IMG/VR virus record: IMGVR_UViG_2667527666_000009
Reading direction: 5' to 3' (one strand)
Length of the DNA: 46,534 bases
From: a virus
Taxonomy: Duplodnaviria; Heunggongvirae; Uroviricota; Caudoviricetes
Below the pieces are notes generated by a model. The model saw nothing but the letters and a program-made list of their open reading frames with translations. It had not been told where the DNA came from and ran no database searches. Made by a program: the position numbers and the translations under genes. Below, piece after piece: positions 1-46,534 of the stretch. The number at the start of each line of letters is the position of its first letter. Positions within the stretch are counted from its first letter, which is position 1.

Positions 1-1284
1 TTACAGACTTCTGGAAGGTTGCGCAGCTCTTACAACACGCGGTTGATCTTCCGCAGCGTCTTCCAGCGCACTTAAATCACGGTCTTTCACCTCTGGCATT
101 TTCAGCGCAGAGATTAAACCAATCACTGAATATGCCATGATCATAATGGCGATCGGATACCAGGATTCCGTCATGGTGCAGAAAATACCCGCCAGGATAG
201 GACCAAAACCGGAAGCGATAAGACCACCAATTTCTTTAGAAATAGCCATCCGGGTAAAGCGGTTTTTACAGCCGAACATTTCTGCCATGGTAATGTTTTC
301 CAGAGCAAATAATCCCAGCACCGCACAGTTATGAATCACAATCAGTGCAACCATAATGGTGCTCGGGGCATAGCTTTTATCTACAATGATAGAAAGCATT
401 GGCCATGCCAGCACAATCGCGGAGGTATTCATAATAATATACGGGATCCGGCGACCAATTTTATCGGATAACCAACCAAGGAACGGAATGGTCATAAAGC
501 CGAGAATCGAACTGATCATCAATGCATCTGTTGGAATTGCTTTGTTAAACAATAACGTCTGCACTAAATAGCCTGCAAGGAAAGTCTGAATTAACCCGGA
601 GTTACCCGCCTGACCAAAACGCAGCCCTGTTGCCAGCCAGAAGGATTTGCTCTGGAACATGCTACCAGCAGGTGCAGGTTTTGCTGTCGGTTGGTTACTG
701 TCGTTAACCTTCTCAAAGACCGGGCTTTCTTTCAGATTCATACGCAACCAGATAGCAAAGACCATCACGACAACGCTCGCCAGGAACGGTATACGCCATC
801 CCCACGCCAGCAGTTCCTCTTTACTGAGAATGAAGAACATAAAGGCCCAGATTGCCGTTGCGCTCAAGGTTCCGCAGTTAGTTCCCATAGCCACAAATGA
901 GGAGATAATTCCGCGCTTACCTTTTGGCGCATATTCCGCCAGCATCGTACCGGCACCGGAAATTTCCGCACCTGCACCCAACCCCTGAATAATACGCAAC
1001 GTCACCAGCAAGATGGGTGCAAAAACACCAATCTGTGCATAGGTCGGTAACACACCAATTAAGGTGGTACAGATCCCCATCATGGTGATGGTAATAAAGA
1101 GCACTTTTTTACGCCCTATTCTGTCGCCCATTTTGCCGAAAATAAATGCTCCGACAATACGCGCCACATAACCTGCACCGTAGGTTCCCATTGCCAGAAT
1201 TAACGCCATTGCCGTTGATGATTCAGGAAAAAATATTTCATGAAACACTAACGCTGCGCCGAGCGAATATAACTGGAAATCCAT
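1..1284 (-). CDS. ydfJ: MFS-family transporter, host gene lacking its N-terminal region at the prophage boundary
   Basis: 427-aa ORF with MFS transporter character (many hydrophobic segments, GxxxDRxGRK-like motif); compared with sugar/shikimate-type MFS proteins the first transmembrane segment appears missing, consistent with interruption by prophage insertion. Confidence 0.75.
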   Translation of the reverse strand: MDFQLYSLGAALVFHEIFFPESSTAMALILAMGTYGAGYVARIVGAFIFGKMGDRIGRKKVLFITITMMGICTTLIGVLPTYAQIGVFAPILLVTLRIIQGLGAGAEISGAGTMLAEYAPKGKRGIISSFVAMGTNCGTLSATAIWAFMFFILSKEELLAWGWRIPFLASVVVMVFAIWLRMNLKESPVFEKVNDSNQPTAKPAPAGSMFQSKSFWLATGLRFGQAGNSGLIQTFLAGYLVQTLLFNKAIPTDALMISSILGFMTIPFLGWLSDKIGRRIPYIIMNTSAIVLAWPMLSIIVDKSYAPSTIMVALIVIHNCAVLGLFALENITMAEMFGCKNRFTRMAISKEIGGLIASGFGPILAGIFCTMTESWYPIAIMIMAYSVIGLISALKMPEVKDRDLSALEDAAEDQPRVVRAAQPSRSL

Positions 1285-2069
1285 AATTCACAGGTGTTTT
1301 TTCCCATCCTGTGGTTCCCTTGGCGTTTTCTAGGTTTTTTCAGATAGTTGCATTTTTTAAAAAGCATCCTGAGTTCGATCTCAGTGTCTATCTGGGGCCT
1401 ATTTCTGTCCCATATATGCCCCAAAAAAACTCCCCAACAGATAAGTGGTTTTTTCATGGATTTATGCGTAAAATCAAGAACGGCTGGAAATCATTCAATA
1501 CACACACTATCGAAAAATTTACCAGCCAACCGCAGCACGTTCTTGCATAAGGCGTGTCTGCGGTTTTTCAACTATTCAGATACATCACTCCCATCACATT
1601 CATTCCTCCGCATCAAAGGCATATAGGCTATATCACCTTGATATTTTTCTTCTTCAGATAAAAACTGTTATCTATGTATACTTTTAAACCCAATCCGTGT
1701 AGAGTCTCTGCATAAGATAGTTTGCAGTTGCCGCTTCAGCTTGCGCCATAAACCGCCTGATTTTTGCTGCCACCTGTTAGCATTCCTGTATACCTGAAAC
1801 GACAATGTTTATCTACGAACTTTAAGAACACCCAAGATAAAAATCGTCAACTATATCATATATAACACATTACTAATTCGAGGCTATATGAACAGCATAC
1901 TGATAATCACTTCTCTCCTTATCATATTCAGCATTTTTAGTCATGCCCTAATAAAATTAGGGATTGGCATATCCAATAACCCAGACAAAACCGATGTATA
2001 AGTCAACATATCCTGAATCAGACATACAATATCGCAATGAAAATCAATAATATTTTAAGGAATATCTTC

Positions 2070-2303
2070 ATGAAATCAAAAGACACCCTAAAGTGGTTCC
2101 CTGCGCAGCTTCCTGAAGTAAGAATTATCCTAGGGGATGCTGTAGTGGAAGTAGCAAAACAGGGAAGACCTATCAATACCAGAACATTGCTTGATTACAT
2201 TGAAGGAAACATAAAGAAAAAATCATGGCTGGATAACAAAGAATTATTACAAACAGCGATATCAGTTCTTAAAGACAACCAAAATTTAAATGGTAAAATG
2301 TAA
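2070..2303 (+). CDS. ydfK: small cold-shock-associated prophage protein YdfK/YnaE family
   Basis: ORF 2037..2303; internal ATG at 2070 preceded by AAGGAA; product MKSKDTLKWFPAQLPEV... matches recalled YdfK. Confidence 0.7.
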   Translation: MKSKDTLKWFPAQLPEVRIILGDAVVEVAKQGRPINTRTLLDYIEGNIKKKSWLDNKELLQTAISVLKDNQNLNGKM

Positions 2304-2618
2304 TATAATTAACTTACTTTTTTATCATTTTCCACTTTAACAACATTTTGCTCCACTTTTCCACGACCAAACAACTTGAAATCTGGTTAAAATAACACGC
2401 AACACTATTCTTCTTCCTTGAGTCCGCCTGGAACTCGAAAAACAAACCGAATTAAAGCCATTTTTCACAAAATCGATTTTGGGTCTCACCAAAATTACGG
2501 GGTTGCATACGCATTCGTTTATTTTCGAACGTGTACATACAAATATGCACAAAAATAATCAAAATTATTTTCTGAGATGCATTATGATATGAACACCAAT
2601 TTCGTATAGAGTCTCACT

Positions 2619-3209
2619 ATGTCTCGAATTTTTGCTTACTGTCGGATATCAACGCTGGATCAGACCACCGAAAATCAACGCCGGGAAATCGAAAGTGCAG
2701 GTTTTAAAATCAAACCTCAGCAAATAATCGAAGAACACATTAGCGGCTCAGCAGCAACCAGTGAGCGTCCTGGTTTTAACCGGTTGCTTGCTCGCCTGAA
2801 ATGTGGTGATCAATTGATTGTGACAAAATTGGATCGCCTTGGTTGTAATGCAATGGATATCAGGAAAACAGTGGAACAACTGACCGAAACAGGTATCAGA
2901 GTGCATTGCTTAGCATTGGGGGGCATTGACCTGACCAGTCCAACAGGAAAAATGATGATGCAAGTAATTTCAGCAGTCGCTGAATTTGAACGAGACCTTT
3001 TACTTGAACGCACTCATTCCGGGATAGTAAGAGCCCGGGGCGCAGGGAAACGTTTTGGTCGACCACCTGTGTTAAATGAAGAACAGAAACAGGTGGTATT
3101 CGAACGGATTAAGTCAGGTGTAAGTATAAGTGCCATTGCCCGGGAATTCAAAACCTCGCGGCAAACCATTTTAAGAGCCAAAGCAAAACTTCAGACACCT
3201 GACATATAA
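2619..3209 (+). CDS. pinQ: serine-recombinase DNA invertase (Pin/Gin/Hin/Cin family)
   Basis: 196 aa; N-terminal catalytic motif YCRISTLDQ (resolvase/invertase active-site Ser) and C-terminal HTH. Confidence 0.9.
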
Positions 3210-3436
3210 AAAATAATCTCGGTGTGAGATGCTTTACGTCTTCCAAGCCCCCTTCCTTGCCGTAAATGGAAAGATACATCTAATTATAGAATTTATATGT
3301 TTTACCCTACGGCAGTGCTGGCCATTCAATATCCTGTGCAGTTGACGTATCAACACGGTTCAGCAACACCCGATACTTTTTCCTGGCTTCCAGCAACGGG
3401 GTTTCTTCCTCCGTTGCATATACAGCTCACCTTTTT

Positions 3437-3730
3437 TCACCCACGATTAACCAACAGCCAGATCAGCAGACACGCCACCACCGGCACAGCAAAATCCATC
3501 AGGCTTGCCACATCCCAAACACGCGGATCAAAACCGCCCCACCACGGCATGTTAATCCGCTTGCCATGCCCGAACATTTCAATCCAGCGATATTCTGCCT
3601 GGGTGTGTTCACGCGCAATGAAGAACGTACAACCAGCTATCGCCCCATAAGCCCAGTTTCCGGTAAAAAGACCAACCAGTGTCTGCGCAGCCACAGCACA
3701 AAGCGCATGAAGAAAAGGTGTTATATCCAT
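3437..3730 (-). CDS. hypothetical small inner-membrane protein, last gene of the tail-fibre operon
   Basis: 97 aa with two or three hydrophobic helices; starts 11 nt after the upstream gene; no family recognised. Confidence 0.45.
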   Translation of the reverse strand: MDITPFLHALCAVAAQTLVGLFTGNWAYGAIAGCTFFIAREHTQAEYRWIEMFGHGKRINMPWWGGFDPRVWDVASLMDFAVPVVACLLIWLLVNRG

Positions 3731-3740
3731 TACTCCTCCT

Positions 3741-4445
3741 TTATCTAATATCGCTTCGGGAAGTTAATAACAACTTTAATTCTGACTCAAGTTCATCAAC
3801 TCTTTCAGTCAGTTTCTGGATATGGTGAATCAGTGGAACAACCAGACGTTCGTACATTACACCTTCGGCAACAAGGCCATTGCTGGAAATAGCTTCAGGA
3901 GCATCATCTTCGTTAGCTGGTCGCCAGTGTACAAACTGAGGAGCAATTTCTCCTACTTCCTCGGCAATCAATCCGTAGAATCCCCAGTCACGCCTGTCAT
4001 TTTCGCATTGCGACCTGTACCACACAGGGCGCATCCTGAAAATGAGATCGGCGTGCTCTGAATCTATTGTCTCTACTGAATGTTTATAGCGGATAGACGA
4101 TGTTGACCGCAGCACAGACGAAATTGCACGGTCAGGATTAAGATAAAGGTTTGCCGCCGCTGTAGTCGTGGCCAAATTCCATAAATAAAACGCTTCACGA
4201 CCTGTCAGTGGATAAAAATCTCCGCCATAACGACCACTTTCCAGATCGTTCACTTCCACTTTGTTTTTCAGCTTATTATCAACTTCAGTTTTTGTGTATC
4301 TGGAGCTGATATCCTGCTTTGCACTGGTCATCTCAGTCTGAAGCGTTGATACTTTTCTGCTAATTGATGAAATATCTTCCTTAGCTTTACTGACATCCCC
4401 CTTTAGCTTGGTGATATCTCCTGGAATTACTGTCGATGTAGCCAT
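3741..4445 (-). CDS. tail-fibre-like protein with coiled-coil N-terminus and peptidase-S74-type intramolecular chaperone domain
   Basis: 234 aa; N-terminal heptad-rich region (KLKGDVSKAKEDISSISRKVSTLQTEM) then a C-terminal segment resembling the autoproteolytic chaperone domain of tail spikes/fibres (SSIRYK..., GFYGLIAEEV..., terminal coiled coil). Confidence 0.6.
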   Translation of the reverse strand: MATSTVIPGDITKLKGDVSKAKEDISSISRKVSTLQTEMTSAKQDISSRYTKTEVDNKLKNKVEVNDLESGRYGGDFYPLTGREAFYLWNLATTTAAANLYLNPDRAISSVLRSTSSIRYKHSVETIDSEHADLIFRMRPVWYRSQCENDRRDWGFYGLIAEEVGEIAPQFVHWRPANEDDAPEAISSNGLVAEGVMYERLVVPLIHHIQKLTERVDELESELKLLLTSRSDIR

Positions 4446-4454
4446 TTTCCTGCC

Positions 4455-4736
4455 TCACATCCAGCCACGAAGTTGATGCTCAACAACAACCGCGTATTTA
4501 TCGAATATTGACGATTTTTTTGCATCATTAATGATGCGCACGTTTACAAAATATCCGTCTTCCTTAACACATACCGGCTCGCCATCTTCAGTAAGTTCTC
4601 CGGTTTCTTTGTACACGTTACCTATCACGTCAATAAGAATATCATCCTGCATCGACTCGTCATCATAATAGCCAGCACTCTTCATAAAGGCCGAAAAGTC
4701 GGCCTTGTCTGTGAATTTGATAATTAAATCTCGCAT
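4455..4736 (-). CDS. hypothetical protein translationally coupled to the side tail fibre gene (possible fibre assembly factor)
   Basis: 93-aa ORF; its ATG overlaps the stf stop codon (TAATG on the minus strand at 4734..4738). Confidence 0.45.
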   Translation of the reverse strand: MRDLIIKFTDKADFSAFMKSAGYYDDESMQDDILIDVIGNVYKETGELTEDGEPVCVKEDGYFVNVRIINDAKKSSIFDKYAVVVEHQLRGWM

Positions 4737-7120
4737 TATATTATCTCTCCCATTTGCGCATCGGTTAATTCTTTATGCCATATTCTAAAATTCCTGATAT
4801 AACCAAATAAATGACGTAAGCCGGCTGTAGTCTGGCCTCCAATCCTTATACCTGTAGCACCACTAACACTCTTCCACGTTGTTGATGCTGGTGTTGATAA
4901 AACCCCATTGCAGCCAGCCTGAAACTTGCCATCGCTTTTTATTCTATATACAGCGATAATCTTTCTTGGGTAATTTCCAGGTGGAAATGATATTGGATTA
5001 CCAAATTGAACATATGGAGTTCCTACACTACCTGCTGTATTTCTGAATGCAAAAACAAAAGCGTCGTCTTTTGTTTTAAATCCTGTTATATCATAAATTC
5101 TAGGCGCGGAATTTGGTGCTATAGACCAATTTTTATTCACTTCAACCATGCAGGTTAAAGGTTTGCTGGCCATGTTATTTTTACAAGGCAATGTAACAAT
5201 ATCGCTTGCTCGCGTTGATGCAACTGTATCGGAAATGATAAAAGATGATGCGCATGAGCCGCCTTCAAATTGTGGTGTCGTAACATCCAAATATTCCCCG
5301 CCCAAATAAGTTCCAGGTGAAACAGGTGGAGCAATTTGGATCTGAGAGCCAACCATATTATCAATAGCTTCAGATTGATATGTAACCTCGAAATAAATCC
5401 ATCCATTAGATTCTTTCTCCGCTCGGGCGGTTATTCTTGCAGCCCCTCCTCCCGTTTTCCTAATGGACATATCTGTTATATTAAGATATGCATCTGCCAG
5501 ATAAAAATATGCGGACCCGTCATATCTTTCAAATCTTATACGACATTGTATATTAGCACTATCGCTTTTTACACGACATGATGTTGTAACATACTTTTCA
5601 GTTCCAGTAACATCGACACCTCTTCCTCCTGAAACCGCAGCGATATTCATTGTCGTATTTGTCCCAATTTTTTCGTCCTTTATTTGAAACCGCCCATAAG
5701 TAAAGCCAAACTCATCAACACCACTTTCTGTTATAGTTACACTTGTTGTAGCTCCCCACTTAGATGGCGTAAGTGAATTAAGATGATAGTTGGTTCTTTG
5801 TCCTTCAATCAGCAAACCTTCTCGTTCAAATCGCGGTTCGTCAACTTCAGCAACGGTTAATACTCCTGATTTATTAATGTATGTTGCACCTGATGCGCGT
5901 TTGAAGCTAACAACCTTATCGGATGGCATTTTAATAACATCATCACCTACAGTTATTTGCTTATAACCAGGCGAAAAGCCAGCAAGCATATCCAGTGAAT
6001 CGTTAAACGGTATCCACACATCGGGAAGCGGCTGCAAAACTTGTTTATACGGCTCCGCAGCCTGGCTTGCATACTCTCTGGCTGCGTCTTCACTTGCTTT
6101 TGCAGCCGTCTGGCTTGCAGCGGATGCTTTCGCCGAGTTAGCCGCCGCAGTCTCGCTCGCCTTTGCGTTGGTTTCACTGGTTTTTGCAGCTTTTTGACTG
6201 TTGGCTGATGCAGTGGCAGAAGAAGCCGCCGCACTTGCAGAACCAGCTGCGGCACTCTCGCTTTGGGCCGCTGCATCCTGACTGTTTTTCGCCGCAGTTT
6301 CGCTGGCTTTGGCATTCGTTTCGCTGGTCTTCGCTGCCGTCTGGCTGGACTTTGCGTTAGTTTCACTCGTCTTCGCTGCTTTCTGACTGTTAGCCGCAGC
6401 AGTTGCTGATCCAGCTGCTGAAGTCGCAGAACCGGCTGCCGCGCTCTCGCTTTGGGCTGCTGCAACCTGGCTGTTTTTTGCCGCAGTTTCACTGGCTTTG
6501 GCATTCGTTTCGCTGGTCTTCGCTGCCGTCTGGCTGGACTTTGCGTTGGTTTCGCTCGTCTTTGCGGCTGTCTCGCTGTTTTTCGCGTTGGTTTCTGATT
6601 TTTTGGCTGCTGTCGCGGAGTTTGCCGATGCAGTCTGTGAGGTCGCTGCCGCCTGTGCGCTGTTAGCTGCATTCGTTTCTGAGGTTTTCGCCGCGTTCTT
6701 CGATGATGCCGCTGCAGTTTCGGATTTCTTTGCCGCCGCTGCGCTCTGAGAGGCGGCTTCGGCGTTGCGTGCCGCTTCTTCCACCATTTCCTCAAAACGG
6801 CGCAATGCCTCCGGCATGACATCATCTTCCGTCATGGCACCGAGAAAATCATTCAGCGTACCTGGTCTGGAACCTTCATAGACGGTAATGGTCCCGGCAT
6901 GTGAAGGCGGAAAACCTTCAACCAGCAGGGTGACGCTGTACTGGCCATACTCAACATCCATGCTGTAACGTCCGGCTTCATCCGGATTTTCAGAAGCCAC
7001 CGTGTTCACCAGTACCGTGGTGCTGTTACGCTTTGCCTTCAGTTGAATAGTGCAGTTCTGTATTGGTTTTCCCGCACCATCTTTCAGCACACCTGAGATT
7101 TTTACTGCTGCCATATCCAC
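4736..7120 (-). CDS. stf: side tail fibre protein (lambda Stf-like N-terminus, Ala/Ser/Thr-rich repeat shaft, lectin-like C-terminal domain)
   Basis: 794 aa; N-terminus AVKISGVLKDG...GRYSMDVEYGQYSV...HAGTITVYE matches lambda Stf; central low-complexity repeats; C-terminus has a laminin-G/concanavalin-like motif (FRIWHKELTDAQM). Confidence 0.85.
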   Translation of the reverse strand: MDMAAVKISGVLKDGAGKPIQNCTIQLKAKRNSTTVLVNTVASENPDEAGRYSMDVEYGQYSVTLLVEGFPPSHAGTITVYEGSRPGTLNDFLGAMTEDDVMPEALRRFEEMVEEAARNAEAASQSAAAAKKSETAAASSKNAAKTSETNAANSAQAAATSQTASANSATAAKKSETNAKNSETAAKTSETNAKSSQTAAKTSETNAKASETAAKNSQVAAAQSESAAAGSATSAAGSATAAANSQKAAKTSETNAKSSQTAAKTSETNAKASETAAKNSQDAAAQSESAAAGSASAAASSATASANSQKAAKTSETNAKASETAAANSAKASAASQTAAKASEDAAREYASQAAEPYKQVLQPLPDVWIPFNDSLDMLAGFSPGYKQITVGDDVIKMPSDKVVSFKRASGATYINKSGVLTVAEVDEPRFEREGLLIEGQRTNYHLNSLTPSKWGATTSVTITESGVDEFGFTYGRFQIKDEKIGTNTTMNIAAVSGGRGVDVTGTEKYVTTSCRVKSDSANIQCRIRFERYDGSAYFYLADAYLNITDMSIRKTGGGAARITARAEKESNGWIYFEVTYQSEAIDNMVGSQIQIAPPVSPGTYLGGEYLDVTTPQFEGGSCASSFIISDTVASTRASDIVTLPCKNNMASKPLTCMVEVNKNWSIAPNSAPRIYDITGFKTKDDAFVFAFRNTAGSVGTPYVQFGNPISFPPGNYPRKIIAVYRIKSDGKFQAGCNGVLSTPASTTWKSVSGATGIRIGGQTTAGLRHLFGYIRNFRIWHKELTDAQMGEII
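6060..6760. repeat. tandem repeat array inside stf; two near-identical 189-bp units (core 6291..6358 and 6480..6547) flanked by diverged copies
   Basis: direct comparison of the two cores shows a near-exact match at an offset of 189 bp (63 codons), giving repeated KTSETNAKSSQTAAKTSETNAKASETAAKNSQ-type peptide units. Confidence 0.8.
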
Positions 7121-7130
7121 TCCACAAAAA

Positions 7131-7152
7131 AGCCCGCCTGAACCGGCGGGCT
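7131..7152 (-). terminator. rho-independent terminator downstream of lom
   Basis: GC-rich hairpin (AGCCCGCC/GGCGGGCT) followed on the minus strand by a T-run (plus-strand A-run 7125..7130). Confidence 0.6.
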
Positions 7153-7178
7153 GTCATAACACTGTGTTACCTGGCTAA

Positions 7179-7778
7179 TCAGAATTTATAACCGACACCC
7201 ACGATGAAACCGTCAGTGCGCCAGTCACCACTGCCGGAGCCTTCATAAGCAATATCAATGGCCACGGATTCGGTCGGGTTAAACTGCACGCCAGCTCCCC
7301 ACGCCAGAGACGTGTTGCTGTGGCGATCATCATCACTTCCGGTCAGCACATCGTGCGTTTTCCCCTTGTTGTCAGTTACGCGGAGATAATCCCCGGAGAA
7401 CGTCGAAACACGGCTGTAAGCCATACCTGCCATCGCATAAGCACTGAACCATTCATTCACGCGTACAGATGGCCCCGCCATCATGCTGAACCAGCGGTTA
7501 CGCACTGAATCTTCATGCCAGCGGGTATCGCTGTAATGCGTTTTTTGCTCATCTTTGGCATTGGCATAACTGAATGACGTCACCAGCCCCAGCGTGTCCG
7601 TAAATTCATAACGGTATTTCACGTTAATCCCGTTCAGATTATCGCTGCCGGGAACGTTCGTCGAGGCATGAAGATACCCCGCGCTCAGCGTGGACTGATG
7701 TTCAGATGCCCATGCAGGCGCACCGGATACGGCCAGACAAATGGCTGCGGACAAAATGGCGGCATAAAGTTTACGCAT
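7179..7778 (-). CDS. lom: Lom outer-membrane protein (Ail/Lom/PagC beta-barrel family)
   Basis: 199 aa with signal peptide, alternating beta-strand pattern and terminal aromatic residue (GVGYKF); position immediately downstream of J as in lambda. Confidence 0.85.
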   Translation of the reverse strand: MRKLYAAILSAAICLAVSGAPAWASEHQSTLSAGYLHASTNVPGSDNLNGINVKYRYEFTDTLGLVTSFSYANAKDEQKTHYSDTRWHEDSVRNRWFSMMAGPSVRVNEWFSAYAMAGMAYSRVSTFSGDYLRVTDNKGKTHDVLTGSDDDRHSNTSLAWGAGVQFNPTESVAIDIAYEGSGSGDWRTDGFIVGVGYKF

Positions 7779-7808
7779 AATTACCTCTCGCTTTTCTGCA
7801 ATAAAAAA

Positions 7809-7826
7809 GGCACCATTTCTGGTGCC
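7809..7826 (-). terminator. hairpin plus T-run between J and lom
   Basis: GGCACCA-TTTC-TGGTGCC hairpin followed on the minus strand by T6 (plus-strand A-run 7803..7808). Confidence 0.5.
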
Positions 7827-7847
7827 CTTATATGGGTTATAACAATT

Positions 7848-10800
7848 TCAACGAATACTGATGCCGGAAGCGGCTTTTTTGGTCACAATCACCGTACAGT
7901 CGGTGATATTACCTGCCCGCTGATTGCCTTTATGGAAAACCTTAAACTCCAGAGTGACGCTTCCCCTGCCACTCGGCATATCAATAACCGCACTGTAGCT
8001 ACCGGGAATGGCCCCTTTAGTTTCTCTGGATGCGATTAATACACCGTTTTTGCGAACTTCAAAACCATAACCCGTGTATCTTGTACCTCCCGGGTTATTA
8101 CCACTTCCCGGATCGCTATACGCTATTCCGTTAAAGATAATGGGCGGAATAATGATTTGACGGTCAAAGTTATGATCATCGCTGATGGTGACTGTAACCG
8201 TCCCGTTTGGTGTTTCCGTGTTACCCCACGTACCAGCCTGTTTCGGAAATGATTTGGATACAGCTTTAACGAAGTCACCTCTGACCTGAGTCGCCTCCAG
8301 CATGCCCTTAATCGTACAGTTTTCATTTACCGTGACATTGTTGAGCGTCCCGGCGTTCGCATTCACACTGCCACTGATATCCGCATTTTTAGCGGTCAGC
8401 TTTCCGTCCGGTGTCAGGGAAAATGCCGGTGGATTTCCACCACTGGTAATGGTCGGGGCCGTCAGGCGTTTCAGGAACACGTCGTTCATGAATATCTGAT
8501 CGCCCTGACCAACAAACATCGGTTTTGTGTTGCCATTCGCAGGATTAACCATCGCAATCCTGTCCGCCGCCAGCAGCACCTGACTCTGCATGCCGTCAGG
8601 GGTGTTCTCAATACCGGCACCAATACCCGCGATATAAAGGCGTCCGTCCTGCATCTGCTGCAGCTTCACAGCCCACATGCTGTTCAGGTTATTATTTGTA
8701 TCAACCTGAACCTTCTGTATCTGCTGAATTGCCGCACTCTGGTCTTCCAGTTTCTTATTGACGGTCTGCGTGATTTCATTGCTGACATGCGTAATGGACG
8801 TCCTGATTTCAGCCAGGTCAGGCGCAAGCTGACCGTTATCAATCTGCGTCCACAGCTCCTGAGCCAGATGGGTTTTCCCTATCTCGCCTTTGAAAAAATC
8901 CAGATAACCGGATGCATCATCACTCGGCTGACCAACAGCCTCCACGAATGCCGATTTGCCGACGGTGTTCACACTGCGAACGTAAAAATAATAATCATGG
9001 CCCGGTTTGATATTGATACTGGCAGCTATCCAGTACAGCGCCGTACCAAGATAGCGGGCTGTGGTTTCAACCTGCCTGATATCCGCAATCCGCTTTTCCG
9101 AGAACCAGAACTCAAACTGTACCGTCGGATCATAAACGGCAAGATGCGGCGTTGCGGTTATCTGAAAATAGCCCGGCGTCAGCTCAATCCGCGACGGTGC
9201 TGCCGGTGCGGCAATCCGGAACGATACCGATGCCGGATCGCCCTGCTGCCCCCAGGCATTTGCCGCCCGGACTGTCAGCCTGTAGTTTCCCAGCGCCAGT
9301 TGCGTGAAGCGGTATGTGGTTTCCGTCGTCCGGGCCGTGCTGACCAGCCGCTCACTGCCGTCGTCTGCTGCCACAGTCAGGCGAAGCATAAAGCTCACAC
9401 CCTTCACCACCTTCGGCGTGTCCCATCGCGCCAGCACCTGATATTCCCCGCTGTCTGCAGTGACTTCGGCGGTCAGATGCTGCACTGCTGGCGGCGTGAC
9501 ACCATTCACCGTGCCGCTCTGGTCACCGTCAAAGTGCGCCCCGTTATCCACGATGGCCTCTTTCTCCGGCACATGCTGCACGGCAGTGATGGCATACGTG
9601 CCGTCGTCGTTCTCACGGATACTCACGCAGCGGAACAGGCGCTGGCGCAGCGTCGGCAGCTTAAGCCCCCACACGCTGTATTCAGCAACACCGTCAGGAA
9701 CCCGGCTCACTTTTACCTTCACGCCGTCGGTGACGGACTGAACCTCCACGCTGACCGGACTCCCCTGCCCGTCAACCAGGCTTATCAGCGTGGTGCCGGA
9801 GGCTGGCAGCGTGATTTCACGGTCGAGCGTCAGTGTCCGCGTCTGGCTGTTCACCGCCAGCACGCGCCCACCGGTGCTGATGCCCGCATAGTCATCATCG
9901 CAGATTTCAATGACATCGCCCGGTACATGGCGAAGCCCTTCGGCACCCACGCTGAAGTCCACGGTCTGCGTTTCCAGCAGTTCTGTTTTAATCAGCCACA
10001 GCCCGGCTCGGTGCGCCTGCCCCCGACTGGTACAGCCAAACGCATCCATCTTCGTGACGTTACGACCGTAACGGGCAATGGCCTGCGTGTCCTCCACAAG
10101 CTCTGTCGCCGTCTCCCAGCCGTTATCCGGGTCAATCCAGTTCACCTCAACGGCATTATGGCGGTCCTTGAGGGCGCTGAAGCTGTAGCGGAACGGCGCG
10201 CCATCATCCGGCATCACCACATTACTGCGGTTATAGGTCCACACCTTATCCGACGGCCGGTCCTGCACGAACGTCAGCGTCTGCCCGTTCCATACCGGCA
10301 TACAGCGCATCGCCGAGCAGAAATCACTGAGCACATCCCACGCCTTGCGCTGTGTGGTCAGGTACGCATTACAGGTGATGCGCGGCTCCGTGCCGCCAAA
10401 GCCGTCCGGCACTGACTGGTCGCAGTACTGGCCGATGACATACAGCGCCCATTTGTCCACATCCGCCGCACCAAGACGTTTCCCCATGCCGTAGCGTGGA
10501 TGGGTCAGCATATCCCACAGACACCAGGCCATGTTATTGCTGTATGCTGGCTTAAACGTTCCGTCCCAGATACCGCTGTATTGCCGCGTCTGCGGGTTAT
10601 AGTTCGACGGCACCTGCAGAATGCGCCCGCGAAGATGATAATTACGGCTCACCTGCTGGCTGCCGAACTGCTCCGAGTCCACCTGCACGCCGACCAGTGC
10701 CGTGTTCGGGTAGCACTGTTTCACATCGATGATTTCTGTGTATGACGACCAGAGCGTTTTGTTCTGCAGCTGGTCTGTGGTGCTGTCCGGCGTCATCCTG

Positions 10801-11345
10801 CGCATCCGGATATTAAACGGGCGCGGCGGCAGGTTATCCACCACCACCGAGGCCAGATACTGCGACGTGGTTTTGCCCTTAATGGTGATGTCTTTTTCCG
10901 TCACCCAGCCACCGTTACGCTGTATCTGAACCAGCAGACGGACTTCCGACGGATTCCTGTCACCCTTTGAGGTGGTTTCCACCAGTGCCTGCACACCGAA
11001 GGTAAAGCGCAGACGGTCGATGTTTGCAGACGTGATGGTCCGGGTAATCGGCGTGTCGTACTTCACTTCCGTACCCAGCACCGTCTCGGAGCCGGAGGAT
11101 TCAAACCCCTCCGGCGGTGTCTGCTCCTGCTCACCTGCCCGGAACACCACCGTGACGCCGGAGATATTGGTATTCCCCTCACTGTCCAGCACTGGCGTAC
11201 TGTTCAGCAGCACACTTTTTAATCCGTCCACCGGACCTTCAATCGGCCCTTCACTGATGGCGTCTATCACGCTCAGCATCTGGGATGATTTCAGGTTGTC
11301 CTTCGCTTCGCGCGGGGTATGCCCCTTACTGCTGCCTTTACCCAT
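7848..11345 (-). CDS. J: tail tip host-specificity protein J (central fibre)
   Basis: 1165 aa; N-terminus [20 protein letters not shown]... and overall length match lambda gpJ; position between I and lom. Confidence 0.9.
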
Positions 11346-11405
11346 TCCTCACGCTCCAGAAACGACAAAACCGCCCGCAGGCGGTTTCACATAAAACATT
11401 TTGCA

Positions 11406-12077
11406 TCAGCGACCAATCACCACAACCTGACCACCATCCCCTTCGTCTGCCGTGCTGATCTCCTGAGAGACCACCCGCGACCCCACGCGCATTTCACCGT
11501 ACAGAACCGGCAGAACATTGCCCTGGGCAACCATGTTATCCAGTGAGGAGAAATAGGTGTTCTGTTTGCCGTTATCCGTTGTCTGTGTACGGGGAGTTCT
11601 GGCTTTCGGTGCCAGCATCTGCGCCACACCACCGAGCACCATACTGGCACCGAGAGAAAACAGGATGCCGGTCATACCACCGGCCCCAATGGCTGCCCCC
11701 CATGCTGCAAGGGTGGCCCCGGCGGTAAAGAATGATCCGGCAATGGCGGCAGCCCCCAGGACAATCTGGAATACGCCACCTGACTTGGCCCCGGCGACTC
11801 TGGGAACAATATGAATCACAGCGCCATCAGGCAGAGTCTCATGTAACTGCGCCGTTAATCCGGACGTGCTGACATCCTGCCCGGCAATCCGTACCTGATA
11901 CCAGCCGTCGCTCAGTTTCTGACGAAACGCCGGGAGCTGTGTGGCCAGCGCCCGGATGGCTTCGGCTCCCGTTTTCACACGCAGATCGATGCGGCGACCA
12001 AATCGTTGTAAATCCCCGTAAAGGCAGATGCGTGCCATGCCCGGTGACGCCAGAGGGAGTGTGTGCGTCGCTGCCAT
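11406..12077 (-). CDS. I: tail assembly protein I
   Basis: 223 aa; MAATHTLPLASPGMARICLYGDLQRFGRRIDLRV... matches lambda gpI. Confidence 0.9.
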   Translation of the reverse strand: MAATHTLPLASPGMARICLYGDLQRFGRRIDLRVKTGAEAIRALATQLPAFRQKLSDGWYQVRIAGQDVSTSGLTAQLHETLPDGAVIHIVPRVAGAKSGGVFQIVLGAAAIAGSFFTAGATLAAWGAAIGAGGMTGILFSLGASMVLGGVAQMLAPKARTPRTQTTDNGKQNTYFSSLDNMVAQGNVLPVLYGEMRVGSRVVSQEISTADEGDGGQVVVIGR

Positions 12078-12718
12078 TTGTCGGTATACCTCTCTCGTTT
12101 GCTCAGTTGTTCAGGAATATGGTGCAGCAGCTCGCCGTCACCACAGTAAATGGCGGCATGATTCGGCACCGATGAACCAAAACAGCACAACAGCACATCG
12201 CCCGGTTGTGCTGATGACAACGGCACCTGATACAGCCCCGTGGCCTCCAGATTATCCAGATAGAGATTCTGACCGTTACGCCACCAGTCATCCCCGCGAT
12301 GAAAATCCGGCATCTCAATCCCCGCCAGATGATAAGCATCCCGGAACAGCGTGTAACAGTCCGTCACCCCGTGCTCAAAGCGCCGCCCGGTGAGATGCGG
12401 CACACAGCGGAACTTATGAATCGTCCCCCGGCAGACCAGCCACCACGGCAAATCACTCTGCACCTGCAGCCGCCGGTCGGCCTCACTCAGCCAGGGCAGA
12501 CCACCGGGGTGGCTGTGGACCAGCGCCACAATCTCACCCTGCATTTCTGCCTGCAGCCAGTCTTCCGGCGACAGCCTGAAATACGCCTCCGGCTTACCGG
12601 AGATATTCACACAGGGAAAATATCTTTCCCCTTCCGGCGTTCTCACCACGAAGCCGCACGACTCCGCTGGCGCACATCGCCGGGCGTGCGCCAGAATCGC
12701 TGATTCTGTCTCTGTCAT
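11975..12718 (-). CDS. K: tail assembly protein K (JAB/MPN plus NlpC/P60-like domains)
   Basis: ORF 11975..12760; start taken at MTETESAILAHARRC (ATG 12716..12718); HSHPGG metalloprotease-like motif; overlaps the start of I. Confidence 0.85.
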   Translation of the reverse strand: MTETESAILAHARRCAPAESCGFVVRTPEGERYFPCVNISGKPEAYFRLSPEDWLQAEMQGEIVALVHSHPGGLPWLSEADRRLQVQSDLPWWLVCRGTIHKFRCVPHLTGRRFEHGVTDCYTLFRDAYHLAGIEMPDFHRGDDWWRNGQNLYLDNLEATGLYQVPLSSAQPGDVLLCCFGSSVPNHAAIYCGDGELLHHIPEQLSKRERYTDKWQRRTHSLWRHRAWHASAFTGIYNDLVAASICV

Positions 12719-12722
12719 GGGT

Positions 12723-13421
12723 TTACTGCGAAAGTTTGTTAATGGAAAGGAAGCCGCCAAAGTTACCGACGTTATTGCGGAACTTACATCCGCTCAGGCA
12801 TTTGCTGCATTTATCCTTCGTGATATCGGACGTTGGCTGGTCATATTCATCCGCGACCGCCGGACCGTGATAACCGCACTCATCGCCGCGATAGGTCCAG
12901 GTGCAGGTGTTGGCCAGCATGATACGTCCCGGAAAAACAGCGCCGTCCGTTTCCGTCGACGTGGCCAGTACAAAGGAGGCACTGACCGCGCTCAGTTCGC
13001 TGCACTGCTCGATGCGCCAGTGGCTGATCACCTCCTGCTCCGGATCGGCGTCTCTGTTTCCGTTGACGAAGTTCACCGCATCCAGAAAACGGGCGTAAAC
13101 CTTACGCCTGACCACCGTTCCGCCGACCAGACTCTGCAGGTCTTCCGCCATCCCGGTGACCATGCCGTGCAGGTTAGAAACCGTCAGTGTCGGACGGGCA
13201 GCACTGCCCTTGCCATTCAGTTCAAATCCCGTCCCCTGAATGGGGTATGCCTGATACTGCCGCCCCTGCCAGGTAACCGGCTCACCTTTTTCGTTCTGCT
13301 CATTACAGAAAAAATAACGTTCTCCACCGACCTCTGTCAGATCGATTTCCCAGAGCACCACGCTGGCCGACTGCTCCGCACGGGTGCATTCATTCAGTGT
13401 TTCCTGCCGGATATCCTGCAT
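12723..13421 (-). CDS. L: minor tail protein L
   Basis: 232 aa; MQDIRQETLNECTRAEQSASVVLWEIDLTEVGGERYFFCNE... matches lambda gpL. Confidence 0.9.
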   Translation of the reverse strand: MQDIRQETLNECTRAEQSASVVLWEIDLTEVGGERYFFCNEQNEKGEPVTWQGRQYQAYPIQGTGFELNGKGSAARPTLTVSNLHGMVTGMAEDLQSLVGGTVVRRKVYARFLDAVNFVNGNRDADPEQEVISHWRIEQCSELSAVSASFVLATSTETDGAVFPGRIMLANTCTWTYRGDECGYHGPAVADEYDQPTSDITKDKCSKCLSGCKFRNNVGNFGGFLSINKLSQ

Positions 13422-13750
13422 CAGTTCACCACCTGTTCAAACTCTGCGCTGAACTCAACACGCAGCATACTGACCCGCGACGACCATTTTGCGCAGGTCA
13501 CCTTTATCTGCCGCCACTCATAAGGCGGCGTCCACAGAAAGGATTTCCAGCCCCCGTGCTCAGCCAGAAACGACTCAAGCGCCGTGGCCTCCCAACGGGG
13601 AACAGAAAGCGTCACGCTGTACGTTTTCAGGTCAGCGTTCAGCCCGGCAGGCGCTCGCTGGGAATAGCCATCACCAAAGCGCACCTTTCTTACAGAAGGG
13701 ACCGAAGCCACATCCATACCGGGTTTCACTTTCCAGCGGAAGGTCTTCAT
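13421..13750 (-). CDS. M: minor tail protein M
   Basis: 109 aa; MKTFRWKVKPGMDV... matches lambda gpM; start overlaps the H stop. Confidence 0.9.
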   Translation of the reverse strand: MKTFRWKVKPGMDVASVPSVRKVRFGDGYSQRAPAGLNADLKTYSVTLSVPRWEATALESFLAEHGGWKSFLWTPPYEWRQIKVTCAKWSSRVSMLRVEFSAEFEQVVN

Positions 13751-16326
13751 CGTCCACCTCCGGAGAACAGGCCACCATCACGCATCTGTGTCTGAATTTC
13801 ATCGCGGGCACCCTTGCGGGCCATGTCATACACTGCTTTCATCATCTGTGGACCTGGCAGACCATTCGTACCGTCGTTCTGAATCACCACGTTGTTGTTC
13901 TGCTCAAACCTGATACCCTCTGAACGCCGCATTTGCGCCGGACTTCCGGTGCCACCGACATAACCGCCGGTGGCATAGCCGCGCATCAGCCGGTAGAGAT
14001 TTCCCACGCCAATCCGGCTGGTTGCCTCCTTCGTGAAGACAAATTCACCACGGTGAACAATCCCCGCTGGCTCATATTTGCCGCCGGTTCCCGTAAATCC
14101 TCCGGTTGCAAAATGGAATTTCGCCGCAGCGGCCTGAATGGCTGTACCGCCTGACGCGGATGCGCCGCCACCAACAGCCCCGCCAATGGCGCTGCCGATA
14201 CTCCCGACAATCCCCACCATTGCCTGCTTAAGCAGAATTTCTGTCATCATGGACAGCACGGAACGGGTGAAGCTGCGCCAGTTCTGCTCACTGCCGGTCA
14301 GCATCGCCGCCATATTCTGTGCAATACCATCAAAGGTCTGCGTGGCTGCACTTTTTACCTGCGACATACTGTCCGTGGCGCTCTCTTCCCACTCTCTCCA
14401 GCCGGACTTCAGGCCTGCCATCCAGCTCCCGCGAAGCTGGTCTTCAGCCGCCCAGGTCTTTTTCTGCTCTGACATGACGTTATTCAGCGCCAGCGGATTA
14501 TCGCCATACTGTTCCTTCAGGCGCTGTTCCGTGGCTTCCCGTTCTGCCTGCCGCTCAGTCAGCCCCCGGCTTTTCGCATCAATGGCGGCCCGTTTTGCCC
14601 GTTGCTGCTGTGCGAATTTATCCGCCTGCTGCGCCAGCGCGTTCAGGCGCTCCTGATACGTAACCTTGTCGCCAAGTGCAGCCAGCTGGCGTTTGTACTC
14701 CAGCGTCTCATCTTTATGCGCCAGCAGGGATTTCTCCTGTGCAGACAGCTGGCGACGTTGCGCCGCCTCCTCCAGTACCGCGAACTGACTCTCCGCCTTC
14801 CACAAATCCCGGCGCTGCTGGCTGATTTTCTCATTTGCTCCGGCATGCCTCTCCAGCGTCCAGAGTTCAGCCTGAAGCGTCAGCAGGGCAGCATGAGCAC
14901 TGTCTTCCTGACGATCGCCCGCAGACACCTTCACGCCGGACTGTTTCGCCTTTTTCAGCGTCGCTTCATAGTCCTTTTTCGCCGCCGCCATCAGCGTGTT
15001 GTAATCTGCCTGCAGAATTTTCCCGTCCTTCAGTGCCTTGTTCAGTTCTTCCTGACGGGCGGTATATTTCTCCAGCGGCGTCTGCAGGCGTTCATAAGCC
15101 TTCTGCGCCTCTTCGGTATATTTCAGCCGTGATGCCTCAGACTCGGCCCAGTCCTTTGCTGCCATCTCTCTGGCCTTTTCAAGATCGGCCTGCAACGTGG
15201 CGGCTGAAAGCCCAAGTTGCGCATTCGCTCTGTCCTCCCATGCTCCCCGGAGATTGGCAAGAAATGCGGATGTTTTACCGCGCCGGTGGCTCCGGCTCTG
15301 ATACCACTGCCATTTTTTGTCCGCCTCATCAAAAGCCTTTTCTGCTTTCTCCAGCATTTCCCGGGCAGTGTCCGGGCGACCAATATCCAGCACCGAATCC
15401 CACATGGATTTGAATGCCCGTGCTGTCCTGTCTGCCCAGGTCTCCAGCGTGCCCATGTTCTCTTTCAGGCGGCGGGTCTGGTCATCAAACCCTTTCGTTG
15501 CGGCCTCGTTCGCCGCCTGCAATGCCCCGGCTTCATCTCCGGAACGCTGCAACTGAGCAACATACGCAATCTGCTCCGCCGTCACGTTATGGAACTGACG
15601 TGCCATCGCTGTCAGTCCCGACGTCGGGTCTGTGGTCAGCTTCCCGAAGGCTTCAGCGACCTTGTCCACCTCCACGCCGGATGCAGAGGAGAAACGCGCC
15701 ACACTCTGGCTGATCGCCTCAAACTGCTCACCACCACGCACACCGGCATTCACCAGCGCCGTCAGTGACTCGCTGGTCTGGTTAAACGTCAGCCCTGCCG
15801 CCTGCCCGGCTCTGGACAGGGCCAGAATACGATCTGCCGTCAGTCCCGCCTGATTGCCGGAAAGGACCAGCGTTTTGTTGAAATCGGACAGGGTTGAGTT
15901 GCCCTGATACCAGGCATACGCCAGCGCACCGGTCGCCACCGCCAGCGAGGTGGCCCCCACCATCGGCAGGGTGATCGCACCGGCAAGCCCCCTGAACATG
16001 GGGATCATCCCGCCGAAGGAGTCCTTAACCTGACCACCCTGTTGCAGCAGGATCAGCCACGGACTTTGCCCGCCTGCAAGCTGCGTGGCCACGTCGGTGA
16101 ACTGTGCAGGCAGCATACGCATGGCGGCTTTATACTGCCCGACGGAAATCCCCGCTTTCTGTGCAGCCAGCGCCTGTCGGCTCAGCGACTGTTCAACGAC
16201 TGCCGCTGTTTTTTTCGCATCACTTTCCGTACCGGAAAAATGACGCCTGACTCTGGCCATCTGCTCGTCAAATCTGGCCGCATCCAGACTCAAATCAACG
16301 ACCAGATCGCCTACCGGTTCAGCCAT
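13747..16326 (-). CDS. H: tail tape measure protein H
   Basis: 859 aa; lambda gpH-like N-terminus, long helical central region, Gly-rich C-terminal part. Confidence 0.9.
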   Translation of the reverse strand: MAEPVGDLVVDLSLDAARFDEQMARVRRHFSGTESDAKKTAAVVEQSLSRQALAAQKAGISVGQYKAAMRMLPAQFTDVATQLAGGQSPWLILLQQGGQVKDSFGGMIPMFRGLAGAITLPMVGATSLAVATGALAYAWYQGNSTLSDFNKTLVLSGNQAGLTADRILALSRAGQAAGLTFNQTSESLTALVNAGVRGGEQFEAISQSVARFSSASGVEVDKVAEAFGKLTTDPTSGLTAMARQFHNVTAEQIAYVAQLQRSGDEAGALQAANEAATKGFDDQTRRLKENMGTLETWADRTARAFKSMWDSVLDIGRPDTAREMLEKAEKAFDEADKKWQWYQSRSHRRGKTSAFLANLRGAWEDRANAQLGLSAATLQADLEKAREMAAKDWAESEASRLKYTEEAQKAYERLQTPLEKYTARQEELNKALKDGKILQADYNTLMAAAKKDYEATLKKAKQSGVKVSAGDRQEDSAHAALLTLQAELWTLERHAGANEKISQQRRDLWKAESQFAVLEEAAQRRQLSAQEKSLLAHKDETLEYKRQLAALGDKVTYQERLNALAQQADKFAQQQRAKRAAIDAKSRGLTERQAEREATEQRLKEQYGDNPLALNNVMSEQKKTWAAEDQLRGSWMAGLKSGWREWEESATDSMSQVKSAATQTFDGIAQNMAAMLTGSEQNWRSFTRSVLSMMTEILLKQAMVGIVGSIGSAIGGAVGGGASASGGTAIQAAAAKFHFATGGFTGTGGKYEPAGIVHRGEFVFTKEATSRIGVGNLYRLMRGYATGGYVGGTGSPAQMRRSEGIRFEQNNNVVIQNDGTNGLPGPQMMKAVYDMARKGARDEIQTQMRDGGLFSGGGR

Positions 16327-17157
16327 ACCGGACTCCTCCTGCGATCCCTTCTGATACTGTCATCAGCATTACGTCATCCTCCGTCATGTCCGCCACATCC
16401 GGGGAAGTAGGGATAACTTCATTCCCGTCCGGGCCAAAGCGGACACCTCCGGCAAGCCCTGCCGCTTTCTGCATCAGCACATCATCTTCAGGCTCCTCGT
16501 CAGCCTCGCGCCGGTTCAGCAAACTGAAATCCAGCGGATGCATATCCGGATCGCTGAAAAACAGGCTGAGCACGGTGTACGTCAGCCCGGAAAAGTGCAT
16601 ATCCAGCAGAACATCATGAAAATAATGGGTACTGTAAAAGCGGTGCCAGTCGGCATACTCCGTGGATGACATCCCGGCAAGCATGGCACGCCAGTCGGGT
16701 CGCCCCATCTCACGCGCCAGTTTCAGGGCAAAACTCAGCTCACCGTCGAACACTTTCCCGCAGAAACAGGCTCTGCAGGCCCGGCGTCCTCTGTCTGTTC
16801 AGGGGTATTATTCACAACAAACTCATACATACCAGACAGCCGGTACACCACGTTTTCAGCATGAGAAATTGCCTCCGTGGGCCAGGTGGTAAGCACTTCC
16901 TGCTCAATCTGTTTAACGGCTTCATTCATGGACGGCATCTGCGTCTTCTGCGGATGGTTATGCCACAGGGACATCGCCACCAGAAACGCGCCGGTTCTGA
17001 TGGCGTCTTCCACAGTAAACTTCCGGTTGCTGTCTGACTCCGCCTGTTCTGCCTGCCGTTTCATCAGGGCGAGATGCTCAATACGCTGCAGGGCTGACAG
17101 TTCAGAAAGCGTGACGGTCACACCGTTATGTTCAAATGATTCGGTTTTCAGGAACAT
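16319..17157 (-). CDS. GT: tail assembly chaperone G-T fusion made by programmed -1 frameshift
   Basis: T-frame ORF 16319..16753 has no conventional start and overlaps the 3' end of G; slippery heptamer GGGAAAG present at the overlap. Confidence 0.8.
16735..17157 (-). CDS. G: tail assembly chaperone G
   Basis: 140 aa; MFLKTESFEHNGVTVTLSELSALQRIEHLALMKRQ... matches lambda gpG. Confidence 0.9.
   Translation of the reverse strand: MFLKTESFEHNGVTVTLSELSALQRIEHLALMKRQAEQAESDSNRKFTVEDAIRTGAFLVAMSLWHNHPQKTQMPSMNEAVKQIEQEVLTTWPTEAISHAENVVYRLSGMYEFVVNNTPEQTEDAGPAEPVSAGKCSTVS
16753..16759 (-). other. -1 ribosomal frameshift slippery heptamer G GGA AAG
   Basis: plus-strand CTTTCCC at 16753..16759 is GGGAAAG on the minus strand, in frame as G-GGA-AAG in G, 16 nt before the G stop. 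Confidence 0.8.
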
Positions 17158-17172
17158 CTCTGACTCTCCGGA

Positions 17173-17913
17173 TTAACTGGCGGTGACGGTGATTTCTGCA
17201 ACCGCAGCAAACTCACCATTACCGGATACGACCGGAATGTTGACCTTACCTGCAGCAACGCCATTCACGGTGATGGTCATACCACTGACCGACACGGTGG
17301 CTTTTGTTTTATCCGCTGACACCGCACGGAAGCTCTTGTCGGTTGCGCCTTCCGGCTGGAATGCCACGGTCAGCGTGGTGCTCTTCCCTTTCACTACGGA
17401 AGCGCTGGCTGGCGTCACGGTCATACCGGTTGCCGCTGTTACCGTGCTGCGATCTTCTGCCATCGACGGACGTCCTACGTTGGTGACTTTCACCGTGCGG
17501 GTGATCACGTCCTTCGCCGTCACCGCCTTACCGATACTGCTGACCCAGCCGCGGAACACATCGACCGTGCCGTTCGGGAAGCGGATTTTATAGGCACGGG
17601 TATCACCTTCATTAAACCACGCCAGCAGCGCCTGCTGCCCCTGCTCTCCGGGCATCCACGCCAGCGTGAAGCTGGTATCTCCGGCAGATTTCTGCCCCTG
17701 TCCGGTCGCGGTCCAGTCCGCATCTTCATCATCGAGATAACTGTCGTCATAGGACTCAGCGGTCAGTTCGCCGGGCGTCAGGTCTTTAACCTTTGCCAGA
17801 CGCGACCAGTCATTGTCTGAAAGCGGGTTTGCATAAGGGTCGCCGCTCCCGTTATAAACCCACAGTGTGGTCCCGGCCCCTTTCACCGGTGCCAGAGGAT
17901 TTGGTGTTGGCAT
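17173..17913 (-). CDS. V: major tail tube protein V
   Basis: ORF 17173..17943; start taken at [20 protein letters not shown] (ATG 17911..17913), giving 246 aa as in lambda gpV; C-terminal Ig-like region. Confidence 0.9.
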
Positions 17914-17920
17914 ATCGTCC

Positions 17921-18316
17921 TCACATTTCATAGGTAATGACATAAGTCAGATCGGCTGAACTCCACAGGCCCGCATCATCGTCGCGCCGGTAGTCATAGC
18001 CACTGGCCACCATACTGGTGATCAAATCTGACAGTGCCGGGATATCGCTCATCACCGGATAAATCCGGGACTCCATCCACGAATCCAGCTCTGAATCCGG
18101 CACCTGAGCAGGCAGGAAAACTTCAATATGCAGCTCCGCCTGCCAGGTATCGCTGTCCAGCTCTTCGCCCGTGTATTCAGCGCCGGTGAGATAAACGGCA
18201 ATTGCCGGAAAATCTTCCTCATCAAAAACAGCGGGGCGACCATCAAAAAGCGTCGCCCCGGTGTCATGCTTCTCCAGTGCATCCAGTACGGCTGCACGGA
18301 GTTCAGTATGTTTCAT
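17921..18316 (-). CDS. U: tail terminator protein U
   Basis: 131 aa; [35 protein letters not shown]... matches lambda gpU. Confidence 0.9.
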
Positions 18317-18891
18317 CGCTTTATTACCATTCTCAGTTGATGCTGCAGCGCATAGCCCAGCTCTTTCGGAAGACGCTCACGCCGTATCCGCTCAATATTC
18401 TGTTTAAACGCCGTGGTCAGCGGCACCGCCATCGGAATTTTCACCACATCAATGGGGTAACGGTTTTTCCCGGCCACACGCTGCATGACATGCCACCGGC
18501 CATTTTTCAGTTGCTGAATAAACGCGCCGGGAATACGACGGTTTCCCACCACAAGCACGCTGCCGCCACCTTTCAGGGATGAACGCTGCCCCTTTTTACG
18601 ACGCCTGCGGCGGGACAGGACAACCCGCGCATTACCCAGCTTGATTACGGGCAAATCCCCCCGGTTAACCCTGATTCTGGCCTGCGGATTTTTGACCGTG
18701 GCCCTTTTCAGCCTGGCCCTTTCCTTTACCAGTTTCCGGCGTACCTTTGTCTCACGGGCAACCTGTGACGCCGACTGCGATATCGCGGATGAAGCAACGC
18801 GGTTAATGGCCATTGCGGCGGCACCGGGCACCGCCGTTTTGCTGATACGGCTGAGGTTTTCAACGGCCTGCTCAAGACCTTTTATGGCCAT
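18313..18891 (-). CDS. Z: tail completion protein Z
   Basis: 192 aa; MAIKGLEQAVENLSRISKTAVPGAAAMAINRV... matches lambda gpZ. Confidence 0.9.
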   Translation of the reverse strand: MAIKGLEQAVENLSRISKTAVPGAAAMAINRVASSAISQSASQVARETKVRRKLVKERARLKRATVKNPQARIRVNRGDLPVIKLGNARVVLSRRRRRKKGQRSSLKGGGSVLVVGNRRIPGAFIQQLKNGRWHVMQRVAGKNRYPIDVVKIPMAVPLTTAFKQNIERIRRERLPKELGYALQHQLRMVIKR

Positions 18892-18902
18892 ACATCCCCC
18901 TT

Positions 18903-19256
18903 TCAGCGGCGACGGTTAACGGCAGGCGGTACGCCCCGCCCAAGCCAGAGATGACAGCTTCCGCCATCATCCGGCGAAATCCGGTCTATCCAGAAGTTTT
19001 CCTCACCGATGGTCAGCGTGTCGCCGCGCCGCAGCTGCCGCACATCATCAGTCCGGACAAACAGGGACGGGCTGGAGCCTTCAACGCGTACGCCCTGTCC
19101 GGCATAGCTGATATTTTCAGGGTCATCAAAAACACCACGTATTACTGCGCCGGACTGCTCACCGGATGTCATGGTGGCTGACGTTCCCATGTACCCGCGT
19201 ATCGTTTCATCGGCGCGGGCAATGGCAGCATCGAACAGGTTATCGAAATCAGCCAC
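18903..19256 (-). CDS. FII: head-tail connector protein FII
   Basis: 117 aa; MADFDNLFDAAIARADETIRGYMG... matches lambda gpFII. Confidence 0.9.
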   Translation of the reverse strand: MADFDNLFDAAIARADETIRGYMGTSATMTSGEQSGAVIRGVFDDPENISYAGQGVRVEGSSPSLFVRTDDVRQLRRGDTLTIGEENFWIDRISPDDGGSCHLWLGRGVPPAVNRRR

Positions 19257-19267
19257 AGCGCCTCCCG

Positions 19268-19663
19268 TTATTGCATTCTGGCCAGGCCACGTTCTGTCAT
19301 TTCGGCTGCCACACCGGCAGAGACACGAAACGCCGTTCCCGGCAGCACAAATGCCACAGCCTCATCCCGCGTGACGTGAAGTGCATCGGTATGCAGCGTC
19401 ACCAGTGCCACAACCGTGACCAGAGCAGCCGTATCAGTCACGGAATCCGGCTGTGCTGATACCACCTCATTTTCATGTCCGGTCAGCGCATTTTCCGGGC
19501 TGACAGACGTGTCCTGACCGGCTGCGTCATCCGTGTCATCAAGCTCCTCTTCCAGCTCTGCCACACGGAGCGCCAGTTCTTCTTTCGTCCCCGTCAGGCT
19601 GACATCACGGTTCAGTTGCTCACCCAGCGACCGGAGACGGGCAATCAGTTCATCTTTCGTCAT
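19268..19663 (-). CDS. FI: DNA packaging protein FI
   Basis: ORF 19268..19702; start taken at MTKDELIARLRSLGEQLN (ATG 19661..19663), giving a lambda gpFI-like 131 aa. Confidence 0.85.
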   Translation of the reverse strand: MTKDELIARLRSLGEQLNRDVSLTGTKEELALRVAELEEELDDTDDAAGQDTSVSPENALTGHENEVVSAQPDSVTDTAALVTVVALVTLHTDALHVTRDEAVAFVLPGTAFRVSAGVAAEMTERGLARMQ

Positions 19664-19704
19664 GGACTCCTCCACAGAGAGAAAATGGCCCCGAAGGGCC
19701 ATGA

Positions 19705-20730
19705 TTACGCCAGTTGAACGGACACGAACTCATCAGGGTCAGCCAGCAGCATCAGCGGTGCTGACTGAATCATGGTGAACTCACGCGCCGGGTCGCCGGT
19801 GGTCACCCAGTTTTTCGGGTAACGGGCAGAGGCGTTAATGCCTTCGCGCTGTGCGTCCGCATCCTGAATGCAACCATAGGTGCGCAGACCGCGTGCCTGA
19901 GTGTTCCCCAGCACCATCGTGTTGTCCGGCAGGAAGTTCTTTTTGACGCCGTTTTCCACGTACTGTCCGGAATACACGACGATGGCCACATCGCCATACA
20001 TTCCCTTATAAGACACCGCTTTGCCCAGGTCTTTTACCGCTGTCTCCAGCTCGGAATGAGAGCCGCGACGGGTATCCAGCTTCTCCTTGACGGCCTTGAA
20101 GGAACGGAACAGCGCCCAGCCTTTCGGATCAAACACGATGATATTCACCACACCGCTGGCGTTCAGCGCGTAGGCTTCGATATCGTCGGTCGGGTCATAC
20201 GTGGACTTGTCACGCTTGCTCCACTCTGTGCCGCCGGACTGCGTGATGTTATTCGCCGCACTGCGGCCCATATCCACCTCAACCGGATCGAAGGCTTCAC
20301 CGGTCATGGTGTATTTGCCCTTAAGCACGGCAGAAACTGCCTGCATCTCTTCGACCTGGGCAATCGCCAGATTTTCATCCAGCATATTCTGCCGAATAAT
20401 ACGGCGACGACGGTAAGCCGGGTCAGCCAGGTTCTGCGGATCTTCATCCGGCAGGCGACGCAGGGTCATCTGCGGATTCACCTCATGCTTGGGTTTGACA
20501 TAACCCGGCGTAAATTCAGAGGTGGAGCCGCCACGGGATCGGATAACCTCACCGGAAACAATCGGCGAAACGTACAGCGCCATGTTTACCAGTCCCGGAA
20601 TTTGTGAGAGATAGACTTTTTCCGTGGTGAAAGGATAGGTTTCACGGAAAAACAGGCGCAGAAACAGCGGATCGAACTTAAAGTGATGCTGGGTCGATGC
20701 CAGTAATTCTGCAGTTGTATATACAGACAT
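19705..20730 (-). CDS. E: major capsid protein E
   Basis: 341 aa; MSVYTTAELLASTQHHFKFDPLFLRLFFRETYPFTTEKVYLSQIPGL... matches lambda gpE. Confidence 0.95.
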   Translation of the reverse strand: MSVYTTAELLASTQHHFKFDPLFLRLFFRETYPFTTEKVYLSQIPGLVNMALYVSPIVSGEVIRSRGGSTSEFTPGYVKPKHEVNPQMTLRRLPDEDPQNLADPAYRRRRIIRQNMLDENLAIAQVEEMQAVSAVLKGKYTMTGEAFDPVEVDMGRSAANNITQSGGTEWSKRDKSTYDPTDDIEAYALNASGVVNIIVFDPKGWALFRSFKAVKEKLDTRRGSHSELETAVKDLGKAVSYKGMYGDVAIVVYSGQYVENGVKKNFLPDNTMVLGNTQARGLRTYGCIQDADAQREGINASARYPKNWVTTGDPAREFTMIQSAPLMLLADPDEFVSVQLA

Positions 20731-20750
20731 AAATTATTTCCATAAAAAAA

Positions 20751-20764
20751 GCCGCACAGGCGGC
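20751..20764 (-). terminator. hairpin plus T7 between D and E (possible attenuator or RNA-stability element)
   Basis: GCCGC-ACAG-GCGGC hairpin followed on the minus strand by seven T (plus-strand A-run 20744..20750). Confidence 0.4.
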
Positions 20765-20785
20765 CTTTGTTGATGAAGGGGAAGA

Positions 20786-21118
20786 TTAAACGATGCTGAT
20801 TGCCGTTCCGGCAAACGCGGTCCGTTTTTTAGTCTCGTCGCTGGCAGCCTCCGGCCAGAGCACATCCTCATAACGAAACGAGCCGGACTTGTAGAACGTC
20901 AGTGTGGTGCTGGTCTGGTCAGCAGCAACCGCCAGAATGCCAACGGCTGCACCGTCGGTGGTGCCATCCCACACAACCAGCTTACGGGTAGTGCCATCCA
21001 GCATCAGCGGGGTCATTGCAGGCGTTTTCGCACTCAATCCGCCAGGCGCAATTGCTGTATGAGCCGGATCACTGTTACCCAGCGGCTGGTAATGGTTAAA
21101 CTCTTCTTTTGTCGCCAT
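20786..21118 (-). CDS. D: capsid decoration protein D
   Basis: 110 aa; ...[33 protein letters not shown]...[39 protein letters not shown] matches lambda gpD. Confidence 0.9.
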
Positions 21119-21127
21119 AACTGCCTC

Positions 21128-21535
21128 TTATACCGGTAAAGCTTCAGGTGTATTAAGTAATTCTTTATTGGTATCAGATGCCAGGTTACCTGCAGCCAGC
21201 GGTGCCGGTGTACCCTGCATCAGACGATCCAGCGCAGTGTCACTGCGCGCCTGTGCACTCTGTGGTGCTGCAGCCAGAATGCGGCGGGCCGTTTCCACGG
21301 TCATTCCGGGGGTTTCTGCCAGAACGCGCGCCTGTTCTTCGCGTCCGTGAGCCTCCTCACAGTTGAGGATCCCCATAATGCGGCTGTTTTCTGCCGCAAC
21401 CGCTGCGGTGATCTGCGCGTTCACGTCCGGCTGCGCCGCGCTGGCGTTTTCGCCCTCCGTCGCTGGCACCACGTCAGTAACGTCAGCCTGCGAAGCAGTG
21501 GCTGAAACAGTTGTTGATTGAGTCTCTTTGGTCAT
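21128..21535 (-). CDS. nu3: scaffolding protein Nu3 (in-frame internal start within C)
   Basis: internal ATG at 21533..21535 (MTKETQSTTVSATASQ...) in the C frame, as in lambda. Confidence 0.7.
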   Translation of the reverse strand: MTKETQSTTVSATASQADVTDVVPATEGENASAAQPDVNAQITAAVAAENSRIMGILNCEEAHGREEQARVLAETPGMTVETARRILAAAPQSAQARSDTALDRLMQGTPAPLAAGNLASDTNKELLNTPEALPV

Positions 21536-22439
21536 TCGCCCTCCTGAGAGACGGGATTTACGCGCATCCAGTGCATCACGCATGACGGTGATCGCATCGG
21601 TGCTGTTAACAAGTTCATCAGCCAGTCCGGCATCAATGGCCTCCTGACCGCTGTACACTGCAGCCTCGGTATCCAGCACAGCCTGCACAGACAGGCCGGT
21701 ATATGCCGACACCTTCTGCGCAAACATCTGGCGGGTTGCGTCCATCCGGGACTGCAGTGTCTCCCGGACGTCATCCGGAAGATGGCTGTAGGGATTGCCA
21801 TCCACCTTATGGCTGCCGCTGTAAATCAGCGTGATTTCCACACCCTGTTTCTCCAGGGCAGCACCGTAATTACTGTGAGCCATCATGACGCCGATGGAGC
21901 CTGTCCGGGCGGTCTGCGTGACCAGACGCCGGGAGGCGGCACTGGCAAGCAGCTGACCTGCACTGCAGTTCATGTCGTTGGCCAGCGCCCATACCGGTTT
22001 TATGTCACGCACACGGGCGATGATGTCAGCGCAGTCAAATGCCCCCGCCACCATTCCGCCTGGCGTGTCCATATCGAGCAGAATGCCGTCCACCATCGGG
22101 TCGCTGGCAGCCTGTTGCAGACGGGCGATAATGCCGTTGTAACCGGTCATCCCCGAGTACGGCTGCAGCGCCCGCGTCCGGCTGACCAGCGTGCCGGACA
22201 CCGGCAGCACGGCGATGCCGTTCATGACCTGATAACTGCGGGCCTGTCGTGGTCCGTCATCATCACCGGATAATGCCAGCGTCGCGAGTGCCTCCTGGGC
22301 AGTCAGGCTGTCGCCGGACACCGCATCCGTCAGGCGGCTGATCCCAAGCTGGCCTGCAAGCGCACAAAAGAAAACCCGCGCATAGGCGGGTTCAAGCATC
22401 AGCGGCTCATTAAAGGCCATGCTGGCAATATGCGGGAGA

Positions 22440-22459
<20 letters not shown>
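21128..22459 (-). CDS. C: prohead protease C (ClpP/S49-like)
   Basis: ORF 21128..22606; start assigned to GTG at 22457..22459 (VTAELRNLPHIASMAF..., lambda gpC N-terminus) preceded by strong SD AGGAGGAGAAGA; overlaps the end of B. Confidence 0.85.
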
Positions 22460-26140
<3,681 letters not shown>

Positions 26141-26166
<26 letters not shown>

Positions 26167-26686
26167 TCAGCAACCCCGGTATCAGTTCATCCAGCGCGGC
26201 TGCTTTGTTCATGGCTTTGATGATATCCCGTTTCAGGAAATCAACATGTCGGTTTTCCAGTTCCGGAAAACGCCGCTGCACCGACAGGGGGATCCCGTCG
26301 AGAATACTGGCAATTTCACCTGCGATCCGCGACAGCACGAAAGTACAGAATGCGGTTTCCACCACTTCAGCGGAGTCTCTGGCATTTTTCAGCTCCTGTG
26401 CGTCGGCCTGCGCACGCGTAAGTCGATGGCGTTCATACTCAATAGTCCCTGGCTGGAGATCTGTCTCGCTGGCCAGCCGCAGTTCTTCAACCTCCCGGCG
26501 CAGCTTTTCGTTCTCAATTTCAGCATCCCTTTCGGCATACCATTTTATGACGGCGGCAGAGTCATAAAGCACCTCATTACCCTTGCCACCGCCTCGCAGA
26601 ACGGGCATTCCCTGTTCCTGCCAGTTCTGAATGGTACGGATACTCGCACCGAAAATGTCAGCCAGCTGCTTTTTGTTGACTTCCAT
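26141..26686 (-). CDS. nu1: terminase small subunit Nu1
   Basis: 181 aa; MEVNKKQLADIFGASIRTIQNWQEQGMPVL... (winged HTH) matches lambda gpNu1. Confidence 0.95.
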
Positions 26687-26863
26687 TGCTCATTCCACGG
26701 ACAAAAACAGAGAAAGGAAACGACAGAGGCCAAAAAGCTCGCTTTCAGCACCTGTCGTTTCCTTTCTTTTCAGAGGGTATTTTAAATAAAAACATTAAGT
26801 TATGACGAAGAAGAACGGAAACGCCTTAAACCGGAAAATTTTCATAAATAGCGAAAACCCGCG

Positions 26864-26875
26864 AGGTCGCCGCCC
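26864..26875. other. cos site: 12-nt cohesive-end sequence (cosN) with flanking lambda left- and right-end sequences
   Basis: plus strand AGGTCGCCGCCC is the reverse complement of lambda GGGCGGCGACCT; flanked by CGCGGGTTTTCGC and GACAGGTTACG as at the lambda termini; Nu1 starts about 180 bp away. Confidence 0.9.
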
Positions 26876-27074
26876 CGTAACCTGTCGGATCACCGGAAAG
26901 GACCCGTAAAGTGATAATGATTATCATCTACATATCACAACGTGCGTGGAGGCCATCAAACCACGTCAAATAATCAATTATGACGCAGGTATCGTATTAA
27001 TTGATCTGCATCAACTTAACGTAAAAACAACTTCAGACAATACAAATCAGCGACACTGAATACGGGGCAACCTC

Positions 27075-27308
27075 ATGTCAACGAAGAACAGAACCCGCAG
27101 AACAACAACCCGCAACATCCGCTTTCCTAACCAAATGATTGAACAAATTAACATCGCTCTTGAGCAAAAAGGGTCCGGGAATTTCTCAGCCTGGGTCATT
27201 GAAGCCTGCCGCCGGAGACTGTGCTCAGAAAAAAGAGTTTCTTCTGAAGCAAACAAAGAAAAGAGTGACATTACTGAATTGCTCAGAAAACAGGTCAGAC
27301 CAGATTGA
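27075..27308 (+). CDS. ribbon-helix-helix (CopG/Arc-like) DNA-binding protein, lambda right-end ORF homologue
   Basis: 77 aa; basic N-terminus then RNIRFPNQMIEQINIALEQKGSGNFSAWVIEACRRRL (beta-strand plus two helices typical of RHH); lies in sequence collinear with the lambda right end. Confidence 0.6.
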   Translation: MSTKNRTRRTTTRNIRFPNQMIEQINIALEQKGSGNFSAWVIEACRRRLCSEKRVSSEANKEKSDITELLRKQVRPD

Positions 27309-27365
27309 AGCAATTTAGATAATCGTGCAGACTACGCCCCCTCATATCACATGGAAGGTTTATCT

Positions 27366-27776
27366 ATGGATCAGGTAGTCATTTTTAAACAAATATTTGA
27401 TAAAGTTCGAAACGATTTAAACTATCAATGGTTTTATTCTGAGCTAAAACGTCACAATGTCTCACATTACATTTACTATTTAGCCACAGAGAATGTTCAT
27501 ATTGTATTAAAAAATGATAATACAGTGTTATTAAAGGGCCTAAAAAACATTGTGTCTGTCAAATTTTCAAAGGATAGGCATCTTATAGAAACGACCTCTA
27601 ATAAGCTGAAATCCAGAGAGATCACATTTCAGGAATACAGAAGAAACCTTGCTAAAGCAGGAGTTTTTCGGTGGGTTACAAATATCCACGAACAAAAAAG
27701 ATATTACTATACCTTTGATAATTCATTACTATTTACTGAAAGCATCCAGAAAACTACACAGATCTTACCACGCTAA
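27366..27776 (+). CDS. ydfO: DUF1398-family prophage protein (YdfO/YbcV-like)
   Basis: ORF 27351..27776; start at ATG 27366 preceded by GGAAGG; product [38 protein letters not shown]... matches recalled YdfO. Confidence 0.7.
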
Positions 27777-27927
27777 ACCATAACGTCCGGCTTCTCTCAC
27801 TCCTGAGCCGGACTGCATTGGTTTAATAAAAACCATCAACAATTGTGATTTAGATATTCGGAACCATTCAAATATAACAAAACCCCGTAAAAACGAGGTT
27901 TATGGATAAATTTTATTATTGAATACA

Positions 27928-28102
27928 TCAGATTAAATTAATCTTGACATCATAGCTTTCAAGACCCGTCATTTTTTCCCGTGCGGTAAACTGAATACTG
28001 GTAACTTCTTTCCCGGTCTTTTTCTTAAGTTCAATAATTTTTTTTTGTTATATATTCAGAAATATCTGCTTCTGCTTTTGTTTTTAAGTTTTCAATATTC
28101 AT
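27928..28102 (-). pseudogene. gnsB: gnsB-like gene interrupted by a frameshift in a 9-nt homopolymer
   Basis: minus-strand translation from ATG 28100..28102 gives MNIENLKTKAEADISEYITKK then a stop after the run of nine T (plus 28038..28046); the other frame continues IIELKKKTGKEVTSIQFTAREKMTGLESYDVKINLI, GnsA/GnsB-like to the stop at 27928..27930. Confidence 0.6.
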
Positions 28103-28273
28103 CATTTCCTCTTTTAGTCTGTTATGACTTTCCAGTTACACAGTAAGTCGATTATATGGTGCAAACGTGTAAAAGATAAGATGAAACATCGCAATAATCA
28201 ACATACGATAGTCTAAATTTTACACAAACAGACAAAGAGAATTTTCCTGAATTATCAATGCAATAGCATCAAA

Positions 28274-28504
28274 TCAACTCAAGAGCCTTATTGCTGCTTC
28301 CAGAATTTCTTCTGAAGTAACATGTCGATCCGCGGCTACATAAATGACTTTATGATCTCCGGTCAGAGATGGAAACCCTGCGGCCATTACAGTAAGGTGT
28401 GTTTTTTCGCCATTTGGATATTCACGCATGATGGTGTTAACTCCAGTCATCGCTGGCACTACCACTGCTGGTTCAGAGTTAAAAAAAACTATGATTTTTT
28501 TCAT
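28274..28504 (-). CDS. hypothetical protein
   Basis: ORF 28274..28546; start taken at MKKIIVFFNSEP (ATG 28502..28504); no family recognised. Confidence 0.4.
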   Translation of the reverse strand: MKKIIVFFNSEPAVVVPAMTGVNTIMREYPNGEKTHLTVMAAGFPSLTGDHKVIYVAADRHVTSEEILEAAIRLLS

Positions 28505-28775
28505 GATGTTACCGTAGTATGTGAGTATCCATCGAATAGACACCAAGCAAAAAAGCTCCCGAAGGAGCCTTCATTTTCACTTTTTTAAATCCAACGACAG
28601 ACGGCTGGCATTTAAGTATTGTGAAATATTATCAAATGTAATCATCATTGATTTACAAAAGATACATTTTGCCCCGAAAGGATTCATGTCAGAAACATCA
28701 AAAGATGATGTTCTATACTGGGAACCATGACAACACGGGCATCTAAAGTGAATATGGTTTGTAATATTGTCTACC

Positions 28776-28988
28776 TCAAAGCGCCACAACATGAACAGCG
28801 GCAGGACCTTTAGGTCCGTTCTCAATACCAAATTCAACTTCCTGATTCTCAGTTAATGTTTTGAAATCGTTGCTCTGAATTGCTGAGAAATGGACAAACA
28901 CATCTTTGCTGCCATCTTTCGGCGTGATGAAACCAAAACCTTTTTCAGGGTTAAACCATTTCACTAAACCAGTCATTTTGTTAGACAT
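28776..28988 (-). CDS. cspI: cold shock protein (CspA family)
   Basis: 70 aa; [38 protein letters not shown] with RNP1/RNP2 motifs. Confidence 0.9.
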
Positions 28989-29350
28989 AATTATTACCTT
29001 TTGAAGAAATTAGCCCTTGGGCAGAATGGTCCGAAAAAAAATATCAGAGAGAAAAACCAACAAGGAAATCTCAAGAGGTACAAATAATAAAATTATAACA
29101 ATGACTGCTTCAGATAAATTTGTAACAAACCAGAACACCATTAACGCATGATTAACCACCCATAGCAAGGATTACTTTTGTAAAGAAAAACACAGCAATG
29201 AAAGAATAGCTTTATTTATTAATAAAACGTGTCATTCTGATTAAGACCTTTTATCTTACCCTTAAGATTTCAGGAATTTTGGCTCATGGAAGAGTCCTTT
29301 TTATTTAAATTTTACATTCCGCGATGTAAATGTTCCGATTTAATATTACC

Positions 29351-30374
<1,024 letters not shown>

Positions 30375-30378
<4 letters not shown>

Positions 30379-30686
30379 AGATATTTATGATGAGGACGCT
30401 CGTGCTTATTGGCAGGATTTTCAATCTTAAAGGAGTACTGATGCTGCAGATAAGACTCAACTTTTTCTGACAATTTTTCTGCTACTTCCAGGAAGACTTG
30501 CCGGACGCTCCTTCTGGCTGCTGCCTCATAAAACTCCAGCGCAGCTCCTTCAACACGGTCCATGGCGACATCCAGGTCAAAAATTTCACCGTCAAAGCGT
30601 TCTTTGTCCTGTAAGGCTACAGTTACCGTAACTTTATTCTCAAAATTACGGACTCCTTTCACAACCAGTTCATAGTCTTGAGTCAT
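30375..30686 (-). CDS. ydfR: DUF1327-family protein between holin and endolysin
   Basis: 103 aa; MTQDYELVVKGVRNFENKVTVTVALQDKERFDGEIFDLDV... matches recalled YdfR. Confidence 0.7.
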
Positions 30687-30690
30687 TGGA

Positions 30691-30906
30691 TTACTCTCCT
30701 CTCGCAGCCTTACGCCTGTCTTCTTTAATCTTGAAATAAAGATTTGTCAGATACGTCAGCAGGCCAAAAACCAGGCTACCCAGCACACCGATTGCAGCCC
30801 ACTGTGACGGAGTTACTTTATCGAGTAACTGCAATGCCCAGAAACCAGCATTACCCGCCGATGTGCCATAGGCAACACCTGTTGTTAACTTATCCATTGA
30901 TTTCAT
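30691..30906 (-). CDS. essQ: pinholin (phage 21 S-type class II holin)
   Basis: ORF 30691..30981; start taken at [18 protein letters not shown] (ATG 30904..30906); two transmembrane helices and charged C-terminus ([10 protein letters not shown]) as in S21. Confidence 0.8.
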
Positions 30907-31125
30907 ATCCTCACCCCGATGTACACGGATGGTGCAATATGTTTGAAAAGATCGGAGTCTACGGGGTAGTTTTGACAGCACACGTTGTTCTCAACGGCGC
31001 TAAAAAAACATACACATTAAAAATGTGGGTAATTATTTTGAAAGAAAGTCATATATAAAATAATAATACGAGAAATGTTTTCATATTTAGTGTACTGTAT
31101 ACGGCCATTTATACAGGAAAAGCCT

Positions 31126-31296
31126 ATGTCAGAACGTAAAAACTCAAAATCACGCCGTAATTATCTCGTTAAATGTTCCTGCCCAAACTGCACCCAAGAG
31201 TCAGAACACAGTTTTTCAAGAGTACAAAAAGGTGCCCTTTTGATCTGCCCTCATTGCAACAAAGTATTCCAGACAAATCTTAAAGCTGTAGCCTGA
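31126..31296 (+). CDS. small zinc-ribbon protein (YlcI/DUF3950-like)
   Basis: ORF 31075..31296; start at ATG 31126 preceded by AGGAAA; two CxxC pairs (CSCPNC, CPHC). Confidence 0.55.
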   Translation: MSERKNSKSRRNYLVKCSCPNCTQESEHSFSRVQKGALLICPHCNKVFQTNLKAVA

Positions 31297-31659
31297 TTGA
31301 TTTTATTAGTAACAAGTATTTTTTATATTTTAATAATATATTTAAAGCAGATAATAAAAAACCCGCCTGAGCGGGTTTGAGATTGTGGTGCTTTTTGTGG
31401 GAGTCATCCACTTACGCACTTTGTTTTGCCATGCCAGCAGTTAGCTTCTGCTGTAAAACTATTCATGCAGCAAACCTGCACTTCACCACAATGGTTAGCA
31501 TACTTTTCCTGATTAAGATTTTGCCAAATATGCTAGCCATTGTTTCATGTATTGGACCTCCTTACTTTTTATTAAAGAGATCCAATATTCACTACTCTGT
31601 CCGTATCTCTACTCAGGCATCAGCCTTCTTCGTTATCGTATACAGACGAGCGATGAATT

Positions 31660-31875
31660 TTAATCAGTAATGATGACATTTGCTGCTGCAGGACCTTTAG
31701 CACCACTCTCTATAGAGAAGGTAACCTTTTGACCTTCAAATAAGGTTCGATAATTATCATTCTGAATCGCAGAAAAATGCACAAACACATCTTTACTACC
31801 ATCAACAGGAGAAATAAAGCCGAAACCTTTATCAGCGTTAAACCATTTTACTAAACCAGTCATTTTATTTGACAT
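31660..31875 (-). CDS. cspB: cold shock protein (CspA family)
   Basis: 71 aa; [67 protein letters not shown]... Confidence 0.9.
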
Positions 31876-32175
31876 TCTACATTCCTTAACTTGAGCCTTT
31901 CGGCATAAATGGTTTGCATAACAGAAACGACTTCGTACTTAATTGGAGAGACTCAAAGAAGGAATAAGTGAATAACACCTGAAATGAGAACTGCTTTAGT
32001 AAACTACTTCGTATATCGTCTGTTCTTCAAACCGACGCAATCATTAACGCATAGTTGAACATATGAAGCAATGTTTATTTTAGACATCCAGCCATCTTCA
32101 ACCCCATCAAAAAACTATAGCTTTCTTCAGGAACGTGTGTATAGTGCGCCAAGTTATCAGTATTAAGGAATTTTT

Positions 32176-32388
32176 TTGTCCCGTAAAATGACAGGAATTG
32201 TCAAAACCTTTGACGGCAAAAGCGGCAAGGGTCTTATCACCCCATCCGATGGTCGTATCGATGTCCAGCTTCATGTTTCAGCGCTCAATCTCCGCGATGC
32301 AGAAGAAATTACCACCGGATTACGCGTGGAATTTTGCCGGATAAATGGTCTGCGTGGCCCTTCAGCTGCCAATGTTTACCTTTCATGA
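32176..32388 (+). CDS. cspF: cold shock protein paralogue (CspA family)
   Basis: 70 aa; [44 protein letters not shown]... Confidence 0.85.
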
Positions 32389-32809
32389 GCTATATTAAAG
32401 CTTTAATTTCAGGCCCCATCGGATCACACATGGAGAGTTTTTATGAATAACCCCGTCTGTCTTGATGACTGGTTGATTGGCTTTAAAAGCTTATGCTGTA
32501 CTTTGGCCGTAATAGCTCTGCTAATAATATAATAAGCAGACTCATTGTGTTTAGGGACATTGTACTGGAAGAAAACATTTTAAACATCAGGCAAATAACC
32601 AAGTCACCAGCTAAATAATAAGTTAACAGACATGAGTCCCGGGATGAGATTCAACATTACCATTGCCCCATTTAAAGCACAAAACCCGCTCATCAGCGGG
32701 TTTTCTACTTTTTCTTAACGTCGGGTATACAAAGCCCATCGTTGAAAAAATTTTATCCATATTTTTTGAAAAATGCAAACATCATGTCGCCATCTTCAGC
32801 AAAAATCAT

Positions 32810-33116
32810 TTATCTCGTCACCTTCCTCAATTGCGCTTCCGCGTATGCTTCTTCCTGCCAGCACTTTGTTACCAGTTTACCAATGACGTCCGCATACCCC
32901 TTATACCACTGATAATCGGTCAGGTCTGGTACCAGCTTCTGGACATGACGTCGTGCCAGCGTGGTCGGTAAACGACTAAACCGGTTTCCATTACAACGCC
33001 CACAAATCTTATATACCGGTACGCCATGAAACCGGGTTCTTTTTTCATCCAGAACAATCCCTTTACCCTTACACCCTCTGCACGCTGTGCTGGCTTCGCC
33101 CTTACCATGGCAATGC
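32810..33116 (-). pseudogene. quuQ: late-gene antiterminator Q, C-terminal fragment truncated by IS629
   Basis: minus-strand frame ending at the TAA at 32810..32812 encodes ...CRGCKGKGIVLDEKRTRFHGVPVYKICGRCNGNRFSRLPTTLARRHVQKLVPDLTDYQWYKGYADVIGKLVTKCWQEEAYAEAQLRKVTR, parallel to the lambda Q zinc-finger C-terminus; the frame runs into the IS629 inverted repeat at 33117 with no start codon. Confidence 0.75.
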
Positions 33117-33170
33117 TGAACCGCCCCGGGAATCCTGGAGACTAAACTTCCTGAGAAAGAGGTAAACAGG

Positions 33171-33497
33171 ATGACTAAAAATACTCGTTTTTCCCCCGAA
33201 GTCCGTCAACGGGCAGTCCGTATGGTTCTGGAAAGTCAGAGCGAATATGACTCACAATGGGCGACAATTTGTTCCATTGCTCCAAAGATTGGCTGTACGC
33301 CGGAGACTCTGCGTGTCTGGGTTCGCCAGCATGAGCGGGATACCGGGGGCGGTGATGGAGGGCTCACCACCGCTGAACGTCAGCGTCTGAAAGAGCTGGA
33401 ACGTGAAAATCGTGAACTGCGCCGCAGTAACGATATCCTTCGCCAGGCTTCCGCTTATTTTGCGAAGGCGGAGTTCGACCGCCTCTGGAAAAAATGA
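33171..33497 (+). CDS. IS629 transposase OrfA (HTH)
   Basis: 108 aa; [23 protein letters not shown]... matches recalled IS629 OrfA; ends at an A6 tract (33489..33494) where the -1 frameshift to OrfB would occur. Confidence 0.85.
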
Positions 33498-34384
33498 TGC
33501 CACTGCTGGATAAGCTGCGTGAGCAGTACGGGGTCGGACCGCTATGCAGCGAACTGCATATTGCCCCGTCAACGTATTACCACTGTCAGCAACAGCGACA
33601 TCATCCGGATAAACGCAGTGCCCGTGCGCAGCGCGATGACTGGCTGAAGAAAGAGATACAGCGCGTATACGATGAAAATCACAAGGTATACGGTGTGCGT
33701 AAAGTCTGGCGTCAGTTGTTACGGGAAGGTATCAGAGTGGCCAGATGCACTGTGGCACGTCTCATGGCGGTTATGGGACTTGCCGGTGTTCTCCGGGGTA
33801 AAAAGGTCCGTACGACCATCAGCCGGAAAGCCGTTGCCGCAGGCGACCGCGTAAACCGTCAGTTCGTGGCAGAACGACCTGACCAGCTGTGGGTGGCTGA
33901 TTTTACTTACGTCAGCACATGGCGGGGCTTCGTCTATGTGGCGTTCATCATTGATGTGTTTGCCGGATACATCGTGGGGTGGCGGGTCTCATCGTCCATG
34001 GAAACGACATTCGTGCTGGATGCACTGGAGCAGGCGTTATGGGCCCGTCGACCGTCCGGCACGGTCCATCACAGTGATAAAGGTTCTCAGTATGTATCGC
34101 TGGCCTACACACAGCGGCTTAAGGAAGCCGGATTACTGGCATCAACAGGAAGTACAGGCGACTCGTATGACAACGCGATGGCGGAGAGCATCAATGGTCT
34201 TTACAAAGCGGAGGTAATACACCGTAAGAGCTGGAAAAACCGTGCAGAAGTGGAACTGGCCACACTCACGTGGGTGGACTGGTATAACAATCGACGATTG
34301 CTGGAAAGGCTGGGCCATACTCCTCCGGCAGAAGCAGAAAAAGCTTATTATGCTTCCATCGGAAACGATGATCTGGCAGCCTGA
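33494..34384 (+). CDS. IS629 transposase OrfB (DDE integrase core)
   Basis: 296 aa in the -1 frame relative to OrfA; DDE-type catalytic region. Confidence 0.85.
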
Positions 34385-34718
34385 GTTCACAGATAAAACA
34401 CTCTCCAGGAAACCCGGGGCGGTTCACCACGAGTTTAACTGACAACCCATGATCAATTATGAATTGCAACTATTTCTGTAGTCACTTTTGTGGGGACAGT
34501 CCACAAAACTGCCAACTTCCGCTTCTTGCTCTTAGCGGACATTAGCATAGGCTATTTACCATAACGCCTCATTACGCGCACCGCCCAGACTGACTCAGCG
34601 CGTTTCTGGCATATCCCCGGTAAAACAAGTAACAAACCACCCGAAAATGAACACCAGAAACGCGACTTAAGAATCTACCCTATGAATGGATATGCACTCA
34701 ACCGAATCGATCTTGGTT

Positions 34719-36032
34719 TCAATCTTTTTTATCGGGATCAGGCTTCTTTTTAGGTAACTTCGGGGGCTTAACTTGCTGATGACTTTGCGTTCGGCGCGTA
34801 AGCCAGGGATGGTCAGCTTTAGGTTTAACATAGTATTTTGAGCGTAAATCAATACGGGCATTATCCACTCGTTCATGGACACTCTTTTCATCATCCAGTG
34901 GTATAGGCTCCGGGCCATCAACATACTTTTCCCAGCCCAGCGCTTTCCCGTCATACAGAACGTTAATTTCACCGTCAAAGTTCTCGCATACAGTAACAAC
35001 CGAATGCCTAAGTCGATATCCCCGGCCCTCACTGCGTACCTGAAACGCACTGCTTTTGTACTGGAAAGTGAGATTTTTAGACAGAACGCGCTTCGCCTGT
35101 AGGCTGAAGATATAACCCAGTTCCTCTTCAGAATGGTGCACATCAAGATGAGCATTATCAGTAGTACGAGGCGACGTAGCGAACCGGTTGTTATAGGCTT
35201 CAATAAAGGTCGGCAACCATGCATTTGCTGTTTCAATATCACTGATATTCTGAAGCCGCATTTCTTTGACCAGCCTGTCCTGTAGTGTCTGATTGGCGCG
35301 CTCTACCCGCCCTTTTGCCTGCGGGCTGTTGGCATGGATTGGCTCGATGCCCAGTGTCTTTATCGCACGAGTGAACTGGGTCAGCTCACCTTCCCGCTCT
35401 GGGTTATTTACCCTGAATATACTGTGTCTATCAGAGTAGAGAGCGAGCGGTACGCCATGATCATTAAGGTAACCCCGGAGGGTTTCCATGTAAGCCCGGG
35501 TTGTTTCAGCAGGCACAAAACGCAACGCCATCAACGCACTGGTGGCATCATCAATGAAAACGATCAGTGTACATCTGGGGCCTCGATTTTCAAACCAGTC
35601 ATGAGGTGAGCCATCAATCTGGATCAGTTCACCGTAAGATGGTCGTCGCATGCGGCGTTGATATATACGGGCAATTTTACGACGGCGTTCACGCCATAAC
35701 CCCTCTTCTATCATCCACTTTCTGAGAGTTTCAACGGATAAAGATAAACCGTGTATCTCGCGCAATTTTTCGCACGCAAACGTAGGTCCAAAATCAGCGT
35801 AACGGCCTTTGAGGAGTGAAATTACTGTTGCTCTGAATTCAGTAGAAAAGGAATTATTAGGACGCTTTCCACGTCGGTGGGAAACCAGACCAGAAGGCCC
35901 TTCATTTCTATACCGTTGCACCAGACGTTTAACCTGCCGAATAGAAATGCCAATGCGTGCCGCAGCTTGTTCCTGAATAATCTGAAGTCGGTGGAGTTCC
36001 TTATGACTCATCGTAACAGTCTCTTTGATCAT
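34719..36032 (-). CDS. single-ORF DDE transposase (HTH plus rve integrase core; IS481- or ISNCY-like)
   Basis: 437 aa; N-terminal HTH, central DDE region with D...D...E(x)K/R signature, basic C-terminal tail; element boundaries not resolved. Confidence 0.7.
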   Translation of the reverse strand: MIKETVTMSHKELHRLQIIQEQAAARIGISIRQVKRLVQRYRNEGPSGLVSHRRGKRPNNSFSTEFRATVISLLKGRYADFGPTFACEKLREIHGLSLSVETLRKWMIEEGLWRERRRKIARIYQRRMRRPSYGELIQIDGSPHDWFENRGPRCTLIVFIDDATSALMALRFVPAETTRAYMETLRGYLNDHGVPLALYSDRHSIFRVNNPEREGELTQFTRAIKTLGIEPIHANSPQAKGRVERANQTLQDRLVKEMRLQNISDIETANAWLPTFIEAYNNRFATSPRTTDNAHLDVHHSEEELGYIFSLQAKRVLSKNLTFQYKSSAFQVRSEGRGYRLRHSVVTVCENFDGEINVLYDGKALGWEKYVDGPEPIPLDDEKSVHERVDNARIDLRSKYYVKPKADHPWLTRRTQSHQQVKPPKLPKKKPDPDKKD

Positions 36033-36366
36033 GAAAAATCCCCCAGAGAATTGTCTGGGGACATTTTAGAATGGTTCAAAGGGGACATTACAGCTTGGTG
36101 TTAACAATAGCCTGCTTCTCCGTGCCTTTCGGCACGTAAGAGGCTAACCTACATGTGTCTAGCATGAAATTGGCCTCAGATTAATGTTAAGCGTCTTGCA
36201 GGACGCGTAATGTTAACTGGGGCTTTTCTCTATCTGCCGTTGGTGTCCATGCCCGAGGCAGATAGCCTCAAGCACCCGCAGTCATTCTACTTAACTAAGA
36301 TTTCCCCGCAAACCGTTTTTGTCCAGCACAGTAAATATCCAACTAAACCAATGGAGTTCGCTGTAT

Positions 36367-36546
36367 TTACCGCCAGTATTCAATGCACATGACCGCCATG
36401 AACACCCCTAAAAAAAGGGCATTTATATATCCAAATATTAATATCAAAACATCAACTTTTTCCATATACCTTGCTGTGAAGATGATGGGCATACATGATG
36501 CGAACAACCAGAACGCAACAAACAAAAACTGCAATGCGTTTTTCAT
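36367..36546 (-). CDS. hypothetical small two-helix membrane protein
   Basis: ORF 36367..36585; start at ATG 36544..36546 preceded by strong SD GTAGGAGGAATA; 59 aa, strongly hydrophobic. Confidence 0.5.
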   Translation of the reverse strand: MKNALQFLFVAFWLFASCMPIIFTARYMEKVDVLILIFGYINALFLGVFMAVMCIEYWR

Positions 36547-37698
36547 TATTCCTCCTACAATCAATGTGCAATTACATTTAAACACACCTCAATTTGGCCG
36601 GACATATAAATATCTAAACCAGAAAAAATCACTTACATAGCGTTACAAACTCTTTAGTCTAAAGGTTCATCGTAAAACATTCCCCATACTTATCAGTCCG
36701 TTCCGCGCCAGGTAGCTCATTGCCTTATCTGGCAACCTGTAATCAGGTTTCCGCTTTTTCAGTTGGCTGGTCGTTTAACCGACATAGTTAATCCATTAAT
36801 CTAGTTGCCGGATGTTGGTGGATTTTCGCGTTTTAGTTGTTCATAAAAGTGCACAGCTTTAACCAGTTCTTCTGATGTAACTGGGACTGGTGAGGCAGTG
36901 AATAAGGCCTGAATTTGATAGTTCGGCCTGTCGTTACAATCCTCTTTTTTCGGTACATATTTCCAGTCACCAGACCACTACTTCCCCTGAAAGTCCGTAA
37001 CGCCTTTTTTCACGTAGCGATATCGCCATGCCACTGGTTTTGCTTGCCCCGCCGTTTCATGCCCTTCCTGATAATTAATCTCGCTCATTCATCGCCCCAC
37101 TCATCACAATATGCTTCGACCGGAGTTTTTCCCGCTTCATAGTCATCACGCTAGGATTCGACATCAGCAGCACTTCCACCGCGTAACTCACCATAGTCCA
37201 TTAATAGTTCATCCCGCTCTTCAAAACTGATGTTATATTTAGCTGAACAAAAATCAGCCACTTTGTTCTTCCTCATCGTCTTTTATTTCGTGGTATGAGT
37301 AATTGCAGTAGTTAAAGAAAATTTCTTATGCTCCGTCATGAATTTCCTCAGGTGTTGCGTCATCGTCCACTTCGAATACATCCTCAAAATCTCCACCAGC
37401 TATTCCCGTTTCAATAATAATTTTGAACTTTCGCATTTCACTACCGCCCTTTCGGGCGGCCTCCTGATGTTCTGAGGGTGCAGAAATCCATCCGGTTAAG
37501 GATTAAATTTTATTTACAGAACTGAATTTAATTATTCAGATATACGTATCTGTAGCCTTACGAATCTACTCACTGGATGCCTCTTTCATAAAAATAATCC
37601 AGTGGGTTTTATCGTTTTTTCCCTGTTCGTTGACAGATAACAGGTTTTCTGTCTGTCAGTGCCAGAATCTGGCTTACCGGTATTTGCGTTTCATTCCA

Positions 37699-38055
37699 TT
37701 AAAAAATCAGAACGCCGTGCGGCCTCAACACCCGAAAGGCTTCTTTAAATCTCTGTCGCGAATCATCACGCCAGGCATCTTTATTCAGCCGTCCATATTT
37801 CTTTCCCATCCAGGCGTTATCACCAACACTCTCAAGATGCGGAGGGTCTAATACAACCATCGAAAAAGATGCGTCTGCAAATGATAATGCACGAAAATCT
37901 GCGATAATGTCAGGGCTGATAATCAAGCGTCTCCCATTGCGTAATGTGTATCCTTCTTTTCTGATATCGCTGAATATCGCCCGTTCGTCAGACTTATCGA
38001 ACCAGAACATGCGGCTGCCACAGCACATATCAAGAATGGTTGCCGGTGCACTCAC
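37699..38055 (-). CDS. SAM-dependent methyltransferase, probably C-terminally truncated
   Basis: 118 aa; motif-I-like DMCCGS and catalytic-type VLDPPH; stops shortly after a strand-5-like GVLIF; ATGA overlap with the upstream gene. Confidence 0.55.
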   Translation of the reverse strand: MSAPATILDMCCGSRMFWFDKSDERAIFSDIRKEGYTLRNGRRLIISPDIIADFRALSFADASFSMVVLDPPHLESVGDNAWMGKKYGRLNKDAWRDDSRQRFKEAFRVLRPHGVLIF

Positions 38056-38474
38056 TGCGCCACGTCCTGAAAATTACCCTGATAGAAAGCCAGTATGCGC
38101 TGCATAACTTCGCTCTTCCGGCACTCGCGACAGATTATGTTTAGGCGACTGTCGTAGCGACGTATTTCTCCGTCAGGTGATGACCAGATAAGGTCCGGAT
38201 CAACCACAGCAGGTTTCTTCACCTTTGCCCTCGAGAGTTTTTTGCGGGCGTTTTGCCAGTCCTTACGCGCCTGTTCAGAGGGGAATAACCCGTAGCCGGA
38301 GTTGTATACATCGCCACTGGCTACCAGCTCTCTGGCAAGAACGCTCATCAGATATCTAGTCGCACCTGTTTTAGCTTCCAGTTGCCGTAACGTCTCACGG
38401 CCGCTCTGGCGCACGAGTTCCACCACCTGCCATTTAATTTTTTCCCGCTCTTCTTGTGTAAAAACTTTTGCCAC
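38052..38474 (-). CDS. hypothetical protein, possible winged-helix DNA-binding protein of the replication region
   Basis: 140 aa; translationally coupled to the downstream methyltransferase gene; no confident family. Confidence 0.4.
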   Translation of the reverse strand: MAKVFTQEEREKIKWQVVELVRQSGRETLRQLEAKTGATRYLMSVLARELVASGDVYNSGYGLFPSEQARKDWQNARKKLSRAKVKKPAVVDPDLIWSSPDGEIRRYDSRLNIICRECRKSEVMQRILAFYQGNFQDVAQ

Positions 38475-38514
38475 AAGTCCCCCTTAAAATTACCTCATGA
38501 CCTGAAATCAACAC

Positions 38515-39480
38515 TTATCCTCTGAAACCAGGCGGAATTTCTGTATCCGGTTCAGAAATATGATTAACACAACGCTGTACAGGTGAACGTCCCAGGCGGA
38601 TGACCAGTTCGTCCCATTTTTCGCGGAGCTTTGACGGGCTCATGATGTTTTTTACCCAGAATGGATCTCGCTGAACCCGACCAAACATTTCGCAAATTTG
38701 TCTGTGGCTTCTGCCATCCAGCATCCGCATTGTGCGCACGTCATTGGCCCAGGCAGTCCAGTTAGGCTCTTTTGGTCGCATGATCTCGCCATCATCACTG
38801 GCTGCCTGTTCGTAGAGACCCACGATCCGCCCCCAGATCCACTGCGCACACGCCAAATCCTCCCTGCTACCCCACTGGCGTTTTTTCGCACTAAACACAA
38901 CCGCGTCGGAGTTCCGGGTTAAAAAATCCTGTTCAGTCGTCTGCGGGTCCGGTTGCGAAGCTTCCGGACGAAAAGTGTTTTTATTCTCTGTAGTAATCTC
39001 TGTTGTATTCTCTGTAAGATCATCAGGCCATTTTGACCCGATGACATTGGGTCGTTTTGAACCAATGGAGCGTTTCATTTTGACCTCTTCCATCGTGTCA
39101 TTTTGACCTGATGGAGCGGCGCATTTTGAACCGATGGATTCGCTCAATTTGCCACCATCTAAAAGCTCGCTCCCATAGTTGATCGTGTAGAAATTGGTCA
39201 TATCGCGCTTTGATTTATTGAGCTTTTCACAACGCAAAAGCCCCAGCGTTTTCAGACTTACAAACGCGCGCTTTAACGTTGACTCTGACCAGAATGGGAA
39301 CTGTTCCAGCCATTGTTCCGTTGTGTTATAAATCCAGCGAACACCATCACATTCCATGCCGGAGTTGGTATCTCTCAACCAGTAGTGCAGTTGTTGCAAA
39401 ACAATGGCTTCGTTTAAGCCAATTTTCATTGCCAGCTGCGTGTTTATAACCAGTGGGCGTTCAGCAAAAAGAAGGCTCAT
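38515..39480 (-). CDS. phage replication initiator / replisome organiser (O-like)
   Basis: ORF 38515..39534; start taken at ATG 39478..39480 (MSLLFAERPLV...); N-terminal HTH replisome-organiser-like region; position downstream of cro-like and cII-like genes. Confidence 0.6.
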   Translation of the reverse strand: MSLLFAERPLVINTQLAMKIGLNEAIVLQQLHYWLRDTNSGMECDGVRWIYNTTEQWLEQFPFWSESTLKRAFVSLKTLGLLRCEKLNKSKRDMTNFYTINYGSELLDGGKLSESIGSKCAAPSGQNDTMEEVKMKRSIGSKRPNVIGSKWPDDLTENTTEITTENKNTFRPEASQPDPQTTEQDFLTRNSDAVVFSAKKRQWGSREDLACAQWIWGRIVGLYEQAASDDGEIMRPKEPNWTAWANDVRTMRMLDGRSHRQICEMFGRVQRDPFWVKNIMSPSKLREKWDELVIRLGRSPVQRCVNHISEPDTEIPPGFRG

Positions 39481-39982
39481 AATTCCATCCAGCTTTTTGT
39501 TGGTATTGCTGTCGATACGCAAGTTTGAAAGCAATTGCTTTTTCTATAAGTTCGTCAGTTTCACGATCCACTACGGCAGGATCAGCAAAAAGCAGTCCGG
39601 ACTCCACCACATCGCCATATTCTTTGTTTAACCCGGCGATCATGCACGTGATGCTTTTTCCGTCAGTAATTTCACGATACAACCTGAAATCATTAATCCG
39701 GATAGCCTCCATAATTGCAGGCACTAGCGCCGTGAACTTTTCACGCTTATCCCTGGTGTCGATAGCCTTCCAGCGTTCAAATATCTTCACTCGATTAACG
39801 CCAAGCGCTCGCTGATCAATCGCGCCACCTTCATATGTGACACGCTGAACATCGATGTTCGGGCGCTCTTTCAAAGCCCAGAATGCTTCAGTGATTAATA
39901 TCGTCGCCTGCTCCTGTGTCATTCCTGGTCGACATATCCAGGCATCCAGAGCCTCACGAGCCTGTTCAGGAGTGATTTTCAT
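39461..39982 (-). CDS. YdaT-like protein (CII-analogue position)
   Basis: 173 aa; segment DTRDKREKFTALVPAIMEAI resembles YdaT-family proteins; immediately downstream of dicC. Confidence 0.5.
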   Translation of the reverse strand: MKITPEQAREALDAWICRPGMTQEQATILITEAFWALKERPNIDVQRVTYEGGAIDQRALGVNRVKIFERWKAIDTRDKREKFTALVPAIMEAIRINDFRLYREITDGKSITCMIAGLNKEYGDVVESGLLFADPAVVDRETDELIEKAIAFKLAYRQQYQQKAGWNYEPSFC

Positions 39983-40196
39983 TGTTCAACCGCCCCGCCC
40001 GCTTCGTCTTACGATATTCATCATAAACTTTGGGATCATACTGAAGCTCCCCGCCAGATGCCTCCTGTAGACGCATCGCGCGACCTTCGGGAACTAAATC
40101 CCCTTTCCAGCTATAAAGCGAAGCCAAACGAATACCTGCTGCTTGTGCAAGTTTTGTTTTTGAACCGAAATACAAAAGAGCGTCAGTTTTAAGCAT
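39966..40196 (-). CDS. dicC: Cro-like HTH regulator DicC
   Basis: 76 aa; MLKTDALLYFGSKTKLAQAAGIRLASLYSWKGDLVPEGRAMRLQEASGGELQYD...; divergent from dicA. Confidence 0.8.
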   Translation of the reverse strand: MLKTDALLYFGSKTKLAQAAGIRLASLYSWKGDLVPEGRAMRLQEASGGELQYDPKVYDEYRKTKRAGRLNNENHS

Positions 40197-40210
40197 TTAA
40201 AACACCTTTA

Positions 40211-40230
40211 TTGTTAGTCATAACTAACAA
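40211..40230. promoter_or_regulatory. operator palindrome in the dicC-dicA divergent promoter region
   Basis: TTGTTAGTCATAACTAACAA, 8-bp inverted arms around a 4-bp centre. Confidence 0.65.
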
Positions 40231-40279
40231 GATAGATGTTAACAAAAACATAGTCAATACGATTTAGCATTAGCTAACT

Positions 40280-40687
40280 ATGGAAACAAAAAATTTAACT
40301 ATCGGCGAACGCATCAGGTATCGTCGGAAAAACCTCAAACACACCCAAAGGTCTCTTGCTAAAGCCCTGAAAATCTCCCATGTGTCTGTATCACAATGGG
40401 AACGGGGTGATAGTGAACCTACAGGGAAGAACCTTTTTGCCCTCAGCAAAGTATTGCAATGCTCACCAACATGGATTCTATTTGGCGATGAAGACAAGCA
40501 ACCAACACCACCTGTTGAGAAGCCAGTTGCCTTATCCCCCAAAGAACTAGAGCTCCTTGAGCTGTTTAATGCACTGCCAGAATCAGAACAGGATACCCAG
40601 CTCGCCGAAATGCGAGCTCGAGTAAAAAACTTCAATAAACTCTTTGAAGAATTACTAAAAGCCCGTCAGCGGACAAATAAAAGATAA
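40280..40687 (+). CDS. dicA: repressor DicA (cI/C2-like HTH)
   Basis: 135 aa; METKNLTIGERIRYRRKNLKHTQRSLAKALKISHVSVSQWERGDSEPTGKNLFALSKVL... matches recalled DicA. Confidence 0.9.
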   Translation: METKNLTIGERIRYRRKNLKHTQRSLAKALKISHVSVSQWERGDSEPTGKNLFALSKVLQCSPTWILFGDEDKQPTPPVEKPVALSPKELELLELFNALPESEQDTQLAEMRARVKNFNKLFEELLKARQRTNKR

Positions 40688-40720
40688 CATCATCAATGAG
40701 TTATCTTTTACCACATCAAT

Positions 40721-40773
40721 TATGTTAGCTATAACATACAAAATCACTTGACCGATATGTTAGTCATGGCTAA
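40721..40773. promoter_or_regulatory. two operator-like imperfect palindromes upstream of ydfA (dicB-operon promoter region)
   Basis: TATGTTAGCTATAACATA (40721..40738) and TTAGTCATGGCTAA (40760..40773), both related to the 40211..40230 operator. Confidence 0.5.
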
Positions 40774-40853
40774 TCTTGTTTGCATCAACACACCGCACGG
40801 TGTTCTCAGCAAACAGTTCCGCTACCCCAGCGTTAAGGGGAAATGAGGTCAGC

Positions 40854-41009
40854 ATGGATACTATCGATCTTGGCAACAACGAATCTCTGGTGTACGGCGT
40901 GTTTCCAAACCAGGACGGCACGTTCACCGCAATGACGTATACCAAAAGCAAAACGTTTAAAACCGAAAATGGTGCCCGTCGCTGGCTGGAAAGAAACTCA
41001 GGTGAGTGA
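40854..41009 (+). CDS. ydfA: small protein YdfA
   Basis: ORF 40776..41009; start at ATG 40854 preceded by GAGGTCAGC; MDTIDLGNNESLVYGVFPNQDGTFTAMTYTKSKTFKTENGARRWLERNSGE. Confidence 0.8.
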   Translation: MDTIDLGNNESLVYGVFPNQDGTFTAMTYTKSKTFKTENGARRWLERNSGE

Positions 41010-41010
41010 T

Positions 41011-41139
41011 ATGGATTTCGACACAATCATGGAAAAGGCTTACGAAGAATACTTCGAAGGCCTTGCCGAAGGCGAAGAAGCTCTCAGCTTCAGTGAGTTT
41101 AAACAGGCGCTTTCCAGTTCGGCAAAATCTAACGGCTGA
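41011..41139 (+). CDS. ydfB: small protein YdfB
   Basis: manual translation MDFDTIMEKAYEEYFEGLAEGEEALSFSEFKQALSSSAKSNG (42 aa); below the ORF-track size cut-off. Confidence 0.7.
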   Translation: MDFDTIMEKAYEEYFEGLAEGEEALSFSEFKQALSSSAKSNG

Positions 41140-41168
41140 TAAGCGAAACAGCACCGCGAGGAATCAGT

Positions 41169-41387
41169 ATGCAGAAACGAGAACCCGTCATCATCGCGCC
41201 AGACTATACCGATGATGAACTTTATGAGTGGATGCGCCAGAAAATTAATGCAGCGCAGGATCTGAAATGGGCTAATGAAGCCAGGGCTAAGCAGGCTGAA
41301 AATCTGTCCGCTCTGGAGCAGGATATCACCAATCTGGAAAAAGCAGCGGCATTAAGCATTGCCAGAATGATTACATACCCGCGTTAG
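41169..41387 (+). CDS. ydfC: small protein YdfC
   Basis: 72 aa; MQKREPVIIAPDYTDDELYEWMRQKINAAQDLKWANEARAKQ... Confidence 0.8.
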   Translation: MQKREPVIIAPDYTDDELYEWMRQKINAAQDLKWANEARAKQAENLSALEQDITNLEKAAALSIARMITYPR

Positions 41388-41727
41388 TAGCTAATCAACA
41401 AAGCTAAGGTTAGTAATTAAGGAGTTCTCCACGGGTGAGGTGGAGTGCGTGCGCCGGACACGGGTGCGCATCCGGAACTGACAGTTTACTGAAAGGATAT
41501 TTCCCTGAAAAGTCAGACCATAACGCGAAAGCGCACGGCGAGGTAGCTGGTTCATAGATAGCCTGTCGTTAAATTTTCGTCGACCGTGCGCTTCCGGTTG
41601 TGGCAACCCGCGAAATGGCGCGGCGGTAAGTATGGCGGGGTTATTCCTTCCCCGTTGAGGACACCGGGTTGTCAGGTTGACCATACGCTTAAGTGACAAC
41701 CCCGCTGCAACGCCCTCTGTTATCAAT

Positions 41728-41780
41728 TTTCTGGTGACGTTTGGCGGTATCAGTTTTACTCCGTGACTGCTCTGCCGCCC
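41728..41780 (+). ncRNA. dicF: DicF small regulatory RNA (ftsZ-targeting), followed by T-run
   Basis: TTTCTGGTGACGTTTGGCGGTATCAGTTTTACTCCGTGACTGCTCTGCCGCCC matches recalled 53-nt DicF, followed by TTTTT at 41781..41785; lies between ydfC and dicB. Confidence 0.85.
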
Positions 41781-41954
41781 TTTTTAAAGTGAATTTTGTG
41801 ATGTGGTGAATGCGGCTGAGCGCACGCGGAACAGTTAAAACCAAAAACAGTGTTATGGGTGGATTCTCTGTATCCGGCGTTAATTGTTAACTGGTTAACG
41901 TCACCTGGAGGCACCAGGCACTGCATCACAAAATTCATTGTTGAGGACGCGATA

Positions 41955-42143
41955 ATGAAAACGTTATTACCAAACGTTAATACGTCTGAAGGTTGTTTTG
42001 AAATTGGTGTCACTATCAGTAACCCAGTATTTACTGAAGATGCCATTAACAAAAGAAAACAAGAACGGGAGCTATTAAATAAAATATGCATTGTTTCAAT
42101 GCTGGCTCGTTTACGTCTGATGCCAAAAGGATGTGCACAATGA
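41955..42143 (+). CDS. dicB: cell division inhibitor DicB (MinC-interacting)
   Basis: ORF 41850..42143; start at ATG 41955; MKTLLPNVNTSEGCFEIGVTISNPVFTEDAINKRKQERELLNKICIVSMLARLRLMPKGCAQ (62 aa). Confidence 0.9.
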   Translation: MKTLLPNVNTSEGCFEIGVTISNPVFTEDAINKRKQERELLNKICIVSMLARLRLMPKGCAQ

Positions 42144-42331
42144 ATTCAGCATTTGTGCTTGTTCTGACAGTTTTTCTTGTTTCCGGAGAGCCAGTTGATA
42201 TTGCAGTCAGTGTTCACAGGACAATGCAGGAGTGTATGACTGCAGCAACCGAACAGAAAATTCCCGGTAACTGTTACCCGGTCGATAAAGTTATTCACCA
42301 GGATAATATCGAAATCCCGGCAGGTCTTTAA
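42140..42331 (+). CDS. ydfD: small membrane lysis-associated protein YdfD
   Basis: ORF 42086..42331; start at ATG 42140 overlapping the dicB stop (ATGA); MNSAFVLVLTVFLVSGEPVDIAVSVHRTMQECMTAATEQKIPGNCYPVDKVIHQDNIEIPAGL. Confidence 0.85.
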   Translation: MNSAFVLVLTVFLVSGEPVDIAVSVHRTMQECMTAATEQKIPGNCYPVDKVIHQDNIEIPAGL

Positions 42332-42423
42332 AACAGTTCCGTAATAAATATCCGGTTTCATTCTTATATGCCAGCAATGGCAGGGATTTGTTCATCCTTA
42401 AATCTGTCATGAGGTTAAAACAA

Positions 42424-44895
42424 ATGAGTAAAGTCTTTATTTGCGCCGCTATTCCTGACGAACTGGCAACAAGGGAAGAAGGCGCTGTGGCTGTAGCCAC
42501 AGCCATTGAAGCTGGCGACGAACGCCGTGCTCGAGCAAAATTTCACTGGCAATTCCTGGAACATTATCCGGCTGCTCAGGACTGCGCTTATAAATTTATT
42601 GTCTGCGAGGATAAACCTGGCATACCCCGCCCTGCCCTCGATTCATGGGATGCTGAATATATGCAGGAAAACCGCTGGGATGAGGAGTCTGCTTCTTTTG
42701 TCCCGGTTGAGACTGAATCCGATCCGATGAACGTCACTTTTGACAAGCTGGCCCCTGAAGTACAGAACGCTGTCATGGTTAAGTTCGACACATGTGAAAA
42801 CATCACCGTTGATATGGTTATTAGCGCACAGGAATTGTTGCAGGAAGACATGGCAACATTCGACGGACATATCGTTGAAGCGTTGATGAAAATGCCAGAA
42901 GTTAACGCCATGTATCCGGAGCTTAAGTTGCACGCCATTGGGTGGGTTAAGCATAAATGTATTCCTGGTGCTAAATGGCCCGAAATTCAGGCAGAGATGC
43001 GCATCTGGAAAAAACGTCGCGAAGGTGAACGCAAGGAAACCGGAAAATACACGTCTGTTGTTGATCTCGCCCGCGCCAGAGCCAATCAACAGTACACTGA
43101 AAATTCAACAGGAAAAATCAGCCCGGTCATTGCTGCCATTCATCGCGAATACAAGCAGACATGGAAAACACTGGATGACGAACTGGCCTACGCTCTCTGG
43201 CCTGGTGATGTGGATGCCGGAAACATTGACGGCAGCATCCATCGCTGGGCAAAAAAAGAAGTTATCGACAACGACCGCGAAGACTGGAAGCGTATCTCGG
43301 CATCAATGCGCAAACAGCCTGATGCCCTTCGCTACGACCGCCAAACTATTTTTGGCCTTGTCCGTGAGCGTCCGATCGACATTCACAAAGATCCCGTAGC
43401 ACTGAACAAATATATCTGCGAATACCTGACGACAAAGGGCGTGTTTGAGAATGAAGAAACAGACCTGGGCACTGTTGATGTTCTCCAGTCATCAGAAACA
43501 CAAACTGATGCAGTGGAAACTGAGGTATCTGATATCCCAAAAAATGAAACCGCGCCGGAAGCTGAACCATCTGTAGAGCGTGAGGGGCCGTTCTATTTCC
43601 TCTTCGCAGATAAGGACGGAGAAAAATACGGTCGCGCAAACAAACTCTCTGGTCTGGATAAGGCACTGGCTGCTGGCGCCACTGAAATCACAAAAGAAGA
43701 ATATTTTGCCCGAAAAAATGGCACATACACGGGCTTACCGCAAAATGTAGATACCGCTGAAGATTCAGAACAACCAGAGCCGATAAAAGTTACCGCTGAC
43801 GAAGTAAACAAAATTATGCAGGCAGCCAATATCAGCCAGCCTGACGCCGATAAGTTGCTTGCTGCATCACGTGGTGAATTTGTTGAAGGGATTAGTGACC
43901 CGAATGATCCGAAATGGGTTAAGGGGATCCAGACCCGCGATTCTGTGAACCAGAACCAGCATGAATCGGAACGGAACTACCAAAAAGCGGAACAAAACAG
44001 CCCAAATGCGTTACAAAACGAGCCAGAAACGAAACAGCCTGAACCAGTGGCGCAACAGGAAGTGGAAAAAGTCTGCACCGCCTGCGGTCAGACCGGCGGC
44101 GGCAACTGCCCTGATTGTGGCGCGGTGATGGGCGACGCAACATACCAGGAAACATTCGATGAAGAGTATCAGGTTGAAGTTCAGGAAGATGATCCGGAGG
44201 AAATGGAAGGCGCTGAACATCCACACAAGGAGAACACTGGCGGCAATCAGCATCACAATAGCGATAATGAAACTGGCGAGACGGCAGATCACTCAATTAA
44301 GGTGAACGGTCATCACGAAATCACATCCACCAGCAGGACGTGTGACCATCTAATGATCGACCTTGAAACCATGGGAAAAAATCCTGATTCCCCGATCATC
44401 TCAATAGGTGCAATATTTTTCGATCCGCAAACCGGAGATATGGGACCGGAATTTAGTAAGACTATCGATCTGGAAACTGCTGGCGGAGTCATTGATCGGG
44501 ACACCATTAAATGGTGGCTTAAGCAATCACGCGAAGCGCAATCTGCCATTATGACCGATGAAATCCCGTTAGATGATGCACTGTTACAATTGCGGGAATT
44601 TATCGACGAAAACTCCGGTGAATTTTTTGTTCAGGTTTGGGGAAATGGAGCCAACTTCGACAACACGATTTTGCGCCGTTCATACGAACGGCAGGGGATC
44701 CCCTGCCCGTGGCGTTACTACAACGATCGCGATGTACGCACAATCGTTGAGCTGGGGAAAGCCATAGAATTCGATGCCAGAACGGCTATTCCATTCGAAG
44801 GTGAGCGCCATAATGCACTTGATGACGCCCGTTACCAGGCAAAATACGTTTCAGTTATCTGGCAAAAACTGATCCCGAGTCAGGCTGATTCTTAA
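42424..44895 (+). CDS. ydfE: YdfE, full length: N-terminal domain, acidic linker, CxxC-x-CxxC zinc ribbon, C-terminal DEDDh 3'-5' exonuclease-like domain
   Basis: ORF 42388..44895; start taken at ATG 42424 (MSKVFICAAIPDELATREEGAVAVA...); C-terminus has Exo I (MIDLET), Exo II (WGNGANFD) and Exo III (HNALDDARYQA) motifs. Confidence 0.75.
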   Translation: MSKVFICAAIPDELATREEGAVAVATAIEAGDERRARAKFHWQFLEHYPAAQDCAYKFIVCEDKPGIPRPALDSWDAEYMQENRWDEESASFVPVETESDPMNVTFDKLAPEVQNAVMVKFDTCENITVDMVISAQELLQEDMATFDGHIVEALMKMPEVNAMYPELKLHAIGWVKHKCIPGAKWPEIQAEMRIWKKRREGERKETGKYTSVVDLARARANQQYTENSTGKISPVIAAIHREYKQTWKTLDDELAYALWPGDVDAGNIDGSIHRWAKKEVIDNDREDWKRISASMRKQPDALRYDRQTIFGLVRERPIDIHKDPVALNKYICEYLTTKGVFENEETDLGTVDVLQSSETQTDAVETEVSDIPKNETAPEAEPSVEREGPFYFLFADKDGEKYGRANKLSGLDKALAAGATEITKEEYFARKNGTYTGLPQNVDTAEDSEQPEPIKVTADEVNKIMQAANISQPDADKLLAASRGEFVEGISDPNDPKWVKGIQTRDSVNQNQHESERNYQKAEQNSPNALQNEPETKQPEPVAQQEVEKVCTACGQTGGGNCPDCGAVMGDATYQETFDEEYQVEVQEDDPEEMEGAEHPHKENTGGNQHHNSDNETGETADHSIKVNGHHEITSTSRTCDHLMIDLETMGKNPDSPIISIGAIFFDPQTGDMGPEFSKTIDLETAGGVIDRDTIKWWLKQSREAQSAIMTDEIPLDDALLQLREFIDENSGEFFVQVWGNGANFDNTILRRSYERQGIPCPWRYYNDRDVRTIVELGKAIEFDARTAIPFEGERHNALDDARYQAKYVSVIWQKLIPSQADS

Positions 44896-44967
44896 TGTTC
44901 AACTGTCGCCGGTTGTGACTGGTATTCTGCAACCGGCGCTCGTCTGATGTAAGAGATAAAGAAATCG

Positions 44968-45219
44968 ATGAGCGAAGTAATCATGATTGTCTCTCCCGGC
45001 AAATGGGTATCCGAAGAGCAGTTAATTGCGCTGAAAGGAATAAAAAAAGGTACGTTAAAAAAGGCCCGGGAAAAATCGTTTATGGAAGGAAGGGAATATA
45101 AGCATGTCGCTCATGACGGTATGCCATGGGATAACAGTCCATGCTTTTACAACCTAGAAGAAATTGATCGCTGGATTGAGCGCCAGGCATCAGCGAGACC
45201 AAGACGTCATCTTACTTGA
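44968..45219 (+). CDS. putative excisionase-like protein
   Basis: 83 aa, basic, immediately upstream of the integrase gene; no confident family. Confidence 0.45.
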   Translation: MSEVIMIVSPGKWVSEEQLIALKGIKKGTLKKAREKSFMEGREYKHVAHDGMPWDNSPCFYNLEEIDRWIERQASARPRRHLT

Positions 45220-45238
45220 CTAAAAGCCACACTAACTA

Positions 45239-46534
45239 ATGAGAGAAGTTGAAATGAAATATCCGACAGGCGTGGAAAACCATGGAGGGAAATTACGTAT
45301 CTGGTTTGTTTATAAAGGCGTAAGAGTCAGGGAAAATCTGGGGGTTCCTGACACAGCAAAAAACAGGCGCGTTGCAGGTGAACTACGCTCCTCTGTTTGT
45401 TACGCAATAAAAACTGGTGTTTTCGACTATGCAAAACAGTTTCCCTCCTCACGCAATCTGGAAAAATTTGGTGAGGCCCGACAAGATTTAACCATAAAAG
45501 AACTGGCTGAAAAATTTCTGGCACTGAAAGAAACTGAAGTCGCCAAAACATCACTCAACACATACCGTGCCGTCATCAAAAATATCCTGAGCATAATCGG
45601 TGAAAAAAATCTTGCCTCATCGATTAATAAAGAAAAATTACTGGAGATTCGTAAAGAGCTACTGACTGGATACCAGATCCCCAAAAGTAACTATATTGTT
45701 ACACAACCAGGGAGATCGGCTGTAACTGTAAATAATTACATGACAAATCTTAACGCCGTGTTCCAGTTTGGTGTTGATAACGGTTACCTGGCAGATAATC
45801 CGTTTAAGGGGATCTCGCCATTAAAGGAATCAAGAACCATTCCGGATCCTCTTTCGCGGGAGGAATTTATCCGTCTTATCGATGCGTGCAGAAATCAGCA
45901 AGCAAAAAATTTATGGTGTGTTTCTGTTTATACTGGCGTTCGCCCTGGTGAGCTGTGTGCACTTGGATGGGAGGACATAGATCTGAAAAATGGAACAATG
46001 ATGATCAGGAGAAATTTAGCAAAAGACCGTTTCACGGTACCAAAAACACAGGCGGGAACCAATCGGGTCATTCATCTTATTAAGCCAGCAATCGACGCTC
46101 TCCGGAGTCAGATGACATTAACGAGACTGAGCAAAGAGCATATCATTGATGTTCACCTCAGAGAGTATGGCAGAACAGAAAAACAAAAATGCACCTTTGT
46201 TTTTCAACCTGAAGTGTCAGCGAGAGTAAAAAATTATGGTGACCATTTTACCGTTGACTCAATAAGGCAGATGTGGGACGCAGCGATAAAACGTGCCGGA
46301 CTCCGCCATCGAAAATCATATCAGTCGAGACATACTTATGCCTGCTGGTCGCTGACAGCTGGTGCTAACCCGGCATTTATAGCAAACCAGATGGGCCATG
46401 CAGATGCGCAAATGGTATTTCAGGTATACGGAAAATGGATGTCTGAAAACAATAATGCACAGGTAGCTTTGTTAAATACACAGTTAAGCGAGTTTGCCCC
46501 AACCATGCCCCATAACGAAGCAATGAAATATTAA
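45239..46534 (+). CDS. intQ: tyrosine site-specific integrase
   Basis: 431 aa ending at the last base of the window; C-terminal catalytic region with R...HxxR...Y-type pattern (RHTYACWSLTAGANPAFIANQMGHADAQMVFQVYGKW); alternative start ATG at 45254. Confidence 0.85.
   Translation: MREVEMKYPTGVENHGGKLRIWFVYKGVRVRENLGVPDTAKNRRVAGELRSSVCYAIKTGVFDYAKQFPSSRNLEKFGEARQDLTIKELAEKFLALKETEVAKTSLNTYRAVIKNILSIIGEKNLASSINKEKLLEIRKELLTGYQIPKSNYIVTQPGRSAVTVNNYMTNLNAVFQFGVDNGYLADNPFKGISPLKESRTIPDPLSREEFIRLIDACRNQQAKNLWCVSVYTGVRPGELCALGWEDIDLKNGTMMIRRNLAKDRFTVPKTQAGTNRVIHLIKPAIDALRSQMTLTRLSKEHIIDVHLREYGRTEKQKCTFVFQPEVSARVKNYGDHFTVDSIRQMWDAAIKRAGLRHRKSYQSRHTYACWSLTAGANPAFIANQMGHADAQMVFQVYGKWMSENNNAQVALLNTQLSEFAPTMPHNEAMKY

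What the first reader, a model, noticed from the sequence alone, without database searches (positions are those of the whole stretch)
3437..3730. Small membrane protein at the classic cargo position after the tail-fibre genes
A 97-aa protein with two or three transmembrane helices is the last gene of the tail-fibre operon, facing the pin invertase. Lambdoid phages often carry superinfection-exclusion or receptor-blocking genes at this position (Cor-like proteins, for example), but this ORF does not resemble those I can recall.
Basis: inference. Interest (0 to 1): 0.4.

Follow-up and report, generated by a model that had tools for sequence, protein, structure and literature searches.

The report
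Unstudied membrane protein after tail-fibre genes
This is a real, strongly conserved small membrane-protein gene of unknown function that sits right behind the host-recognition (tail fibre or spike) gene in many unrelated phages and occurs in about a third of E. coli genomes; it most likely protects the carrier cell at the envelope, but nobody has tested it.

Summary
The ORF at 3437-3730 (-) is real. It encodes 97 aa, has an AGGAGG ribosome-binding site, shows dN/dS of about 0.16, and has 579 homologues. AlphaFold2 models three helices at pLDDT 97.

It belongs to one uncharacterised family, phrog_1443. It has no Pfam, NCBIfam, PADLOC or PDB-sequence match, and Foldseek finds no neighbour. It is not Cor-like.

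It is the last intact gene of the tail-fibre operon (stf, 93-aa gene, 234-aa S74 mini-fibre, then this gene). It converges on pinQ, with a 111-nt tfa remnant in between.

Across lambda-like, P22-like, P2-like and T1-like phages, relatives lie directly after the receptor-binding gene. These are the slots that hold cor, gtr/oac and Z/fun cargo. Stand-alone chromosomal copies exist in Aeromonas and Sphingomonadales.

About 35% of complete E. coli genomes carry the gene, always annotated "hypothetical".

Charge bias and one lipoprotein-fused relative favour an N-out/C-in topology, which puts a near-invariant 35-residue loop in the periplasm.

Best guess (about 0.4): an accessory envelope-acting exclusion or receptor-conversion protein. 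Holin and fibre-chaperone roles are disfavoured. The function is untested.

The parts
3437..3730 (-). The 97-aa gene (called p97 here), a member of the uncharacterised family phrog_1443. Predicted three-helix inner-membrane protein with a near-invariant loop at residues 40-73 (REHTQAEYRWI...GKR.NMPWWGGFD.R.W).
3731..3740 (-). 10-nt spacer AGGAGGAGTA between the stop of the 234-aa gene and the p97 ATG. The Shine-Dalgarno AGGAGG lies at 3740-3735. No promoter-like site lies directly upstream.
3741..4445 (-). Stand-alone 234-aa mini tail fibre ending in a Peptidase_S74 intramolecular-chaperone domain. This is the commonest immediate upstream neighbour of p97 in E. coli prophages.
4455..4736 (-). 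93-aa soluble protein (phrog_1361, function unknown). It regularly follows this type of side tail fibre. In some phages p97 follows it directly.
4736..7120 (-). 794-aa side tail fibre. It has the phage_tail_N N-terminus, Ala-rich tandem repeats and a distal domain shared with 388-492-aa fibres of Comamonas and Chelativorans prophages.
3307..3417 (-). 3' remnant of a tail-fibre-assembly (tfa) gene, ...[34 protein letters not shown]. The p97-tfa' junction is constant in the E. coli lambdoid loci inspected, whatever gene lies upstream of p97.
2619..3209 (+). pinQ serine invertase, convergent with p97. It appears orphaned: no crossover sites or flanking inverted repeats were found. It is not functionally tied to p97.

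Best explanation
p97 is an accessory, non-structural inner-membrane protein that travels with phage receptor-binding-protein (RBP) genes. It spans the membrane three times. The favoured topology puts the N-terminus in the periplasm and the C-terminus in the cytoplasm. This places a compact, near-invariant 35-residue loop, together with polar residues H8 and D79 near the same ends of helices 1 and 3, at the periplasmic face of the cytoplasmic membrane.

I propose that this periplasmic module binds or acts on a conserved envelope component. Candidates are the inner-membrane site where incoming phage DNA enters, or an undecaprenyl-pyrophosphate-linked glycan precursor. The effect would be that the cell becomes refractory to phages, either by superinfection exclusion at entry or by receptor conversion.

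Shown:
- The gene is real and under purifying selection.
- It is predicted to be a membrane protein with a structured, conserved loop.
- It is linked to RBP genes across phage types and occupies known cargo slots.

Inferred:
- The topology.
- Which envelope step is targeted.
- That the outcome is protective.
For: Position after the RBP gene:
- In E. coli loci the upstream gene is an S74 mini-fibre (73 loci of the 234-aa type, 46 of the 346-aa type) or the 93-aa gene (42 loci).
- P22-like tailspike followed by p97, then int or the prophage end.
- Gene J, then a pectate-lyase spike, then p97.
- SGNH-esterase spike followed by p97.
- P2-like V-W-J-I-H followed by p97, in the Z/fun slot. PMC3091744 calls Z/Fun 'phage exclusion' and describes the Z-region as a hot spot of acquired genes.
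- Desulfovibrio S74 spike followed by p97.
- In 611R6 p97 shares the slot between tailspike and int with an OafA O-acetylase.

Dispensable for virions:
- T1-like virulent phage HC6 keeps an S74 spike followed by a decayed, unannotated p97 remnant. Three other phages give the same partial, unannotated match.

Kept by hosts:
- 1900 of 5426 complete E. coli genomes carry it, with a median of 2 copies.
- It is intact in E. coli B REL606, where the neighbouring stf is annotated in fragments.
- dN/dS is 0.16, against 0.34 and 0.61 for its two upstream neighbours.
- Stand-alone chromosomal copies exist.

Structured conserved loop and polar cluster:
-.

Topology clues:
- The N-tail is acidic with no K/R. 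The helix 1-2 turn and the C-tail carry K/R without acids.
- One relative (P0168) has a lipoprotein signal peptide (LVGC lipobox) directly before helix 1.

Precedent:
Against: - No phenotype has been measured.
- No promoter of its own was detected. The gene is tightly coupled to late RBP genes (10-nt spacer here, overlapping stop/start in JEP4), so expression in lysogens is unproven.
- Intact copies exist in Aeromonas phages (a 44-kb phage and 235-240-kb jumbo phages) that show no lysogeny genes in the stretches read.
- Identity of about 55-65% across alpha-, beta- and gamma-proteobacteria (40% in Desulfovibrio) is unusual for exclusion proteins, which are normally phage-specific. It points to a conserved host target or a catalytic role.
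- The loop itself holds about 5 K/R, so the positive-inside rule alone would place it in the cytoplasm.
- Stand-alone copies in Sphingomonadales lie among housekeeping genes and could reflect a cellular function unrelated to phages.
Confidence: 0.4

Rival explanations
1. p97 is a minimal membrane enzyme, or a tight ligand binder, for a lipid-linked substrate at the membrane interface. An example would be an undecaprenyl-pyrophosphate-linked glycan or another conserved lipid. Phages would have borrowed it from bacteria, and the primary effect would be biochemical remodelling of the envelope. This overlaps the receptor-conversion branch of the best explanation. It differs in claiming catalysis and a cellular origin.
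For: - Invariant or near-invariant polar residues: H8, R40, E41, Q44, E46, R58, W72, D79 and P83.
- Very confident compact fold: pLDDT 97, pTM 0.82.
- Stable chromosomal copies with conserved synteny in Aeromonas (between a pirin gene and RIO1 / lipid A acyltransferase genes) and in Sphingomonadales (beside ligA in 5 loci).
- The adjacent RBPs include predicted glycan-active enzymes: pectate-lyase-fold and SGNH-esterase spikes.
- From general knowledge, 121-aa DgkA shows that a three-helix protein of this size can be an enzyme.
Against: - No sequence or fold similarity to any enzyme, DgkA included.
- There is no conserved operon partner.
- Sphingomonads lack LPS (general knowledge), so lipid A or Kdo cannot be the common substrate.
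- 97 aa is very small for a catalytic unit unless it forms an oligomer.
Confidence: 0.2
2. p97 is a lysis accessory protein, that is, a holin-like, antiholin or lysis-timing regulator made late in infection.
For: - Its size and favoured N-out/C-in three-helix topology resemble class I holins.
- In beta-proteobacterial prophages, and in one E. coli variant, it lies directly upstream of holin, endolysin and spanin genes, sometimes with overlapping stop and start codons.
- In Aeromonas phage 62AhydR11PP it follows a likely endolysin (phrog_3108; identified from its sequence motif, not from the PHROG label) and a membrane protein.
- It is co-transcribed with late genes.
Against: - Each of those lysis cassettes already has its own canonical holin, and the holins are of different types. 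p97 is therefore neither the holin nor a partner of one holin family.
- In this window the complete phage-21-type cassette (pinholin, SAR endolysin, Rz/Rz1) lies about 26 kb away, at 29351-30981.
- p97 lacks the charged C-terminal tail of holins. It has a structured, invariant loop, which holins do not have.
- Stand-alone chromosomal copies have no endolysin nearby.
- Purifying selection is strong in E. coli prophages overall, and the gene is intact beside a fragmented stf in REL606.
Confidence: 0.15
3. p97 is an assembly or maturation factor for the adjacent tail fibre or spike.
For: It lies immediately downstream of RBP genes, where fibre chaperones are usually encoded, and is often translationally coupled to them.
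Against: - It is an integral membrane protein.
- It stays about 55-65% identical next to unrelated RBP folds: S74 fibres, P22 head-binding spikes, pectate-lyase spikes and an SGNH-esterase spike.
- S74 fibres carry their own intramolecular chaperone (Pfam PF13884, 'Chaperone of endosialidase').
- HC6 keeps its S74 spike while p97 has decayed.
- Chromosomal copies have no fibre gene nearby.
Confidence: 0.05

Closest known systems
phrog_1443 (PHROGs v4, 'unknown function')
   Same: Full-length match, E=2.7e-58, residues 1-96 of 97. All 70 diverse relatives tested also match it.
   Different: Nothing differs. This is the family the gene belongs to, but it carries no function, no Pfam model and no literature.
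Cor (phi80, N15, T1; blocks the FhuA receptor) and T5 Llp
   Same: All are small cargo genes encoded next to the receptor-binding gene and act at the envelope (general knowledge; Cor is cited in PMC10883804).
   Different: From general knowledge, Cor and Llp are outer-membrane lipoproteins that block one cognate protein receptor. p97 has three membrane helices and no signal peptide or lipobox in this window. It stays conserved while the adjacent RBPs change completely. It matched only phrog_1443 and phrog_34165, both unannotated, and has no hit in Pfam or NCBIfam.
Inner-membrane superinfection-exclusion proteins (P22 SieA, T4 Imm, HK97 gp15)
   Same: These are phage-encoded inner-membrane proteins. 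SieA blocks DNA injection (PMC10883804). p97 is likewise a predicted inner-membrane protein in a cargo slot.
   Different: There is no sequence relationship. From general knowledge, those proteins are expressed from the prophage or early in infection and are specific to a phage group. p97 is coupled to late genes and is conserved across bacterial classes.
Serotype-conversion genes after the tailspike (gtrABC, oac/OafA; small Wzy inhibitors such as D3 Iap)
   Same: p97 occupies the same slot between tailspike and int in P22-like phages, beside an OafA gene in 611R6. Several neighbouring RBPs are predicted glycan-active spikes.
   Different: There is no GtrA or acyltransferase domain. From general knowledge, Wzy inhibitors are serotype-specific, whereas p97 is conserved from E. 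coli to Sphingomonas.
Class I holins (lambda S type)
   Same: About 100 aa with three membrane helices and a favoured N-out/C-in orientation. p97 lies next to lysis cassettes in some phages.
   Different: p97 has no charged C-tail and no Met-Lys-Met dual start. It has a 35-residue invariant loop. A separate holin is always present.
P2 Z/fun locus
   Same: In a P2-like Enterobacter prophage p97 sits after the V-W-J-I-H fibre operon and before the convergent FI-FII-E-T-U block. This corresponds to the Z-region where P2 carries its Z/Fun exclusion gene (PMC3091744).
   Different: Only the position is shared. No sequence comparison with Z/Fun was made.

Membership tests
phrog_1443 | Full-length profile match | tested here: met
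   E=2.7e-58, residues 1-96 against profile positions 1-96 of 97. 70 of 70 relatives also match.
Cor / Llp receptor-blocking lipoproteins | Signal peptide with lipobox; outer-membrane lipoprotein | tested here: not met
   The N-terminus is MDITPFLHAL..., with no basic n-region or lipobox. There are three hydrophobic helices.
Cor / Llp receptor-blocking lipoproteins | Sequence similarity to the family | tested here: not met
   The only PHROG hits are phrog_1443 and phrog_34165, both unannotated. There is no hit in Pfam or NCBIfam. No direct alignment with a Cor sequence was made.
Cor / Llp receptor-blocking lipoproteins | Blocks the receptor used by the adjacent RBP | not testable with these tools
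   This needs plating and adsorption assays. Indirectly unlikely, because p97 is conserved next to unrelated RBPs.
Inner-membrane Sie proteins (SieA, Imm, gp15) | Inner-membrane location | tested here: inconclusive
   Three helices are predicted with high confidence. The location has not been measured.
Inner-membrane Sie proteins (SieA, Imm, gp15) | Homology to a known Sie or defence protein | tested here: not met
   PADLOC gave 0 hits. Pfam, NCBIfam and PHROGs gave no annotated hit.
Inner-membrane Sie proteins (SieA, Imm, gp15) | Expressed in the lysogen or early; excludes superinfecting phage | not testable with these tools
   No promoter-like site lies directly upstream. Expression and phenotype need experiments.
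Class I holin | Three membrane helices, N-out/C-in | tested here: inconclusive
   There are three helices. Charge bias and a lipobox-fused relative favour N-out/C-in, but the loop is rich in K/R.
Class I holin | Charged C-terminal cytoplasmic tail and dual-start motif | tested here: not met
   The C-terminus is ...LLVNRG, with one basic residue. The protein starts MD..., with no Met-Lys-Met.
Class I holin | Adjacent to the endolysin and the only holin of the cassette | tested here: not met
   The window's lysis cassette is at 29351-30981. Where p97 abuts a lysis cassette, a separate holin is present.
GtrA / Oac O-antigen modification proteins | GtrA-like or acyltransferase-3 domain | tested here: not met
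   No Pfam hit for p97 or for any of 70 relatives.
Tail-fibre assembly chaperone (Tfa-like) | Soluble protein with Tfa homology that co-varies with the fibre tip | tested here: not met
   p97 is a membrane protein with no Tfa match. The real tfa remnant lies downstream at 3307-3417. p97 stays conserved next to different RBPs.

The most novel reading that the evidence does not exclude
p97 is a roughly 95-residue, three-helix membrane module with a fold not seen so far. It would bind or process a universal lipid-linked envelope precursor, such as an undecaprenyl-pyrophosphate-linked glycan, at the periplasmic face of the inner membrane. This would be a generic receptor-conversion or entry-blocking device that phages of at least four proteobacterial classes attach to whatever receptor-binding gene they carry, and that bacteria such as Aeromonas and Sphingomonadales have kept as a chromosomal gene.
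Probability: 0.15. Interest if true: 0.8.

Novelty: new variant of a known kind. Interest (0 to 1): 0.5.

Why it matters
About 35% of complete E. coli genomes carry this gene, usually in two or more copies. Carriers include the laboratory and probiotic strains B, C and Nissle 1917. Every copy listed is annotated "hypothetical protein".

It is one of the most conserved elements of the otherwise highly variable host-range module of temperate phages. It crosses siphovirus, podovirus and myovirus genome types and four proteobacterial classes.

If it is an exclusion or receptor-conversion factor, it would be a new and very widespread determinant of phage susceptibility. That matters for phage therapy and for predicting host range.

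If it is a minimal membrane enzyme or ligand binder, it would be a new fold with a conserved envelope target.

Either way the question is directly testable with one plasmid and a phage panel.

Tried and rejected
Searches that found nothing:
- Pfam, NCBIfam and PADLOC gave no hit for p97. The only Pfam match was PhoR at E=0.3, which is noise from membrane helices.
- Pfam on 70 relatives gave only four sporadic weak hits.
- A profile search of PDB sequences gave nothing.
- Foldseek against PDB and BFVD gave no match with E<0.1. The top hits were PsaL-like three-helix proteins at TM-score about 0.5, which I regard as meaningless.
- Literature searches by PHROG id and by RefSeq protein accessions returned 0 papers. 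Other searches found only general background.

Ideas rejected:
- p97 lies inside a pin-invertible segment. No hix/gix-like site was found even with 3 mismatches, and there are no convincing inverted repeats.
- p97 is the holin of beta-proteobacterial prophages. Careful ORF reading found a separate holin in each case.
- p97 has its own promoter. None was detected.
- A terminator separates the S74 gene from p97. A hairpin upstream of p97 in the 346-aa-type arrangement looks like a terminator, but it is not better than shuffled sequence (z=-1.3).

Inconclusive or failed:
- Chromosomal neighbours were examined as functional clues (ftsZ, ligA, kdsB, lipid A acyltransferases). The neighbours are inconsistent and convergently oriented, so they give no operon evidence.
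- The structure prediction of the 93-aa neighbour failed (pLDDT 48), so no fold search was run on it.
- The search for related loci with the most diverse alignment failed because no stretch was conserved enough.
- The IMG/VR scans returned almost only E. coli prophages.

Full report
**The observation**

The sequence is MDITPFLHALCAVAAQTLVGLFTGNWAYGAIAGCTFFIAREHTQAEYRWIEMFGHGKRINMPWWGGFDPRVWDVASLMDFAVPVVACLLIWLLVNRG.

A consensus Shine-Dalgarno (AGGAGG, 3740-3735) lies 4 nt before the ATG. It sits in a 10-nt spacer after the stop of the upstream gene. Hydropathy shows three hydrophobic stretches at about 3-22, 26-39 and 74-94.

AlphaFold2, run with a 70-sequence alignment, gives three helices (3-22, 25-52, 73-95) with mean pLDDT 97.3 and pTM 0.82.

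The gene is not a chance ORF:
- 579 homologues at E<=1e-3.
- 330 clusters among 50%-identity representatives.
- dN/dS of 0.16 over 45 distinct E. coli alleles, lower than for its two upstream neighbours at 0.34 and 0.61.

**The surroundings**

The window starts in ydfJ, followed by ynfT, ydfK and pinQ. This is the Qin attachment region of E. coli. The prophage behind it looks complete: J, tape measure, portal and terminase are present. It has its own lysis cassette at 29351-30981, which I recognise from the sequences as phage-21-type (pinholin, SAR endolysin, Rz/Rz1).

On the minus strand the order is:
1. lom.
2. A 794-aa side tail fibre at 4736-7120 (phage_tail_N N-terminus, Ala-rich tandem repeats).
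3. A 93-aa soluble protein at 4455-4736 (phrog_1361, function unknown).
4. A 234-aa mini-fibre at 3741-4445 ending in a Peptidase_S74 chaperone domain.
5. The 97-aa gene, called p97 below.
6. A 111-nt 3' remnant of tfa at 3307-3417.
7. The convergent pinQ at 2619-3209.

No invertase crossover site or flanking inverted repeat remains. pinQ is therefore a relic here and is not tied to p97. No sigma-70-like promoter lies directly upstream of p97, and no terminator was detected downstream.

**What family it is**

p97 matches phrog_1443 ('unknown function') over its full length, E=2.7e-58. All 70 diverse relatives tested match it too.

Nothing else matches:
- Pfam, NCBIfam and PADLOC.
- Pfam run on each of 70 relatives.
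- PDB sequences searched with a family profile.
- Foldseek of the high-confidence model against PDB and BFVD.

Literature searches by PHROG id and by RefSeq accessions returned nothing. Every source name listed is 'hypothetical protein'.

**Conservation pattern**

The membrane helices vary. The stretch 40-73 is nearly invariant in the closer relatives: A-R-E-H-T-Q-A-E-Y-R-W-I ... G-x-G-K-R-x-N-M-P-W-W-G-G-F-D-x-R-x-W.

Across relatives down to about 30-40% identity, the invariant or near-invariant positions are H8, R40, E41, Q44, A45, E46, R58, W72, D79 and P83. H8 and D79 lie near the ends of helices 1 and 3 on the same side as the loop.

The E. coli protein is about 55-65% identical to homologues in Aeromonas, Comamonas, Leclercia and Citrobacter. 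It is about 45-55% identical to those in Sphingomonadales and 40% identical to one in a Desulfovibrio prophage.

**Where it occurs**

*In E. coli.* 1900 of 5426 complete genomes carry it, with a median of 2 and up to 7 copies. Carriers include strains B, C and Nissle 1917.

The upstream neighbour in the E. coli-type loci is one of three genes:
- A 234-aa S74 mini-fibre (73 loci).
- A 346-aa S74 mini-fibre with the same first 32 residues (46 loci).
- The 93-aa gene directly (42 loci).

The downstream junction to the tfa remnant is the same in the lambdoid loci inspected, whatever lies upstream.

*In other phage types.* p97 again directly follows the receptor-binding gene:

| Phage type | Gene order |
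|---|---|
| P22-like (JEP4, L246) | head-binding tailspike, p97 (overlapping or abutting), then int or prophage end |
| P22-like 611R6 | tailspike, OafA O-acetylase, S74 fibre fragment, p97, int |
| Lambda-like siphoviruses (Citrobacter, metagenome) | J, pectate-lyase spike, p97 |
| E. coli variant (57% identity) | SGNH-esterase spike, p97, two holins, GH19 endolysin, spanin |
| Salmonella myovirus | tailspike, p97, tailspike |
| HP1/P2-like Leclercia prophage | S74 fibre, p97 (abutting) |
| P2-like Enterobacter prophage | V-W-J-I-H, 71-aa gene, p97, then the convergent FI-FII-E-T-U block |
| Desulfovibrio prophage | pectate-lyase/S74 spike, p97 |
| Beta-proteobacterial prophages | fibre, small protein, p97, holin, endolysin, Rz/Rz1 |

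The Enterobacter position corresponds to the P2 Z-region. PMC3091744 lists Z/Fun there as 'phage exclusion' and describes the region as a hot spot for horizontally acquired genes.

*A decayed copy.* The virulent T1-like phage HC6 has an S74 spike followed by a decayed, unannotated p97 remnant. Three further phages give the same partial, unannotated match.

*Copies away from receptor-binding genes.* Intact copies also occur in Aeromonas phages. One is a 44-kb phage, where p97 lies next to a likely endolysin and a membrane protein. The others are jumbo phages of 235-240 kb.

*Chromosomal copies.* Stand-alone copies exist in three groups:
- In Aeromonas, between a pirin gene and convergent RIO1 and lipid A acyltransferase genes. 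The same neighbours (the lipoprotein gene upstream, the acyltransferase genes downstream) recur in three other Aeromonas species.
- In Sphingomonadales, beside ligA in 5 loci, and elsewhere next to ftsZ, pnp, nadB or kdsB, with no constant partner.
- In Leclercia and Silvania.

**Topology**

Counting K/R alone puts the loop inside the cell: about 5-6 K/R in the loop against fewer than 1 elsewhere. Four features point the other way:
- The loop carries about 4 acidic residues as well, so its net charge is near zero.
- The N-tail has no K/R and usually one acidic residue.
- The helix 1-2 turn and the C-tail carry 0-2 and 1-3.6 K/R respectively, with almost no acids. Chromosomal homologues end in tails such as RRRPRRR.
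- One relative (P0168) has a classical lipoprotein signal peptide, MKRLLAAILICSQLVG|C, directly before helix 1. This fixes that end in the periplasm.

I therefore favour N-out/C-in, with the conserved loop in the periplasm. This is an inference, not a measurement.

**Interpretation**

Five things are shown:
- The gene is real and under purifying selection.
- It is predicted to be a membrane protein with a structured, near-invariant surface loop.
- It belongs to an uncharacterised family.
- It is linked to the 3' side of receptor-binding genes across three tail morphotypes.
- It keeps its sequence while those receptor-binding proteins are unrelated to one another.

Cargo known at the slots it occupies acts on the cell surface or is labelled phage exclusion:
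- cor next to the fibre genes in T1/phi80-type phages (general knowledge; cited in PMC10883804).
- gtr and oac after the P22-type tailspike (an OafA gene is seen directly; gtrABC function per PMC10883804).
- Z/fun in P2.

p97 is dispensable for at least one phage that keeps its S74 spike. It is kept intact in E. coli B, where the adjacent stf is annotated in fragments.

My best reading (about 0.4) is that p97 is an accessory envelope-acting protein. Its periplasmic module would engage a conserved component and make the cell refractory to phages. This could happen at DNA entry, as with the inner-membrane protein SieA (PMC10883804), or by interfering with lipid-linked glycan precursors. I cannot tell which of the two applies.

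**Rivals**

*Minimal membrane enzyme or ligand binder of cellular origin (about 0.2).* This is favoured by the catalytic-looking invariant residues, the very confident compact fold and the stable chromosomal copies. There is no similarity to any enzyme.

*Lysis accessory (about 0.15).* This is favoured by holin-like size and by adjacency to lysis cassettes in some phages. Four points weigh against it:
- Those cassettes each have their own holin, of different types.
- This prophage's lysis cassette is about 26 kb away.
- p97 lacks a charged C-tail and has an invariant structured loop.
- Chromosomal copies have no endolysin nearby.

*Fibre assembly factor (about 0.05).* This is contradicted by the membrane location, by conservation next to unrelated receptor-binding proteins, by the self-chaperoning S74 domains, and by the decayed copy in HC6.

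The remaining probability is for functions I have not thought of.

The 'cargo position' idea holds up well in comparison with other phages, and the protein is indeed unlike Cor. The exclusion function is untested. Two findings argue against a cognate receptor blocker: the tight coupling to late genes, and the conservation across bacterial classes next to changing receptor-binding proteins.

**Novelty and interest**

The sequence family is catalogued (phrog_1443) but has no function, no domain model, no structural neighbour and no literature. I rate it a new variant of a known kind, namely envelope cargo linked to receptor-binding genes. There is a modest chance (about 0.15) that it is something more unusual, such as a minimal membrane module acting on a universal lipid-linked precursor.

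Interest is 0.5. The gene is ordinary in position but unusually widespread and conserved, and the question can be settled with simple experiments.

Noticed in passing
window 3307-3417 (-): A 3' remnant of a tail-fibre-assembly gene (...[29 protein letters not shown]) directly follows p97. The same p97-tfa' junction is present in the E. coli lambdoid loci inspected, whatever gene lies upstream. It looks like the fixed right-hand boundary of a swappable host-range cassette.
   Followed up: partly
window 2619-3209 (+) and flanks 2300-7300: The pinQ invertase gene is intact. No hix/gix-type crossover site (up to 3 mismatches) and no flanking inverted repeats were found, so the invertible segment seems to have been replaced by the present fibre cassette.
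   Followed up: partly
window 3741-4445 (-); L086 4915-5955: Stand-alone mini tail fibres of 234 or 346 aa share their first 32 residues (MATSTVIPGDITKLKGDVSKAKEDISS...) and end in a Peptidase_S74 chaperone domain. They are inserted between the 93-aa gene and p97 in most E. coli loci. They may be a second, branched fibre that docks through the shared N-terminus.
   Followed up: partly
window 4455-4736 (-): The 93-aa protein (phrog_1361, function unknown) regularly follows this type of side tail fibre. Comamonas prophages have 95- and 188-aa proteins in the same position that look related by eye (not tested). AlphaFold2 with a shallow alignment failed (pLDDT 48).
   Followed up: partly
L242 (Escherichia phage HC6) 3965-4120; also ST1UNAM, PBM-2, PBM-3: Virulent T1-like phages carry an unannotated, truncated p97 remnant (...RRRANIPWWGGFDWRAWDLPSLLD) right after an S74-ending tailspike. 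This suggests the spike end and p97 were acquired together and p97 then decayed.
   Followed up: partly
L157 6001-6309 (Aeromonas rivipollensis); L091, L093, L098: A chromosomal p97 homologue lies between a pirin gene and convergent RIO1-kinase and lipid A acyltransferase genes. The same neighbouring genes recur in three other Aeromonas species. No phage genes are called nearby in L157.
   Followed up: partly
L160 6970-7521; L162 2499-2996: phrog_3108 ('unknown function') sits in the endolysin position of lysis cassettes in a Comamonas prophage and an Aeromonas phage. It carries an ...GLQESRF... motif that reminds me of lytic transglycosylases, so it is probably an unannotated endolysin family.
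   Followed up: no
proteins P0162, P0224, P0254: Three family members carry an insertion of about 45 residues in the conserved loop (…YAEWHYKTYGEAEGR…YPDLQAEYARL…). It resembles a repeat I recall from glycosyltransferase-associated proteins of alpha-proteobacteria and cyanobacteria. Its meaning is unknown.
   Followed up: no
window 5953-6825 (-) and 6143-6595: Tandem DNA repeats of 189 nt, 42 nt and 21 nt encode the Ala-rich KTSETNAK-type repeats of the side tail fibre. They also create long spurious ORFs in other frames and on the opposite strand (for example 290 aa at 5953-6825).
   Followed up: no
window 29351-30981 (-): The prophage has a phage-21-type lysis cassette: pinholin, a 103-aa protein of unknown function inserted between holin and endolysin, a SAR endolysin, and Rz with embedded Rz1.
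   Followed up: no

Follow-up and report, generated by a model that had tools for sequence, protein, structure and literature searches.

A short protein with a self-cleaving S74 chaperone domain is probably a minimal distal or branch subunit of a prophage side tail fibre

The intramolecular chaperone (IMC) domains of the K1F endosialidase, GA-1 gp12, and the T5/DT57C L-shaped fibres belong to proteins of 800-1400 aa whose bodies are large and beta-helical or catalytic, whereas a 234-aa protein encoded two genes behind the side tail fibre of a lambdoid prophage has a cargo of only 115 aa ahead of a domain of this type. The question is what so short a protein does, and whether it is a structural subunit of the fibre, an assembly factor for the fibre encoded beside it, or a leftover of an older fibre gene. 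A sequence-only reading of the window, by which we mean the whole 46,534-nucleotide stretch of viral DNA analyzed here (IMG/VR record IMGVR_UViG_2667527666_000009), had offered two suggestions, a remnant of a second fibre and a trans-acting trimerisation chaperone, and we consider both below.

The locus lies in a lambdoid morphogenesis region on the minus strand (J, 7848-11345; lom, 7179-7778; stf, 4736-7120), which is reached from the left end of the window through a truncated ydfJ, ydfK, and pinQ. The genes discussed here, in which pos2, pos3, and pos4 denote successive positions behind stf, are as follows.

4736..7120, minus strand: Stf, side tail fibre, 794 aa, matching PF08400 and the NCBIfam GTA_spike_fiber domain
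4455..4736, minus strand: pos2, 93 aa, phrog_1361, overlapping the stf stop by 1 nt and translationally coupled to stf
3741..4445, minus strand: pos3, putative short tail-fibre protein, 234 aa, an ORF with an ATG start and with Pfam and PHROG matches
3437..3730, minus strand: pos4, 97 aa, hydrophobic (three such segments), phrog_1443, with a strong AGGAGG Shine-Dalgarno sequence, 10 nt after pos3
about 3307-3417, minus strand: truncated tfa (tail-fibre assembly) pseudogene, adjoining pinQ
2619-3209, plus strand: pinQ-type serine invertase
1-1284, minus strand: ydfJ (MFS transporter), its N-terminus missing at the prophage insertion point

E. coli B/BL21 and other strains have a Qin-position prophage to which the segment from 3400 to 4800 is 99.9% identical, and the ydfJ insertion site is the attachment region of the Qin prophage in K-12 and B strains. 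In BL21 and BL21(DE3) IS3 interrupts the homologous stf, while that of the window is intact. The pinQ gene lies 230 nt past the end of the fibre genes, beside the truncated tfa, and a search for inverted repeats flanking this region and pinQ gave no convincing pair, the best being 21 nt with 81% complementarity inside coding sequence; Pin-mediated inversion with an alternative fibre exon was therefore ruled out for want of usable repeats. This pinQ looks like an orphaned invertase, left behind after the present fibre genes replaced an invertible stf/tfa segment. In phage Tritos, pin and ydfK likewise lie downstream of the corresponding genes. Between the pos3 gene and stf there are no internal promoters or terminators above shuffle expectation.

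Stf itself has a lambda-type N-terminal domain that matches the Ur-lambda tail fibre 9e7m, followed by Ala/Ser/Thr-rich coiled-coil repeats and a lectin-like distal head. The coiled-coil shaft, rich in Ala/Ser/Thr ('KTSETNAK'), is the product of a 189-nt tandem repeat at 6143-6580 (2.3 copies, 83% match), and long ORFs in other frames of this repeat (e.g. 5953-6825, 290 aa, Arg/Gln/Pro-rich) are by-products of its composition. The ORF of pos3 follows the stf-coupled gene as the sequence-only reading had it, except that the spacer between the pos2 stop and the pos3 start is 9 nt, not 10; a Shine-Dalgarno sequence (GAGG/AGGA) precedes the start. The protein matches phrog_3299 (E 2.8e-136), and its parts, in order from the N-terminus, are these.

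4386..4445, minus strand: N-terminal anchor motif, aa 1-20 (MATSTVIPGDITKLKGDVSK), conserved across pos3 proteins with otherwise unrelated bodies
4308..4415, minus strand: five-heptad coiled coil, aa 11-46, its heptads unbroken, from the count of a/d positions and an AlphaFold2 helix
4101..4238, minus strand: pre-cleavage segment, aa 70-115 (SGRYGGDFYPLTG...NLYLNPDRAISSVLRSTS), 46 aa, from conserved columns in alignments A1 and A2
3744..4100, minus strand: Peptidase_S74 IMC domain, aa 116-234, from Pfam, PDB sequence search, alignments, AlphaFold2, and Foldseek

The C-terminal domain is a bona fide S74 IMC. Residues 116-172 match positions 1-57 of the 58 in Pfam PF13884 (Peptidase_S74) with a score of 27.5 bits (gathering cut-off 22, E 3.9e-6), and phage homologues at the pos3 position score 47-55 bits with the same profile. 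A PDB sequence search with pos3 finds the C-terminus of 8hqz_d, a 1076-aa L-shaped tail fibre chain of the DT57C type. In an AlphaFold2 model built with 37 homologues, aa 120-233 have pLDDT values of 83-93 and the domain closes with a long C-terminal helix (aa 199-233); the best Foldseek match of this model in the PDB is the MyRF/MYRF ICA (7dc3; E 2.8e-5, probability 1.00, 26-27% identity), followed by weaker matches (E 0.1-1) to the phage IMC structures 3gud and 3gw6. The motif SSIRYK supplies Ser116 (codon 4098-4100) and Lys121 (codon 4083-4085), which, like PVWYRS and G-x-IAE, are invariant in alignments of 24 and of 37 homologues with identities as low as about 30%. The spacing of this dyad is that of S578/K583 in MYRF and of the endosialidase dyad, and the S74-type dyad and its trimerisation-dependent cleavage have been described (PMC3742443). 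Family, Ser-x4-Lys dyad, fold, and terminal helix are all shared with the K1F endosialidase (3gw6), GA-1 gp12 (3gud), and the T5/DT57C fibres (8hqz). With the dyad intact, autoproteolytic release of the domain is predicted. MYRF is a eukaryotic membrane-bound transcription factor whose N-terminal cargo is unrelated to pos3, and shows that an S74-type domain can trimerise and release cargo other than a spike (PMC3742443). The proposal of a stand-alone gene for a coiled coil and an S74-type domain is thus upheld: the Pfam similarity is significant, the Ser-Lys dyad is present, the fold matches, and the a/d positions of the coil are hydrophobic in 11 of 12 cases over aa 11-46.

The coil is shorter than had been supposed, at about 40-60 aa rather than roughly 80 aa of the 115 that precede the IMC. 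AlphaFold2 places helices at aa 11-47 (pLDDT about 80), 52-62, and 65-69, and coil length differs among pos3 homologues, as it does in fibre shafts. What follows is a conserved 46-aa segment, aa 70-115, which is presumed to be non-helical and to form a trimeric beta structure; the AlphaFold2 monomer is unconfident over aa 62-116, with pLDDT below 50 in this segment. It is the best-conserved part of pos3 outside the IMC, with T94, N99, and R113 invariant or nearly so, and it resembles the C-terminal tips of fibres of 539-1243 aa. Neither Pfam nor PHROG nor the AlphaFold2 model reveals any domain besides S74, and a receptor-binding body was not found between anchor and IMC, where there is only the coil (aa 11-62) and the 46-aa segment. 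Within its class pos3 is therefore a minimal variant.

The N-terminus of pos3 has a different distribution from the rest. All pos3 versions start M-(A/V/T)-T-x-T-(V/I/N)-I-P-x-D-I-x-x-L-K, with M1, T3, T5, I7, P8, D10, I11, L14, K15, V18, and S19 invariant in alignment A3, and the same motif heads IrisVonRoten Gp24, the JenP2 protein, and KarlBarth gp30. The N-terminal ~20-30 aa are all that genes at the pos3 position have in common, and two PHROG matches (phrog_4563 and phrog_19752) are confined to this end of pos3. In contrast, when pos3 was compared with 1.84 billion cluster representatives, aa ~45-233 were found to recur at the C-termini of long fibres (539-1243 aa) with 55-60% identity. 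Among them is a lambdoid Stf of 735 aa that shares its PF08400-type N-terminus with the Stf of the window, and one long fibre (P0186) ends almost identically to pos3 (...HHIQKLTERVDELESELKLL). This recurrence suggests that pos3 consists of an anchor plus a terminal module that is common in fibres, made up of a YTKTEVD-type short helix, the conserved tip segment, and the IMC.

The same resemblance could be read as the mark of a non-functional leftover, in which pos3 would be the 3' end of an older S74-terminated Stf that acquired a fortuitous in-frame start after recombination replaced the distal part. The surroundings lend this some plausibility, since the region is mosaic, with the orphan pinQ and truncated tfa adjoining, and many host prophages are no longer intact, with a frameshift or an IS element in stf. 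However, of 5426 complete E. coli genomes about 740 contain the 705-nt ORF at full length and free of indels, with nucleotide identities of 93-100%, and it is annotated as an intact CDS in the E. coli records listed. Pairwise whole-gene dN/dS among six copies is 0.07-0.26, and in most pairs it is about 0.1-0.26 both for the first 115 codons and for the IMC half; the exception is the N-terminal part in one close pair with few substitutions (0.82). The Shine-Dalgarno sequence and operon spacing are good, and the N-terminus is a motif common to other fibre genes and not a random start. Moreover, homologues with 56-60% identity and the same gene order, most of about 221-231 aa, are present in dozens of virulent T1-like Drexlerviridae, in whose compact genomes a decaying fragment would not be expected to be kept. 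The leftover reading is largely refuted and we regard it as very improbable: pos3 is an intact gene under purifying selection. The earlier suggestion of a remnant of a second fibre thus holds in so far as pos3 would be a second fibre protein bearing the terminal module of a long fibre, and fails as to decay.

Comparison with other phages shows that pos3 is the third member of a mobile cassette, made up of a fibre with a lectin-like head, a protein of ~92 aa, and an anchor-bearing protein, that crosses phage families. In the product of the third gene the N-terminus is conserved and the body variable, and an S74 IMC is usually present. The cassette is found in the lambdoid phages IdasGreatGrand, Tritos, and PhiR47_1; in the Drexlerviridae phage PeterMerian (Bas05), as a lateral tail fibre, a 92-aa protein, and a 231-aa S74 protein; in the Queuovirinae KurtStettler and JenP2 and in a metagenomic contig of 60 kb (L004); and in the T5-like IrisVonRoten as gp22-gp23-gp24. 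The cassette extends to Dhillonvirus as well, where KarlBarth carries the pos3 anchor. Between the window and PeterMerian, identity is 43% over the distal ~560 aa of the fibre, 46% in pos2, and 56-58% in pos3, whereas the N-termini of the two fibres differ, that of the window being lambda-type (PF08400) and that of PeterMerian T1-type; the mobile unit is thus the distal fibre head together with the two downstream genes. Across cassettes, the distal 440 aa of Stf are 44-55% identical.

Third-gene products are 231, 234, 268, 294, 346, 348, 510, and 574 aa long. PF13884 is present in all three that were scanned (Tritos, KurtStettler, and PhiR47_1), and S74-type sequence is recognizable by eye in those of JenP2 and IrisVonRoten. 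The nature of the variation is clearest against Tritos, whose pos2 is 85% identical to that of the window: the first 32 aa of pos3 are 62% identical, and past residue 32 the two proteins are unrelated (27%), the IMC excepted. A swappable body behind a conserved N-terminus is what fibre subunits that dock on a conserved partner typically show.

Gene order and a 9-12-nt spacing between pos2 and pos3 are the same at all 13 junctions compared (window 4446-4457 and its equivalents in L001, L002, L004, L007-L009, and L011-L016), which represent nine distinct phages or contigs and four near-identical E. coli prophage copies. At each of the 13 the two genes are in the same reading frame, with a spacer of 9 nt (12 nt in two) that has no in-frame stop, and this strict arrangement could hint at a functional pairing of pos2 and pos3. 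The pos2 genes of the lambdoid clade end in TGA and the others in TAA; programmed read-through from pos2 into pos3 was considered and judged unlikely because many pos2 stops are TAA. In KarlBarth, gp30 has the anchor on a body without obvious S74 sequence, and this 98-aa ORF overlaps a 196-aa 'putative tail fiber protein' (gp31) by 8 nt (L018 3770-4649); a frameshift may have split a single fibre gene here, or the two ORFs may encode a distal fibre in two parts with no obvious S74 domain.

The neighbours of pos3 differ from it in distribution. The pos2 gene is present in 186 phage records, always directly after fibres bearing a lectin-like head, and these records include lambdoid, T1-like, Dhillonvirus, Queuovirinae, and T5-like siphoviruses and rV5-like myoviruses. 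It matches no Pfam or NCBIfam family, and its AlphaFold2 model, from a shallow alignment (>=81% identity), is of alpha/beta type, possibly ferredoxin-like, with low confidence (mean pLDDT 64) and has no significant match in the PDB, with weak ferredoxin/PII-like matches (E above 0.04). It is plausible that pos2 is a dedicated helper or adaptor of the lectin-like fibre head, and if anything in the cassette is such a helper, pos2 is a better candidate than the S74 protein. In turn, pos4 is restricted to lambdoid versions of the cassette, in phages and prophages, and absent from Drexlerviridae and virulent phages, and is a candidate lysogeny-associated membrane protein, for example one of superinfection exclusion.

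Could pos3 nevertheless act in trans? As an assembly factor or stabiliser of Stf, it would bind the proximal fibre through its N-terminal peptide, promote or stabilise trimerisation, and then leave or stay as a clamp, with no role in receptor binding. Several features are in keeping with this. Stf has no PF13884 match in a Pfam scan and no Tfa of its own, mature pos3 has no recognizable receptor-binding domain, and the minimal form is the version kept in many virulent Drexlerviridae. The annotators of the BASEL genomes gave pos3 homologues the label 'putative lateral tail fiber chaperone'. In DT57C, moreover, the proximal fibre protein LtfA seems to be unstable without LtfB (PMC4728585). However, two phages have the fibre head and pos2 yet lack pos3: in the temperate Lambda_ev203, Stf and pos2 are followed directly by a 97-aa membrane protein homologous to pos4, and in the rV5-like JeffSchatz the same fibre head (...IRIGGQTATGERHLFGHIKDIRVW...) and pos2 are followed by unrelated genes. 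The fibre head thus does not require the S74 protein. In relatives, large receptor-binding bodies ride on the pos3 anchor, up to a fibre of 574 aa; the IMC domains that have been characterized act on the N-terminal sequence of their own chain (PMC3742443); and Pfam and NCBIfam searches matched pos3 to no family of known trans-acting chaperones (lambda Tfa, T4 gp38, and gp57A). The trans-acting chaperone suggested by the sequence-only reading is unlikely as an obligatory function, and a non-essential stabilising role is possible; overall, we consider it unlikely that assembly of Stf is what pos3 is for.

Published fibre systems supply models for a structural role. IrisVonRoten (Bas32) Gp24 is, like pos3, the product of a third gene, 9 nt after a gene of ~92 codons behind a lectin-head proximal fibre, and its N-terminus (MVTKTVIPTDITKLK) has the same motif as that of pos3 (MATSTVIPGDITKLK). 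By AlphaFold-Multimer prediction it is a T-shaped distal fibre that has two receptor-binding domains, ends in an IMC, and is mounted on the proximal fibre Gp22, which has a galectin-like domain at its C-terminus (PMC11990801). The end of Gp24 is S74-type sequence by eye (SDSRLK, then GVIAQQVE), although of a different IMC subtype from that of pos3, with SDSRLK in place of SSIRYK, and its 574 aa with two receptor-binding domains contrast with the coil and 46-aa segment that lie between anchor and IMC in pos3, which is accordingly not a typical Gp24-type member. A second precedent is the branched two-protein lateral fibre of DT57C, established genetically, with an autocleavable pfam13884 domain on each subunit (PMC4728585); structural work is compatible with it (PMC10713586). 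DT57C LtfB and phiEco32 gp15 are, like pos3, second fibre proteins whose genes lie just downstream of the primary fibre; N-terminal attachment to the primary fibre has been proposed for them, and here too pfam13884 is on each subunit (PMC4728585). Unlike in the cassette, no ~92-aa gene separates ltfA from ltfB; LtfB is much longer (788 aa), is genetically required on O81 hosts, and has an N-terminus in which no similarity to that of pos3 was seen by eye. The RBPseg tail-fibre class TC7 (members RBP_13 and RBP_33), whose N-terminal region is a coiled coil and which carries peptidase S74 at its C-terminus, has by its description a pos3-like architecture (PMC12143355).

Taking these lines together, we favour, with a probability of about 0.6, the interpretation that pos3 is a minimal distal or branch subunit of the prophage side tail fibre. 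Three pos3 chains would associate through their IMCs, as expected from the established behaviour of S74 domains, and trimerisation would nucleate or template both the coiled coil and the 46-aa segment that follows it. Next, the IMC would cut itself off at Ser116, to give a mature chain of aa 1-115 (~12.7 kDa, pI 8.9) and an IMC fragment of ~13.9 kDa. T4 fibritin (wac) is comparable in that it, too, is a coiled-coil fibre of three chains, and a small trimerisation domain at its C-terminus nucleates folding, as proposed for pos3; unlike the S74 domain, to which it is not homologous, the foldon of fibritin stays uncleaved. Through its M-A-T-x-T-V-I-P-x-D-I motif the mature pos3 trimer may dock either onto Stf, the proximal fibre, or onto the 93-aa pos2, a step suggested by the modular conservation of the cassette and by the published model of IrisVonRoten Gp22 and Gp24. 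Once docked, it would act as a short terminal stub or branch, at the place where the anchor of its relatives bears full receptor-binding domains.

With a mature part of 115 aa and no recognizable receptor-binding domain, the word 'fibre' may overstate what pos3 contributes to the virion. The mature protein might instead cap the end of the proximal fibre as a trimeric coiled coil that processes itself, controlling the stability or deployment of that fibre, and be no adhesin. We regard this as doubtful, although if it were true an S74 IMC would here be building a trans-acting structural regulator and not a receptor-binding fibre. At the opposite extreme, pos3 could be a true minimal receptor-binding fibre in which aa 70-115, exposed on release of the IMC, form a small adhesin tip for a conserved surface glycan; this is a sub-case of the structural-subunit interpretation. 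The binding tip of T5-type fibres does lie directly upstream of the IMC (PMC11990801), the segment occupies the distal end of long fibres, and its conservation, with T94, N99, and R113, fits a functional surface of this kind. However, 46 residues per chain is far below the size of characterized tips, the equivalent ~42 residues of MYRF are expected just to form a triple beta-helix chaperoned by the ICA (PMC3742443), and strong conservation across hosts is atypical of receptor-binding regions. A mini-adhesin seems to us rather improbable, though less so than a leftover, and we continue to prefer the minimal distal or branch subunit.

We found no paper in the literature searched in which the pos3 protein is tested; the Nature 2024 paper on stf chimeras and the proteome of the T1-like phage SH6 both concern other fibre types. 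The pos3 family is widespread and annotated, and pos3 belongs to a known class of which it is an ordinary, though uncharacterised, example. That a fibre subunit should carry a trimerisation domain that cleaves itself off is expected biology and will be a small surprise to specialists, and the value of the analysis lies rather in correcting two tempting readings, 'gene remnant' and 'chaperone', of a gene carried by about one complete E. coli genome in seven and by many T1-like phages, and in two useful outputs, the definition of the cassette and the recognition of a portable N-terminal anchor. This side-fibre cassette crosses the boundaries between temperate and virulent phages and between siphoviruses and myoviruses. 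In relatives, distal bodies of very different kinds are carried on its ~20-aa anchor, and this anchor is a candidate plug-in handle that could serve the engineering of side fibres on lambda-like delivery particles.

What the first reader, a model, noticed from the sequence alone, without database searches (positions are those of the whole stretch)
4455..7120. Side tail fibre with 189-bp tandem repeats and a lectin-like C-terminus, coupled to a small downstream gene
The fibre has a lambda-Stf N-terminus, but its shaft contains at least two near-identical 189-bp tandem units (cores 6291..6358 and 6480..6547) and its C-terminus carries a laminin-G/concanavalin-like motif (FRIWHKELTDAQM) rather than a lambda-type tip. 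A 93-aa ORF starts on the stf stop codon (TAATG). Such repeats are natural substrates for length variation, and the tip domain suggests a carbohydrate receptor.
Basis: partly seen in the sequence, partly recalled or inferred. Interest (0 to 1): 0.5.

Follow-up and report, generated by a model that had tools for sequence, protein, structure and literature searches.

The report
Prophage side tail fibre, lectin-like tip
This is the side tail fibre operon of a lambda-like E. coli prophage: a fibre whose helical shaft changes length by whole 63-residue repeats, ending in a predicted sugar-binding tip with a small uncharacterised partner gene; it is common, already annotated and of ordinary biological kind.

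Summary
On the minus strand, stf (4736..7114, 792 aa) contains a 189-bp tandem repeat. TRF reports 2.3 copies. A 93-aa gene starts on the stf stop codon (TAATG).

Each unit is nine heptads within an uninterrupted run of 36 heptads. Relatives carry one unit (phage IdasGreatGrand), two (this window) or three (an E. coli contig whose newest pair is 99% identical). Length variation by unit gain and loss is therefore real.

This C-terminal module plus the ~92-aa gene travels as one cassette on five unrelated fibre N-termini: lambdoid, Drexlerviridae, Queuovirinae, T5-like and rV5-like. The 93-aa protein matches no Pfam family and has no close solved fold. I infer it is a dedicated assembly factor.

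Two further genes belong to the operon: a 234-aa short fibre with an S74 self-cleaving chaperone domain, and a 97-aa hydrophobic protein.

The parts
4736..7114 (-). stf, the side tail fibre gene (792 aa from the ATG at 7114; the ORF listing extends it to the GTG at 7120)
   Evidence: ORF. GGAG lies 5 nt upstream of the ATG. RefSeq annotates the same start in the 99.3%-identical ATCC 8739 locus. Full-length match to phrog_1419 'tail protein'.
6719..7108 (-). N-terminal virion-attachment domain (lambda Stf type)
   Evidence: Pfam PF08400 phage_tail_N, E = 7.3e-67, residues 5-134 of the 794-aa ORF. PDB chain 9e7m_Ta 'Tail fiber protein', E = 6.9e-49.
6056..6769 (-). Shaft: 34 uninterrupted heptads of pattern x-S-x-x-A-A-x (36 counting the two less regular heptads before them). 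Inferred to form a trimeric alpha-helical coiled coil.
   Evidence: Heptad position 2 is Ser in 32 of 34 heptads and position 6 is Ala in 31 of 34. There is no Pro and there are only 3 Gly. The helical trimer is inferred from this periodicity and from the LtfA three-helix coiled coil seen in phage DT57C (PMC10713586). It was not modelled here.
6371..6559 (-). Repeat unit A (63 aa, nine heptads)
   Evidence: It is 97-98% identical to the two A units of locus L007.
6182..6370 (-). Repeat unit B (63 aa, nine heptads)
   Evidence: It is 95% identical to the single unit of phage IdasGreatGrand and to the third unit of L007.
4739..6055 (-). C-terminal 439-aa receptor-binding module. Together with the 93-aa gene it moves as a cassette between phage lineages.
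   Evidence: 56% identical over its full length to the C-terminus of the T5-like VSe12 fibre, and 39% to the C-terminus of a 1479-aa rV5-like fibre. 2540 database proteins match at E <= 0.001.
5261..5773 (-). First beta-sandwich (module residues about 95-265)
   Evidence: pLDDT mostly 77-92 in the AF2 model. Lies within the NCBIfam NF048003 GTA_spike_fiber match: 51.7 bits against a cut-off of 36, residues 437-638 of the 794-aa ORF.
4751..5197 (-). Second beta-sandwich (module residues about 287-435), ending in the laminin-G-like terminal strand and helix GYIRNFRIWHKELTDAQM
4856..5095 (-). Hypervariable stretch of the second sandwich (module residues 321-400); candidate specificity determinant
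   Evidence: Only 20-29% identical to the six other alleles compared, while module residues 1-100 and 401-439 stay 67-85% identical in the five siphovirus and prophage alleles (39% and 51% in the rV5-like one).
4455..4736 (-). 93-aa gene, translationally coupled to stf (TAATG); inferred fibre-specific assembly factor or accessory subunit
3741..4445 (-). 234-aa short fibre protein: conserved N-terminal ~22 aa, a coiled-coil segment, and a C-terminal S74 intramolecular-chaperone (self-cleaving) domain
   Evidence: Pfam PF13884 Peptidase_S74, 27.5 bits against a cut-off of 22. Aligns with the C-terminus of phrog_3299. Conserved as a separate gene in lytic Drexlerviridae. The N-terminal motif MATxTVIPxDITxLK is shared with otherwise different 346-348-aa proteins. 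A 9-nt spacer with GAGG precedes the ATG.
3437..3730 (-). 97-aa hydrophobic protein, the last gene of the four-gene block; function unknown
   Evidence: phrog_1443, function unknown. Strong Shine-Dalgarno AGGAGG in a 10-nt spacer. Present in the same position in IdasGreatGrand, ATCC 8739 and L007. Kyte-Doolittle hydrophobic peaks near residues 12 and 80-88.
7131..7152 (-). Intrinsic-terminator-like hairpin between lom and stf
   Evidence: Stem of 8 pairs (7 G-C) followed by a T run. The sequence is visible.

Best explanation
This is the side (lateral) tail fibre operon of a lambdoid prophage. It sits after J and lom, at the Qin (ydfJ-ydfK-pinQ) locus of an E. coli related to strains ATCC 8739, B and C.

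Stf anchors to the tail through a lambda-type N-terminal domain. A shaft of 36 uninterrupted Ser/Ala-core heptads projects from it, most likely as a trimeric alpha-helical coiled coil. The fibre ends in two concanavalin-A/laminin-G-type beta-sandwiches that most likely bind a surface polysaccharide such as O-antigen or capsule.

The 189-bp repeat is a nine-heptad block. Unequal homologous recombination between blocks adds or removes exactly 63 residues without disturbing the heptad register. If the shaft is helical, each block is worth roughly 9 nm, so related phages carry fibres of different reach.

The tip module and the overlapping 93-aa gene form one cassette that recombines onto unrelated fibre shafts. 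This tip has no self-cleaving chaperone domain of its own. The 93-aa protein is therefore most likely its dedicated folding or trimerisation factor, or a small subunit that stays bound.

The next gene encodes a short fibre that carries its own S74 intramolecular chaperone and a conserved N-terminal peptide. It probably docks onto the Stf tip region to give a two-part or branched fibre with a second binding specificity.

Shown here: the gene anatomy, the repeat, copy-number variation among relatives, the predicted fold class, and cassette co-inheritance. Inferred: the helical trimer, sugar binding, the chaperone role, and docking of the third protein.
For: Anatomy and context:
- J, lom, stf, the 93-aa, 234-aa and 97-aa genes, then a pin-type invertase.
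- 99.3% identical to the ATCC 8739 Qin-locus prophage.

Repeat:
-, including the 0 of 5000 shuffle control.
- Copy-number series B, A-B, A-A-B. The two A units in L007 are 99% identical, so that duplication is recent.
- All shaft-length variants differ by multiples of 7 residues.
- 19 synonymous against 5 non-synonymous differing codons between units A and B indicate selection on the protein sequence.

Tip:
- AF2 model.
- Foldseek: neurexin, laminin, galectin and CBM40 domains, and an adenovirus galectin-domain fibre.
- NF048003 match above its cut-off. The RcGTA head spike fibre that names this model binds capsular polysaccharide experimentally (PMC10218006).
- Lateral fibres of T5-like phages bind O-antigen, and the BASEL authors propose the same for small siphoviruses (PMC8594841, PMC4728585).
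- The hypervariable stretch lies in the distal sandwich on a conserved frame.

Cassette:
- The same tip plus a ~92-aa gene with a stop/start overlap occurs in tunus, JenP2, VSe12, ime, IdasGreatGrand and L007.
- 186 phage records carry the small gene.
- The 93-aa protein stays 85-87% identical where the variable parts of the tip are only 20-53% identical. It therefore tracks the conserved frame, not the variable surface.

Third gene:
- S74 domain.
- Conserved N-terminal peptide on divergent bodies.
- The closest fold match to the tip, Pa193 gp46, is itself a fibre-docking protein (PMC11456595).
Against: - The tip model is a monomer with mean pLDDT 68.7. The first ~90 residues and the inter-domain linker are unmodelled, and the alignment behind it has only 42 sequences, all at least 51% identical.
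- No Pfam LamG or lectin model matched at E <= 0.1.
- No ligand, trimer or complex was modelled or measured.
- The 93-aa protein shows no sequence or fold similarity to any known tail-fibre chaperone, so its role rests on gene position and co-inheritance alone.
- The third gene is replaced by unrelated genes in the T5-like and rV5-like examples, so it is not an obligate partner of the cassette.
- I found no paper that tests this fibre type.
Confidence: 0.65

Rival explanations
1. The two beta-sandwiches are not the receptor binder. They are a docking platform for the third-gene short fibre, and that fibre, with its S74-processed tip, is the real adhesin. The 93-aa protein would be the connector between the two.
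For: - The third-gene products share a conserved N-terminal ~22-aa peptide while their bodies differ (234 against 346 aa). The same pattern identified LtfB as the branch attached to LtfA in DT57C (PMC4728585).
- The BASEL authors describe distal receptor-binding proteins that connect to a long proximal fibre (PMC11990801).
Against: - The tip carries a hypervariable stretch (20-29% identity) even between phages whose third gene is 94-96% identical and whose 93-aa gene is 87% identical. A pure docking platform should co-vary with its partner or stay conserved.
- T5-like VSe12 and rV5-like ime keep the tip and the small gene but have unrelated downstream genes.
- The GTA_spike_fiber homology points to direct polysaccharide binding (PMC10218006).
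- The two roles are not exclusive.
Confidence: 0.2
2. The 93-aa protein is not an assembly factor. It is a virion-borne adhesin or cap on the fibre tip, analogous to gp38 of T2 and S16. Alternatively, it is a non-structural passenger gene that merely hitch-hikes with the cassette.
For: - It has a compact, confidently predicted alpha/beta fold (pLDDT 83), unrelated to known Tfa chaperones.
- It is always a stand-alone protein of 88-124 aa among full-length homologues and is never fused to a fibre.
Against: - An adhesin would be expected to vary with host, yet the protein is 85-87% conserved across tip alleles that differ strongly.
- A passenger gene would not keep a one-base or four-base stop/start overlap with the fibre gene in five phage lineages, including strictly lytic ones.
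Confidence: 0.15
3. The block is a decaying remnant of a defective prophage. On this view the repeat has no function; it is slippage-prone low-complexity DNA.
For: - The locus is the Qin cryptic-prophage site.
- In ATCC 8739 the neighbouring J gene is cut by IS3.
- In BL21-type strains only query positions 1-2211 are matched, so the 5' end of stf is missing there.
- A truncated tfa lies next to the invertase.
Against: - All four genes here are intact, and J is full length (1165 aa).
- The same four genes occur in the isolated phage IdasGreatGrand, and the first three in lytic phages.
- Every length variant preserves both the reading frame and the heptad register.
- Synonymous differences outnumber non-synonymous ones 19 to 5 between the units.
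Confidence: 0.05

Closest known systems
Bacteriophage lambda side tail fibre Stf with its chaperone Tfa (also E. coli K-12 StfR/TfaR, StfQ/TfaQ)
   Same: Same N-terminal attachment domain (PF08400). Same genomic position after J and lom. Same overall logic: anchor, long repetitive shaft, C-terminal binding module, and a small gene immediately downstream.
   Different: The tip is a tandem ConA/LamG-type beta-sandwich rather than a gp37-like tip. The downstream gene is not a Tfa: no PF02413 or other Pfam match, and no fold match. Two further genes follow (an S74 short fibre and a 97-aa hydrophobic protein). Only a truncated tfa remnant remains, next to the invertase.
Branched L-shaped tail fibres LtfA/LtfB of T5-like phages DT57C and DT571/2 (PMC4728585, PMC10713586)
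   Same: Two consecutive fibre genes. The first protein has an N-terminal anchor and, in LtfA, a three-helix coiled coil. The second protein carries a short conserved N-terminal peptide and an S74 self-cleaving chaperone domain. LtfA also contains tandem repeats (19 aa). The receptors are O-antigens.
   Different: In DT57C both proteins end in S74 domains and no small gene is described between them in the passages I read. Here the first protein ends in lectin-like sandwiches and depends, by inference, on a separate 93-aa protein. Attachment of the second protein has not been shown here.
RcGTA head spike fibre (rcc01080), source of NCBIfam NF048003 (PMC10218006)
   Same: Sequence match above the curated cut-off over the first beta-sandwich. 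The RcGTA protein is also modelled as a quasi-two-domain, beta-rich, lectin-like protein, and it binds capsular polysaccharide.
   Different: It sits on a capsid spike base of a gene transfer agent rather than at the end of a tail fibre, and it has neither a coiled-coil shaft nor a PF08400 anchor.
Pseudomonas phage Pa193 gp46 baseplate wedge protein (PDB 9b45; PMC11456595)
   Different: 15% sequence identity. It is a baseplate triplex component that holds a fibre, not the distal end of a fibre.

Membership tests
Lambda-type side tail fibre (Stf) | N-terminal PF08400 'prophage tail fibre N-terminal' domain | tested here: met
   E = 7.3e-67, 223.9 bits against a cut-off of 26.6. PDB chain 9e7m_Ta, E = 6.9e-49.
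Lambda-type side tail fibre (Stf) | Encoded after J and lom at the end of a lambdoid tail operon | tested here: met
   J at 7848..11345, lom at 7179..7778 (PF06316, E = 1e-123), then stf.
Lambda-type side tail fibre (Stf) | gp37-like C-terminal tip, with a Tfa-family chaperone gene downstream | tested here: not met
   No such Pfam or NCBIfam match. Fold searches return LamG, CBM and galectin domains, not gp37. The downstream 93-aa protein has no Pfam match in any of 25 family members.
Concanavalin A-like lectin/glucanase fold (LamG/LNS, CBM40, pentraxin, galectin) | Curved two-sheet beta-sandwich fold | tested here: met
Concanavalin A-like lectin/glucanase fold (LamG/LNS, CBM40, pentraxin, galectin) | Sequence membership in a Pfam Laminin_G or lectin family | tested here: not met
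   No such family at E <= 0.1. The similarity of the C-terminal motif to Laminin_G_3 is from my own recollection and was not tested.
Concanavalin A-like lectin/glucanase fold (LamG/LNS, CBM40, pentraxin, galectin) | Carbohydrate binding | not testable with these tools
   Needs glycan or LPS binding assays.
NCBIfam NF048003 GTA_spike_fiber domain | Score above the curated cut-off | tested here: met
   51.7 bits against 36, E = 1.5e-13, profile positions 1-181 of 182.
Tail fibre assembly proteins / chaperones (lambda Tfa, Mu gpU, T4 gp38 and gp57A) | Sequence or fold homology to a known chaperone family | tested here: not met
Tail fibre assembly proteins / chaperones (lambda Tfa, Mu gpU, T4 gp38 and gp57A) | Small gene immediately downstream of the fibre gene and co-inherited with its C-terminus | tested here: met
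   TAATG overlap. The same arrangement occurs in five phage lineages.
Tail fibre assembly proteins / chaperones (lambda Tfa, Mu gpU, T4 gp38 and gp57A) | Required for fibre folding or trimerisation | not testable with these tools
   Needs co-expression or deletion experiments.
Peptidase S74 intramolecular-chaperone fibres (the 234-aa protein) | C-terminal PF13884 domain | tested here: met
   27.5 bits against a cut-off of 22, residues 116-172, profile positions 1-57 of 58.
Branched LtfA/LtfB-type lateral fibres | Second fibre protein with a conserved N-terminal docking peptide on variable bodies | tested here: met
   The first 35 residues are 57-83% identical across the proteins of 234, 245, 346 and 348 aa. 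In the 346- and 348-aa proteins my alignment found no match beyond residue 35.
Branched LtfA/LtfB-type lateral fibres | Physical attachment of the second protein to the first | not testable with these tools
   No multimer modelling was available. Needs cryo-EM or pull-down.
Invertible tail-fibre segments (Mu G, P1 C, e14 P with Gin/Cin/Pin) | Serine invertase next to the fibre genes | tested here: met
   2619..3209 (+): PF00239 E = 2.5e-36 and phrog_125 'DNA invertase'. Annotated pinQ in ATCC 8739.
Invertible tail-fibre segments (Mu G, P1 C, e14 P with Gin/Cin/Pin) | Inverted crossover sites bracketing alternative fibre C-termini | tested here: not met
   No inverted repeat longer than 24 nt or better than 93% complementary in 2300..7200, and none in a suitable position.

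The most novel reading that the evidence does not exclude
The 93-aa protein founds an undescribed family of tail-fibre assembly factors or tip subunits, unrelated in sequence and fold to Tfa, gp38 and gp57A. It is specific to a lectin-like (tandem LamG) receptor-binding module. Tip and partner form a self-contained cassette that has been exchanged among at least five coliphage lineages. If so, the pair would be a ready-made unit for retargeting phage fibres.
Probability: 0.45. Interest if true: 0.4.

Novelty: new member of a known kind. Interest (0 to 1): 0.3.

Why it matters
The locus illustrates three separate ways in which a phage adhesin diversifies:
- shaft length changes in register-preserving 63-residue steps;
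- the variable core of a lectin-like tip is swapped on a conserved frame;
- a second, short fibre is swapped behind a conserved N-terminal peptide.

The conserved joints are the first ~100 and last ~40 residues of the tip module, the 93-aa protein, and the third protein's N-terminal peptide. These are the natural splice points for engineering host range. The 93-aa family has no assigned function despite appearing in 186 phage records and in common laboratory strains (E. coli B, BL21 and C). Beyond that, this is a standard prophage tail-fibre operon that is already annotated in RefSeq.

Tried and rejected
- Pfam and NCBIfam scans for a LamG, lectin or CBM family in the tip. Only NF048003 matched; no Pfam lectin family did.
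- PDB sequence search with the whole fibre. Only the N-terminal domain matched, plus short Ser/Ala-rich stretches of Klebsiella phage depolymerases.
- Exhaustive HMMER search for fusions of the 93-aa domain to fibres. It found 53 clusters, all small stand-alone proteins. The three long hits match only 25-30 residues each, in several short stretches, and look spurious.
- An active Pin-invertible fibre segment. No crossover-site inverted repeats were found.
- A sigma-70 promoter or terminator inside the four-gene block. Promoter-like sites were no more frequent than in shuffles, and the only terminator-like hairpins are the one upstream of stf (7131..7152) and the one between J and lom.
- The long ORFs in other frames across the repeat (for example 5953..6825, 290 aa). 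I rejected them as a by-product of the repetitive GC-rich sequence.
- Literature on this exact fibre type. Two searches gave nothing specific. The rV5 proteome paper was not informative, because rV5 gp41 is an S74-ended allele rather than this cassette.
Full report
**What is at the coordinates**

The finding spans two genes on the minus strand. The fibre ORF is 4736..7120 (794 aa from a GTG) and the small ORF is 4455..4736 (93 aa).

The fibre's real start is most likely the ATG at 7114. A GGAG lies 5 nt upstream, just after a terminator-like hairpin at 7131..7152. RefSeq uses the same start for the 99.3%-identical gene of E. coli ATCC 8739.

The junction reads ATAATATAATGCGAG.

Upstream on the same strand lie J (7848..11345) and lom (7179..7778; PF06316, E = 1e-123). 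Downstream lie a 234-aa gene (3741..4445) and a 97-aa gene (3437..3730). They are separated by 9- and 10-nt spacers carrying Shine-Dalgarno sequences. A pin-type serine invertase lies beyond on the plus strand (2619..3209).

In ATCC 8739 the block sits at the Qin site, next to ydfJ, ydfK and pinQ.

**The repeat**

- Tandem Repeats Finder reports 6143..6580, period 189, 2.3 copies, 83% matches, no indels, score 610.
- In codon register the two full units are A (6371..6559) and B (6182..6370).
- They are 85% identical in DNA and 92% in protein. The differing codons split 19 synonymous to 5 non-synonymous. The longest identical run is 56 nt.

The unit is not an arbitrary block. The shaft is an uninterrupted array of 36 heptads. 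Across its 34 most regular heptads, position 2 is Ser in 32 and position 6 is Ala in 31. There is no proline and there are only three glycines. One unit is exactly nine heptads.

Heptad sequences resemble one another anyway, so I controlled for that. I shuffled the heptad order 5000 times and took the best identity between adjacent 189-nt blocks each time. The mean was 0.52 and the maximum 0.68, against 0.85 observed. The tandem duplication is therefore real and goes beyond the background periodicity.

**Copy number in relatives**

Among the 120 closest proteins, the distance between a motif at the end of the N-domain and a motif at the start of the C-module takes four values: 155, 253, 260 and 323 residues. 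Phage IdasGreatGrand adds a fifth, 197. All five differ by multiples of seven.

Written out in heptads:
- 197 (phage IdasGreatGrand, 731 aa) has one unit;
- 260 (the window and most relatives) has two;
- 323 (P0008 and five others) has three.

At the DNA level the units fall into two types:
- IdasGreatGrand carries B only;
- the window carries A-B;
- the P0008 locus (L007) carries A-A-B, and its two A units are 99% identical.

This is the signature of recent unequal recombination. If the shaft is an alpha-helical coiled coil, each unit adds roughly 9 nm. The helical state is an inference. It rests on the Ser/Ala pattern with 3-4 spacing and on the three-helix LtfA shaft resolved in phage DT57C (PMC10713586). 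I did not model it.

**The ends of the fibre**

The N-terminus is the lambda-type attachment domain. It matches PF08400 at E = 7e-67 and the solved chain 9e7m_Ta at E = 7e-49.

The C-terminal 439 aa have no Pfam match. NCBIfam's 'phage head spike fiber' domain (NF048003) scores 51.7 bits against a cut-off of 36. The protein that names this model, the RcGTA head spike fibre, binds capsular polysaccharide in binding assays and is itself modelled as a two-domain, lectin-like beta protein (PMC10218006).

An AlphaFold2 model was built from a 42-sequence alignment. Mean pLDDT is 68.7. It gives two well-formed beta-sandwiches, at module residues ~95-265 and ~287-435, with blockwise pLDDT of about 70-92. 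The first ~90 residues are unmodelled.

Fold searches agree on the fold class:
- Foldseek against the PDB ranks neurexin LNS2-3, laminin-511 LG domains, the galectin domain of an adenovirus fibre, galectin-9 and NanA CBM40 at the top.
- No gp37-type tip appears in either list.

**A mobile cassette**

The same ~430-aa module, always at the extreme C-terminus of the fibre, is followed by a ~92-aa gene whose start overlaps the fibre's stop. It occurs on quite different fibre bodies:

| Phage or locus | Lineage | Fibre length | Tip identity to window |
|---|---|---|---|
| tunus | Drexlerviridae | 657 aa | 53% |
| JenP2 | Queuovirinae | 688 aa | 45% |
| VSe12 | T5-like | 698 aa | 56% |
| ime | Vequintavirus | 1479 aa | 39% |
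| IdasGreatGrand, L007 | lambdoid phage and prophage | 731, 854 aa | 54-55% |

(identities for VSe12 and ime are BLASTP values, the rest are whole-module values)

tblastn finds the small protein in 186 phage records, 184 of them at full length. In the loci inspected it directly follows the fibre gene.

An exhaustive HMMER search of 1.8 billion representative proteins finds only 53 clusters. Full-length hits are stand-alone proteins of 88-124 aa.

**What varies with what**

Comparing alleles region by region:
- Tip residues 1-100 and 401-439 stay 67-85% identical in the five siphovirus and prophage alleles.
- Tip residues 321-400 drop to 20-29%.

IdasGreatGrand is the telling case. Its 93-aa protein is 87% identical to the window's and its third gene 94-96%. 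Yet its tip is only 55% identical overall and 20% in the hypervariable stretch.

The variable surface therefore evolves independently of both neighbours. That fits a receptor-contact surface. It also suggests that the 93-aa protein works with the conserved frame.

The tip has no self-cleaving chaperone domain, whereas the next protein has one. A dedicated folding or trimerisation factor is thus the most economical role for the 93-aa protein. This is an inference from gene position and co-inheritance.

**The third and fourth genes**

The 234-aa protein has a coiled-coil-like N-terminal half and a Peptidase_S74 intramolecular-chaperone domain (27.5 bits against a cut-off of 22). It aligns with the C-terminal end of long fibre proteins (phrog_3299).

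It is a conserved separate gene in lytic Drexlerviridae, at 56-60% identity. In L007 and JenP2 it is replaced by proteins of 346 and 348 aa. These share only the first ~22 residues (MATxTVIPxDITxLKxDVS) and the S74 end.

A conserved N-terminal peptide on interchangeable bodies is how LtfB was recognised as the branch attached to LtfA in DT57C (PMC4728585). The BASEL authors likewise describe distal binding proteins that connect to a long proximal fibre (PMC11990801). The closest fold match of the tip, Pa193 gp46, is itself a fibre-docking protein (PMC11456595).

I therefore favour a two-part or branched fibre. Docking was not tested, and the T5-like and rV5-like examples have unrelated genes in this position.

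The 97-aa protein is hydrophobic, belongs to phrog_1443 (function unknown) and keeps its position in three other loci. I cannot assign it a role.

**How ordinary is it**

- 4817 of 5426 complete E. coli genomes match part of the query, mostly the N-domain and shaft.
- 76 genomes match at least 80% of it.
- More than 40 genomes are at least 98.6% identical over the full length, including REL606, E. coli B, E. coli C and ATCC 8739.
- BL21-type strains carry a copy matched only over query 1-2211, so it lacks the 5' end of stf.

RefSeq names the fibre 'prophage tail fiber N-terminal domain-containing protein' and calls the small gene 'hypothetical protein'. PHROGs has a full-length family for the fibre (phrog_1419).

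Repeat-bearing fibre shafts are well known, as are modular tips and lateral fibres aimed at O-antigen (PMC8594841, PMC4728585). The tunus record even annotates a repeat region inside its fibre gene.

**Verdict**

The biology is a familiar kind. The only open item of some interest is the uncharacterised 93-aa partner of a widely exchanged lectin-like tip.

Noticed in passing
window 2619..3209 (+) and about 3300..3420 (-): A Pin/Gin-type serine DNA invertase (PF00239 plus HTH_7; pinQ in ATCC 8739) sits next to a short remnant that RefSeq annotates in the matching ATCC 8739 locus as a tail fibre assembly gene missing its N-terminus. No inverted crossover sites bracket the present fibre genes. The invertase looks orphaned by replacement of an older invertible stf/tfa segment. 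The window coordinates of the remnant are my estimate from the offset between the two loci.
   Followed up: partly
window 3437..3730 (-): A 97-aa hydrophobic protein (phrog_1443, function unknown) with a strong Shine-Dalgarno sequence closes the fibre block. It keeps this position in phage IdasGreatGrand, ATCC 8739 and L007. It has no family assignment and no obvious role in a fibre.
   Followed up: partly
window 7131..7152 (-) and 7806..7829 (-): Intrinsic-terminator-like hairpins lie between lom and stf and between J and lom. Expression of the fibre block would therefore need read-through (as with lambda late antitermination) or a promoter of its own. No convincing sigma-70 site was seen.
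   Followed up: partly
L001 9391..11922 (E. coli ATCC 8739); window 7848..11345: In ATCC 8739 the J gene next to this fibre block is truncated by an IS3-family element, whereas J in the window is intact (1165 aa). In BL21-type strains only query positions 1-2211 are matched, so the 5' end of stf is missing. The same block thus exists in intact and decayed states across laboratory strains.
   Followed up: partly
window 5953..6825 (-) and 6403..6749 (+): Long ORFs in alternative frames run through the repeat (290 aa, rich in Arg, Gln and Pro; also 87 and 83 aa). They are most likely by-products of the repetitive GC-rich coding sequence rather than genes.
   Followed up: no
PDB chains 7lzj_A, 7vyv_A and 7vz3_A against stf residues 183-274: Short Ser/Ala/Lys/Glu-rich stretches of chains named 'Depolymerase' match the shaft repeats weakly (E about 1e-3). 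The same heptad-like linker motif may therefore be shared with other phage receptor-binding proteins.
   Followed up: no
L003 2518..2639 (phage tunus): The tunus GenBank record annotates a repeat_region inside its homologous fibre gene. Tandem repeats in the shaft are therefore also present, and already noted, in a lytic relative.
   Followed up: no

Follow-up and report, generated by a model that had tools for sequence, protein, structure and literature searches.

The stretch of DNA analysed here, referred to as the window, comprises 46,534 nucleotides (IMG/VR record IMGVR_UViG_2667527666_000009) and carries a complete lambda-like prophage in which every late gene lies on the minus strand. 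Between cos and the lysis cassette it holds two plus-strand open reading frames, at 27075-27308 (77 aa) and at 27351/27366-27776 (141/136 aa). A preliminary description had drawn attention to them as a same-strand pair; both frames are real, lie where they had been placed, and are separated by 57 nt when the spacer is counted from the ydfO start at 27366. The locus has the following features:

24241-26166, minus strand: terminase large subunit (terminase A), intact
26141-26686, minus strand: terminase small subunit Nu1, intact
26711-26823: Nu1-binding repeats
26866-26877: cosN, the cohesive-end cutting site, aggtcgccgccc, complement of the lambda left end
26973-27005: imperfect palindrome ATCAATTATGACG / CGTATTAATTGAT (13-nt arms, 85% complementary, 7-nt spacer), a candidate operator by inference only
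27075-27308, plus strand: ynfO, 77 aa, YlcI/YnfO (DUF3950) family, based on family models, K-12 annotation and alignments
27075-27224, plus strand: ynfO codons 1-50, conserved basic domain, probably ribbon-helix-helix (RHH)
ynfO codons 51-77, plus strand: variable tail
27289-27305: PdhR-box-like palindrome AACAGGTCAGACCAGAT, overlapping the last ynfO codons and opening the DUF1398 upstream element
27293-27365, plus strand: conserved upstream element of about 75 nt (promoter or leader), from an alignment of DUF1398 genes
27366-27776, plus strand: ydfO, 136 aa from the RefSeq start or 141 aa from another possible ATG at 27351, DUF1398
27785-27813, plus strand: stable G+C-rich hairpin just 3' of the ydfO stop, terminator-like or stabilising, with no canonical U tract
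from 29351, minus strand: lysis genes, late genes of the window prophage; cspI and ynfN are likewise minus-strand late genes

In an alignment, the cosN stretch of the window is identical to that of the lambda-like phage HK629 and of E. coli 042; it marks the right end of a lambda-type genome, with the ynfO start about 200 nt inside. Over the 1.4 kb from 26700 to 28100, the window is 99.9% identical to the ynfO-ydfO-gnsB region of E. coli K-12, J53 and 042, with the adjoining gnsB being frameshifted in the window, and the direct adjacency of ynfO and ydfO is kept in about 1026 E. coli genomes. Both are thus already catalogued K-12 genes, so that their presence here is of little novelty; a 2024 survey of the y-ome still lists each of them as uncharacterised. 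Base composition changes along the locus, from a GC content of 0.52-0.56 in the terminase genes to about 0.43 between cos and ynfO, 0.30-0.37 in ydfO and 0.28-0.39 between ydfO and cspI.

YnfO matches the Pfam model DUF3950 (PF13132) with 75.6 bits (cut-off 25), the NCBIfam model NF041551 with 36.6 bits (cut-off 30) and phrog_949 at 6e-34, and it carries the motif I-R-F-P ... N-F-S-A-W-V found in two family alignments. Members down to about 35% identity keep an extended form of this motif, K-N-I-R-F-P-x-x-L-I-E-x-I ... N-F-S-A-W-V-[IL]-[ED]-A-C. Comparison of the first 50 codons between lambda-type alleles and those of Stx phages or adjacent to HNH genes yielded dN/dS values of 0.04-0.11, with synonymous sites near saturation; this purifying selection indicates that ynfO is a real gene. 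The family is small, its members among 1.84 billion proteins falling into 120 clusters at 50% identity, and it is common in E. coli: as the preliminary description had anticipated, the small frame is widely conserved, ynfO-like DNA being found at 9861 places in 4184 of 5426 complete genomes (no match in 1242), and YnfO-like sequences in 153 phage records. The expectation that it would be poorly characterised was borne out as well, both by the y-ome survey and by the RefSeq annotation of lambda, from which the YnfO-like frame of 64 aa at lambda 48109-48303 (complement strand) is absent. A match in Pasteurella phage Pmp7 cannot take over the label 'transcriptional repressor', as it runs antisense to the gene bearing that label.

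The same description had called the 77-residue protein an RHH DNA-binding protein. Here the outcome is divided: the sequence pattern and a profile comparison speak for an Arc-like protein, while the fold itself is unproven. An RHH domain spans about 45 residues, with an N-terminal strand, helix A, a tight turn and helix B, and the YnfO alignment follows this layout, including a candidate strand of alternating polar and hydrophobic residues behind a basic N-terminal arm. The AlphaFold model is non-helical at residues 14-18 and forms helices at 19-32 and from 37 onwards, with pLDDT values of 83-88 over residues 11-50; it is a monomer model, in which the RHH strand cannot form. HMMER searches of PDB and Pfam with YnfO and a 19-member family profile gave no significant RHH match, one family member reaching a non-significant E=0.12 against RHH_6. 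Alignment of the DUF3950 profile to an Arc-family alignment with hhalign, on the other hand, gave a probability of 32% and P=4.8e-4 over 26 columns in the expected register, compared to P=0.37 for a control against DUF1398. In Foldseek, the best matches of the YnfO model were CdbA, VapB and Arc, all non-significant at E>=5, with KacA as a further weak neighbour. This support is modest, consistent and short of proof; it renders an RHH fold plausible, and we consider it quite probable that YnfO adopts one. Its first 50 or so residues would then most likely form an Arc-like RHH dimer that binds DNA.

What surrounds the gene gives further hints. The palindrome at 26973-27005 is located 70-100 nt 5' of the ynfO start, abuts a weak -10-like AATAAT at 26969 and is invariant in HK629; it was not found upstream of the YnfO-like allele of an Stx phage. 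A convincing sigma-70 promoter could be recognised neither ahead of ynfO nor ahead of ydfO. In K-12, RNA-seq data show that ylcI is transcribed and that its transcripts overlap ybcW. One PICI-like satellite carries a DUF3950 gene of 60 aa at its divergent control region, behind a TATAAT with a GGTACGTACC palindrome on either side, and among such satellites one DUF3950 copy is fused to the DNA-binding domain of a terminase small subunit, the fusion protein matching Pfam Terminase_2 and, at 1.6e-4, SF6 small terminase structures. The palindrome, the transcription of ylcI and the position in the satellite control region are indirect hints; together they suggest that DUF3950 proteins regulate transcription.

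The identification of the second frame as the DUF1398 protein YdfO was confirmed by a full-length match to PF07166 (157.5 bits, cut-off 22, profile positions 1-119 of 119) and by a match to PDB entry 2HH8 (E=2e-90, 140 of 141 residues identical). YdfO is a soluble protein whose structure has been solved by NMR; AlphaFold, working from a shallow alignment, models it at a mean pLDDT of only 53. A GGAAGG Shine-Dalgarno sequence that is conserved with lambda precedes the ATG at 27366, making this the likely start. DUF1398 matches no toxin, defence or structural-protein model among Pfam profiles and PADLOC, and the PADLOC defence-system models match neither YnfO nor YdfO. DUF1398 genes have been labelled 'head protein' (phrog_413, RefSeq lambda) or 'putative envelope protein', annotations that appear to have been propagated without basis. 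Similarly, a published statement that YdfO overexpression raises oxidative-stress resistance turned out to be a mis-citation, the cited paper being concerned with YfdO of CPS-53 and never mentioning ydfO. Scanning IMG/VR with YdfO returned only loci of 96-100% identity, and a genome scan with the DUF1398 alignment reached only relatives of at least 68% identity; its matches outside Escherichia and Shigella proved to be contaminating lambda DNA.

In its location, orientation and composition, ydfO has the characteristics of an accessory ('moron') cassette: it lies on the plus strand amid minus-strand lysis, cold-shock and terminase genes, its GC content is distinct, and the content of the region varies among phages. 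It also appears to be bounded by signals of its own. At its 3' side, the fold of 27774-27835 reaches -21.7 kcal/mol (z = -5.4), with none of 200 shuffled sequences being equally stable. At its 5' side, an alignment of ydfO, lambda p78, ybcV of DLP12, an E. albertii allele, the genes of loci L073 and L108, and ycgX revealed an element of about 75 nt that precedes every DUF1398 gene examined, with the invariant core AGACCAGATT.AA and a perfect GGTC-A-GACC palindrome. Only weak promoter hexamers are discernible there, a -10-like GATAAT at 27318 and a -35 that overlaps the PdhR box. A structured RNA leader was discarded, as the element has no match in Rfam and folds no better than shuffled sequences (z = +1.06); with no known RNA family and no excess of fold, it is more likely a control region acting at the level of DNA. 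Between the two genes, no terminator was found, so that ynfO and ydfO could be co-transcribed in the arrangement of the window, which is that of the K-12 prophage Qin.

For the regulation of ydfO we rely on the literature, which provides the evidence on PdhR binding, PdhR-dependent ybcV expression, stress induction of ydfO and ylcI transcription. The sequence AACAGGTCAGACCAGAT is the PdhR site reported from genomic SELEX for ynfO>ydfO in K-12, and an equivalent site lies in the ybcV/ybcW spacer; both mRNAs are about 10-fold lower in a pdhR mutant (PMC7660256). In addition, an ionic liquid raises ydfO expression 12- to 117-fold, with a dependence on growth phase; ydfO also responds to overexpression of DicC, and ybcV is up in a sabinene-adapted strain. 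These published expression data fit a host-regulated accessory gene.

Whether the two genes belong together can be judged best from their distribution, and here the co-occurrence across genomes, on which the preliminary description had itself made the pairing depend, breaks down in both directions. A tblastn search of 50,697 phage records found YnfO-like sequences in 153 and YdfO-like sequences in 43, with at least 110 records holding a YnfO-like gene and no DUF1398 gene. What follows the cos-proximal DUF3950 gene differs from phage to phage: DUF1398 in Qin; antisense ybcW, DUF1398 and bor in lambda; and bor only, with no DUF1398, in phages 434, 1H12 and PhiR11_1. In the Stx phage YYZ-2008, the YnfO-like gene stands alone between Rz and an HNH-TerS-TerL module, again with no DUF1398 gene. 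None of six divergent DUF3950 genes has a DUF1398 gene nearby; they reside in integrative elements, in a PICI-like satellite, or in the chromosome after a TonB-dependent receptor gene near copCD-yebY. Conversely, the DUF1398 paralogue ycgX, which most E. coli possess and whose product is 43% identical to YdfO, adjoins bluR, no DUF3950 gene being present within 4 kb of it, and locus L073 carries ybcW and ydfO beside a different terminase with no DUF3950 gene. A ydfO-like DNA match is present in 5376 of the 5426 complete E. coli genomes, while only 3011 contain a full-length prophage-type copy; the partial matches that were sampled are ycgX.

In a close Escherichia clade, which constitutes a single mosaic lineage, nearly every DUF1398 gene does have a DUF3950 gene upstream, and there the two occur in two arrangements. 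In the Qin type, to which the window belongs, the conserved YnfO domain and the DUF1398 start are 142 nt apart. In the lambda/DLP12 type the same gap measures 705 nt, with about 560 extra bases that hold the antisense 68-aa gene ybcW (lambda p79). The small frame had been described as collinear with the lambda right end, and this holds in a precise sense: from cosN to ynfO codon ~48, window and HK629 differ by one base. Homology breaks after this codon and resumes at GGTCAGACCAGATTGA, in the PdhR-box region just 5' of the DUF1398 gene, which itself is about 85% identical in DNA between the window and the lambda type. The Qin and lambda arrangements accordingly carry different YnfO tails beyond residue ~49, and further tails are numerous; the position of the break indicates that the conserved YnfO domain is part of the cos block, with the C-terminal tail being swapped. 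Two candidates were dismissed: a 233-aa YnfO-YdfO 'fusion' (P0122) contains an in-frame TGA that the gene caller had read as Trp, and L120, seemingly a more divergent pair, has the arrangement already described in a decayed and frameshifted form.

It had been proposed that the pair forms a toxin-antitoxin or small regulatory module. As a type II toxin-antitoxin system, YnfO would be an RHH antitoxin and autorepressor and YdfO the toxin, in keeping with two same-strand genes of which the RHH-like one leads, separated by 57 nt that hold no terminator, and with the RHH antitoxins VapB and KacA among the best, though non-significant, structural matches of YnfO. Moreover, in a published screen, overexpression of YbcV caused glycogen deficiency, on a list that also holds the toxins YoeB and HokA; the YbcV-overexpressing strains could be scored in this colony screen. 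However, the genes distribute independently (153 versus 43 phage records, with ycgX and L073 as solitary DUF1398 genes), they differ in base composition, and DUF1398 has its own conserved upstream element and matches no toxin or defence model. Nor do they form a tight bicistronic operon, given the spacing of 57 nt here and of 705 nt with an antisense gene in lambda and DLP12. RHH antitoxins bind their toxins through the C-terminal tail, the very part of YnfO that is replaced between arrangements that both carry DUF1398. A published TraDIS list of insertion-poor genes includes the known antitoxins hipB, higA and relB, and, of the present pair, ydfO rather than ynfO. We therefore regard a toxin-antitoxin function as very improbable.

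A dedicated two-gene regulatory module, in which YnfO specifically represses or activates the DUF1398 gene, acting on ydfO in cis and possibly on ybcV and ycgX in trans via the upstream element, would gain from the DUF3950 gene upstream of almost every prophage-type DUF1398 gene sampled, from the GGTC-A-GACC palindrome in the upstream element and from the possible co-transcription in the Qin-type arrangement. We nevertheless consider it unlikely: most YnfO-like genes have no DUF1398 target nearby, 1242 of 5426 genomes are devoid of ynfO-like DNA compared to 5376 with a ydfO-like match (many of them ycgX only), the palindrome is already explained as a PdhR site with a measured effect, and the sole palindrome near the likely ynfO promoter is of a different sequence. 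In a looser version, the RHH-like protein may regulate whatever lies downstream. Alternatively, the DUF3950 protein could bind near cos and modulate packaging or the competition between helper and satellite, with ydfO being irrelevant. Two terminase modules that are unrelated to each other, Nu1/A and HNH-TerS-TerL, indeed have the DUF3950 gene next to their packaging start, one PICI-like satellite copy is fused to a terminase-small-subunit DNA-binding domain, and YlcI/YnfO proteins are described in the literature among the accessory genes of Enterobacter capsid-forming PICIs. The packaging genes are, however, expressed from the late transcript, to which the DUF3950 gene runs antisense; other members of the family lie in the chromosome, behind a TonB-dependent receptor gene and far from any phage; and L073 has a lambdoid packaging module with no DUF3950 gene. 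We also know of no requirement for a DUF3950 gene in packaging from minimal cos fragments, and altogether a role of this kind seems quite unlikely.

We think it probable that ynfO and ydfO are two independent modules that are adjacent by chance in this prophage, and not a toxin-antitoxin pair. Gene identity, coding status, synteny types, independent distribution, the compositional break and the conserved upstream element were all observed directly. In the scenario of two independent modules, ynfO would be the constant part, located some 200 nt inward of the right cohesive end in lambda-type genomes. As it is transcribed against the late operon, its expression is expected from the prophage rather than within the late transcript, and we infer that its product is a small, dimeric RHH transcription factor that binds DNA and probably controls its own synthesis. 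Downstream of this constant gene, phages would carry varying co-oriented accessory genes, of which ydfO would be one: an AT-rich 'moron' of the DUF1398 family that may confer some benefit on the host, presumably as variable cargo bringing along its own upstream element of about 75 nt with the PdhR box, its own ribosome-binding site and its 3' hairpin. With these signals of its own, ydfO is probably controlled mainly by host factors. The adjacency seen here would simply reflect the absence of the ybcW segment of about 560 nt that parts the genes in lambda and DLP12.

One can go further and view DUF3950 as an unrecognised family of Arc-like repressors. It would be a marker of lambdoid phage ends near cos, the frame at lambda 48109-48303 among them, would be found as well at the divergent control region of PICI-like satellites, and could, as a prophage-expressed regulator, control the accessory block next to cos or mediate the interplay of helper and satellite at the packaging site; we offer this only as a tentative and rather unlikely extension. 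In practical terms, the toxin-antitoxin idea for ynfO-ydfO can be dropped, and the 'head protein' and 'envelope protein' labels on DUF1398 genes are unsupported. Both genes are present in K-12 and in lambda, the best-studied phage. The small gene next to cos lends itself well to a simple experiment: it is conserved and evolves under purifying selection, its product probably binds DNA, and the lambda reference annotation lacks it.

Among known loci, the closest is ynfO-ydfO of the K-12 Qin prophage, with the same genes in the same order and spacing within the 1.4 kb of near-identical DNA. It differs in its surroundings: the window carries a whole lambda-like prophage, in which Nu1 and terminase A are intact and gnsB is frameshifted, whereas Qin is truncated at nohA. 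The right end of lambda and its counterpart in DLP12, for which we compared the ylcI-like frame, ybcW (lambda p79), ybcV (lambda p78) and bor, share the two families, their strand and position relative to cos, the DUF1398 upstream element and, apart from the one base in HK629, the DNA between cosN and ynfO codon ~48. In contrast to the window, lambda has the additional 560 or so bases with the antisense 68-aa gene, bor downstream, a different YlcI tail of 15 residues and a DUF1398 protein that is only 79% identical.

At the protein level, YnfO resembles Arc and Mnt of phage P22 in its size, its basic N-terminal arm and the sequence N-[IL]-R-[FW]-P followed by two helices; its best profile alignment is in the register of this motif, and Arc is among the top, albeit non-significant, Foldseek matches. 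As the similarity is below significance, we claim no membership, and operator, target promoter and genomic location differ, as does the long variable C-terminal helix of YnfO. With systems built on RHH antitoxins, such as KacA-KacT, VapB-VapC and RelB-RelE of the same prophage family, the locus shares a small RHH-like gene in first place, a second gene downstream on the same strand, the prophage location and the weak structural neighbours KacA and VapB. It departs from them in that co-occurrence, a tight operon and a conserved toxin-binding tail were each looked for and are lacking, and in that DUF1398 is not a known toxin family. For ydfO, the 'morons' bor and lom of lambda provide the better parallel: it occupies the accessory hot spot between lysis genes and cos, is oriented against the late operon, has a low GC content and apparently regulatory signals of its own, and, according to published data, is active in cryptic prophages under the control of host regulators. 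The parallel is one of genetic organisation, Bor being an envelope lipoprotein, while DUF1398 is a soluble protein of cytoplasmic type.

From its alternative start at 27351, ydfO shares a common reading frame with ynfO (27075-27776 in the window; 301-1002 in the corresponding locus L140), and only one TGA and 14 sense codons separate the two genes. The 233-aa "fusion" protein found in public collections (cluster P0122) is a gene-calling artefact, in which the TGA after ynfO was read as Trp. On the other side of ydfO lies a frameshifted gene:

about 27928-28102, minus strand: gnsB, frameshifted in the window

A T run at 28037-28045 comprises nine residues, compared to eight in E. coli 042 and K-12, and this extra T cuts the 57-aa GnsB to about 22 residues. 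The extra T could mark gnsB as a pseudogene, or it could come from slippage at the homopolymer or from an error in sequencing.

The claim that YdfO overexpression increases oxidative-stress resistance (PMC4077768) cites a paper (PMC3105296) that reports such resistance for YfdO of the CPS-53 prophage and in which ydfO is absent; the claim probably reflects a mix-up of gene names. K-12 ydfO has also been classed as "essential only by TraDIS", meaning that few transposon insertions were recovered, while ynfO is not in that list (PMC5821084). The scarcity of insertions in ydfO may stem from AT-rich, possibly H-NS-bound DNA, or from read mapping against the paralogue ybcV.

Relatives of ynfO, that is, DUF3950 genes, occur in phage lambda, in satellites and in chromosomes:

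lambda NC_001416 48109-48303 (2210-2404 in locus L139), complement: YlcI/YnfO-like ORF, 64 aa
E. coli CP027459.1, locus L125, 4400-5440: two DUF3950 genes of a PICI-like satellite; likewise in L126-L128
Loci L133-L137, 4001-4225 or 4001-4192: non-phage DUF3950 genes

The lambda ORF is uninterrupted and lies 199 nt from the right end; it is without annotation in RefSeq lambda (NC_001416), and J02459, HK629, HK630 and DE3 show no feature at its position. The satellite L125, which carries an integrase, a D5-type primase, Terminase_2 and a capsid gene, has both its DUF3950 genes at a divergent control region: the 60-aa gene follows two GGTACGTACC palindromes with TATAAT between them, and the 120-aa protein is a fusion with a terminase-small-subunit-like DNA-binding domain. 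The genes of L133-L137 are chromosomal and outside phages, immediately 3' of a TonB-dependent receptor gene and close to copC/copD/yebY; among these loci are large chromosomal contigs of genome assemblies at NCBI.

Many assemblies of unrelated bacteria (L088-L119) contain contigs of ~3.5 kb, corresponding to the lambda right end, or of ~48.5 kb, corresponding to whole lambda, which we suspect to be sequencing-control DNA. Some are deposited as plasmids, for example:

CP136411.1, 3566 nt: "Arcanobacterium hippocoleae plasmid unnamed1"

Further cases are a Brevibacillus fluminis "plasmid" contig and contigs of about 3.5 kb from Pedobacter, Flavobacterium and Cohnella; a paper on a fungal genome describes one lambda contig as a plasmid. 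Protein searches also returned many ~3.5-kb ENA contigs of similar appearance.

Phage records and PHROGs give DUF1398 genes the name "head protein" or "putative envelope protein":

L002 1117-1650: labelled DUF1398 gene
L139 1143-1676: labelled DUF1398 gene, lambda p78
phrog_413: labelled DUF1398 family

Neither name finds support in our analysis; YdfO is soluble, its structure has been solved by NMR, and the DUF1398 gene is oriented antisense to the late operon. An upstream element of ~75 nt (within 27286-27380 in the window), with the invariant core AGACCAGATT.AA in the alignment of DUF1398 upstream regions (A9), is common to ydfO, ybcV, lambda p78 and chromosomal ycgX, and is kept despite a protein identity of only 43%. 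A further allele is found in another viral genome:

L073 3460-5411 (IMG/VR UViG 2617270998_000002): Qin-type ydfO allele, 96% identical, with ybcW

Here, the terminase pair next to ydfO and ybcW is a different one, with a TerS of 164 aa and a TerL of 700 aa, and the region is devoid of a DUF3950 gene. The more faithful neighbour of DUF1398 may be ybcW, the antisense gene that in lambda and DLP12 lies between DUF3950 and DUF1398.

Follow-up and report, generated by a model that had tools for sequence, protein, structure and literature searches.

The Qin-type lambdoid prophage in the stretch of DNA analysed here (46,534 nt in full length, referred to below as the window) carries a copy of gnsB whose reading frame is broken at a run of nine adenines, at a site where the norm for Escherichia coli is a run of eight. 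The single additional base leaves the first 21 residues of GnsB in the original frame and displaces the remainder, and in our view it is probably a genuine mutation, a +1 frameshift from replication slippage by which a non-essential gene is inactivated. The main competing explanation, a homopolymer miscall in the deposited assembly, is considered below, together with proposals in which the altered run would be retained for a regulatory purpose.

Results and Discussion

A GnsA/GnsB-family reading frame divided at a homopolymer

The plus strand at 28038..28046 reads exactly TTTTTTTTT, i.e. nine T (A9 on the coding minus strand), edged by A and G; direct reading and a scripted recount gave the same figure, in agreement with the count in an earlier sequence-only reading of this DNA. 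Translation of the minus strand from the ATG at 28102..28100 yields MNIENLKTKAEADISEYITKKNY, an ORF of 23 codons that ends at a TGA at 28033..28031, with a second in-frame ATG one codon upstream (28105..28103) from which the ORF would encode 24 residues. The same reading had described a GnsB-like N-terminus that stops after the run and had predicted that removing one base would restore a 57-codon ORF of the GnsA/GnsB family, and both descriptions hold. Deletion of one A gives a 174-nt, 57-codon ORF encoding MNIENLKTKAEADISEYITKKIIELKKKTGKEVTSIQFTAREKMTGLESYDVKINLI and ending at 27928, and the repaired product covers profile positions 1-54 of 54 of PF08178 (GnsAB_toxin) with a score of 120.3 bits (cut-off 27; E=3.1e-35), as against positions 1-21 only, with 37 bits, for the 0-frame product as encoded. 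Addition of two A's (A11) also restores the frame, in this case with one extra lysine in the product (KKK). The features of the locus are as follows.

27880..27901, minus strand: intrinsic-terminator-like hairpin followed by a T-tract, just downstream of gnsB (1 site against 0.3 expected in shuffles)
27928..28102, minus strand: gnsB of a Qin-type prophage, frameshifted allele or pseudogene (175 nt against 174; PF08178 match; PGAP labels)
27928..28037, minus strand: displaced C-terminal 36 codons and stop, IIELKKKTGKEVTSIQFTAREKMTGLESYDVKINLI, in the +1 frame, with no start codon of its own before M44
28031..28102, minus strand: truncated 0-frame ORF, 23 codons and TGA, which keeps the N-terminal 21 GnsB residues (Pfam positions 1-21 of 54)
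28038..28046, minus strand (T9 on plus): A9 homopolymer; the species norm is A8, read ACA AAA AAA ATT = T-K-K-I
28107..28111, minus strand: intact GAGGA motif, 4 nt upstream of the ATG at 28102, resembling a Shine-Dalgarno sequence and probably serving as one

There is no intact single ORF of about 57 codons at this position, as a stop closes the 0 frame at codon 24 and the 36 C-terminal codons follow in the +1 frame. The locus is a member of the GnsA/GnsB family by descent, that is, a pseudogene or frameshifted allele, and not an intact coding gene. The A9 run is the longest homopolymer of the window, all others being of 8 nt or less; an argument from the rarity of such runs was dropped, since at least one 9-nt run occurs in 64 of 100 dinucleotide-preserving shuffles. 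The observation is meaningful because the homology is split across two frames and not because of run length itself. No co-transcribed gene is evident downstream of gnsB, and a scan with Rfam recovered no RNA family overlapping the gene.

The gene is gnsB of a Qin-type prophage

A 1001-bp stretch around the site was searched against 5,426 complete E. coli genomes and found matches in 3,436 of them, beneath which the annotated features are ynfQ/ymcF, ynfR, ynfN, gnsB and ydfO. To hundreds of E. coli genomes annotated as ynfN-gnsB-ydfO this stretch is 99.9-100% identical, apart from one gap. The gene order is that of K-12, with the gene between ynfN and ydfO in the Qin cold-shock cluster, and apart from a single gap the 1001 bp are identical to those of A8 genomes, all of which is as expected of an ortholog of K-12 gnsB. 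In K-12 MG1655 that gene (b1550, formerly ydfY) is an intact 174 nt and is assigned to the 'cryptic prophage Qin'. The gene of the window is gnsB itself in a Qin-type lambdoid prophage; thus, the earlier designation as a gnsB homologue was correct as to family and can be made more precise, the surrounding 1 kb being the common E. coli allele save for the extra A.

The window represents a fuller version of the Qin prophage at the same chromosomal site, bounded by ydfJ and the integrase and with a complete lambda-like head and tail module. Strain XJ55, which also has a complete lambda-like head and tail module, has an intact 174-nt gnsB annotated at nearly the same coordinates. Over 21,926 bp that take in the A9 run, scaffold KQ087962.1 (GCA_001030635.1) and the window are 100.000% identical, and no gene has been called between ynfN and ydfO in that assembly.

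Several further features of this prophage and its relatives were observed. An IS3-family element occupies window positions 33119-34427 (with an ALIL pseudoknot, Rfam RF01497, at 33452-33568) in place of the segment ydfT (Q antiterminator)-ydfU-rem-hokD-relBE-ydfV-flxA, which is present in XJ55 and FORC 064; with this replacement the antiterminator of the late genes has gone from the prophage. A match to the sok antitoxin RNA is left at 36106-36277. Three near-identical relatives (GCA_015177105.1, GCA_043345835.1 and GCA_049908595.1) diverge from the window at 20495, inside the major capsid gene, and beyond this point carry a P4-like satellite element with AlpA, SSB, a D5-type primase and its own Phage_cap_E and head-decoration homologues, which suggests recombination between phage and satellite capsid genes. 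Among the database records, one labelled E. coli DH5alpha (NZ_CP026085.1) carries a complete gene for the large terminase subunit behind nohA, and its ynfN is 231 nt long; K-12 MG1655 Qin has instead a nohA-stfQ junction and a 156-nt ynfN, and at this locus the record does not look like a K-12 derivative.

Eight adenines are the species norm

The length of the run was surveyed across public genomes in two ways: 1) RefSeq complete genomes were searched with 87-90-nt probes having exact 40-nt flanks, for which a single indel lowers identity below 99%; 2) GTDB representatives, metagenome contigs and IMG/VR were scanned with a variable-gap pattern. RefSeq complete genomes gave 1425 records with A8, 41 with A7 and 4 with A9; IMG/VR gave 107, 8 and 2 respectively; 53 metagenome contigs comprised 52 with A8, one with A7 and none with A9; and the GTDB representatives contributed 3 with A8. 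Pooled, these amount to 1587 A8, 50 A7 and 6 A9 alleles (n=1643), so that A9 accounts for 0.37%, the single-ORF A8 form for about 96.6% and the frame-disrupting forms for about 3.4% of sampled alleles; A10 was found neither in RefSeq complete genomes nor elsewhere in the pooled counts. A8 is the species norm. Comparison of tract length in related genomes had been recommended in the sequence-only reading, and its outcome, A8 in nearly all other E. coli, speaks to the norm of the species and not to the source strain. That reading had also raised the possibility of a slippage-prone tract, which is borne out in that the site is an indel hotspot with A7, A8 and A9 alleles all present in public genomes. 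As a side observation, one contig recovered from a GTDB representative (JAGZPX010000007.1, 22.9 kb, 'MAG: Veillonella parvula') bears gnsB in its E. coli Qin surroundings, matching the flanks exactly, and is almost certainly a mis-binned E. coli contig.

In all four RefSeq genomes with A9 (FORC 064, WS4437A-1, O22:H8 154 and N196), PGAP labels the identical 175-nt allele 'gnsB ... frameshifted'. Protein-level occurrences were sought in a collection of 15 billion proteins. In this collection 1000 contigs or more, drawn from NCBI, IMG, Logan and ENA, encode the 43-residue product of the A7 allele, MNIENLKTKAEADISEYITKKLLNLRKRPGKKLPVFSLPHGKK, and it is often deposited as 'protein GnsB'; a second 43-residue variant (N5D) occurs on 224 contigs. 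Of the variants that would preserve the frame, A11 is absent from this collection and A5 is represented on one contig. The 23- and 24-residue peptides of the A9 allele occur once each, and as they are below the usual gene-calling length these occurrences do not constitute a census.

A9 occurs on more than one background

Haplotypes were defined over the flanking 2 kb with the tract masked. The commonest of these is associated with A8 in 14 loci, A9 in two genomes and A7 in one, and A9 is seen on at least four flanking haplotypes, in N196 within a differently built prophage backbone. Across the 5.6-7 kb in common, the A9 genomes do not resemble the window more closely than K-12 does. Since their haplotypes, IS content and backbones differ, the RefSeq A9 genomes represent independent events or calls; judged on flanking haplotypes, A9 in general is recurrent. 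An A9 locus (L177) that seemed to have the rearrangement breakpoints of the window does not have them: it retains ydfT and resembles FORC 064.

The window has rare flanking SNPs at 26774, 26803 and 28788, and all three are shared only by two loci, L140 and L205 (GCA_000350885.1), both with A8. Because the loci with all three rare SNPs are A8, the A9 of the window is a derived state and, among its nearest haplotype relatives, private to GCA_001030635.1. Two near-identical relatives (GCA_032550965.1, with 1 mismatch in 16.7 kb, and GCA_015177105.1, with 6 mismatches in 20.5 kb) have contigs that end or diverge before gnsB.

A real mutation or a miscalled homopolymer

We favor the interpretation that the ninth A is carried by the DNA itself and was not introduced by the assembly. 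No Ns occur in the window, its other three 8-nt runs are of modal length, and in comparison with the intact relative XJ55 gnsB holds the only uncompensated coding indel. A run of four T at 2328, considered as a second private homopolymer change, was rejected as it is common to GCA_015177105.1 (which aligns with zero gaps) and others.

The alternative is that the strain truly has A8 and an intact gnsB, and that the deposited assembly has one A too many through a homopolymer miscall; we regard this as less likely. Homopolymer length is a classic failure mode and a known weak point of several sequencing platforms; the scaffold-level, gap-free, Mb-scale record of GCA_001030635.1 might point to short reads with mate pairs. 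The closest relatives by flanking haplotype have A8, as a miscall would predict, and A9 is scattered singly over unrelated backgrounds. Furthermore, two of the genomes with a non-modal gnsB run each have another private one-base homopolymer change within 0.5-5 kb: O22:H8 154 (A9) has a ynfR frameshift from A6 to A5 at a distance of 500 bp, and the K-12 derivative ER1709 (A7) has an A6-to-A5 change at the position equivalent to window 32750, 4.7 kb away, neither it nor the A7 being found in MG1655, in which gnsB is A8. These private changes suggest residual homopolymer errors in the two assemblies and show how noise of this sort can imitate the pattern. A frameshifted ynfN in ER1709 had also been regarded as a sign of assembly error, an argument rejected as MG1655 carries the same A7 in that gene; the change at 32750 still stands. 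Calls other than A8 are more frequent in IMG/VR isolate-derived contigs (10/117) than in metagenome contigs (1/53), and A9 is seen in 0/53 of the latter.

Against a miscall, the rest of the 46.5-kb window has no other private homopolymer change or broken gene, and FORC 064 and WS4437A-1, both with A9, are free of other private indels across 16-22 kb. Tract-length alleles are natural at the site, with A7 occurring on contigs from all sources, and at a neutral A8 run nearby A9 and A7 reach 7% and 16%, which indicates that real +1 and -1 events are common at such runs. The three options initially offered for the run (inactivation, a slippage-prone tract or a sequencing error) are narrowed in part: the site is a hotspot, its A9 is private and derived, there is no conserved programmed site, and a real mutation is more probable than an assembly error.

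Proposed mechanism and consequences

GnsA and GnsB, of 57 residues each, are known from overexpression: according to passages in bioRxiv 10.1101/2024.03.27.586906 and PMC10607373 that cite Sugai et al. 2001, it raises the proportion of unsaturated fatty acids and rescues cold-sensitive mutants, and in those passages it is said to suppress fabA6(Ts), the cold sensitivity of secG-null strains and related membrane-fluidity defects. The chromosomal paralogue gnsA encodes a protein identical to GnsB in 38 of 57 residues, and a conserved FTAREKMTGLESYDVKI block, common to GnsA, lies in the displaced C-terminal part.

We propose that A8 expanded to A9 by strand slippage in DNA replication, either in the strain or in its very recent ancestors. 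The extra base would shift the frame after Lys21 and bring in a stop two codons later, such that a 23-residue N-terminal fragment would be made instead of the 57-residue GnsB. Because the A9 allele would supply only the first 21 native residues, without the FTAREKMTGLESYDVKI block, loss of function is to be expected. As gnsB appears to be monocistronic with its own terminator, no polar effect would be expected, and the outcome would be the loss or near-loss of a non-essential accessory gene.

Traces of full-length GnsB might still be formed if RNA polymerase were to drop one A or add two, which is the least favorable kind of slip for the E. coli enzyme. With this polymerase, slippage on A runs of less than 8 was below detection; deletion-type rescue reached 10% on T8, whereas none of the poly(A) runs assayed showed it, and insertion slippage at A7 stood at 0.39% (PMC6260861). 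Rescue would thus probably be at trace level at most. Two ribosomal routes were set aside: a -1 slip on A_AAA_AAA leads into a third frame (…KKKLLNLRKRPGKK…, then a stop) and not into that of GnsB, and a +1 shift would give the needed frame, but it would presumably have to occur without a known stimulator here.

Could the altered run be functional?

If A9 is real, the gene might be leaky, a case of what Baranov et al. 2005 termed a 'pseudo-pseudogene', in which RNA polymerase slippage yields functionally relevant amounts of A8 or A11 mRNA and hence GnsB or GnsB with one additional Lys. That work described frameshifts that turn a non-slippery 8A into a slippage-prone 9A, with an example from E. 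coli, and noted that in many genomes coding regions begin to show selection against A/T runs when these reach nine (PMC1088944). The change from A8 to A9 in gnsB matches this class exactly, the promoter-proximal parts, Shine-Dalgarno motif, start codon and terminator are intact, and a transcript with A11 would be translated in frame, with KKK inserted. Nevertheless, the slip required is of -1 or +2 nt within a sense-strand poly(A), for which the deletion rates are undetectable and the A7 insertion rate is low (PMC6260861), and the ribosomal -1 slip does not reach the GnsB frame. Moreover, as A9 is rare and is not fixed in a lineage, nothing points to its having been selected. We accordingly consider a leaky gene of this kind improbable.

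A related proposal, that the gnsB run acts as a low-frequency tuning knob in which A9 and A7 are reversible OFF or 'dimmed' states and A9, by slippage of the RNA polymerase (-1 or +2 A), leaks some GnsB as a heritable knock-down, appears more improbable still, and none of our results lends the 'dimmer' reading of A9 positive support. Were it true, the A9 allele would be a toxin-like modulator of lipid homeostasis that is leakily knocked down, and not a dead gene.

Least credible of all is a phase-variable switch, in which the run would be kept so that gnsB toggles at high frequency between ON (A8) and OFF (A7, A9), for example in controlling a toxin-like activity: both OFF lengths are natural and recur on different backgrounds, and PGAP and Pfam label the family 'addiction module toxin', but nearly all sampled genomes are ON, the run is of only 8 nt (A6 in the paralogue gnsA), in-frame variants are almost absent, and two other A8 runs in the same loci vary significantly more.

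This last comparison rests on the survey loci, in which a length other than the modal one was found in 11/173 for the gnsB run, 33/148 for an A8 run in the cspI leader and 23/144 for one in ynfN. The gnsB run is the less variable in both comparisons (Fisher p=3.6e-5 against the cspI leader and 0.0098 against ynfN, from counts that are not phylogenetically independent). Runs of 6-7 nt are almost invariant in these loci. A phase-variable locus would be unusually unstable and have ON and OFF forms that are both common, and gnsB, with OFF alleles in the small minority given above, has neither property. The counts fit purifying selection on the gnsB frame, as far as can be judged from such comparisons, and not selected instability.

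The two comparison runs deserve mention in their own right. The ynfN run (window 28481-28488, minus strand) is A7 in 21/144 and A9 in 2/144 survey loci; it is A7 in K-12 MG1655 and in ER1709, in the latter of which PGAP calls the K-12-type allele 'frameshifted', and it is because of this A7 that ynfN is annotated with 51 residues in K-12 as opposed to 76 in most genomes and in the window. The run in the cspI 5' UTR (window 29034-29041), inside a match to the Rfam cspA-thermoregulator at 28749-29134, is distributed as A7/A8/A9 = 23/115/10 and is the most length-variable homopolymer of the region.

Significance

The biological weight of the finding is very small, as gnsB is small, accessory and part of a cryptic prophage and the cell is expected to tolerate its loss, and there is nothing new in its kind: the A9 allele is already in RefSeq, where PGAP flags it, and the class of A8-to-A9 'pseudo-pseudogenes' was described in 2005. 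More generally, 8-nt A/T runs in this prophage are hotspots of one-base length change, real or technical, that create or destroy small ORFs, as illustrated by gnsB (A7/A8/A9), ynfN (A7/A8) and the cspI leader (A7/A8/A9). Two lessons for annotation follow: an A7 frameshift product has been widely deposited under the name 'protein GnsB', and a homopolymer frameshift in a single genome is not interpretable without reads.

Comparison with known systems

The closest counterpart of the gene is K-12 gnsB, with which it shares its neighborhood (cspI-ynfQ/ymcF-ynfR-ynfN-gnsB, with ydfO-ynfO-nohA alongside), and it differs in one additional A in the A8 run, a length of 175 instead of 174 nt and a product cut at 23 residues. 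Outside the tract, the repaired protein has the very sequence of GnsB of the WP_001019606.1 type. The prophage, for its part, keeps the full head and tail module that has been lost from K-12 Qin.

Among the variants at the same site, the RefSeq A9 genomes are identical to the window over 89 nt of tract and flanking sequence and carry the 175-nt allele that PGAP calls a pseudogene, but they differ from it in the haplotype around the tract, in IS content and in prophage backbone, and A8 genomes are at least as close to the window. The A7 allele resembles A9 in being a one-base length change of the same tract that likewise destroys the GnsB C-terminus; it differs in direction (-1), in the wrong frame that is entered, in being much commoner and in having a product long enough for gene calling.

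With respect to functional slippage, the T. thermophilus dnaX gene (A9), the orfA-orfB junctions of IS elements (A9/A8 runs) and Shigella mxiE (PMC1088944) resemble the gnsB allele in having nine A/T within a coding region at a frame junction, as the A9 of gnsB indeed does. At programmed sites, run length and two-ORF organisation are conserved among homologues (Baranov et al. 2005, PMC1088944), and in dnaX, the IS elements and mxiE the run and the two-ORF layout are so conserved. In gnsB, instead, 1587 of 1643 alleles (96.6%) are single-ORF A8, A9 is private, and the homologous site of gnsA is A6 (CAA AAA ATC as against ACA AAA AAA ATT); since gnsA has only A6 there, the run does not appear to be a conserved programmed signal. 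The 'pseudo-pseudogenes' of Baranov et al. (Genome Biol 6:R25) are the nearer parallel, sharing with gnsB a change from A8 to A9 in an otherwise intact gene whose orthologs in other strains are single ORFs, but differing in that a useful product formed by slippage is unsupported for gnsB A9, for which the required slip is disfavored by the E. coli RNA polymerase (PMC6260861).

Follow-up and report, generated by a model that had tools for sequence, protein, structure and literature searches.

A 4,086-bp deletion, with a complete IS629 at its junction, truncates the Q antiterminator gene of a Qin-type prophage

The DNA stretch analysed here, 46.5 kb in length and hereafter referred to as the window, corresponds to a Qin-type lambdoid prophage of E. 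coli, present in full length at the ydfJ/rspB site. As established by comparison with its relatives, a complete IS629 in this prophage lies where 4,086 bp have been deleted, among them the front 60% of the gene for the Q antiterminator and two toxin-antitoxin loci. Recombination between two IS629 copies appears the most likely route, and the loss of Q would lock the prophage in place. I consider this reading, taken as a whole, well supported.

The window is integrated between ydfJ and rspB, with a truncated ydfJ at 4-1284 and int at its right end, and shows the gene order tail-head-terminase-cspI-lysis-cspB/F-Q...dicA/C-dicB-xis-int. By sequence comparison this layout is collinear with those of IAI1 and RM10809-3, and the identity to the best matches is ∼97% in the left 25 kb and 99.9% in the right 12 kb. 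Two modules are relevant to what follows:

3741-26686, minus strand: virion module, intact (full-length tblastn matches, uninterrupted ORFs)
29351-30906, minus strand: lysis cassette, intact, with the essD holin, ydfR, the rrrQ lysozyme and rzpQ (99-100% full-length identity to IAI1 proteins)

The virion module spans the small terminase subunit (nohA), terminase, portal, S49 protease, capsid, tail, J, lom, and the tail fibre with its assembly protein; for the tail fibre, identity to its IAI1 counterpart is as low as 59%. ORF lengths in the lysis cassette are 165, 177 and 103 amino acids. A preliminary description of this DNA, made from the sequence alone, had regarded both modules as intact, and indeed every ORF in them is full length (tblastn against IAI1 proteins and ORF check). 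Pfam searches returned no match for four other products, namely those of the 321-aa early ORF, rem, ydfV and the 92-aa ORF.

The insertion sequence was delimited from its ends, ORFs, pseudoknot and sequence identity:

33117-34426, plus strand: complete IS629 (IS3 family), 1,310 bp
33117-33141: IRL, the left terminal inverted repeat
33171-33497, plus strand: orfA, 108 aa, HTH (PF01527)
33452-33568: frameshift pseudoknot, Rfam RF01497 (ALIL), 120 bits
33494-34384, plus strand: orfB, 296 aa, DDE/rve (PF00665)
34402-34426: IRR, the right terminal inverted repeat

The imperfect inverted repeats of this ∼1,310-bp element start TGAACCGCCCCGGG and match at 22 of 25 positions. The orfA and orfB genes overlap and are accompanied by the frameshift pseudoknot, as in IS3-family elements that join the two ORFs by programmed −1 frameshifting, and the NCBIfam IS3 model also matches. 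Over the full 1,310 nt, the element is 99.5% identical to Stx-phage copies annotated as 'IS3 family IS629' (LC567824, LC567828), which agrees with its earlier designation as a complete 1310-bp IS629, and it is 100% identical to the copies in L002 and L006.

On the left, IS629 abuts what is left of the Q gene:

32810-33116, minus strand: 3' remnant of Q (ydfT/quuQ type), residues 150-250 plus stop, no start (translation, PF03589, YdfT identity)
32681-32779, minus strand: putative late promoter and GC-rich hairpin with a T-run (consensus scan)

The minus strand from 33115 to 32813 translates as an open frame of 101 amino acids, followed by a stop codon at 32810-32812. The product matches the Pfam family PF03589 'Antitermination protein Q' (E=6e-32) over all 87 model positions, shows 100% identity to YdfT of E. 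coli IAI1 (250 aa) over residues 149/150-250 of the latter, and keeps the zinc-binding CxxC pairs in its C-terminal domain. Reading upstream into the IS, no in-frame ATG, GTG or TTG was found before fragment codon 96, and expression of the remnant from an internal start was rejected on this ground. The N-terminal coding sequence (residues 1-149) is absent from the whole window by tblastn, and no complete Q ORF with a start and N-terminal region is present at the locus. The preliminary description, in which a Q C-terminus ran into IS629 with no start codon and the N-terminal part was missing beyond the other IS end, is thus upheld by these alignments to Q-family references, the 101 codons abutting the left IS end at 33117. 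Among the 2,471 complete genomes with a ydfT-type gene, 2,419 carry it at 80% completeness or more, and an intact gene is therefore the norm.

Just downstream of the Q stop codon, putative promoter elements were picked up by the consensus scan (−35 TTTGCA at 32779-32774, −10 TAAAAT at 32755-32750), together with a terminator-like GC-rich hairpin with a T-run at 32681-32704. These are likely the equivalent of PR'/qut/tR', retained in the window. The downstream TCAACGATGGG presumably resembles the lambda PR' initial transcribed region.

The flanks of the IS629 read CAATGC on the left and CCACGAG on the right, and the adjoining triplets, TGC and CCA, do not form a duplication; none of 2-5 bp is present, including the 3-bp target-site duplication of IS629. 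As controls, three copies of this IS that had simply inserted in other genomes do have 3-bp duplications (CAA/CAA, CAC/CAC and TAT/TAT). Four other IS629 copies lack one, and three of these (the second copy in L001, and those in L004 and L006) are located at deletions. The missing duplication is expected here, since the site is a deletion junction: in the intact Qin-type prophages L001, L003 and L007, the counterparts of the two window flanks (99.9-100% identical, collinear) lie 4,086 bp apart, in the region of ydfT codon ∼149 and in the flxA-ydfW spacer, and both breakpoints coincide exactly with the two ends of IS629. No 2-5-bp microhomology or shifted duplication was found at the breakpoints beyond 3 nt equal to the IS tip; intact ydfT continues with TGA, the triplet with which the IS begins, so that the breakpoint can be placed only to within 3 nt. 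The absence of a duplication, the 4,086-bp distance between the flanks and the position of the breakpoints at the IS ends therefore indicate, as had initially been proposed, an IS-associated deletion and not a simple insertion; neither matching 3-4 bp repeats nor a Q 5' half contiguous past 34426 was seen. The missing 4,086 bp comprise Q codons 1-149, ydfU, the 92-aa ORF, rem, hokD, relE, relB, ydfV and flxA, as well as the far end of a resident ISEsa1-family element.

This element and its surroundings occupy the right side of the junction:

34427-36106, minus strand: truncated ISEsa1-family (IS1202 family / ISNCY) element, identical to positions 9001-10680 of L003
34719-36032, minus strand: transposase gene, 437 aa, single-ORF DDE, NCBIfam NF033594 (ISNCY family)
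36081-36106: transposase-proximal terminal repeat, retained
36107-36277, minus strand: orphan hokD-locus leader, consisting of one copy of a 15-bp target duplication and sok (Rfam RF01794, duplication analysis)

The transposase, which starts 292 bp beyond IS629, scores 456 bits against NF033594 (cutoff 250), identifying it as a single-ORF DDE transposase of the ISNCY/IS1202 type; its 437 amino acids lack a stretch of 9 (ESINRHITQ) found in the 446-aa plasmid copies. The element keeps its spacer, the transposase gene and one terminal repeat, and has lost its other 1.6 kb, with the far terminal repeat, relE, relB, ydfV and flxA. Intact relatives have both element ends; the window contains no far terminal repeat. 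Comparison with these relatives places the IS629 junction inside the element. Position 34427, at which matches to plasmids begin, was tried as an end of the ISEsa1-type element and rejected, as homology runs on into flxA-relE.

The preliminary description had noted a second transposase adjacent to IS629. A different single-ORF DDE transposase does follow, but it is not a new neighbour, being resident in Qin-type prophages generally. Judged by these alignments, the ISEsa1-type transposase was already in place and not brought in by the event, and the deletion cut its element too. Beyond it, ATAGCCTGCTTCTCC at 36107-36121 is one copy of the 15-bp target duplication, and a full-length gene for the sok antisense RNA is found at 36106-36277 (RF01794, 104 bits, model positions 1-157 of 157). 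No hokD was found in the window by tblastn, and sok is therefore unpaired.

In intact relatives the ISEsa1-family element is a 3.3-kb unit (3.27-3.31 kb) carrying relBE-ydfV-flxA. This form was found in Qin-type prophages and some plasmids, with terminal repeats matching at 19 of 26 positions, and at three different hok genes it is flanked by exact 15-bp duplications located at the start codon. RefSeq names the transposase 'IS1202-like element ISEsa1 family'; ISEsa1 belongs to the IS1202 family, formerly the ISNCY IS1202 group, and is listed at 1,609 bp with no detectable target duplication (Harmer and Hall 2023, PMC10132070). The window transposase matches the ISNCY model NF033594, as noted above, and the 1.6-kb form present on most plasmids fits the listed length, whereas the 3.27-3.31-kb form has 15-bp duplications and a relBE-ydfV-flxA cargo, and the window copy is one-ended. 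From four plasmid copies, three of which share one flank, the left end of the short form can be placed to ∼10 nt at best. I slightly favour the view that the partner element is a 3.3-kb ISEsa1-family transporter with relBE-ydfV-flxA, site-specific for the Shine-Dalgarno/start-codon region of hok genes and generating a 15-bp duplication, and not a plain 1.6-kb IS. If so, this would explain the origin of the classical relB-relE-hokD (relBEF) operon of E. coli, and also the 'no duplication' listing of ISEsa1, the short form being a one-ended derivative like that made by IS629 here. A possibly useful by-product of this analysis is the evidence for transport of relBE to hokD by an ISEsa1-family element targeting hok start sites.

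In the route that I consider most likely for the deletion, IS629 would have inserted twice, in the same orientation, in the nin-like region, and homologous recombination between the two 1.3-kb copies would have excised the interval between them. The remaining IS629 would then have TGC on one side, as the left duplication copy from one insertion, and CCA on the other, as the right copy from the second insertion. Such two-copy intermediates are plausible because other strains carry plus-orientation IS629 copies elsewhere in this interval: L001 within rem, L005 at 134 bp to the left of the right junction, and L004 immediately upstream of ydfT. Neither presumed single-insertion intermediate was detected in 5,426 complete E. 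coli genomes, GTDB species representatives, JGI metagenomes and 64 IMG/VR loci.

A single IS629, inserted at one of the two sites, could also have given rise to an adjacent deletion in one step, through its transposase or with the aid of the IS-excision enhancer IEE, one flank staying in place and the other end being fused 4.1 kb away. This would yield the same product as in the window, with the IS kept, no duplication and both breakpoints at its ends, and is a credible, if less probable, alternative. According to PMC9943667, deletions from a few nt to >40 kb occur next to IS629 in IEE-dependent events, and IEE is present in >30% of E. coli assemblies; the same paper links these events to IS excision, whereas the IS in the window is intact. 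IS3-family elements moreover move by copy-out-paste-in, and the microhomology at the junction is limited to the 3 nt equal to the IS tip.

It is very improbable that the junction is an assembly artefact, in which two IS629 copies flanking the 4.1-kb segment were collapsed, with Q interrupted and its 5' part kept. IS copies are classic collapse points, and the exact junction pair occurs in no other genome searched: the 31-nt left and right junction strings have no match in GTDB species representatives or JGI metagenomes, 300-nt junction queries against the 5,426 complete E. coli genomes recovered nearby or analogous events but no identical junction, and the junction is absent from 64 of 64 IMG/VR loci carrying the ISEsa1-type transposase. 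However, one contiguous 46.5-kb sequence across a 1.3-kb repeat suggests a long-read or finished assembly, analogous real deletions are seen in finished genomes (L001, L004 and L006), and Q would be split by IS629 even so. Still harder to credit is a simple IS629 insertion into a mosaic lineage that never had the 4.1-kb segment and had a naturally short Q region: lambdoid prophages are mosaic, and the window itself differs in identity between its left and right parts, but the Q frame is cut mid-domain with no start codon, a simple insertion should leave a 3-bp duplication, the breakpoints fall exactly at IS ends and not at gene boundaries, and neither an ISEsa1-type element without its second end nor sok without hok fits such an ancestor.

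Whichever route produced the deletion, lambda-type Q biology suggests that, without Q, RNA polymerase starting from the retained putative late promoter would stop at downstream terminators, and that the lysis and virion genes would then be silent on induction. The prophage would be locked in place unless another prophage supplies a compatible Q. Since the virion and lysis ORFs are all full length, Q loss is probably what locks it, but it may not be the sole defect, because even 'intact' Qin-type relatives have early-region pseudogenes. A more complex rearrangement could in principle have moved the Q 5' part to another place in the genome.

The main finding is a routine, strain-specific case of ordinary and well-known prophage decay, and leaves current understanding unchanged. 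It is nonetheless a clean example of prophage domestication, in which one IS-linked deletion takes away the late-gene switch together with two toxin-antitoxin loci, yet spares ∼27 kb of lysis and virion genes; toxin-antitoxin loci of this kind are often said to stabilise such elements. For annotation, this prophage should not be classed as 'intact' from gene content alone; the Q remnant should be recorded as a pseudogene, and the neighbouring transposase gene assigned to a truncated element.

In E. coli O157, many of the inactivated genes and genomic deletions are traced to IS629, a main source of both according to PMC9943667, which cites Ooka et al. 2009 and Kusumoto et al. 2011 for IS629-associated deletions and inactivation in E. 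coli prophages. The window resembles the O157 cases in having the same IS (99.5%) at a deletion junction in a lambdoid prophage with no target duplication; it differs in being a Qin-type prophage at ydfJ/rspB, with a junction private to this sequence among the genomes searched. Compared with lambda Q (PDB 4MO1, 7UBM), full-length YdfT aligns over the N-terminal 120 and C-terminal 91 residues, including the zinc-binding CxxC pairs, but is 43 amino acids longer and has extra CxxCxGxG motifs. The remnant corresponds to lambda Q residues 117-207 or thereabouts, and only the C-terminal 40% of Q is left in the window, without a start codon. The cryptic Qin prophage of K-12 (quuQ/ydfT, relBE-hokD, dicBF) shares the integration site, the cspI-to-int gene order, the Q family and the resident ISEsa1-type transposase remnant (ydfW/intK region). 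K-12 Qin has kept Q and relBE-hokD and lost its virion genes. The decay seen here is the reverse, with virion and lysis genes kept, and Q and relBE-hokD lost.

The window (46.5 kb) is one complete Qin-type lambdoid prophage, and its gene order is collinear with the prophages of E. coli IAI1 and O22:H8 RM10809-3. It runs from a 5'-truncated ydfJ at the left end (4-1284) through pinQ - tail fibre - J - tail - head - portal - terminase - nohA - ydfO/gnsB/cspI, and then through rzpQ/rrrQ/ydfR/essD - cspB - cspF - Q ... dicC/dicA - dicB - exonuclease - xis - int, the integrase gene ending at the right end. Head, tail, terminase and lysis genes all have full-length matches and uninterrupted ORFs, in agreement with the preliminary description, where the lysis and virion modules had looked intact. 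The tail-fibre gene (794 aa, region 3297-7120) is only 59% identical to the IAI1 version in its N-terminal part, and 3' of it are found an assembly gene unlike that of IAI1 and a small inverted ORF beside the pinQ invertase gene (2619-3209); together, these suggest an invertible host-range segment of a type other than IAI1's. In gnsB (minus strand), a run of nine A at ~28038-28046, versus eight in IAI1, shifts the frame after codon ~20, and may be a real homopolymer slip or a sequencing error.

The features around the Q locus are as follows.

31644-32036, minus strand: full-length cspA-type thermoregulator 5' UTR, 5' of cspB (Rfam RF01766, 159 bits)
32810-33116, minus strand: remnant of ydfT, the Q antiterminator gene
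33117-34426: IS629
34427-36121: remnant of a 3.27-3.31-kb transposase unit
34719-36032, minus strand: transposase ORF of that unit, 437 aa, ISNCY/IS1202 family (NF033594, 456 bits)
36106-36277, minus strand: complete sok gene (Rfam RF01794, 104 bits)

Translation of the minus strand from 33115 to 32813 yields 101 residues, and a stop codon at 32810-32812 ends the frame. This fragment spans the entire Pfam PF03589 'Antitermination protein Q' model (E=6e-32), and matches residues 149/150-250 of the 250-aa YdfT (WP_001047135.1) with 100% identity. Since full-length YdfT aligns at both ends with the lambda Q structures 7UBM and 4MO1, the earlier labeling of the fragment as a lambda-Q-like zinc-finger C-terminus is accurate. 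The frame remains open for ~30 codons into IS629, and no ATG, GTG or TTG is present before codon 96 of the fragment; the Q frame thus enters the IS end without a start, as had been reported. A ydfT-type gene occurs in 2,471 complete E. coli genomes, and in 2,419 of them it is complete to at least 80%, which makes truncation the exception.

The interrupting element is, as first described, a complete IS629: it spans 1,310 bp, its terminal inverted repeats match at 22/25 positions, orfA and orfB encode HTH and rve domains, and an IS3 frameshift pseudoknot is present. Over the full length, Stx-phage copies annotated IS629 share 99.5% identity with it, and copies from further E. coli genomes 100%. 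The claimed lack of a target-site duplication was also confirmed, the flanks being ...CAATGC on the left and CCACGAG... on the right; as a control, three simple IS629 insertions among the fetched loci possess 3-bp duplications (CAA, CAC and TAT). Four further copies, all in lambdoid prophages, have no duplication (L001 12809-14118, L004 3397-4706, L006 4170-5479 and L032 1720-3029), and three of these mark deletions when compared with the common gene order.

I compared the flanks to those of intact relatives, using the intact prophage locus L003 as reference. The left flank ends at L003 4914, inside ydfT, and the right flank begins 4,086 bp away at L003 9001, in the spacer that separates flxA from the ydfW/transposase gene. 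The missing interval encompasses ydfT codons 1-149, ydfU (DUF968), a 92-aa ORF, rem, hokD, relE, relB, ydfV and flxA, none of which was found in the window, including the N-terminal part of Q already noted as missing. Both breakpoints are IS629 tips, with the sole ambiguity that TGA, with which the IS begins, also forms the next three bases of ydfT. Such a loss, with breakpoints at IS tips, is the standard footprint of IS-associated deletion, which upholds the initial proposal of a deletion rather than a simple insertion. Prophage decay of this kind is routine and has been well described before; the particular junction, and either single-insertion intermediate, are absent from the genome collections searched, and as far as can be seen the event is strain-specific.

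Recombination between two directly repeated IS629 copies would excise the interval and leave a single IS629. I favour this route, since IS3-family elements transpose by copy-out-paste-in, and since in other strains same-orientation IS629 copies are found at three further points of the interval (in rem, 134 bp from the right junction, and just upstream of ydfT). The second classical route, adjacent deletion from a single IS629 copy, is less favoured; its product is identical to that of two-copy recombination. Deletions beside IS629 during events dependent on the IS-excision enhancer (IEE) are described in PMC9943667, where IS629 is also named a main cause of inactivated genes and of genomic deletions in O157. 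IS629-linked loss around Q recurs in two other loci. In L006, IS629 cuts into a Q gene that is 89% identical to the one in the window, 19 nt from the equivalent position, and chromosomal glaH takes the place of the entire early region. Strain PE164 (L004) has lost the stretch that begins just upstream of ydfT and ends within the ISEsa1-type transposase gene.

A putative promoter and a T-run hairpin are kept directly downstream of the Q stop codon, presumably at the positions of lambda PR', qut and tR', and the holin gene is 1.9 kb further on, past cspF, cspB and ynfU. Without Q, transcription from the putative late promoter would terminate ahead of the holin gene, and the intact late genes would then remain silent. 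A Q of related type from another resident prophage could substitute for it; such a gene, 89% identical, is itself cut by IS629 in other strains. Since even the intact relatives have early-region pseudogenes, this prophage may have defects besides the loss of Q. The thermoregulator UTR and cspB form a cold-shock moron between Q and the holin gene, which late transcripts must read through.

The second transposase is adjacent to IS629, as the preliminary description stated, but is not a separate arrival: it belongs to the prophage type and is identical to the copy of intact relatives, which RefSeq annotates in two pieces, 'ydfW' and a partial transposase. It lacks 27 nt (~35975; 9 aa, ESINRHITQ, in the N-terminal HTH region) relative to the otherwise nearly identical 446-aa plasmid copies, which may affect its activity. 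In relatives, the transposase is part of a discrete 3,274-3,307-bp unit with relE, relB, ydfV and flxA (L003 7407-10680, L007 36900-40201, and the further loci L010 and L011), with ends TGTCAACGCAAAGC... and ...GCTTGGTGTTAACA, terminal inverted repeats that are 19/26 complementary. An exact 15-bp duplication flanks it, differing in sequence among three contexts.

ATAGCCTGCTTCTCC: Qin hokD
ATCATAGCCCCTCCA: Salmonella IncI plasmid hok
ATGGCCTTCTTCTCC: Enterobacter IncF plasmid hok

In all three, the duplication has the same position, from the Shine-Dalgarno to the second base of the hok start codon (ATG). The empty site is found in strain CP53 (L012), in a Qin-type prophage with an uninterrupted hokD-sok locus, and one copy in a non-hok context has only a 6-bp repeat. 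In relatives, the 3.3-kb insertion separates hok from sok. In the window, the IS629 junction falls inside the unit, whose far end and cargo are lost; sok, adjoining the surviving end, is orphaned, with hokD deleted altogether. Two loci from one IMG/VR source (2534681836; L055 and L074) possess 3.3-kb units with reciprocally exchanged flanks, hokD-type on one side and plasmid-hok-type on the other, which indicates that the two copies have recombined.

On plasmids, the element is mostly present as a 1.6-kb short form (L077-L080 examined), matching in length ISEsa1, which is 1,609 bp and listed without detectable duplication (Harmer and Hall, PMC10132070). In three of the four, the transposase-proximal end adjoins hok-leader-like sequence, and in the fourth (L078) ISKpn38 cuts this end; on the other side lies unrelated DNA, with a boundary varying by ~10 nt. 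This arrangement would fit one-ended derivatives, and the 1.6-kb forms may be truncated rather than the complete element. An integration into hokD of relBE, itself of plasmid origin, has been described (PMC6379469), with no vehicle named in the searchable text of that paper. The ISEsa1-family 3.3-kb unit may be the vehicle that made the relBE-hokD operon, and this ISEsa1-type relBE carrier is perhaps the only new part of the analysis.

Follow-up and report, generated by a model that had tools for sequence, protein, structure and literature searches.

A decayed Qin-type prophage segment and a hok/sok locus cut at its start codon by an IS1202-family transposon

Introduction

What lies between the transposase gene and the replication genes of a Qin-type prophage, when almost every reading frame there is broken, and what broke them? 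The question arises for positions 36033 to 38055 of the window, the whole 46,534-nucleotide stretch of viral DNA analysed here. A reading made from the sequence alone had taken this segment to be different, partly eroded cargo that may include a membrane-toxin-like gene, at a position where K-12 Qin holds rem, hokD, relBE, and flxA. The segment is a non-essential accessory region of a Qin-type lambdoid prophage, reaching from the replication genes to the late-gene antiterminator, and we hold with considerable confidence that the best explanation of it is a stretch of Qin DNA with four dead genes and a hok/sok locus beheaded by an IS1202-family transposon.

Results

Four pseudogenes follow one another on the minus strand between 36670 and 38055, as found by tblastn against intact orthologues and by profile searches, which bears out the earlier observation that only short ORFs interrupted by stops occupy this region. 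The first, at 36670-37088, derives from a prophage protein of about 171 aa (WP_001289994-like; tblastn with the intact L079 and L081 proteins) and contains a TAG at 36978-36980, which is the in-frame TAG previously noticed near 37000, together with a second in-frame stop, a frameshift near 36771, and a 30-codon deletion; RefSeq labels the stretch 'frameshifted; internal stop' in ATCC 8739 and IAI1. Beside it, at 37088-37261, the gene for a 58-aa acidic protein (81-83% identity in tblastn with the intact L003 and L079 proteins) is stopped at W36 and starts with GTG where its homologues have ATG. The gene for a 60-aa DUF7167 protein at 37257-37436 (Pfam PF23768, phrog_1997, tblastn) has an in-frame TAA in place of K37 and is 88% identical to intact homologues by tblastn; the profile match is limited to residues 2-31, the intact protein of about 60 aa is absent, RefSeq flags an 'internal stop', and the 36-aa acidic ORF that had been described at 37326-37436 is simply the first 36 codons of this gene. 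The fourth pseudogene, at 37569-38055, is that of a phage DNA methyltransferase of about 178 aa, recognised by phrog_954 and by a read-through comparison with its Stx2c-phage homologue. Its ORF at 37699-38055 had been seen to end abruptly at 118 aa, and it does: a TAA stands where the full-length homologue has K119, 29 codons past it are still homologous in frame, and a frameshift follows. The ORF spans positions 52-165 of 229 in phrog_954 and retains, as read from the sequence, the SAM-binding region (DMCCGS) and the DPPH motif; the full-length catalytic domain is absent, and RefSeq flags the gene in IAI1 as 'frameshifted; internal stop'.

Three of the four broken genes have intact orthologues that keep this order in other prophages of E. 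coli (L079, L081, and L003), at 65-88% amino-acid identity, and every lesion was placed against them, the fourth gene, the methyltransferase, being compared with the Stx2c-phage homologue (L004). Because the lesions can be located against intact orthologues in the same order, the decay cannot be put down to stop codons scattered by chance. The 2,023-bp segment is present to at least 80% of its length in 371 or more complete E. coli genomes, the best-matching ones being 100% identical, so the lesions are old and inherited and are no sequencing errors. It could be argued that the in-frame stops are programmed, through read-through or recoding, or are assembly errors, and that the genes are functional, given that three genes each have a single clean stop in otherwise well-conserved sequence. 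However, the same bases recur in independent complete genomes, at least 371 of them; both TAG and TAA occur among the stops, which are joined by a 30-codon deletion and by frameshifts; a search showed no recoding signal; and RefSeq calls the genes pseudogenes, so that functional genes are almost certainly the wrong explanation.

The search against prophage proteins that recovered these broken genes left a single survivor, ORF59 (36367-36546, minus strand). As the sequence-only reading had it, this is an intact gene for a 59-aa two-helix membrane protein with a near-perfect Shine-Dalgarno sequence, AGGAGG at 36551-36556, 4 nt ahead of the ATG; its hydrophobic stretches are residues 5-24 and 33-55. 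A paralogue (P0042/P0037) is also 59 aa long and aligns without gaps at 41% identity (pN 0.34 against pS 0.72), and a variant (P0045) is 78% identical. The close alleles (L003 and L079-L082) differ at only four variable sites, all non-synonymous, and are uninformative on coding selection, so the usable signal of such selection comes from the distant paralogue and not from them. An unbroken frame, together with a paralogue of equal length that aligns throughout, makes it probable that ORF59 is a real gene. It has no family match in Pfam, PHROGs, NCBIfam, or PADLOC; an Rfam search for a paired antisense RNA gave no match over the ORF, a simple promoter scan flagged no sigma-70 site for it, and tblastn of phage genomes returned near-identical copies only. 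Its relatives are solely unannotated 59-aa proteins of E. coli, which points to a small, never-annotated family of membrane proteins in 1,000-1,500 E. coli genomes. An 85-aa ORF on the plus strand at 36383-36640, called 'hornerin' or 'hypothetical' in phage records, has no family match, overlaps ORF59 on the opposite strand, and was set aside.

Comparison with fuller Qin prophages bears on whether this is foreign cargo at the K-12 position of rem, hokD, relBE, and flxA, with the 59-aa protein possibly a toxin. Much in the window invites such a view: the genes are eroded, rem to flxA are missing, and ORF59 is small and hydrophobic and has a strong Shine-Dalgarno sequence. Yet in ATCC 8739 and IAI1 those genes lie beyond the transposase and the segment is present too, the two thus being on opposite sides of the transposase, and a 4.8-kb deletion, corresponding to window positions 34904-39702, has removed the whole segment from K-12; the positional claim about K-12 is already refuted. 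The erosion stands, and the difference does not: this is standard Qin DNA, the same in hundreds of strains. With ORF59 matching no toxin, defence, or phage family, the view as a whole is very unlikely, and the membrane-toxin idea fell on the wrong gene: the toxin relic here is the hok/sok locus at 36107-36311, whose toxin ORF is gone.

The window is without rem to flxA, and its relBE transposon is truncated, because a 1310-bp IS3-family element at 33117-34426 (plus strand; delimited by comparison with L001) has replaced L001 positions 287-4391, from inside ydfT (the Q antiterminator) to downstream of flxA. The element includes an ALIL frameshift pseudoknot at 33452-33568, and copies 100% identical to it, annotated 'IS3 family transposase', are present on many plasmids; the deletion joint has no single contiguous match in complete E. 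coli genomes. The segment has also been reshaped by module exchange, with a mosaic boundary at 37540-37568 in blastn of the window against L003 and L004: up to 37539 the segment is homologous to vB_EcoS-640R1-type prophages, and from 37569 on to the methyltransferase module of the Stx2c phage. An identical segment is carried by phage PhiR42_1, a Qin-like prophage, on which a literature search gave no match, and some prophages (L009) have the whole segment deleted.

The toxin relic at 36107-36311 is what remains of a hokD-type locus: a putative promoter, the leader, the start of mok, and sok (Rfam sok, 104 bits). The 5' leader of the hok mRNA, with tac, the mok start, and the Sok target, occupies 36107-36277 on the minus strand; RF01794 matches 36106-36277 on that strand over all 157 positions of the model with 104.1 bits (gathering score 59; E 7e-24), and the match terminates at the IS boundary. 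The leader is 96% identical to that of an intact locus. The Hok toxin frame of about 50 aa is absent: the IS end at 36106 cuts after the 'AT' of the ATG, and the displaced hokD copy (2607-2762 in L001) falls within the stretch deleted from the window. The mok frame is lost as well, with about 19 native codons left and a 25-aa ORF (36088-36165) that runs into the IS, and the 3' fold-back (fbi) element, the partner of the 5' end in base pairing, is missing with the rest of the 3' part of the locus. A putative hok promoter (TTGCGG, 16-nt spacer, TAGAAT; 36284-36311, minus strand), placed by position and consensus, precedes the 5' end of the leader by about 7 nt, and its hexamers and spacer are the same in L079-L082 and L003. 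The putative orphan sok gene (36122-36233, plus strand), assigned by alignment and fold, begins with GTGCCT at 36122-36127, a 17-nt spacer, and TAACCT at 36145-36150, which we take to be its promoter from a position-for-position alignment with the sok promoter of plasmid R1. The predicted Sok RNA, from about 36157 to 36233, folds at -32.8 kcal/mol (z -4.4) and contains a long terminator hairpin with a tail rich in U, the hairpin region being the same as in intact loci. A simple promoter scan flagged no sigma-70 site for hok or sok, so both promoters are set only by their position relative to conserved hok/sok features. Weak Rfam matches to the ceN48 snoRNA and to a second plus-strand 'sok' (E 0.2-0.3) were dismissed as chance. 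From the remnant, Sok RNA and a shortened hok leader transcript could still be made, but no Hok.

Such an orphan sok might have been kept for a function, its RNA guarding the host against the Hok of incoming or co-resident hokD-type prophages and plasmids (anti-addiction). The putative promoter, RNA body, and terminator of sok are intact and lie entirely outside the insertion, and the junction is conserved across hundreds of genomes. The conservation can, however, be attributed to recent common descent, because the whole 2 kb is identical, pseudogenes included; Sok recognition of intact alleles is uncertain, because the leader departs from them at many positions in its mok and Sok-target part; and some prophages (L009) do without the whole segment. 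We consider retention for this purpose unlikely.

The element that cuts the hok locus is the left part, IRL and transposase, of an ISEsa1-like transposon of the IS1202 family (34424-36106, minus strand; 99.9% identical to L001 4392-6074). Its transposase ORF (34719-36032) encodes 437 aa, of which 436 are identical to an intact 446-aa plasmid copy, the window's protein being 9 aa shorter through an in-frame deletion within its N-terminal HTH region. On NF033594 (ISNCY family transposase) the intact copy reaches 465 bits, PGAP gives it the name 'IS1202-like element ISEsa1 family transposase', and the window's transposase has HTH and rve matches in Pfam, as in a DDE type with an N-terminal HTH. 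The terminal inverted repeat IRL (36081-36106, minus strand; TGTTAACACCAAGCTGTAATGTCCCC on the gene strand) is found as a 26-mer at the junction in L001, L006-L012, and many more loci, and it pairs at 19 of 26 positions with IRR (GGTGACACTTCTGCTTTGCGTTGACA, beside relE in L001 and K-12), both starting with TGT. As candidates for an internal right end of a 1.6-kb IS, the best sequences matched IRL at 15 of 26 positions and had no duplication, and the outer IRR, with 19 of 26 and a duplication, was preferred. Simple 1.45-kb relatives in Hahella and Rhabdochlamydiaceae have homologous ends and 15-16-bp duplications. A terminator-like hairpin and T-run at 36040-36061 (minus strand), found by a pattern scan, reaches the transposase ATG and, by analogy with other IS elements, may keep transcription that starts at the hok promoter from running on into the transposase gene.

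Directly outside IRL, at 36107-36121 (minus strand), lies one copy of a 15-bp target-site duplication, GGAGAAGCAGGCTAT, made up of the hok Shine-Dalgarno sequence and the 'AT' of the hok start codon. The same 15-mer follows IRR immediately 5' of the hokD ATG in ATCC 8739, IAI1, Shigella, and K-12. Both states of the site are represented: phage vB_EcoS-640R1 (L003) and genomes L079-L082, the last of them EC958, have the leader, a single GGAGAAGCAGGCTAT, and an uninterrupted hok ORF, and the filled site of L001, L008, L022, and K-12 reads leader, duplication, IRL to IRR, duplication, hokD. Complete copies of the element are 3.3 kb long and hold IRL, transposase, flxA, ydfV, relB, relE, and IRR, and 99%-identical copies of this length are present on plasmids of Salmonella, Enterobacter, and E. 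coli, with an intact one on the Salmonella plasmid pSA20064858.1 (L006). Size variants range from 2.4 to 7.3 kb, with relBE beside IRR in all of them and an IRL-transposase module of about 1.55 kb common to all. Of the 15 loci that match RelE over its full length, 10 have RelB and RelE 100% identical to those of K-12, and in the other five the identity is 93-99%. The duplication spans 15 bp in Qin; at nine further sites that were resolved in full it spans 13-16 bp. The window is missing flxA, ydfV, relB, relE, and IRR, a complete mobile copy being absent; because the far part of the transposon and hokD are deleted and the transposase has its 9-aa deletion, nothing here is expected to be mobile or toxic any more.

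The element family is found at the same position in different hok-family loci in at least 20 independent insertions, against 14 sites elsewhere. Overall there are about 30 distinct hok-type flanks and those 14 other sites, so that about two-thirds of distinct sites are hok and about one-third are not, a preference that is strong and not exclusive; with the Qin junction excluded, a metagenome scan placed 24 of 34 contigs at hok start regions. These counts are of surviving insertions, and selection (for toxin-disarming events or on successful plasmids) could inflate the hok share. In eight loci the full-length Rfam leader match stops exactly at IRL. The duplication at each filled hok site is built from the local hok allele, for example GGAGAAGCAGGCTAT in Qin, TGGAGGGGCTATGAT in IncI pndA, and GATATGCTGACAAA and GATGTTAGCCATG in Kluyvera, with others as well. 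All hok-type insertions share one orientation except that in L026, which is opposite. A (G)GCAA motif is conserved just before the start of the duplication and the far cut falls at the ATG; at non-hok sites and in distant relatives, too, CAA or GCAA stands just outside the duplication. At the hok sites of L011 and L027 there are tandem junctions of the form IRR, 15 bp, IRL.

These patterns could reflect something other than target choice, either a single insertion spread by homologous recombination or random insertions kept where they inactivate a toxin. Sequence flanking the site on either side is indeed shared among hok loci, many contigs represent one event (58 of 60 IMG/VR junctions are Qin's), and survivorship bias is possible in genome data. 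Against both forms, the duplications vary, matching the local allele on either side; the junction offsets differ by 1-8 nt, even in one allele (where the sequence breaks off after ...GGCCA, ...GGCCAT, or ...GGCCATG); and CAA or GCAA recurs outside the duplication at non-hok sites and in distant relatives. Recombination, moreover, would have to join pndA, hokD-type, and hokE-like loci, which are too diverged for it, and selection for hok inactivation would allow any position and either orientation within about 400 bp, whereas all hok-type insertions but L026 sit at the same few nucleotides in one orientation. We therefore judge this alternative quite unlikely. Target choice is preferred: the element family appears to recognise the translation-initiation region of hok and to direct its insertion there. 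The fuller proposal is that ISEsa1-type transposons are "hok hunters", with a transposase directed to hok starts, a (G)GCAA anchor about 15 bp from a cut at the ATG, capture of the toxin behind relBE in one step, and an orphan sok left behind; we see it as evenly poised between right and wrong. A literature search found no report of a hok target preference.

Discussion

The junction explains the relB-relE-hokD arrangement of K-12. A transposon of the ISEsa1 sub-group of the IS1202 family went into the ribosome-binding site and start codon of hok, duplicating 15 bp and shifting the hok coding sequence 3.3 kb, to immediately downstream of relE. Such an insertion would remove hok's own promoter, mok, and Sok control, and would put hok under the promoter repressed by RelB/RelE; in the window, the IS3-family element later removed the far part of the transposon and hokD. 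The relB-relE-hokD operon is explained because the element with relE, relB, ydfV, and flxA lies between the two copies of the duplication. This fits the description, as available in later citing work, of a hokD without its own sok/mok leader that is co-transcribed with relBE (Gotfredsen & Gerdes 1998, cited in PMC5120126), and an integration of relBE into the hokD/mok frame has been noted, again as given in a citing source (Ramisetty & Santhosh 2016, cited in PMC6379469). The K-12 relB-relE-hokD (relBEF) locus is the other half of the same event: in it, relE is still followed by IRR, the 15-bp duplication, and the ATG of hokD, and what is gone is IRL, the hok leader together with sok, most of the transposase, and the whole segment; the window keeps precisely these lost parts and has in turn lost relBE and hokD. 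In those portions of the literature on K-12 relBEF that were available, we found no description of an IS1202-family vehicle with inverted repeats and a 15-bp duplication. The junction thus accounts for the much-studied E. coli relBE genes sitting before a hok toxin gene that is without its regulators.

Other chromosomal hok/sok loci have been disabled by insertion sequences, including hokA, hokC, and hokE of K-12. Work of Pedersen and Gerdes from 1999 reportedly places IS150 and IS186 insertions near, not in, the hok frames, at no common position. The cut described here is different: it hits the start codon, and it does so in many hok alleles.

PGAP places the transposase in the ISEsa1 family, and ISEsa1 is listed in ISfinder with 1609 bp, inverted repeats of 15/22, no TSD, and a 439-aa transposase. 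The elements delimited here differ in having 2.4-7.3 kb, inverted repeats of 19/26, and 13-16-bp duplications, and we infer that the 1609 bp and the 'no TSD' of that entry reflect a missed right end. The ISEsa1 branch, for which the literature lists 'no detectable TSD', thereby gains defined ends, a 15-bp duplication, and a preferred target, and the last of these suggests a testable rule of target choice. Within the IS1202 family, the ISAjo2/ISAba32 sub-group, which targets dif/pdif XerCD sites, likewise inserts in a fixed orientation and keeps a fixed spacing to a short conserved site, likewise has several insertions per site, and has passenger genes in some members; the tandem junctions of L011 and L027 resemble the multiple insertions at ISAjo2/ISAba32 xrs sites. 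That sub-group has another type of transposase, however, and duplicates 5-6 bp rather than 13-16 bp, and its target is a Xer site, whereas the target here is the translation-initiation region of a type I toxin.

If the "hok hunter" proposal is true, the K-12 relBE (relBEF) locus would be a truncated product of such an insertion, the IS1202 family would have a second, mechanistically distinct case of site-specific targeting, and one addiction module would be parasitising another. The junction itself shows a type II toxin-antitoxin module riding a transposon by which type I toxins are repeatedly disarmed and captured, on plasmids and in prophages across the Enterobacteriaceae, with a bearing on plasmid-stability systems and on the reading of toxin-antitoxin loci in genome annotation.

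The decay of the segment is, by itself, ordinary erosion of non-essential prophage genes and of no importance. In the decaying 'nin-like' or moron regions of cryptic lambdoid prophages, small early genes likewise collect stops and frameshifts next to intact neighbours, and mosaic exchange of modules is found there too, as at the 37540-37568 boundary, with no unusual difference here.

A hok locus split by a transposon

The value of segment 36033-38055 lies in the junction at 36081-36121 rather than in the segment's ordinary decay: there an IS1202-family transposon with relBE as cargo has split a hok locus and left the half with sok orphaned. On the minus strand, 36106-36277 fits the Rfam sok model, actually a model of the hok mRNA leader, over the whole model length (104 bits), and phage matches at query positions 75-298 bear the annotations hok, mok, and sok. 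Upstream of the leader is a predicted hok promoter (TTGCGG, 16-nt spacer, TAGAAT; 36311-36284, minus strand), and on the plus strand is a predicted sok gene, with promoter hexamers at 36122-36150, an RNA from about 36157 to 36233, and a stable terminator hairpin (-32.8 kcal/mol, z -4.4); intact loci share identical promoter hexamers and an identical sok hairpin region. The hok reading frame is absent from the window, where the leader, ending in GGAGAAGCAGGCTAT, passes straight into TGTTAACACCAAGCTGTAATGTCCCC, the terminus of the transposase-bearing element. This remnant would yield Sok RNA and a truncated leader at most. The sequence-only reading had suspected a toxin in the segment, an idea attached to the wrong gene: it overlooked the hok/sok relic and pointed to a 59-aa two-helix membrane-protein ORF (ORF59; 36367-36546, minus strand), which matches no toxin, holin, or defence family.

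The insertion can be read from the intact locus of phage vB_EcoS-640R1 (L003) aligned with ATCC 8739 (L001), in which L003 3001-3648 corresponds to L001 6075-6721 and L003 2753-3016 to L001 2512-2776, two blocks sharing a 15-16 bp overlap. At the upstream junction GGCAC and GGAGAAGCAGGCTAT are followed by TGTTAAC, and at the downstream junction GCGTTGACA is followed by GGAGAAGCAGGCTAT and then G AAG CAG, the start of hokD. The 3,298 bp between the junctions in ATCC 8739 contain the transposase, flxA, ydfV, relB, and relE, are bounded by left and right inverted repeats (IRL and IRR; 19/26 match, TGT start at both), and lie between two copies of a 15-bp direct repeat consisting of the hok SD and the 'AT' of the start codon. 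K-12 lacks IRL but retains IRR together with the repeat and the ATG of hokD. Transposon insertion with a flanking repeat therefore gives a physical explanation of the relB-relE-hokD operon and of hokD's missing leader. Co-transcription of relBE and hokD is known (Gotfredsen and Gerdes, 1998, as cited in PMC5120126), and integration of relBE into the hokD/mok frame was noted earlier (Ramisetty and Santhosh, 2016, as cited in PMC6379469); we found no paper describing the transposon that carried relBE into hokD.

In the window, the element is reduced to IRL (36081-36106) and the transposase part (34424-36106 in all). The transposase (34719-36032, minus strand), whose gene RefSeq divides into 'ISNCY transposase, incomplete' and 'ydfW', is here one 437-aa ORF, and the Qin form has lost, by an in-frame deletion, 9 aa (SINRHITQE) of the N-terminal HTH region that plasmid copies retain. 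A terminator-like hairpin at 36061-36040 ends at the transposase ATG and, on the model of other ISs, would stop read-through from the hok promoter. We infer that nothing mobile or toxic remains in this remnant of the element.

Identity and ends of the element

PGAP names the transposase 'IS1202-like element ISEsa1 family', and the ISNCY transposase model matches it at 465 bits. Ends in the IS1202 family begin with TGT, and its sub-groups are defined by duplication lengths of 5-6, 15-17, and 27-28 bp; ISEsa1 has been described as 1609 bp long, with inverted repeats matching at 15/22 and an undetectable duplication, and as forming its own sub-group (Harmer and Hall). Element variants have about 1.55 kb from IRL in common, then carry divergent cargo to a total of 2.4-7.3 kb, and all terminate in relB-relE-IRR. 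Distant relatives in Hahella (62% amino acid identity) and a Rhabdochlamydiaceae genome (50%) are simple ISs of 1.45 kb, present in multiple copies (L031-L041 in Hahella sp. and L047-L066 in a Rhabdochlamydiaceae MAG; lengths 1449 and 1466 bp), with duplications of 15-16 bp and ends homologous to both IRL and the outer IRR. We conclude that the true end of the element is the outer IRR. The description of ISEsa1 as 1609 bp without a target duplication appears to have overlooked it.

Recurrent insertion at hok starts

Relatives of this transposon strike the same hok-locus nucleotides repeatedly. The same element is found at the pndA start on a Salmonella IncI plasmid (duplication TGGAGGGGCTATGAT), and at hok starts on Enterobacter and Citrobacter IncF-type plasmids (GGAGAAGAAGGCCA and GGAGAAGAAGGCCATG); further hok-family alleles in species-representative genomes, among them a Kluyvera hokE-like gene (GATATGCTGACAAA), have the same insertion place, each with its own duplication. 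Full-length Rfam leader matches stop exactly at IRL in eight loci, and none was found beside IRL in non-hok loci. Most IMG/VR junctions (58/60) represent the single Qin event, the others being one pndA-type and one other junction; in a metagenome scan designed to leave out the Qin junction, 24 of 34 contigs were at hok start regions, and their junction offsets differ by 1-3 nt even inside one allele, a sign that hits were repeated and independent. The pooled data give about 30 distinct hok-type flanks, counted as at least 20 independent events, versus 14 distinct sites elsewhere.

Since the duplications agree with the local allele and the junction offsets vary, recombination is an unlikely route for the spread of the element among hok loci. 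Except in L026, the transposase always points the same way as hok. Selection by itself would not hold insertions to a few nucleotides and a single orientation; survivorship bias may contribute. The targeting itself may reflect local sequence: the duplication begins immediately past the conserved (G)GCAA of the hairpin preceding the hok SD, several non-hok sites have the same GGCAA, GGCAT, or GCAA ahead of the duplication, and in most copies from Hahella and Rhabdochlamydiaceae CAA directly borders it on the side of IRL, suggesting a weak target motif throughout the family. For neither the split hok locus nor the recurrent hits on hok did we find a report in the searchable literature, although absence there is not proof of novelty.

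Some junctions have other arrangements. At L026 5887-5926 (Citrobacter portucalensis), IRL abuts the reverse complement of the hok duplication and hok start (GGAGAAGAAGGCCATGAAACTGCCG), which could represent either an insertion oriented oppositely to every other one at a hok site or an inversion. Head-to-tail junctions at L011 (~3083-3125) and L027 (~7529-7600) consist of IRR, a 10-15-bp hok-derived spacer, and then the IRL of that same element or of an IS1202-family relative; they resemble tandem insertions into a duplicated target or integrated circle junctions. Some Qin-like prophages (L009 5637-5710; also eight contigs of IMG/VR, among them L089, L092, L097, and L110) have lost the whole 'decayed segment', and GGCAAGGAGAAGCAGGCTAT and then IRL directly follow the 3' end of the DUF977 gene, a joint apparently formed by way of a short microhomology (GCCGGAAGGCA) to the hok hairpin.

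Decay of the segment and comparison with K-12

The window is a fairly complete E. coli Qin-type lambdoid prophage with dicA/dicC immunity, DicF, dicB, csp, and structural genes, and the minus strand is the operon strand across the segment. The 2,023-bp segment occurs at 100% identity in many complete E. coli genomes; at least 371 genomes contain at least 80% of it, and the deposited phage PhiR42_1 has it too. The features listed in the sequence-only reading were all found, and its interpretation of decay is right but ordinary, with lesions mapped against prophages that have intact versions in the same gene order (L003, FDAARGOS_1259, AVS0754, and EC958) and against an Stx2c-phage methyltransferase homologue. 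On the minus strand, the pseudogene of a roughly 171-aa protein (36670-37088) carries two stops, one of them the TAG at 36978-36980, along with a 30-codon deletion and a frameshift near 36771; that of a 58-aa protein (37088-37261) has a stop in place of W36; and that of a 60-aa DUF7167 protein (37257-37436), the head of which had been listed as a 36-aa acidic ORF, has a stop in place of K37. The 118-aa 'methyltransferase' ORF spans positions 52-165 of the 229-position phage DNA-methyltransferase profile; its terminal TAA corresponds to K119 of the full-length Stx2c-phage homologue and is followed by 29 further in-frame homologous codons and then a frameshift. RefSeq flags this gene as 'frameshifted; internal stop' in strain IAI1 and already marks two pseudogenes within the segment in ATCC 8739. 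Homology to the L003-type prophage extends up to 37539 and that to the methyltransferase module begins at 37569, a mosaic joint. Within the 171-aa pseudogene, an indel of ~43-57 bp relative to phage vB_EcoS-640R1 (36754-36796) is adjoined by a plus-strand terminator-like hairpin (AACCTGTAATCAGGTT, then a T-run) at 36734-36760.

K-12 Qin (L005, MG1655 1641000-1650500) aligns with the window to 34903 and resumes at 39703, and K-12 has therefore lost 4.8 kb equivalent to window 34904-39702. This deletion took most of the transposase, all of the segment with its hok leader and sok, ORF59, and the four pseudogenes, the DUF977 and O-like replication genes, and part of the ydaT-like gene; judged by the coordinates, ydfW and ydfX are its two stumps, namely the C-terminus of the transposase and the front end of the ydaT-like gene. 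The earlier claim that this position holds rem, hokD, relBE, and flxA in K-12 is wrong, because rem, hokD, relE, relB, ydfV, and flxA lie beyond the transposase in fuller Qin prophages (ATCC 8739, IAI1) and their side is replaced here by an IS3-family element; nor is the cargo different. The 1310-bp IS3-family element (33117-34426; joints 33119/33120 and 34423/34424), with ORFs of 108 and 296 aa and an ALIL frameshift pseudoknot, takes the place of ~4.1 kb of Qin between a point within ydfT, the Q-antiterminator gene, and one downstream of flxA; from its size we presume a likeness to IS629/IS1203. No target duplication is visible at this element, and a search of 5,426 complete E. coli genomes did not recover its exact joint as a single contiguous stretch.

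The ORF59 family

A 361-bp block around ORF59 is present at 95% identity or more in 1,570 of 5,426 E. coli genomes, with no annotated gene in it among the 40 records listed. An exhaustive HMMER search found a gap-free 59-aa relative with 41% identity, conserving W13, SC17-18, PII20-22, FG38-39, NAL42-44, GVF47-49, IE55-56, and WR58-59. Its commonest form (P0042; L084 6001-6180) occurs in 1,045 E. coli genomes, where ttcA and uspF flank it; in B2-type strains such as Nissle 1917, ST131, and ATCC 11775 it belongs to a prophage-remnant island at the Rac attachment region. Among the records listed, this locus has no annotated RefSeq gene. Between the ORF59 and P0042 genes, pN is 0.34 and pS 0.72, and codon position 2 has the fewest differences; a family variant at 78% identity also exists. 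The gap-free relative, the conserved residues, pN below pS, the sparing of position 2, and the 78%-identical variant together support the view that ORF59 and its relatives are a real protein family.

Close ORF59 alleles have only four variable sites, all non-synonymous, in its 180 bp, compared with 14 in 154 bp upstream and ~25 in the 171-bp hok leader. The block at 36326-36600 that includes ORF59 is far less variable between prophage lineages than its flanks, which could reflect either constraint or recent module exchange.
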